Shown here piece after piece: positions 1-12,970 of a stretch of 12,970 nucleotides of DNA (positions within the stretch are counted from its first letter, which is position 1; every line of letters starts with the position of its first letter). Source of the stretch: Octopus sinensis (Eukaryota); NCBI RefSeq assembly GCF_006345805.1, contig NW_021826450.1, forward strand, positions 1 to 12,970, written 5' to 3'. Under the pieces are notes generated by a model, which was not told the origin of the DNA, searched no databases, and was given only the letters and a program-made list of their open reading frames with translations. The translations under genes and the position numbers were made by a program.

Positions 1-273
1 GACGGAAACTGAAAGAAGCCTGTCGTATATATGTATATGTATATATATGTATGTGTGTGTTTGTGTGTCTGTGTTTGTCCCCCTAGCATTGCTTGACAGC
101 CGATGCTGGTGTGTTTACGTCCCCGTAACTTAGCAGTTCGGCAAAAGAGACCGATAGAATAAGTACTGGGCTTACAAAGAATAGGTCCCGGGGTCAATTT
201 GCTCGACTAAAGGCGGTGCTTGAGCTTGGCCACAGTCAAATGACTGAAACAAGTAAAAGAGAGTAAAAAGAGT
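1..273 (+). mobile_element. SINE family A, 3' part (5' end outside window)
   Basis: Near-identical to the reverse complement of 7141-7425 and 10247-10530. Internal (TA)/(TG) microsatellite, 3' hairpin CAGTCA-AA-TGACTG (233-246), tail of GAGTAAAA-like repeats (251-273). Confidence 0.9.
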
Positions 274-279
274 AATGGG

Positions 280-409
280 CTTAGAGTTATTGGCGCAGCA
301 AAGAGATGAGGAGGAGGCTATAAATTCTGTCACTGAAGCTGTAGAGAAGGCTGGTAGGTGGCTTTGAATGAAGAGGACAGACCAGTGGTTTGCTACTATT
401 CGGATGCTG
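280..409 (+). pseudogene. Degenerate C-terminus of an RLE-type (Hero-like) non-LTR retrotransposon ORF
   Basis: Manual translation gives LRVIGAAKR (280-306), a frameshift, then AINSVTEAVEKAGRWL*MKRTDQW (317-388). This resembles the C-terminal motif I recall for Hero-clade ORFs (LGI.G..KRRAI....EAAEKA.RWLW.KR...W). Confidence 0.6.
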
Positions 410-540
410 ATTTTATCGACCACGAAAGGATGAAAGGCAAAGAGGACCTCGGCGGACTTTGAACTCAAAACGTAAAGACGAATGAAATGCCGTTTAGCAT
501 TTTACCCGGCGTGCTAACGATTTTGCCAGCTCGCTGCCTT
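410..540 (-). mobile_element. SINE family B, head and part of central domain (3' truncated)
   Basis: Homologous to 8500-8627. Minus strand starts GGCAGCGAGCTGGCAAAATCG (A-box-like), has B-box-like GAGTTCAAAGTCC, then GCCTTTCATCCTTTCG. Confidence 0.85.
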
Positions 541-1045
541 AACTCCTGCTACTAATAATAGTTATATACTTATGGATCACAGAATACGTAAGGGAAAAGA
601 AATTCTGTAGAGTGGGTTCGTGAAGTAGTAATTGCGTCATCTTACACGTGTTTCGGTGAAGATAAAGAGCCGTGTTATGCATGTATGTATATATATATAT
701 AAGTATTTTTAGGTCAACACTTCATCAGAGGTTCTAAGCCAGAAAACTTATCAGGCTTGGATTGCATTATCCGGTTGATCATTATCTTCACCGATACACA
801 TGTAAGATAATGTGATTTTATGCTTTGATATTCATGTATTTCAATGAGTTGGTGACACATTCTCTTGGTATTTCGGTAAAAAAAATACAATATCTTATTG
901 TATGCCCTTATATATCCATAGTCCATGGAAGTCGTAGATAGATATGAACCAACTCTTTTATGAACACACACACACACACACACACATGTACGTTTGTGTA
1001 AATAAGGTACAACACTTTGTTTCAAACATGTTATATTTAAAAGGT

Positions 1046-1331
1046 GGACGTAGGCATGGCTGTGTGTTTCAGAAGCTCGTTGTTTCGGGTTCAGTGCCAC
1101 TGCACGGCACTTTAGGCAAGTGTCTTCTCCGGTAGCCCTGGACCAACTAAAAGCCTTATGACTGAATTTGGCAGACGGATACTGTGCGGAAGCCCGTCCT
1201 ATATATAAGTGTGTCTGTGCGTTTTTATGTTTGTGTTCGTCATCCGCCCCAACCGCTTGACAGCCGGTGTTGGTTTATTTATGTCCTCGTACCTTTGCAG
1301 TTCGGCAAAAGTTTTCGATAGAATAAATACC
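1046..1331 (+). mobile_element. SINE family A, diverged copy lacking 3' tail
   Basis: Colinear with the reverse complement of 10370-10662: TGGCTGTGTG (A-box-like), GGGTTCAGTGCC (B-box-like), CORE-like TTAGGCAAGTG, AAAGCCTTATGA, GTTCGGCAAAAG, GATAGAATAAATAC. Confidence 0.8.
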
Positions 1332-1407
1332 GTCTGGTCCAGAAATCGAAACCACTATCACAAGATTGCGAGCGCAACACCCTAACCACTAATCCACGTG
1401 CCTTCAC
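1332..1407 (-). mobile_element. tRNA-like head of a third SINE family (C), fragment
   Basis: Minus strand GTGAAGGCACGTGGATTAGTGGTTAG...GGTTTCGATTTCTGGACC has A-box- and B-box-like motifs at tRNA spacing, without a clean cloverleaf. Confidence 0.6.
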
Positions 1408-1747
1408 GATATATATGTGTGGGTGTGTGTGTGTGTGTGTGTACGTGTGTGCGTGTGTGAGAGTATGTGTGTATATGTATATATGTATGTATGTATGTGT
1501 GTGTGTGCTTTTGTGTTAATGTCTCTCCCCACTACCACTTGACAACCGGTGTTAGTTTGTTTACGTCACTAACTGTAACTTAGCGGTTCGACAAAAGACA
1601 CCTAGACTAAAATAAAAAGATACCTAGACTAAAAATAAAAATCTAAGTACTGCGAGCAATTTTTCGATTAAACCTTTTCAGGTGGTGCCACAGTATGGCC
1701 AGAGTCTAATGACTGAAACAAATACAAAACTAAATATAAAAAAAAAA
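1408..1747 (+). mobile_element. SINE family A, diverged 3' half with expanded (TG)/(TA) tract
   Basis: CTTGACAACCGGTG, GTAACTTAGCGGTTCG, GGTGGTGCC..AGTATGGCC and AATGACTGAAACAA match 92-252. Small internal duplication ACCTAGACTAAAA (1600, 1622). Confidence 0.8.
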
Positions 1748-1837
1748 CCTTATTCAAATTCGATTTGACCTTTAATATTTTAATAATTTTTCCTATTTCC
1801 TCATCAATTCTTTATTTTCGGTTAGGATTAATAAGAA

Positions 1838-2234
1838 CTAGCAGTATCGCCCGGCGTTGCTCGGGTTTGTAAGGGAAATAACTATATAAGCATTTTTAGA
1901 GAGTTATAGCCAAAAAATAGTAAAAAAATGCACTAAAAATGGGAAAAAAATGATGGTAAATTTTTTTTTAAATCGTTGACTCATCGTAGACATTTTTAGA
2001 GAGTTACTTCCCTTATATAATAGCGAAAAATGCATTAAAATGAAAAAAAATGAAGGTAAATTATTTTAAAAATCGTAGACTCATCGTAGACGCGCGCTAA
2101 TACCCAGAAGGGCTCGATATGAATCACGACTATAAGATACCTGGTTTTGGTTAAACTGCACCGCAAAATGTGGGAGTAGTTAGGAATCTAAATCGTAGGA
2201 GACAGACACACAACTTCACTTTTATATATAAAGA
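1838..2234 (-). mobile_element. Non-autonomous Helitron, copy 1 (397 bp)
   Basis: Minus strand begins TCTTTATATATAAAAG and ends with hairpin CCCG-AGCAACGC-CGGG then CTAG followed by T. Roughly 95% identical by eye to 2945-3340. Confidence 0.92.
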
Positions 2235-2749
2235 CTAGCAGTATCGCCCGGCGTTGCTCGGGTTTGTAAGGGAAATAACTATATAAGCATTTTTAGAGAG
2301 TTACTTCCCTTATAGATGCCAATCAATTCGGGCTTTCTTAGCCATTTCTGTTTGGTGTCTTCAGCCATGAAGTCGTTGTTCTAAAAGAACGCTGGTTTCC
2401 TTGACAACGCTTTACGACGTTGATTTCCTTACACTCCCTTCCCACAGCTTCACGAGGGAGGGAAGCGGGGGAGAAGCAAACAGGTGCAGGTGTGACCATG
2501 GACGCCAACTCCGCCGCCAGTCGACACACGAAAATTATGCATTAAAATGGAATAAAAAATGATGTTAAATTATTTTTTAAAATCGTAGACTCATCGTAGA
2601 CGCGCGCTAATAGCAGACGGGCTCGATATGATCACGACTATAAGATACCCGAATTTGGTTAACTACTGCAAACCGCAAATGTGGGAGTAGTTAGGAATCT
2701 AAATCGAAGGGGACAGACACTCACACAACTACAGTTTTATATATATAGA
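2235..2749 (-). mobile_element. Non-autonomous Helitron, copy 2 (515 bp variant with unique middle)
   Basis: A|TCTATATATATAAAA 5' end, same 3' hairpin and CTAG. Abuts copy 1 exactly. Unique GC-richer segment at about 2314-2535. Confidence 0.9.
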
Positions 2750-2879
2750 TATTCCCTAGTCCATTTGGTTAGTGACTGGCGACGTACACATTCTCACCTT
2801 CGAAGTGACCTGTTGTAATAATATGTACGCAGTCTGTGCGTTTTGCAGTAAGTCGAAGAGGGTCTTGGGAATAATTATA

Positions 2880-2946
2880 TAACTCATAAAATCTTCAACG
2901 CCATATTTTAAATTATATAACGTTAAACCATGGGAGATTTCATATC
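2880..2946. repeat. Direct repeat copy 1 flanking Helitron copy 3
   Basis: Matches 3341-3407 with one mismatch (T2909/G3370). Last 2 nt overlap the Helitron TC. Confidence 0.95.
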
Positions 2947-3340
2947 TTTATATATAAAAGTAAGGTTGTGTGTCTGTCTCCTACGATTTAGATTCCTAAC
3001 TACTCCCACATTTTGCGGTTCAGTTTAACCAAAACCGGATATCTTATAGTCGTGATTCATATCGAGCCCTTCTGGGTATTAGCGCGCGTCTACGATGAGT
3101 CTACGATTTTAAAAATAATTTACCATCATTTTTTTCCATTTTAATGCATTTTTTCGCTATTATATAAGGGAAGTAACTCTCTAAAAATGTCTACGATGAG
3201 TCAACGATTTAAAAAAAAATTACCATCATTTTTTTTCCATTTTTAATGCATTTTTTGCTATTTTTTGGCTATAACTCTCTAAAAATGCTTATATAGTTAT
3301 TTCTCTTACAAACCCGAGCAACGCCGGGCGATACTGCTAG
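2945..3340 (+). mobile_element. Non-autonomous Helitron, copy 3 (396 bp)
   Basis: A|TC start, subterminal hairpin 3313-3328, CTAG|T end. Internal ~100-bp duplicated module starting GTCTACGATGAGTC (3088, 3189). Confidence 0.93.
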
Positions 3341-3407
3341 TAACTCATAAAATCTTCAACGCCATATTTGAAATTATATAACGTTAAACCATGGGAGATT
3401 TCATATC
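3341..3407. repeat. Direct repeat copy 2 flanking Helitron copy 3
   Basis: Matches 2880-2946 at offset 461. Confidence 0.95.
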
Positions 3408-3879
3408 ATGATATATATCCTTACAATTCTTTTTATTTTTATGTGTTATGTATCTCCGCGCCTGTGTTTTGTGTGTGTGTGTGTGTGTGTACTTTTTTAA
3501 TGTTTTGTGTAAAAAAAAATTACAATAACAATACTAACATCAGCAAAAGAAAAACAGCAGCAGCAGCCGCAACAACAACAACTGCAACGCAATACAATTC
3601 GTCTCTCAATTTGCTATAAAAGATGTTTTTCTAAATACTCGCTTCCTGCAAATTCTTCAAGATTTTTTAATCGTTTTGCTGGGAGGTGGGTAAGAAAACA
3701 ACATTATGTTATGACATCCGTGCCGCTCCCCACCGTTGGGTCTAACCAGGTATTATGAAGGAAAAAATGGAGGAAGCTCAGAAAACGTGTTGTTGCATAA
3801 CAGAAACCATCTTGATTTCTTATTTGTTGTATAGTTTAGTCAGTGCTTTTTGGGGAGCTTTTTTTCGTGGTTAAATTTA

Positions 3880-4370
3880 GTGCTGAGATGTTTAATAAAC
3901 GGGCGGGAATGGAAGGCAAGGCAAGCAGACGAGATATGAATGTGTGAGGAGCGAGAGAGAGAGTGTGTGTGTGTGTGAGAGACAGAGAGAGATAGGCAGA
4001 TATAAATACATACATACACATACGCGTACACATAAATACACATACAAGTATAGACATGTATACGTAGACACTCACACATTTAAGTTATGATGGCATAAAT
4101 ATATTTAATACAGGCAATCTTAAATGGTAGACAAGCAGACGATATATGAACTGTGTGTTGAGGGCGAGAGACTATGTGATAGATATATAGATAAGAATGT
4201 ATACGTACATACACGCATGAACACACACAAATACACACACACAAACACACACACGCATACACAAGCCACACGCATACACACACGCTTGTACAGACACATA
4301 TACGTATTCAGACACGGTAGTGTAAATATATTTAATACTGCGACTCTTAAACGGTTGGTAGATAGAGTTA
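3880..4370. repeat. Old degenerate tandem repeat, period about 210-230 bp, with embedded CA/GA microsatellites
   Basis: CAAGCAGACGA(G/T)ATATGAA at 3922 and 4132; TAAATATATTTAATAC...TCTTAAA at 4096 and 4323. Confidence 0.6.
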
Positions 4371-4391
4371 TTATGTAGGGAGCTAGCTAAC

Positions 4392-4732
<341 letters not shown>

Positions 4733-4749
4733 AGACAGATAGATAGATA

Positions 4750-4802
<53 letters not shown>

Positions 4803-4833
4803 CAGACAGATAGACAGACAGAGACATAGATGG

Positions 4834-4869
<36 letters not shown>

Positions 4870-5010
4870 GATAGATAGAGATAGATAGATAGATAGGACA
4901 GAGAGAGAGTGAGAGATAGATAGATAGAGACAGAGAGAGTGATAGATAGATAGATAGATAGATAAAGACAGAGAGAGTGATAGATAGATAGATAAATAGA
5001 TAGATAGATA
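4733..5010. repeat. Compound (GACA)n/(GATA)n microsatellite
   Basis: Direct inspection; includes the variant unit GACAGAGAGAGTGA several times. Confidence 0.97.
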
Positions 5011-6133
5011 AGTTTCTTTATTGGCCACACAGGGCTGCACACAGATGGGACAAGTTACAAGGTAGAGCTTTTCTTTTGGGGGAGAAAAAAAAATGGTTGC
5101 GTAGGTTTTCGATCAAAAGGAATCGTAAAAGGGAAAAAGAACAAAAAAAAGAAAAAAAGGAAAAAAAAAAAAGAAAAAAAGGAAAAAAAAAAAAGAAAAA
5201 AGGGAAAAAATGAAAAGAAAAATGAAAAAAGAGGAAAAAAGGGGGAGAGGGAAAAAAACGATCAATAGGGATCGTGTATCACAGTGTCATGATGTATGGT
5301 GTAAAGGGGAAAGCAAGTAAGGTTTATCCGTGGGAAGAAAAGCCTACGAAAAAGACCACGGTAACCTTGGTCAATATTGTTATATGTTACCACATTTGTT
5401 TGCAAGTGGGTAACGCTCTGTTTTCAATTTCTGGGTTCATAGGATTATGCTCAAGGTGGCTTCGTCATTCATACGTGCCATCCTTGCTACATTCACCCAT
5501 CTTTTTTTAAAACATTCGCTAGACAAAACTTGCTTCTCTACTCTTACTTTCCTTTTCAAGTGGTACTTGAAGAAGTTGATGAGAGGTTGACCAGAGAGGA
5601 AAGTGTTTGTCTCCAATCCTTTCAGACGCGTCCACCAGATACATTCTTTCGCCATAGCCACAAGGATGATGAAAATAGCTCTTCCTTCCCGTTTGAAGGA
5701 AGGAGGCGTGACAATATTGACGATAGACTCAGCTGATAAACCGACTCGTCCCACACGTGACAGCAGTTGTTCGACATAAGCCCACAGGTCGGACACTGCA
5801 CGATTGCGTGCAGAACGGTTTCGTCGCTCTGACCGCATCTCGGGCAGATCGGCCCCATGTTTCTCGAGCCGTGTCTGTAGAGCTTATCCCGAACGGGTAA
5901 CGCTTCTCGGTAGCACTGCCAGGCCAGGGATCTCTGGAAGTTGTCCATGGGCCCTGGCCCGAAAGTCGTCCCGAACAGGCGGGTCAGGTATTCCTCGTCG
6001 ACGTCCAGGTTCGCCCCGAGCTCGTCGTCGTACCTCCCCTCCACTAATCCCCTATAGAATGCTTTGGTTGTGTTGAAGTCACTCAAGGTTGACCCAGGAC
6101 GACAGAGTTGCTTGAGAGCAACGCGACACTCGC
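5011..6133 (-). mobile_element. 5'-truncated non-LTR retrotransposon of L1/Tx1 type (about 1.12 kb)
   Basis: ORF2 C-terminus with CCHC zf-RVT motif, stop at 5437-5439, ~425-nt 3'UTR with U-rich tracts and AATAAA just before the end. GATA arrays at both junctions. Confidence 0.9.
5437..6133 (-). pseudogene. LINE ORF2 C-terminal fragment (zinc-binding zf-RVT region), frameshifted
   Basis: Frame open from the 5' junction: ECRVALKQL...LAWQCYREALPVRDKL...CPRCGQSDETVLHAIVQCP. One frameshift near 5790 leads into SDLWAYVEQLL...AKECIWWTR...FKKRW...SIIL*. Cx2C-ETxxH-x4-C and IWxxR are typical of L1/Tx1 ORF2. Confidence 0.88.
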
Positions 6134-6156
6134 AGATAGATAGGTAGGTAGGTATG

Positions 6157-6224
<68 letters not shown>

Positions 6225-6259
6225 GATAGATAGATAAAGACAGAGAGAGTGATAGATAG

Positions 6260-6293
<34 letters not shown>

Positions 6294-6352
6294 AGGGACA
6301 TAGATAGAGAGAGAGAGACATAGATAGAGACAGAGAGAGTGATAGATAGATA
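6134..6352. repeat. (GATA)n/(GA)n compound microsatellite
   Basis: Direct inspection; GACAGAGAGAGTGA at about 6239 and 6329. Confidence 0.97.
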
Positions 6353-6511
6353 AGTTTCTTTATTGGCCACACAGGGCTGCACACAGATGGGACAAGTTAC
6401 AAGGTAGAGCTTTTCTTTTGGGGATGAAGAGAACAAAAAACAAAAGAAAAAAAAACGGGGTGGCGTAGGTTTTCGATCAAGAGGGATCGTAAAAGGGAAG
6501 AAAAAAAGTGG
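6353..6511 (-). mobile_element. 5'-truncated 3'UTR stub of the same LINE
   Basis: 6353-6423 is identical to 5011-5081; downstream GCGTAGGTTTTCGATCAA..GG.ATCGTAAAAGGGAA is shared. Confidence 0.92.
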
Positions 6512-6735
<224 letters not shown>

Positions 6736-6974
6736 AATATGTAAAGGTATATACTGATAGATAAGCTGACACCTAGATAGGTAAATAGGTTGACAGGCAA
6801 ACAAATAGATTAATAGATATGATCGATTGGCAGATTAATAAAGACATAGGTGAGTGAATCAATCTATCAGTCGATAGACAGAGAAGTTAGTTCAAACATT
6901 CTTTATGCAGCCAGTAATAAAATAGCCTTGAAGTACATAGATCGATCGATCGATAAATAAGCTAAACGTTAACG

Positions 6975-7140
6975 TGAACATTAATAAACGACCTAGAAAT
7001 AGTTATATGTTAAGGAGAAAGAAGGAAATACAATATTAACCATTGGCTATCAATGTTATAATTATTTCAACAAGAAGGGGAAACCACTCTGGAATATTTC
7101 GACCTTATTATAACCTCATCAGGTAACCTTAAAATTCACT
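6975..7140. repeat. 166-bp direct repeat copy 1 flanking SINE A
   Basis: Matches 7554-7719 (offset 579) with 3 substitutions (7025, 7029, 7034). Confidence 0.96.
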
Positions 7141-7555
7141 TTTTTTTTTTTTTTTTTACTTGTTTCAGTCATTTGACTGCGGCCATGCTGGAGCACCGCC
7201 TTCAGTCGAGCAAATCGACCCCGGGACTTATTCTTTGTAAGCCCAGTACTTATTCTATCGGTCTCTTTTGCCGAACCGCTAAGTGACGGGGACGTAAACA
7301 CACCAGCATCGGTTGTCAAGCAATGCTAGGGGAACAAACACAGACACACAAACATATACACACACATACATACATATATATATATATACATATATACGAC
7401 AGGCTTCTTTCAGTTTCCGTCTACCAAATCCACTCACAAGGTTTTGGTCGGCCCGAGGCTATAGCAGAAGACACTTGCCCAAGATGCCACGCAGTGGGAC
7501 TGAACCCGGAACCATGTGGTTGGTTAGCAAGCTACTTACCACACAGCCACTCCTG
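7141..7555 (-). mobile_element. SINE family A, near full length, poly(A) tail
   Basis: Minus strand: TGGCTGTGTGG (A box), GGGTTCAGTCCC (B-box-like), CORE-like CTTGGGCAAGT, internal microsatellite, 3' hairpin, A17 tail. Resembles octopus OR-type tRNA-derived SINEs (from memory). Confidence 0.93.
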
Positions 7556-7719
7556 AACATTAATAAACGACCTAGAAATAGTTATATGTTAAGGAGAAAG
7601 AAGAAAACACAACATTAACCATTGGCTATCAATGTTATAATTATTTCAACAAGAAGGGGAAACCACTCTGGAATATTTCGACCTTATTATAACCTCATCA
7701 GGTAACCTTAAAATTCACT
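7554..7719. repeat. 166-bp direct repeat copy 2 flanking SINE A
   Basis: Matches 6975-7140. Confidence 0.96.
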
Positions 7720-7790
7720 GTGGTTGCCGAAGTAGTGAATAAGCATAAAATGCTGTACATTGGTTGGTATAGACTCCTAGAAGTGCTTAA

Positions 7791-8740
7791 CTGATTGTTT
7801 TCATATCACTGTTGAAATACACTGCCTCTGTTTCGATTAATTTTGGAAATAATAAATTCTACTCTTGGCACAAGGCCTTGATAATTTTGGGGGAAGGGGA
7901 CTAGTCGATTACATCGACCCCAGTGCGTAACTGGTACTTATTTCATCGATCCCCGAAAGGATGAAAGGCAAAGTCGAGCTCGGCGGAATTTGAACTCAAA
8001 ACGTAGTAGCCGCTGAAATACCTATTTCTTTACTACCCACAAGGGGCTAAACACAGAGGAGACAAACAAGGACAGGCAAACGGATTAAGTCGATTATATC
8101 GACCCCAGTGCGTAACTGGTACTTATTTAATCGATCCCGAAAGGATGAAAGGCAAAGTCGAACTCGGCGGAATTTGAACTCAGAACGTAGCGGCAAACGA
8201 AATACCTATTTCTATTTCTTTACCACCAACAAGGGCCTAAACACAGGGAGGACAAACAAGGACAGACAAACGGATTAAGTCGATTATATCGACCCCAGTG
8301 CGTAACTGGTACTCATTCAATCGACCCCGAAAGGATAAAAGGCAAAGCCGACCTCGGCGGAATTTGAACTCAGAACGTAGTAGCCGCTGAAATACCTATT
8401 TCTTTATTACCCACAAAGGGCTAAACACAGAGGGGACAAACAAGGACAGACAAAGGGATTAAGTCGATTGTATCGACCCCAGTGCGTAACTGGTACTTAT
8501 TAAATCGATCCCGAAAGTATAAAGGCAAAATCGACCTCGGCGGAATTTGAACCCAGAACGTAACGGCAGACGAAATACGGCTACGAATTTCGCCCGGCGT
8601 GTTAACGTTTCTGCCAGCTCGCCACCCTCTAATTTTCGAAATAATGAAGAATCTAATAAAATAAACTTGTCATTATTGATTTGATGTTTGGAACATAAAC
8701 CAACATGAAATTTTGACAGAAGGTTTTAATCTAGATCACT
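7791..8740 (+). mobile_element. Degenerate TTAA-type MITE copy 1, interrupted by the SINE B tetramer
   Basis: 7791-7853 joined to 8646-8744 aligns with 8745-8824 joined to 10091-10156 (CTTGTCATTATT, TGTTTGGAACA, AATTTTGA..GAAG, TTTTAAT). Preceded by TTAA at 7787-7790. Confidence 0.6.
7854..8629 (-). mobile_element. SINE family B tetramer with one head, four cores and two tail types
   Basis: AGTCGATT recurs at 7903, 8088, 8278, 8462 (periods 185, 190, 184). Single A-box head at about 8580-8627. 16-bp TSD TAATTTT(G/C)GAAATAAT at 7838-7853 and 8630-8645. Confidence 0.92.
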
Positions 8741-9010
8741 TTAACCCTTTTGTTACAATATTTCTTTTTAAATATACCGACTTCGTTTTAATTCTGAAAA
8801 TAATGCAGAGCTTGTCATTATTAAGCCCTTAATGGATTATCCCGAGTTTACTCGTGCATCGCAAACGTATCTTTTTAGAACCAGACGAGTATACTCGGTC
8901 AAAATTAACTTTTAATTTTAACACCCAAACGAGTTTATTTGTTTTGTGTCGTTTCATTTTTGAGCAATTACGAATTTACTCACGTTGTTTTAAAAAAATG
9001 AGTATTTTTT

Positions 9011-9388
9011 TTTTTTCATTTGATGGATTTGGCCATCTGGAATGCTTATGTTTTGTATAAAGCATCTTTGGAAACTTCAGCTTCTGCTATGAAACCGCTG
9101 AAATTTAGGATGCAAACAATCACCAAGATTATTGAAAAATATAGGCCCTTATTGCCTCCCACGAAACCAGGAAGACCATCATCGATCCCACATTCAACAA
9201 GATTTGCCCCAGCTGGTCACTTTCCCATGGAAATACCACCAAGTGATAAGAAAAAGAACCCTACAAGATAGTGTGCAAAATGCGCAGAGAAGAGAGACGC
9301 TAAAGGAAAGAAGATTCGAAGAGAAAGCAGATACATGTGTGATGTCTGCAAGATAACTCTTTGTTTTAAAAATTATCATTCTAAATAA
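9011..9388 (+). pseudogene. piggyBac (PGBD4-like) transposase C-terminal remnant
   Basis: FFHLMDLAIWNAYVLYK...LKFRMQ...GHFP...NPTR*CAKC...RRESRYMCDVCKITLCFKNYH: end of the catalytic domain plus the Cys-rich domain, with an in-frame stop at 9269-9271. Confidence 0.9.
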
Positions 9389-9528
9389 ACTAGCTCATTT
9401 AAAAAAAATTTTCCTTCGATTTAAAAGCAATACATCTTATAAAAAACCGAAAATAGTTAAGTTATATGTATTTTTTCAATGTCCGAGTTAACTCGTTTAA
9501 ATCCAAATGAGTAAAAGTACATTTAAAA

Positions 9529-9942
9529 TCTTTATATATAAAAGTAAGGTTGTGTGCTGTCTGTCTCCTACGATTTAGATTCCTAACTACTCCCACATTT
9601 TGCGGCGCAGTTTAACCAAAACCGGGTATCTTATAGTCGTGATTCATATACCTTCTGGGTATTAGCGCGCATCTACGATGAGTCTACGACTTAAAAAATA
9701 ATTTACCATCAATTTTTCCCATTTTTAATGCATTTTTGGCATATATAAGGGCATATATAATATAATATAAGGGCATATATAATAAAAATTTATTATTAAA
9801 TCTCAGGACGTAAAAAACTACAGTAACACCCCCCACATTTGTGGTTAGCCATATTGAGATGGCTATTATACTTTACATCTTTAAAAATGCTTATATAGTT
9901 ATTTCCCTTACAAACCCGAGCAACGCCGGGCGATACTGCTAG
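9529..9942 (+). mobile_element. Non-autonomous Helitron, copy 4 (414 bp variant) nested in the piggyBac
   Basis: A|TC start, same 5' ~210 bp and 3' ~60 bp as copy 3, CTAG|T end, no TSD. Different middle at about 9752-9880. Confidence 0.92.
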
Positions 9943-10246
9943 TTCTATAATAAATAAATAAAGGAAACAAGATAAAAAAAACCCACTTTTTTTTGTAATT
10001 AACACAGTGTATATAATTAAAAAAGGAAATTAGAAAATATGCTCTGAAATGAAAGGCCATGTCAAAATAATTGATCCATTCAGGGGTTAAGCTGGTGTTT
10101 GGAACAGAGATTAAGATGGAATTTTGATGGAAGTTTTAATTTAAAACCCTTTTAAACAGGGAGTTGGAATCGTAGAGCCAGGGAGAGTCCCAGGTGGGTT
10201 GGTATAAAAACAGACATAATATCAAAAGACTTGGTATGAAAAGAGA

Positions 10247-10662
10247 CTTTTTTCTCTTTTTCTCTTTTACTCTTTTACTTGTTTCAGTCATTTGAATGCG
10301 GCCATACTGGAGCACAGCCTTTAGTCGAGCAAATCGACCCCGGGACTTATTCTTTGTAAGCCCAGTACTTATTCTATCGGTCTCTTTTGCCGAACCGCTA
10401 AGTAACGGGGACGTAAACACACCAGCATCGGTTGTCAAGCAATGCTAAGGGTACAAACACAGACACACAAACATATACACACACATACATATATATATAT
10501 ACGACGGGCTTCTTTCAGTTTCCGTCTACCAAATCCACTCACAAGGCTTTGGTCGGCCCGAGGCTATAGCAGAAGACACTTGCCCAAGGTGCCACGCCGT
10601 GGGACTGAACCCGGAACCATGTGGTTGGTAAGCAAGCTACTTACCACAGCCACTCCTGCGCC
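10247..10662 (-). mobile_element. SINE family A, full length
   Basis: Highly similar to 7158-7555; 5' end GGCGCAGGAGTGGCTGTGG; tail of GAGTAAAA/GAGAAAAA repeats. No clear TSD seen. Confidence 0.93.
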
Positions 10663-10846
10663 TATTTCTATTAATACTGGGTTCTGAGAATTCTTGTTGT
10701 TTGTTGTTGCTGTACGAACGACATTCCAAAAGTGGCAAATACTCCTGGGAAGCACCTGAACATCAAAATAAACTACATCCACCTACATGAAGTATTGCTT
10801 TGCTTCACGTTTTGTGTCAAGCCGAAAGCATAGGCAAATATGCTTA

Positions 10847-10919
10847 TCTATCAAATCCACTCACAAGGTTTTGTCAGCTCGAGGCTACAGTAGAAGTGGG
10901 GCTGCACTAGGAACCACGC
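10847..10919 (-). mobile_element. Degenerate internal fragment of SINE A
   Basis: CAAATCCACTCACAAGGTTTTG...CGAGGCTACAGTAGAAG matches 10530-10575. Confidence 0.7.
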
Positions 10920-10931
10920 GACTCACAAAAT

Positions 10932-11261
10932 CACACCTACACTCAAGAACCACGCCCACCTTCACACCTACACTCAAGAACCATGTCCTCCACCTTCACA
11001 CCTACACACAAAAACCACGCCCACCTTCACACCTACACTCAAGAACCACACCCACCTTCATACCTACACTCGAGAACCACGCCCACCTTCATACTTACAC
11101 TCAAGAACCACGCCCACCTTGGCACCTACACTCAAGAACCATGCCCACCTTCACACCTACACTCAAGAACCACGCCACCTTCACACCTACACTCAAGAAC
11201 CACGCCCACCTTCACACCTACACTCAATAACCACGCCCACCTTCATACCTACATTCAAGAA
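10932..11261. repeat. 31-bp minisatellite, about 10.6 copies
   Basis: Unit CACACCTACACTCAAGAACCACGCCCACCTT starting at 10932, 10963, 10997, 11028, 11059, 11090, 11121, 11152, 11182, 11213, 11244; a decayed copy near 11370. Confidence 0.95.
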
Positions 11262-11426
11262 ATCACAGTTACATCTATACCCATGAAATCACTCTTGCAC
11301 TCACACTCATAACCACACTCAAGAGTTTCCTCTCACTCAAACCCAAATCCCTGAAAGTCCTTGTACACTCATACCTACACTCGAGATAACGCTCCCACTC
11401 ACACTCTATTTTCTTTGTTCTTCCAG

Positions 11427-11483
11427 ATATATTTCCTGCTCATAGTATGAAAGAAAGGCAAGGTCGCTACATAGAACTACCAG
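11427..11483 (+). CDS. Candidate 57-bp internal coding exon (phase 1-1) of an unidentified host gene
   Basis: Acceptor TATTTTCTTTGTTCTTCCAG| with a CTCAC branch-like motif about 25 nt upstream, donor CAG|GTAAGA. Only one frame is open: xIFPAHSMKERQGRYIELPx. Confidence 0.55.
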
Positions 11484-11604
11484 GTAAGATATTTTCAATC
11501 ATCTATTCCCCTCCTGGGACGCAAAACCTGTCTCAACATTGCAGCCGACACTAGTAAAATTTGGTCAACTTACAGATGCGTAAAAGCGGGTATGCGTGTG
11601 TGGC

Positions 11605-11611
11605 ATATATA

Positions 11612-11656
<45 letters not shown>

Positions 11657-11668
11657 TTATATATATAT

Positions 11669-11720
<52 letters not shown>

Positions 11721-11751
11721 CTATATATATATATATATATTGATATATATA

Positions 11752-11792
<41 letters not shown>
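11605..11792. repeat. (TA)n/(CA)n microsatellite
   Basis: Direct inspection. Confidence 0.98.
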
Positions 11793-11795
<3 letters not shown>

Positions 11796-11963
11796 ACATT
11801 TAGGGATAACATATATGGATAAATTATAATTTAGGGTATCTAAGAGATACCACGACGCTGAAAATAGCAGTCAAAACTTGACTCTACAACCACATTAAAT
11901 GTTCATACAGCACCAGGAGAGAAGGCAAATAGAAAAATAGACTAGCAAAAAATTACTGGATAA

Positions 11964-12019
11964 TTCCAGATCCCGGATTTCTGACTCTGCATAAGAAATA
12001 TTCTGCCTTCATTAGTGAA
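11964..12019 (-). other. Degenerate type I hammerhead-like motif, possibly a Penelope-like terminal repeat relic
   Basis: Minus strand TTCA-CTAATGA-...-GAAA-TCCGGGA-TC-TGGA; core differs from CUGANGA at G5, stem II weak. Confidence 0.35.
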
Positions 12020-12020
12020 A

Positions 12021-12029
12021 CATATATGG

Positions 12030-12066
<37 letters not shown>

Positions 12067-12096
12067 GTGTGTGTGTGTGTGTGTGTGTGTGTAGTG
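12021..12096. repeat. (TA)n(TG)n microsatellite
   Basis: Direct inspection. Confidence 0.95.
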
Positions 12097-12258
12097 TCAC
12101 ACATATTTTCTCTCCTTGTTTTTTCTGTGTCCCTTTCTGTAGAAGAGCGTAGGCTCGAAACGTAAAAGACTTATTCTATTCCTGAGCGTTATACTAATAC
12201 ATCTGTTTGTTTTGTACACCACCTGTCTTCGTCTTTTGTTTTTTTCGTAAACTCTCCC
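12097..12258 (+). mobile_element. Probable Penelope-like terminal repeat fragment with variant hammerhead motif
   Basis: CTTT-CTGTAGA-A-GAGC-GTAG-GCTC-GAAA-C-GTA-AAAG at 12133-12168 has minimal type I hammerhead topology; bounded by microsatellites. Confidence 0.45.
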
Positions 12259-12451
12259 TATACATACACACACACAGAGACACACAAGCATACGCACATA
12301 TACATACATACGTACAAGCATATACATATATATGGATACTTGTAGACAAGTGTACATGTGGCATTTAAGGAGGGATTAGAAGGCACTAAATCATGTGACC
12401 AATATTTGAGTCACTTTCAAATGTCTTTTGCATTTTTATCCACAGCTGGCT

Positions 12452-12524
12452 CATACATACACACACATACACACACGCACACACAAACACACGCACACAC
12501 AAACACACGCACACATATGCACAT

Positions 12525-12557
<33 letters not shown>

Positions 12558-12585
12558 CATATATATATATGTATATATATATATA
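12452..12585. repeat. (CA)n/(TA)n microsatellite
   Basis: Direct inspection. Confidence 0.95.
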
Positions 12586-12906
12586 ATTATGTGGTAAGGT
12601 ACCAGCAAGTAGAATAGCAAACCAAATACAAAAACGATATATATAATACAAAAAAGGACAAGAACGCAAAACATCCGGACAACTAGGTGATACAAAAAGC
12701 GACAACAAACATCCAGATAGCCGATACAAAGAAAACAAGAACGGGTCATTCGAAGCCTTTTATCCTCAGTCAAGAACCGGATCATCCTCGCAATTTCGGC
12801 TGATTAATCTTTAGATTGCTCCAATCTGGCCAGCCCCAAGAAAAAACTAAGCTAAGAGCATTAGATTCGTTGGAAAAAAGCATCGAATGTATACGAAACA
12901 AGGACG

Positions 12907-12970
12907 GAAAAATAGATGATGTTACACAAATATTTTTGTATTTATATTCTTGTAACATCGTCTGTTTTTC
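12907..12970. repeat. Inverted repeat running off the window edge
   Basis: 12907-12926 versus the reverse complement of 12951-12970: 18/20. Confidence 0.75.

What the first reader, a model, noticed from the sequence alone, without database searches (positions are those of the whole stretch)
6975..7719. SINE with a 166-bp apparent target-site duplication
Seen: the duplication abuts both SINE ends exactly (3 mismatches; TG microhomology at the 5' junction), and this copy has a pure A17 tail where its sisters have GAGTAAAA-type tails. Knowledge: TPRT TSDs are usually under about 20 bp, with long ones exceptional (for example rotifer R9). Inference: distant second-strand nick, or insertion during break repair. 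A second long duplication in the same 13 kb hints at a host repair effect.
Basis: partly seen in the sequence, partly recalled or inferred. Interest (0 to 1): 0.7.

Follow-up and report, generated by a model that had tools for sequence, protein, structure and literature searches.

The report
SINE with 166-bp flanking duplication
A short jumping-gene copy (SINE) in what is likely an octopus genome sits between two near-identical 166-base stretches, most likely a rare but already described outcome of insertion with two far-apart DNA cuts, though an assembly error is not excluded.

Summary
Observation confirmed: 6975-7140 and 7554-7719 are a 166-bp direct repeat (3 substitutions, all within 10 nt; no indel) bracketing a near-full-length tRNA-type SINE (minus strand, A17 tail, TG shared at the 5' junction). 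The 'second duplication' is 65 bp around a Helitron-like DNA element (2945-3340), a class that normally leaves no target duplication, so it is not a second TPRT case. The five other insertion sites with both ends visible have ordinary or no duplications, one of them 16-19 bp and 120 bp away. Best reading (0.5): real TPRT with a second nick about 166 nt away. Both junctions look native, and a simulated filled/empty heterozygote gave this structure in 0 of 336 consensus rounds. Rivals: assembly artefact (0.27; mismatch rate fits allelic divergence, and the outer end is a unitig boundary at k=49-51) and a real splice between two alleles or sisters (0.18; strongest for the Helitron). No empty site or reads were available. 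TSDs over 100 bp are known (HeLa L1, Dualen, R9), so one copy is modestly interesting; a lineage-wide effect on both SINEs and Helitrons would be more so.

The parts
6975..7140 (.). Left copy of the 166-bp duplicated unit; its right end is the likely TPRT priming site (first nick, + strand, at 7139/7140)
   Evidence: ends in ACT, the complement of the family's tail triplet AGT
7141..7157 (-). A17 tail of the SINE (T run 7140-7157, first base shared with the duplication)
7141..7555 (-). tRNA-type SINE, about 415 nt: A-box-like motif starting at 7549, B-box-like motif starting at 7506, internal (TA/TG)n microsatellite; 4 nt shorter at the 5' end than the sister at 10241-10662
   Evidence: 12 substitutions in 344 aligned bases against that sister
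7554..7555 (.). TG microhomology shared by the SINE 5' end and the start of the duplicated unit
7554..7719 (.). Right copy of the 166-bp unit
7025..7034 (.). Cluster of all three differences between the copies (G/A, T/C, T/C; all transitions)
6966..6984 (.). Far breakpoint region: a 10-bp palindrome (6966-6975) and an 11-mer (6974-6984) whose reverse complement matches the 11 nt before the first nick (7129-7139) at 9 of 11; candidate second-nick site (weak evidence)
2945..3340 (+). Non-autonomous Helitron-like element (5' TC, 3' CTAG, A|T at both junctions) carrying the second long flanking duplication
2880..2944 (.). Left copy of the 65-bp duplication around the Helitron-like element
3341..3405 (.). 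Right copy of the 65-bp duplication (1 mismatch, 2909 T / 3370 G); the flank after it matches the element's own 5' end at 10 of 12

Best explanation
The SINE lies between two 166-bp direct repeats that most likely are a true, unusually long target-site duplication, made when a partner LINE's enzyme primed reverse transcription at a nick near 7140 and the opposite strand was probably cut about 166 nt away near 6974. Shown: the repeat, the intact SINE, the A17 tail abutting one copy, the TG overlap at the other. Inferred steps: (1) + strand nick at 7139/7140, primer ending in ACT pairs with the RNA tail and RT slips on the A run; (2) cDNA runs to within 4 nt of the SINE 5' end; (3) a minus-strand nick near 6966-6976 and unwinding give two long 3' overhangs; (4) the cDNA end anneals through TG and fill-in copies the unit twice; (5) one later multi-base change gives the three differences. 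It is a one-off event of a known class. The Helitron case nearby probably has a different cause.
For: Both junctions carry TPRT marks: tail flush with the repeat and a 1-3 nt overlap, near-complete 5' end with 2-nt microhomology; 3' overlaps of one to several bp are usual for RTE/CR1/L2 insertions (PMC6007223, section 18 read). Simulated windowed consensus of a filled/empty heterozygote gave an intact element with a flanking duplication in 0 of 336 rounds (168 runs, both sites) and 0 of 48 pilot runs. The sequence before the first nick matches the opposite strand at the far end at 9 of 11 (P 0.007-0.014; 0.017-0.03 for the best of four geometries), as expected if one enzyme cut both strands. 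Copy divergence (3/166, 95% interval 0.4-5.3%) is compatible with the 3.5% distance to the nearest sister. Precedent: L1 TSDs over 100 bp in up to 10% of HeLa events and 57-91% in NER-deficient cells (PMC5223499, passages); Dualen duplications of median 900 bp and R9 126 bp (bioRxiv 2022.05.23.493040 and PMC6895275, passages).
Against: No empty site or reads. 3/166 and 1/65 also match allelic divergence (1.22% heterozygosity in O. vulgaris, bioRxiv 2023.05.16.540928, passage). The first mismatch lies 50 nt from the outer end, which is a de Bruijn unitig boundary at k = 49-51. The 20 nt before the two breakpoints also match in direct register (12/20, P 0.003 for that window, 0.02-0.14 for others; 2nd of 381 offsets), which a single staggered cut does not predict. 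The nick site fits neither the L1 motif nor the RTE T-stretch signature. A Helitron-like element 4 kb away has the same anatomy, which TPRT cannot explain. A dog SINE/LINE survey ascribed a 130-bp-flanked locus to homology-mediated processes (PMC13141329, passage).
Confidence: 0.5

Rival explanations
1. Assembly artefact: the two copies come from the two haplotypes of one diploid animal. Either a contig of the empty haplotype was pasted whole behind a gap filled with the SINE, or a consensus fused two haplotypes that carry separate family copies on either side of the unit.
For: Mismatch rates fit heterozygosity. The outer end equals a unitig start at k = 49-51 (that k = 51 is a common choice, also for an octopus short-read assembly, is recalled and was not found). 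A two-insertion heterozygote gave an intact element with part of the unit duplicated in 17 of 168 simulated rounds. One pipeline fault would explain two cases in 13 kb across unrelated element classes.
Against: A simple filled/empty heterozygote gave 0 of 336 (my own Racon-like model, which does not cover gap fillers or contig stitching). The Helitron case needs k = 29-30 or 36-38, not 49-51. No N in the window and 190-220-bp GATA arrays resolved, which suggests long reads. The TG overlap and the inverted 9/11 match would be coincidences. The two-insertion route needs two independent, same-family, same-strand insertions within 166 bp.
Confidence: 0.27
2. Real, but made from two DNA duplexes: an ordinary insertion followed by a misaligned exchange or template switch with the empty homologue or sister, or cDNA bridging nicks on two sisters, or crossover between two nearby family copies.
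For: Direct-register similarity before both breakpoints in both events (10/16 each, P 0.004 at that window). For the Helitron-like element the junction similarity is 20/28 and ranks 1 of 381 offsets on 4 of 5 scores. Explains a 'TSD' at an element class that makes none (PMC13286980, PMC4778049, passages) and allele-like differences.
Against: For the SINE the similarity is weaker (2 of 381 on upstream identity, 12-15 of 381 on X-drop scores), window-dependent and post hoc, and ends in a mismatch at the junction. The junction at 7140 looks like a native priming site (ACT/AGT). For the Helitron, the match to its own 5' end could be target preference: copy 2235-2749 sits exactly at the 5' end of copy 1838-2234.
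Confidence: 0.18
3. The SINE inserted by ordinary TPRT exactly at the junction of a pre-existing 166-bp tandem duplication.
For: Similarity between the unit's end and the flank before it is typical of slippage-made duplications; differences could predate the insertion.
Against: Needs an insertion at one exact base and no short TSD of its own, twice in 13 kb; there is no sign of a wider tandem array.
Confidence: 0.05

Closest known systems
L1 insertions with large TSDs in cultured cells (Servant et al., PMC5223499; passages read)
   Same: TPRT insert with A tail flanked by a duplication over 100 bp; proposed distant second nick under host (NER) control.
   Different: Engineered L1 in human and hamster lines; here a single natural SINE copy in an assembled invertebrate genome, nick site not TTTT/AA, no empty site known.
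Dualen-4b LINE, and Helitron/Replitron TSDs, in Chlamydomonas reinhardtii (bioRxiv 2022.05.23.493040; PMC10288648; passages read)
   Same: Long variable duplications flanking a LINE (over half above 50 bp), and non-canonical TSDs at HUH-type elements in the same host: the nearest precedent for the SINE + Helitron pairing.
   Different: Those are de novo events with known empty sites and a family-wide trait; here 2 of 7 sites, each a lone copy in its family.
R9 of Adineta vaga, 126-bp TSD (cited in PMC6895275 and the Chlamydomonas preprint; original not read)
   Same: Duplication of similar length flanking a non-LTR element.
   Different: R9 is site-specific with a fixed stagger; the sister SINE here has no detectable TSD.
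RTE-related SINEs / Ceph-SINEs (PMC6007223 section 18 and passages; PMC5786205 passages)
   Same: tRNA-type head, microsatellite-like tail, short overlap of tail and target.
   Different: RTE TSDs are mostly 7-15 bp and follow a T stretch, which is absent here. Long direct repeats around C. elegans RTE-1 are recalled only; searches did not retrieve a statement of them.
Canonical Helitron (PMC4778049, PMC13286980; passages read)
   Same: 5' TC, 3' CTAG, insertion between A and T, head-to-tail junction in the window.
   Different: The copy at 2945-3340 has a 65-bp flanking duplication; canonical Helitrons have none.

Membership tests
tRNA-derived SINE | Internal Pol III A and B boxes in the head | tested here: met
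   A-box-like at SINE position 7, B-box-like at position 50 (consensus patterns recalled)
tRNA-derived SINE | Recognisable tRNA homology | tested here: inconclusive
   ARAGORN 0 genes; no Rfam tRNA hit at E<=1; head does not fold as a cloverleaf
tRNA-derived SINE | Short, dispersed, multi-copy, repeat or A tail | tested here: met
   About 415 nt; two close and two diverged relatives plus a fragment in 13 kb
True target-site duplication | Direct repeat abutting both ends | tested here: met
True target-site duplication | Empty site holds one copy; both copies on one molecule | not testable with these tools
   No octopod genome or reads on hand; a scan of prokaryotic genome contigs for the SINE gave 0 matches
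L1-type TPRT insertion | First nick at 5'-TTTT/AA-3' | tested here: not met
   Nicked strand reads CAC(T)/GT
RTE-mobilised SINE | TSD starts about 10 nt downstream of a T stretch | tested here: not met
   No T stretch in the 26 nt upstream in SINE sense (signature)
RTE-mobilised SINE | 3' tail shared with an RTE LINE | not testable with these tools
   No repeat library or partner LINE available; sisters' tandem tail is compatible
Ceph-SINE | Ceph (CORE + RTE 5'UTR) central domain | not testable with these tools
   Consensus sequences not available; figures and supplement of PMC5786205 not seen
Helitron (element 2945-3340) | 5' TC, 3' CTRR, insertion between A and T | tested here: met
   All four copies start TC and end CTAG; A|T at outer junctions
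Helitron (element 2945-3340) | Subterminal hairpin | tested here: inconclusive
   Hairpin predicted 12 nt from the end, -4.5 kcal/mol, z -1.06
Helitron (element 2945-3340) | No target-site duplication | tested here: not met
   65-bp flanking repeat at this copy; none at the other two sites of the family
Helitron (element 2945-3340) | Autonomous RepHel partner | not testable with these tools
   Only non-coding copies in the window

The most novel reading that the evidence does not exclude
In octopods, a shared host step (a far second cut and fill-in after a single strand has been joined to a nick) regularly gives 50-200-bp flanking duplications to both retroposons and Helitrons in the germline, making insertions a routine source of short duplications; such events have been missed because TSD searches stop at about 50 bp.
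Probability: 0.1. Interest if true: 0.7.

Novelty: new member of a known kind. Interest (0 to 1): 0.38.

Why it matters
How the second strand is cut in TPRT is still open. A natural SINE insertion with a 166-nt stagger and similar sequence at both cut sites would be a useful data point, and the paired Helitron case offers a direct test of a host-level cause, as suggested for Chlamydomonas. If it is an artefact, it marks a false-duplication pattern at heterozygous transposon sites that would mislead TSD and structural-variant surveys in that assembly. On its own, one unvalidated copy changes little.

Tried and rejected
Cruciform or panhandle between the unit's ends: not in the minimum-energy or centroid folds, z -1.35 and -1.42, although one partition-function run gave about 0.7 pairing for the first five bases; not relied on. 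Palindromes at junctions (10 bp and 12 bp; null 2.2% and 1.3%) do not fold better than shuffles; kept only as a note. Chimerism of the Helitron-like copy: four copies gave no usable signal; not testable for the SINE with so few copies. Exon in the duplicated unit: only a weak donor-like site near 7123 and no acceptor passing the scan. The unit as its own MITE or repeat: no third copy in the window. A 61-bp similarity around the piggyBac-like element is an older tandem repeat, not a third long TSD. 3' transduction: cannot put the same sequence on the 5' side. Literature: searches returned no report of a long TSD at an octopus SINE or Helitron; the library lacks most subscription papers, I read passages or single sections rather than whole texts (first third of PMC13282606), and saw no supplements; TSD length tables in the supplements of PMC13141329 and PMC12016303 could give a germline base rate.

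Full report
Setting. The window has no N and is packed with repeats and microsatellites. A LINE fragment at 5775-6131 (minus strand) carries a zf-RVT domain; 4 of its 11 protein hits are named from octopods (Argonauta hians twice, Octopus sinensis, O. bimaculoides), one is labelled as a bacterial MAG and six name no organism. An octopod origin is therefore inferred, the species unknown. No octopod genome or read set was searchable; a scan of prokaryotic contigs for the SINE found nothing.

Observation. 6975-7140 and 7554-7719 match over 166 bp with substitutions at 7025, 7029 and 7034 and no indel. Between them lies a SINE on the minus strand, about 415 nt, with A-box- and B-box-like motifs, 12 substitutions in 344 bases from the sister at 10241-10662 and 11 in 188 from the partial copy at the window start. 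Its tail is A17 plus one shared base; both close sisters have GAGTAAAA-type repeats. The last three bases of the unit (ACT) are the complement of the tail triplet AGT. The 5' end is 4 nt shorter than the sister's and shares TG with the unit. In a null of 150 random segments, abutting repeats of 20 nt or more occurred 5 times, all at this site, the Helitron site or GATA arrays. Three random mismatches fall within 10 nt of each other with P = 0.007, so they likely are one event.

The second duplication. 2880-2944 and 3341-3405 (65 bp, one mismatch) flank a 396-bp element that starts TC, ends CTAG and has A|T at both junctions. This is a Helitron-like DNA element, a class described as making no TSD. 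Of 7 insertion sites with both ends visible, 2 have long duplications; the sister SINE, the Helitron pair 1838-2749 and the Helitron 9529-9942 have none, a retroelement-like array at 7857-8629 has an ordinary 16-19-bp repeat, and a piggyBac-like element has TTAA. So any host effect is not general in this region.

Breakpoint sequence. In both events the 16 nt before the two breakpoints match at 10 of 16 in the register of the duplication (P 0.004 each; for the SINE 0.003-0.14 across eight windows, for the Helitron 0.004-0.14). For the Helitron the flank after the right copy also matches the element's own 5' end at 10 of 12 (3 of 8860 null positions), and the whole junction ranks 1 of 381 offsets on four of five scores; for the SINE the rank is 2 of 381 on upstream identity and 12-15 of 381 on the other scores. 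The mirror model (copy added on the right) has no support in either. For the SINE there is also an inverted match, 9 of 11, between the strand before the first nick and the opposite strand at the far end (P 0.007-0.014; best of four geometries 0.017-0.03), absent for the Helitron. These tests were post hoc and are modest. Read together: the Helitron case leans to an empty allele spliced onto a filled one (in the cell or in the computer), or to target preference for its own 5' motif; the SINE is ambiguous, with one signal for two cuts in one duplex and one for misalignment.

Artefact tests. I wrote a Racon-like windowed consensus and ran 252 two-round simulations with three aligners. Filled/empty heterozygotes gave an intact element with flank sequence on both sides in 0 of 336 rounds; they gave truncated elements or one allele. 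Heterozygotes with two separate insertions either side of the unit gave it, mostly with part of the unit, in 17 of 168 (pilot, 0 of 48). The model omits gap fillers and contig stitching. For those, a de Bruijn check shows the SINE duplication's outer end is a unitig start at k = 49-51, because the first mismatch is 50 nt in; the Helitron would need k = 29-30 or 36-38. One match among about a hundred k values is a lead, not proof. Divergence between copies (4 of 231 overall, interval 0.5-4.4%) fits both a young real duplication and 1.22% heterozygosity reported for O. vulgaris.

Mechanism. I commit to TPRT with a far second nick for the SINE (0.5): priming at 7139/7140 on the + strand, slippage on the A run, near-complete cDNA, minus-strand cut near 6974, joining through TG, fill-in. 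Only the product is shown; every step is inferred. Neither the L1 nor the RTE cut-site signature is met, so the partner LINE is unassigned and a pre-existing nick is possible. Rivals: artefact 0.27, real two-duplex splice 0.18, pre-existing tandem duplication 0.05. These numbers are my judgement from the tests above and from rough priors, not computed posteriors.

Known kinds. TPRT duplications over 100 bp are described for L1 in HeLa (up to 10% of events) and NER-deficient cells, Dualen (median 900 bp) and R9 (126 bp); typical TSDs are 20 bp or less, RTE mostly 7-15 bp. Chlamydomonas also has non-canonical TSDs at Helitrons and Replitrons. A dog survey warns that very long apparent TSDs can be homology-mediated. 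Many TSD surveys cap the length (10-49 bp; 5-25 bp), so a germline base rate for long ones was not found. My ten searches found no report for octopus SINEs or Helitrons. The event works like a long-TSD TPRT insertion; membership as a true TSD is untested.

Verdict. Real feature of the sequence as given, new example of a known kind, unvalidated. Interest 0.38. The bolder reading, a lineage-wide host step that gives long duplications to both SINEs and Helitrons, has about 0.1 probability and would merit 0.7; a genome-wide count in a HiFi assembly would settle it.

Noticed in passing
window 1838-2749 (minus strand): Two Helitron-like copies joined head to tail at 2234/2235 (CTAG directly onto TC), with different internal segments; a third copy lies only 195 bp away and a fourth at 9529-9942.
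   Followed up: partly
window 7025-7034 / 7604-7613: All three differences are transitions whose direction fits cytosine deamination on the two strands that a 166-nt stagger would leave single-stranded (1 in 8 by chance given transitions); predicts a mosaic empty allele. Speculative.
   Followed up: partly
window 8821-10090: piggyBac-like element: TTAA at both ends, short imperfect terminal inverted repeats, a transposase C-terminal zinc-finger remnant at 9272-9385 (PF13842, E 1e-4, just under cut-off) behind an in-frame stop; contains the Helitron 9529-9942.
   Followed up: partly
window 7857-8629: Retroelement-like insert with an internal 184-bp unit in 3.6 tandem copies, flanked by a 16-19-bp direct repeat (7838-7856 / 8630-8648), inside an older AT-rich repeat.
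   Followed up: partly
window 5010-6130, 4585-4730, 6353-6510 (minus strand): LINE 3' fragment with zf-RVT and two shorter copies of the same 3' end, each embedded in (GATA)n arrays; suggests a microsatellite-targeting LINE. 5011-5081 and 6353-6423 are 100% identical.
   Followed up: partly
window 11427-11483 (+): The only hit of a simple splice scan: a 57-nt candidate exon with a strong acceptor and a GTAAGA donor, so the window may be intronic.
   Followed up: no
window 10931-11261: 31-bp minisatellite, 10.6 copies, next to a SINE fragment at 10847-10896.
   Followed up: no
window 10241-10662: The sister SINE has no detectable TSD of 8 nt or more; the flank at its tail ends in AAAA-nnn-ACT like the priming site at 7140, though the tail boundary is ambiguous.
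   Followed up: partly
window 6966-6975, 3403-3414, 7713-7740: Perfect 10-bp and 12-bp palindromes and a 7-bp inverted repeat touch three of the four breakpoints (null 2.2%, 1.3%, 9%), without notable folding energy.
   Followed up: yes

Follow-up and report, generated by a model that had tools for sequence, protein, structure and literature searches.

The window that we analysed, a stretch of 12,970 nucleotides of Octopus sinensis (NCBI RefSeq assembly GCF_006345805.1, contig NW_021826450.1), carries on its minus strand, from 8629 to 7854, an element consisting of one head and four units of B box plus core (Table 1). The units form an array with a period of 184 nt, 3.6 copies and 87% matches, and a single 16-bp target site duplication (TSD), 15 of 16 letters identical, encloses the whole, just as a sequence-only reading of the same DNA had proposed. 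In its workings the element is like a SINE-derived tandem multimer; its anatomy is real, and the earlier drawing of it was correct except for the position of the join.

Table 1. Features of the multimer, its surroundings and the related LINE and SINE copies in the window.
Feature	Position	Strand	Remarks
TSD, 5' copy	8630..8645		15/16 identical to 7838-7853; site-specific letter versus host repeat family
Sole SINE head, A-box-like region	8580..8629	-	aligns with second copy at 380-545
Unit 1 body: remaining tRNA-like region, B-box-like 8-mer (8545-8552), conserved central domain	8463..8579	-	
Unit 1 LINE-like tail	8397..8462	-	41/50 columns versus LINE 3' end at 5013-5062
Unit 2, headless	8207..8396	-	body 8396-8278; LINE-like tail 8277-8207 with 6 extra nt
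Complex variant block in unit 2	8380..8388	-	
Unit 3, headless	8023..8206	-	body 8206-8088; LINE-like tail 8087-8023
Unit 4 body, headless	7903..8022	-	variant block of unit 2 also present at 8006-8014
Terminal tail, other common type	7854..7902	-	ATT-like repeats at end, running into TSD
TSD, 3' copy	7838..7853		15/16 identical to 5' copy
Host of insertion: older multi-copy repeat	8646..8790		many divergent contigs and reads, all four runs
L1-group LINE, 5'-truncated, frameshifted: ORF2 end with zf-RVT plus 3' UTR	5013..6134	-	inside GATA arrays
Short 3' fragment of the LINE at 5013..6134	4584..4735	-	in GATA array
Short 3' fragment of the LINE at 5013..6134	6355..6510	-	in GATA array
Older monomer of this SINE, third kind of 3' part	380..540	-	77% over 128 nt

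The stretch 8370-8800 (431 nt with head, unit 1, first join and flank) was compared with public runs. Of the 24 runs listed, 4 were used, namely contigs of the organisms A (X1), B (X2) and E (X12) and raw RNA reads of E (X23), whereas X19 and X20, with small shares and labelled insect metagenome, were left out. About 76% of X2 and about 6% of X23 were read, the counts for X1 and X2 are incomplete, and X1, which may come from the window's own source, is not independent. The contigs aligned to the stretch numbered 228,279, 172,774 and 74,490, host repeat included; the rows used were the best 24 of 2315 for loose ends, 15 of 309 for joints and 40 of 615 for letters. Contig depth gives no copy number, and letter shares are biased to the reference.

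A TSD match of 15 letters was reached by none of 284 random flank pairs. At the ninth TSD place both copies show G, whereas A makes up 76-89% of the depth there in the host repeat family; the two copies therefore represent a true duplication of this site. We take the head at 8580-8629 to hold an A-box-like region, read by eye. The B-box-like 8-mer stands in register in all four units and nowhere else in the window; taken by itself, a count of four lies within chance (35 of 200 shuffles), and a stricter 9-letter B-box motif had no match. ARAGORN reported no tRNA gene, and Rfam revealed no tRNA match, its one hit lying at chance level (E 6.9). The central domain is presumably the Meta domain. 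In the runs, the 5' ends of the family clip at 8623-8626, and at the head 1099, 736 and 777 contigs run out into flanks of heterogeneous sequence; the element thus displays the features of a high-copy, interspersed, non-coding SINE with TSD, and 8629-7854 is likely an old insertion of an octopus-type SINE. Reads of the RNA run X23 cover both strands at equal depth and revealed no fixed ends.

The three 5' units had been described as ending in a LINE-like tail. For units 1 and 3 this is clear, as none of 2000 shuffles compared as well with the 3' end of the LINE as their tails do (41 of 50 columns for unit 1); the match of the unit 2 tail is weak (24 of 2000 shuffles). That the tail of the last unit is unrelated was confirmed: it shows no homology to the LINE end, with only a 10-nt match that 86 of 2000 shuffles equalled, and a 3' tail shared with the LINE was accordingly found for the inner tails only. 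In each of the four runs the loose ends at 8462 have the last-tail type as their consensus (654, 516 and 645 contigs; 1663 reads), and one SINE body carries two common tail types. Folding revealed no conserved tail stem (z of -2.07 for the unit 1 tail, 0.71 for the unit 3 tail, 1.46 for the LINE end and 0.48 for the last tail), and the heads folded no better than shuffles (z of -0.68 and -0.90).

The SINE tails are only 76-83% like the LINE of the window; the LINE at 5013-6134 likely represents the tail donor's family or a relative. Named relatives of this remnant come from Argonauta and Octopus, and longer ones display RVT_1 together with zf-RVT. One of them (P0008) is nearer to L1 ORF2p (E 1e-50) than to R2 (1e-24), and a distant relative has an APE-type endonuclease. 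A protein labelled as coming from a bacterial MAG (P0006) is 65% identical to the remnant and is likely host DNA within that MAG. Between 4392 and 6733, one 1.1-kb and two 3' LINE pieces of about 150 bp lie in one orientation with GATA arrays between them. All three LINE 3' ends of the window sit in GATA arrays, and the L1-group LINE is likely a GATA-targeting family, though the three pieces may not be independent.

The window, animal DNA rich in repeats, holds more of them. A second family of SINEs contains a (TA)/(CA) microsatellite and occurs at 26-269, 1060-1330, 7141-7553 and 10259-10665, three of its copies being 91-95% alike over about 240 nt. The copy at 7141-7553, with a long T-run end, is flanked by a 166-bp direct repeat (6975-7140 and 7554-7719, 163 of 166 identical), which represents either a target duplication of unusual length or a duplication that arose locally at the insertion. 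At 10661-10672, before the head of the second SINE, 10 letters resemble the end of the unit 2 tail without the rest of it, likely by chance. Non-coding repeat copies, some of them inverted, lie at 1834-2750, 2945-3341 and 9527-9946 and end in a GC-rich hairpin and CTAG; we assume them to be a non-autonomous Helitron-type element. A decayed reading frame at 9040-9390 with one internal stop ends in a cysteine-rich motif, which we take to be like the C-terminus of piggyBac transposases, and a 31-bp minisatellite (10.6 copies, 89% matches) is found at 10931-11261.

All three joins between a tail and the following unit enter at one common point. This agrees with the sequence-only reading, whose mark was nevertheless slightly off: the tail ends at 8397, the modal loose-end place in X1, X2 and X23, and the join ...AAAGAAATA|GGTATTTC therefore lies 2 nt upstream of it. 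The same reading had likened the junction TATTT to the TATCT of the LINE junction. This likeness proved weak, as SINE joins and LINE junctions agree at 4-5 of the 12 letters that follow the shared AAAGAAA; TATTT/TATCT was rejected as a common target on these 4-5 of 12 letters, and at the junctions of the window the SINE does not share the target of the LINE. No microhomology was found beside either of the two entry points into the head (8579 and 8612), so plain slippage within one SINE cannot have founded the join. A simple internal duplication of one SINE was rejected, the inner and last tails being not homologous, and since the join needs two tail types, a founding insertion or a template switch is required. 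The insertion proposed earlier may describe this first event. Two short resemblances were noticed by eye: 7 nt of the TSD are like the join target, and 7 nt of the variant block match the head in reverse complement.

In the runs, 828 contigs of A and 603 of B clip at 8578 with mainly tail letters (agreement 0.53-0.56). By a rough split with assumed tail-end depths, the join accounts for 0.24-0.64 of the tail-end depth in A, 0.32-0.78 in B and 0.01-0.27 in E. A strong enrichment of the join behind the tail, proposed earlier as the check on self-insertion, is thus present in A and B, at roughly a quarter or more of the depth. In the DNA of E, 2 joint contigs occur among the matches listed, though this organism has both tail and target, and in its RNA (about 6% of X23) the join was seen in 43 of about 4,390 tail-end reads (about 1%). 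Past 8397, 697 contigs of X1 and 467 of X2 enter long heterogeneous AT-rich DNA (agreement 0.38-0.39), an example being X2 record 18 with 1,275 nt. LINE-tailed copies are therefore dispersed and not confined to SINE heads. Insertion by a target-specific endonuclease, as put forward earlier, finds no support in these contigs or in the join's share of about 1% of E's tail-end RNA reads, and strict specificity was rejected. The tail-end flanks show a faint 2-letter period by eye, and as contigs collapse microsatellite flanks, a GATA/TA share is possible.

Besides the simple join, the tail is followed by 5 target nucleotides and a full head at one fixed break in at least 12 contigs of X1 and at least 9 of X2, and in none of X12 among the matches listed. 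A second entry point into the head, at 8612 (period 216), was found in all three organisms (at least 2, 1 and 2 contigs), and both entry points come after a T-purine-G-C word. The first letters of the 8612 join repeat the last word of the tail. In E's RNA this join was present in 879 reads (20% of the tail-end depth) versus 43 for the first join, and these reads may stem from one expressed locus. Single variant joins reached a depth of 357-895 against 35-50 for long single contigs, by which identical joins look multi-copy. Hundreds of join variants occur in A and B, and contigs cannot separate many loci from few long arrays. A second complete multimer was not seen, and among the matches listed no contig spans even the 431-nt stretch. 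Pattern scans for the element returned nothing in viral contigs and in genome contigs. In metagenome contigs they returned nothing and then one locus (L001, 1858-2069), a different tRNA-headed SINE with only the central domain in common (43 of 51 columns, of which about 20 are fixed by the search pattern). An internally shortened form of the SINE (8552-8599, with 12 nt in place of 46) occurs among the matches listed for E, in 1 DNA contig and in about 490 of the RNA reads.

The relation of head and units to each other was read from their letters. The letters at 8579 and 8584 differ between the head and the joins, and the head represents a family variant. This variant dominates the depth in A and B, where the other letter has 15-30%, and holds little of it in E, where the other letter has 67-97%; these shares lean to the reference. 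In A and B, the rise of the head variant is accompanied by that of the tail variants and of the join. All three joins read GG where the head reads CG; the head consequently belongs with unit 1 and is not the untouched upstream half of a cut resident. The last unit had been expected to be older than the others. Private changes counted by eye came to 6, 4, 2 and 4 per body for units 1 to 4 (p 0.57 for one age, with low power), which does not bear this out, and the TSD, with 1 mismatch in 16, also fits one age.

In the first 17 columns unit 4 shows no difference to unit 2 and 6-7 to units 1 and 3. Units 2 and 4 have a block of 5-7 letters in common and nothing derived in common beyond the first 17 nt, while units 1 and 3 agree in a variant that no more than 13-23% of the family carries; at this variant, the form of unit 4 can be read as a separate insertion. 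Such an alternation of units 1/3 and 2/4 has a chance of 0.0002-0.003 under independent draws with upper-bound family shares, and few active sources would raise it. The tails break the alternation, units 2 and 3 agreeing at 2 places against unit 1. Together with the behaviour of units 2 and 4 beyond 17 nt, this makes the array a mosaic and not a clean dimer duplication. At the position equivalent to 8471, unit 4 also has the letter of the other type. Within the variant block, the share of non-A letters at 8387 is 9% in X1, 16% in X2 and 0% in X12, third letters not being separated.

In our preferred reading, to which we give a probability of about 0.5, the founder join goes back to one or a few events, and read-through retroposition and unequal exchange then spread it in the form of ready-made multimers. 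At first, a LINE-tailed monomer would have been linked to the interior of an ordinary-tailed copy, by one insertion into its head or by one template switch. From the sole head polymerase III would then read through the units, whose majority sequence has no run of four T, and the last tail would prime insertion at ATT-rich sites, leaving one TSD round the whole multimer. Either in the source array or once inserted, the units may have exchanged unequally or converted one another, which would have altered their number and shuffled the markers. Ready-made copying is favoured by the lineage skew, the multi-copy join variants, the mismatch of the head, the equal ages and the alternating markers. The copy at 8629-7854 itself is probably dead judging by its letters, as three private changes, each in one unit, each create a T4 run, the only three on the element strand. 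Against copying of a founder stand the failure to see a second complete multimer in the runs, the contigs with tail, 5 nt and full head at a fixed break (at least 12 and 9), which fit repeated full-length insertion with a short TSD, the second entry point at 8612 in three organisms, and the mosaic array, in which the sharing of units 2 and 4 ends at 17 nt and the tails fall off the alternation.

The last three of these observations speak for recurrent insertion of the SINE into its own kind, the idea of the sequence-only reading eased from strict specificity to a preference, which we regard as possible at clearly less than even odds. The partner endonuclease would nick the SINE head or the join at one or two sites, and the new cDNA would anneal to a homologous overhang or head, adding one headless unit per event. 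The strong enrichment of one join in A and B, the fixed-break contigs (at least 12 and 9) and two entry points with similar upstream words agree with this, as do the 6 extra nt at the end of the unit 2 tail, which tail slippage would give. The star-like, mosaic units, with a sharing of units 2 and 4 limited to about one TSD length, the other type's letter in unit 4 and the LINE's own ends, three of three in one target, point the same way. A precedent exists in SINEU, which is moved by Tx1 and shows target preference and sequential tandem insertion in the available text of PMC4494074. With such known Tx1-moved, target-preferring SINEs, the join enrichment and an L1-group tail donor, the mechanism proposed earlier finds partial support, while the junction likeness and the older last unit that it also called for were not borne out. 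Recurrent insertion is further opposed by the 697 and 467 LINE-tailed contigs that end in heterogeneous DNA (agreement 0.38-0.39), by the scarcity of the join in E, by the mere 4-5 of 12 letters in common with the LINE target and by a tail only 76-83% like the LINE of the window, as well as by the head variant, which is unlike the joins unless cDNA replaces the head. Spelled out in full, the proposal is that an L1/Tx1-type endonuclease directs the LINE-tailed form of an octopod SINE to one or two places within the SINE's own head, so that retrotransposition seeds a satellite at a site that depends on the lineage; this is tentative, and we hold it a little more loosely still.

Two other explanations fit worse than either the copying of a founder or recurrent insertion. 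Purely local growth, by which a two-unit insertion became four through unequal exchange at the DNA level and most joins lie in few long satellite arrays, would account for the alternating markers and the one TSD, and unequal recombination is the model published for SINE-derived satellites and for clam arrays, as given in the available parts of PMC10702118 and PMC11481361. We consider it unlikely: for unit 3 to have a start of the unit 1 type, an exchange must have fallen no more than 8 nt from the join or the ancestral array must have been longer, the tails are not clustered as local duplication predicts, and a dispersed join-bearing founder is still required. Yet more doubtful is a single event of template jumping, in which reverse transcription begins on an RNA with the ordinary tail, halts at one set position of the structured head and jumps several times to the 3' ends of LINE-tailed RNAs. 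Such jumping is known from R2 biochemistry, and it would yield one TSD, equal ages, a head belonging to unit 1 and joins without microhomology; by eye, a short possible stem has the join at its 5' base. The inner joins all read GG and not the CG of unit 1's head variant, though, the join is skewed between lineages, no fixed RNA start or end was detected, and the head folds no better than shuffles (z -0.68).

In the Octopus vulgaris assembly, SINEs make up 11.6%, and 893 of the 900 SINE families with recent activity have no classification (PMC13282606, available text), so a correct modular SINE model would tidy octopus annotation. The clam and reptile papers invoke unequal recombination for SINE-derived repeats (PMC11481361; PMC10702118, in the parts available) and leave open the origin of equal unit boundaries at many loci. 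With two tail types and scoreable head and tail variants, the copying of a founder and recurrent self-insertion make different, countable predictions in octopus assemblies. If the former is true, the array is a well-marked but ordinary example; if the latter, it reveals a new route from retrotransposon to satellite.

Our literature search, whose range did not include most subscription papers, the octopus genome paper of 2015, Ohshima and Okada 1994, Repbase, SINEBase and the Zenodo library of PMC13282606, found no account of the octopus array, which may be catalogued there, nor of any SINE that targets its own head. The available text of PMC13282606 describes no such arrays. The layout of the octopus array is already published for clam and reptiles, while the two-tail make-up was not found in print. 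Blood clam Scapharca broughtonii shows TSD1-(SINE)n-TSD1 arrays of 4-15 units (PMC11481361, available text), which have in common with the octopus multimer one TSD, a full head first, the same head truncation in the units after it and a complete last tail. The inner tails differ: in Scapharca they are truncated and of the same family, while octopus has complete inner tails of another type, which are related to a LINE and not to the last tail.

Among squamates, the sSat3Ati2 unit of 179 nt comprises head end, body and LINE-derived region, mostly in 4-5 units, and snake sSat3 holds B box and body; alternating subvariants have been described for SINE-derived satellites as well (PMC10702118, available text). 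As in the octopus multimer, their units start inside the head and keep the B box, with extended terminal units, alternating subvariants and lineage-specific variants; tandem units of a partial SINE with longer terminal unit(s), which define an sSat, are also what the octopus multimer displays. The squamate satellites show fixed boundaries at many loci, the octopus hundreds of join variants in contigs. Long homogenised arrays and a subtelomeric bias also mark this class of satellite. Their units derive from one SINE, and two tail types are not described in the available text of that paper.

MetaSINE or MESC-type SINEs have a conserved central domain and exchangeable tails, the MetaSINE superfamily with a 66-bp Meta domain directly behind the head (PMC4824008; PMC4758252, in the parts available). 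Similarly, the octopus element has a tRNA-like head followed at once by the central domain that L001 also has, with several tails on one body. For the self-insertion reading, the nearest system is crocodilian SINEU/Tx1-Mar, a SINE tied to Tx1 with a graded preference of 13-90% for a site in another repeat and with tandem insertions (PMC4494074, available text). Measured by a SINEU-type flank threshold of more than 20% of one type, the octopus join comes to a rough 0.24-0.78 in A and B and 0.01-0.27 in E. The independence of SINEU insertions was shown by 5'-truncated copies, and its target is shared with the LINE, unlike at the octopus junctions of the window. Finally, the target of SINEU is a DNA transposon, whereas the candidate target in octopus is the SINE itself.
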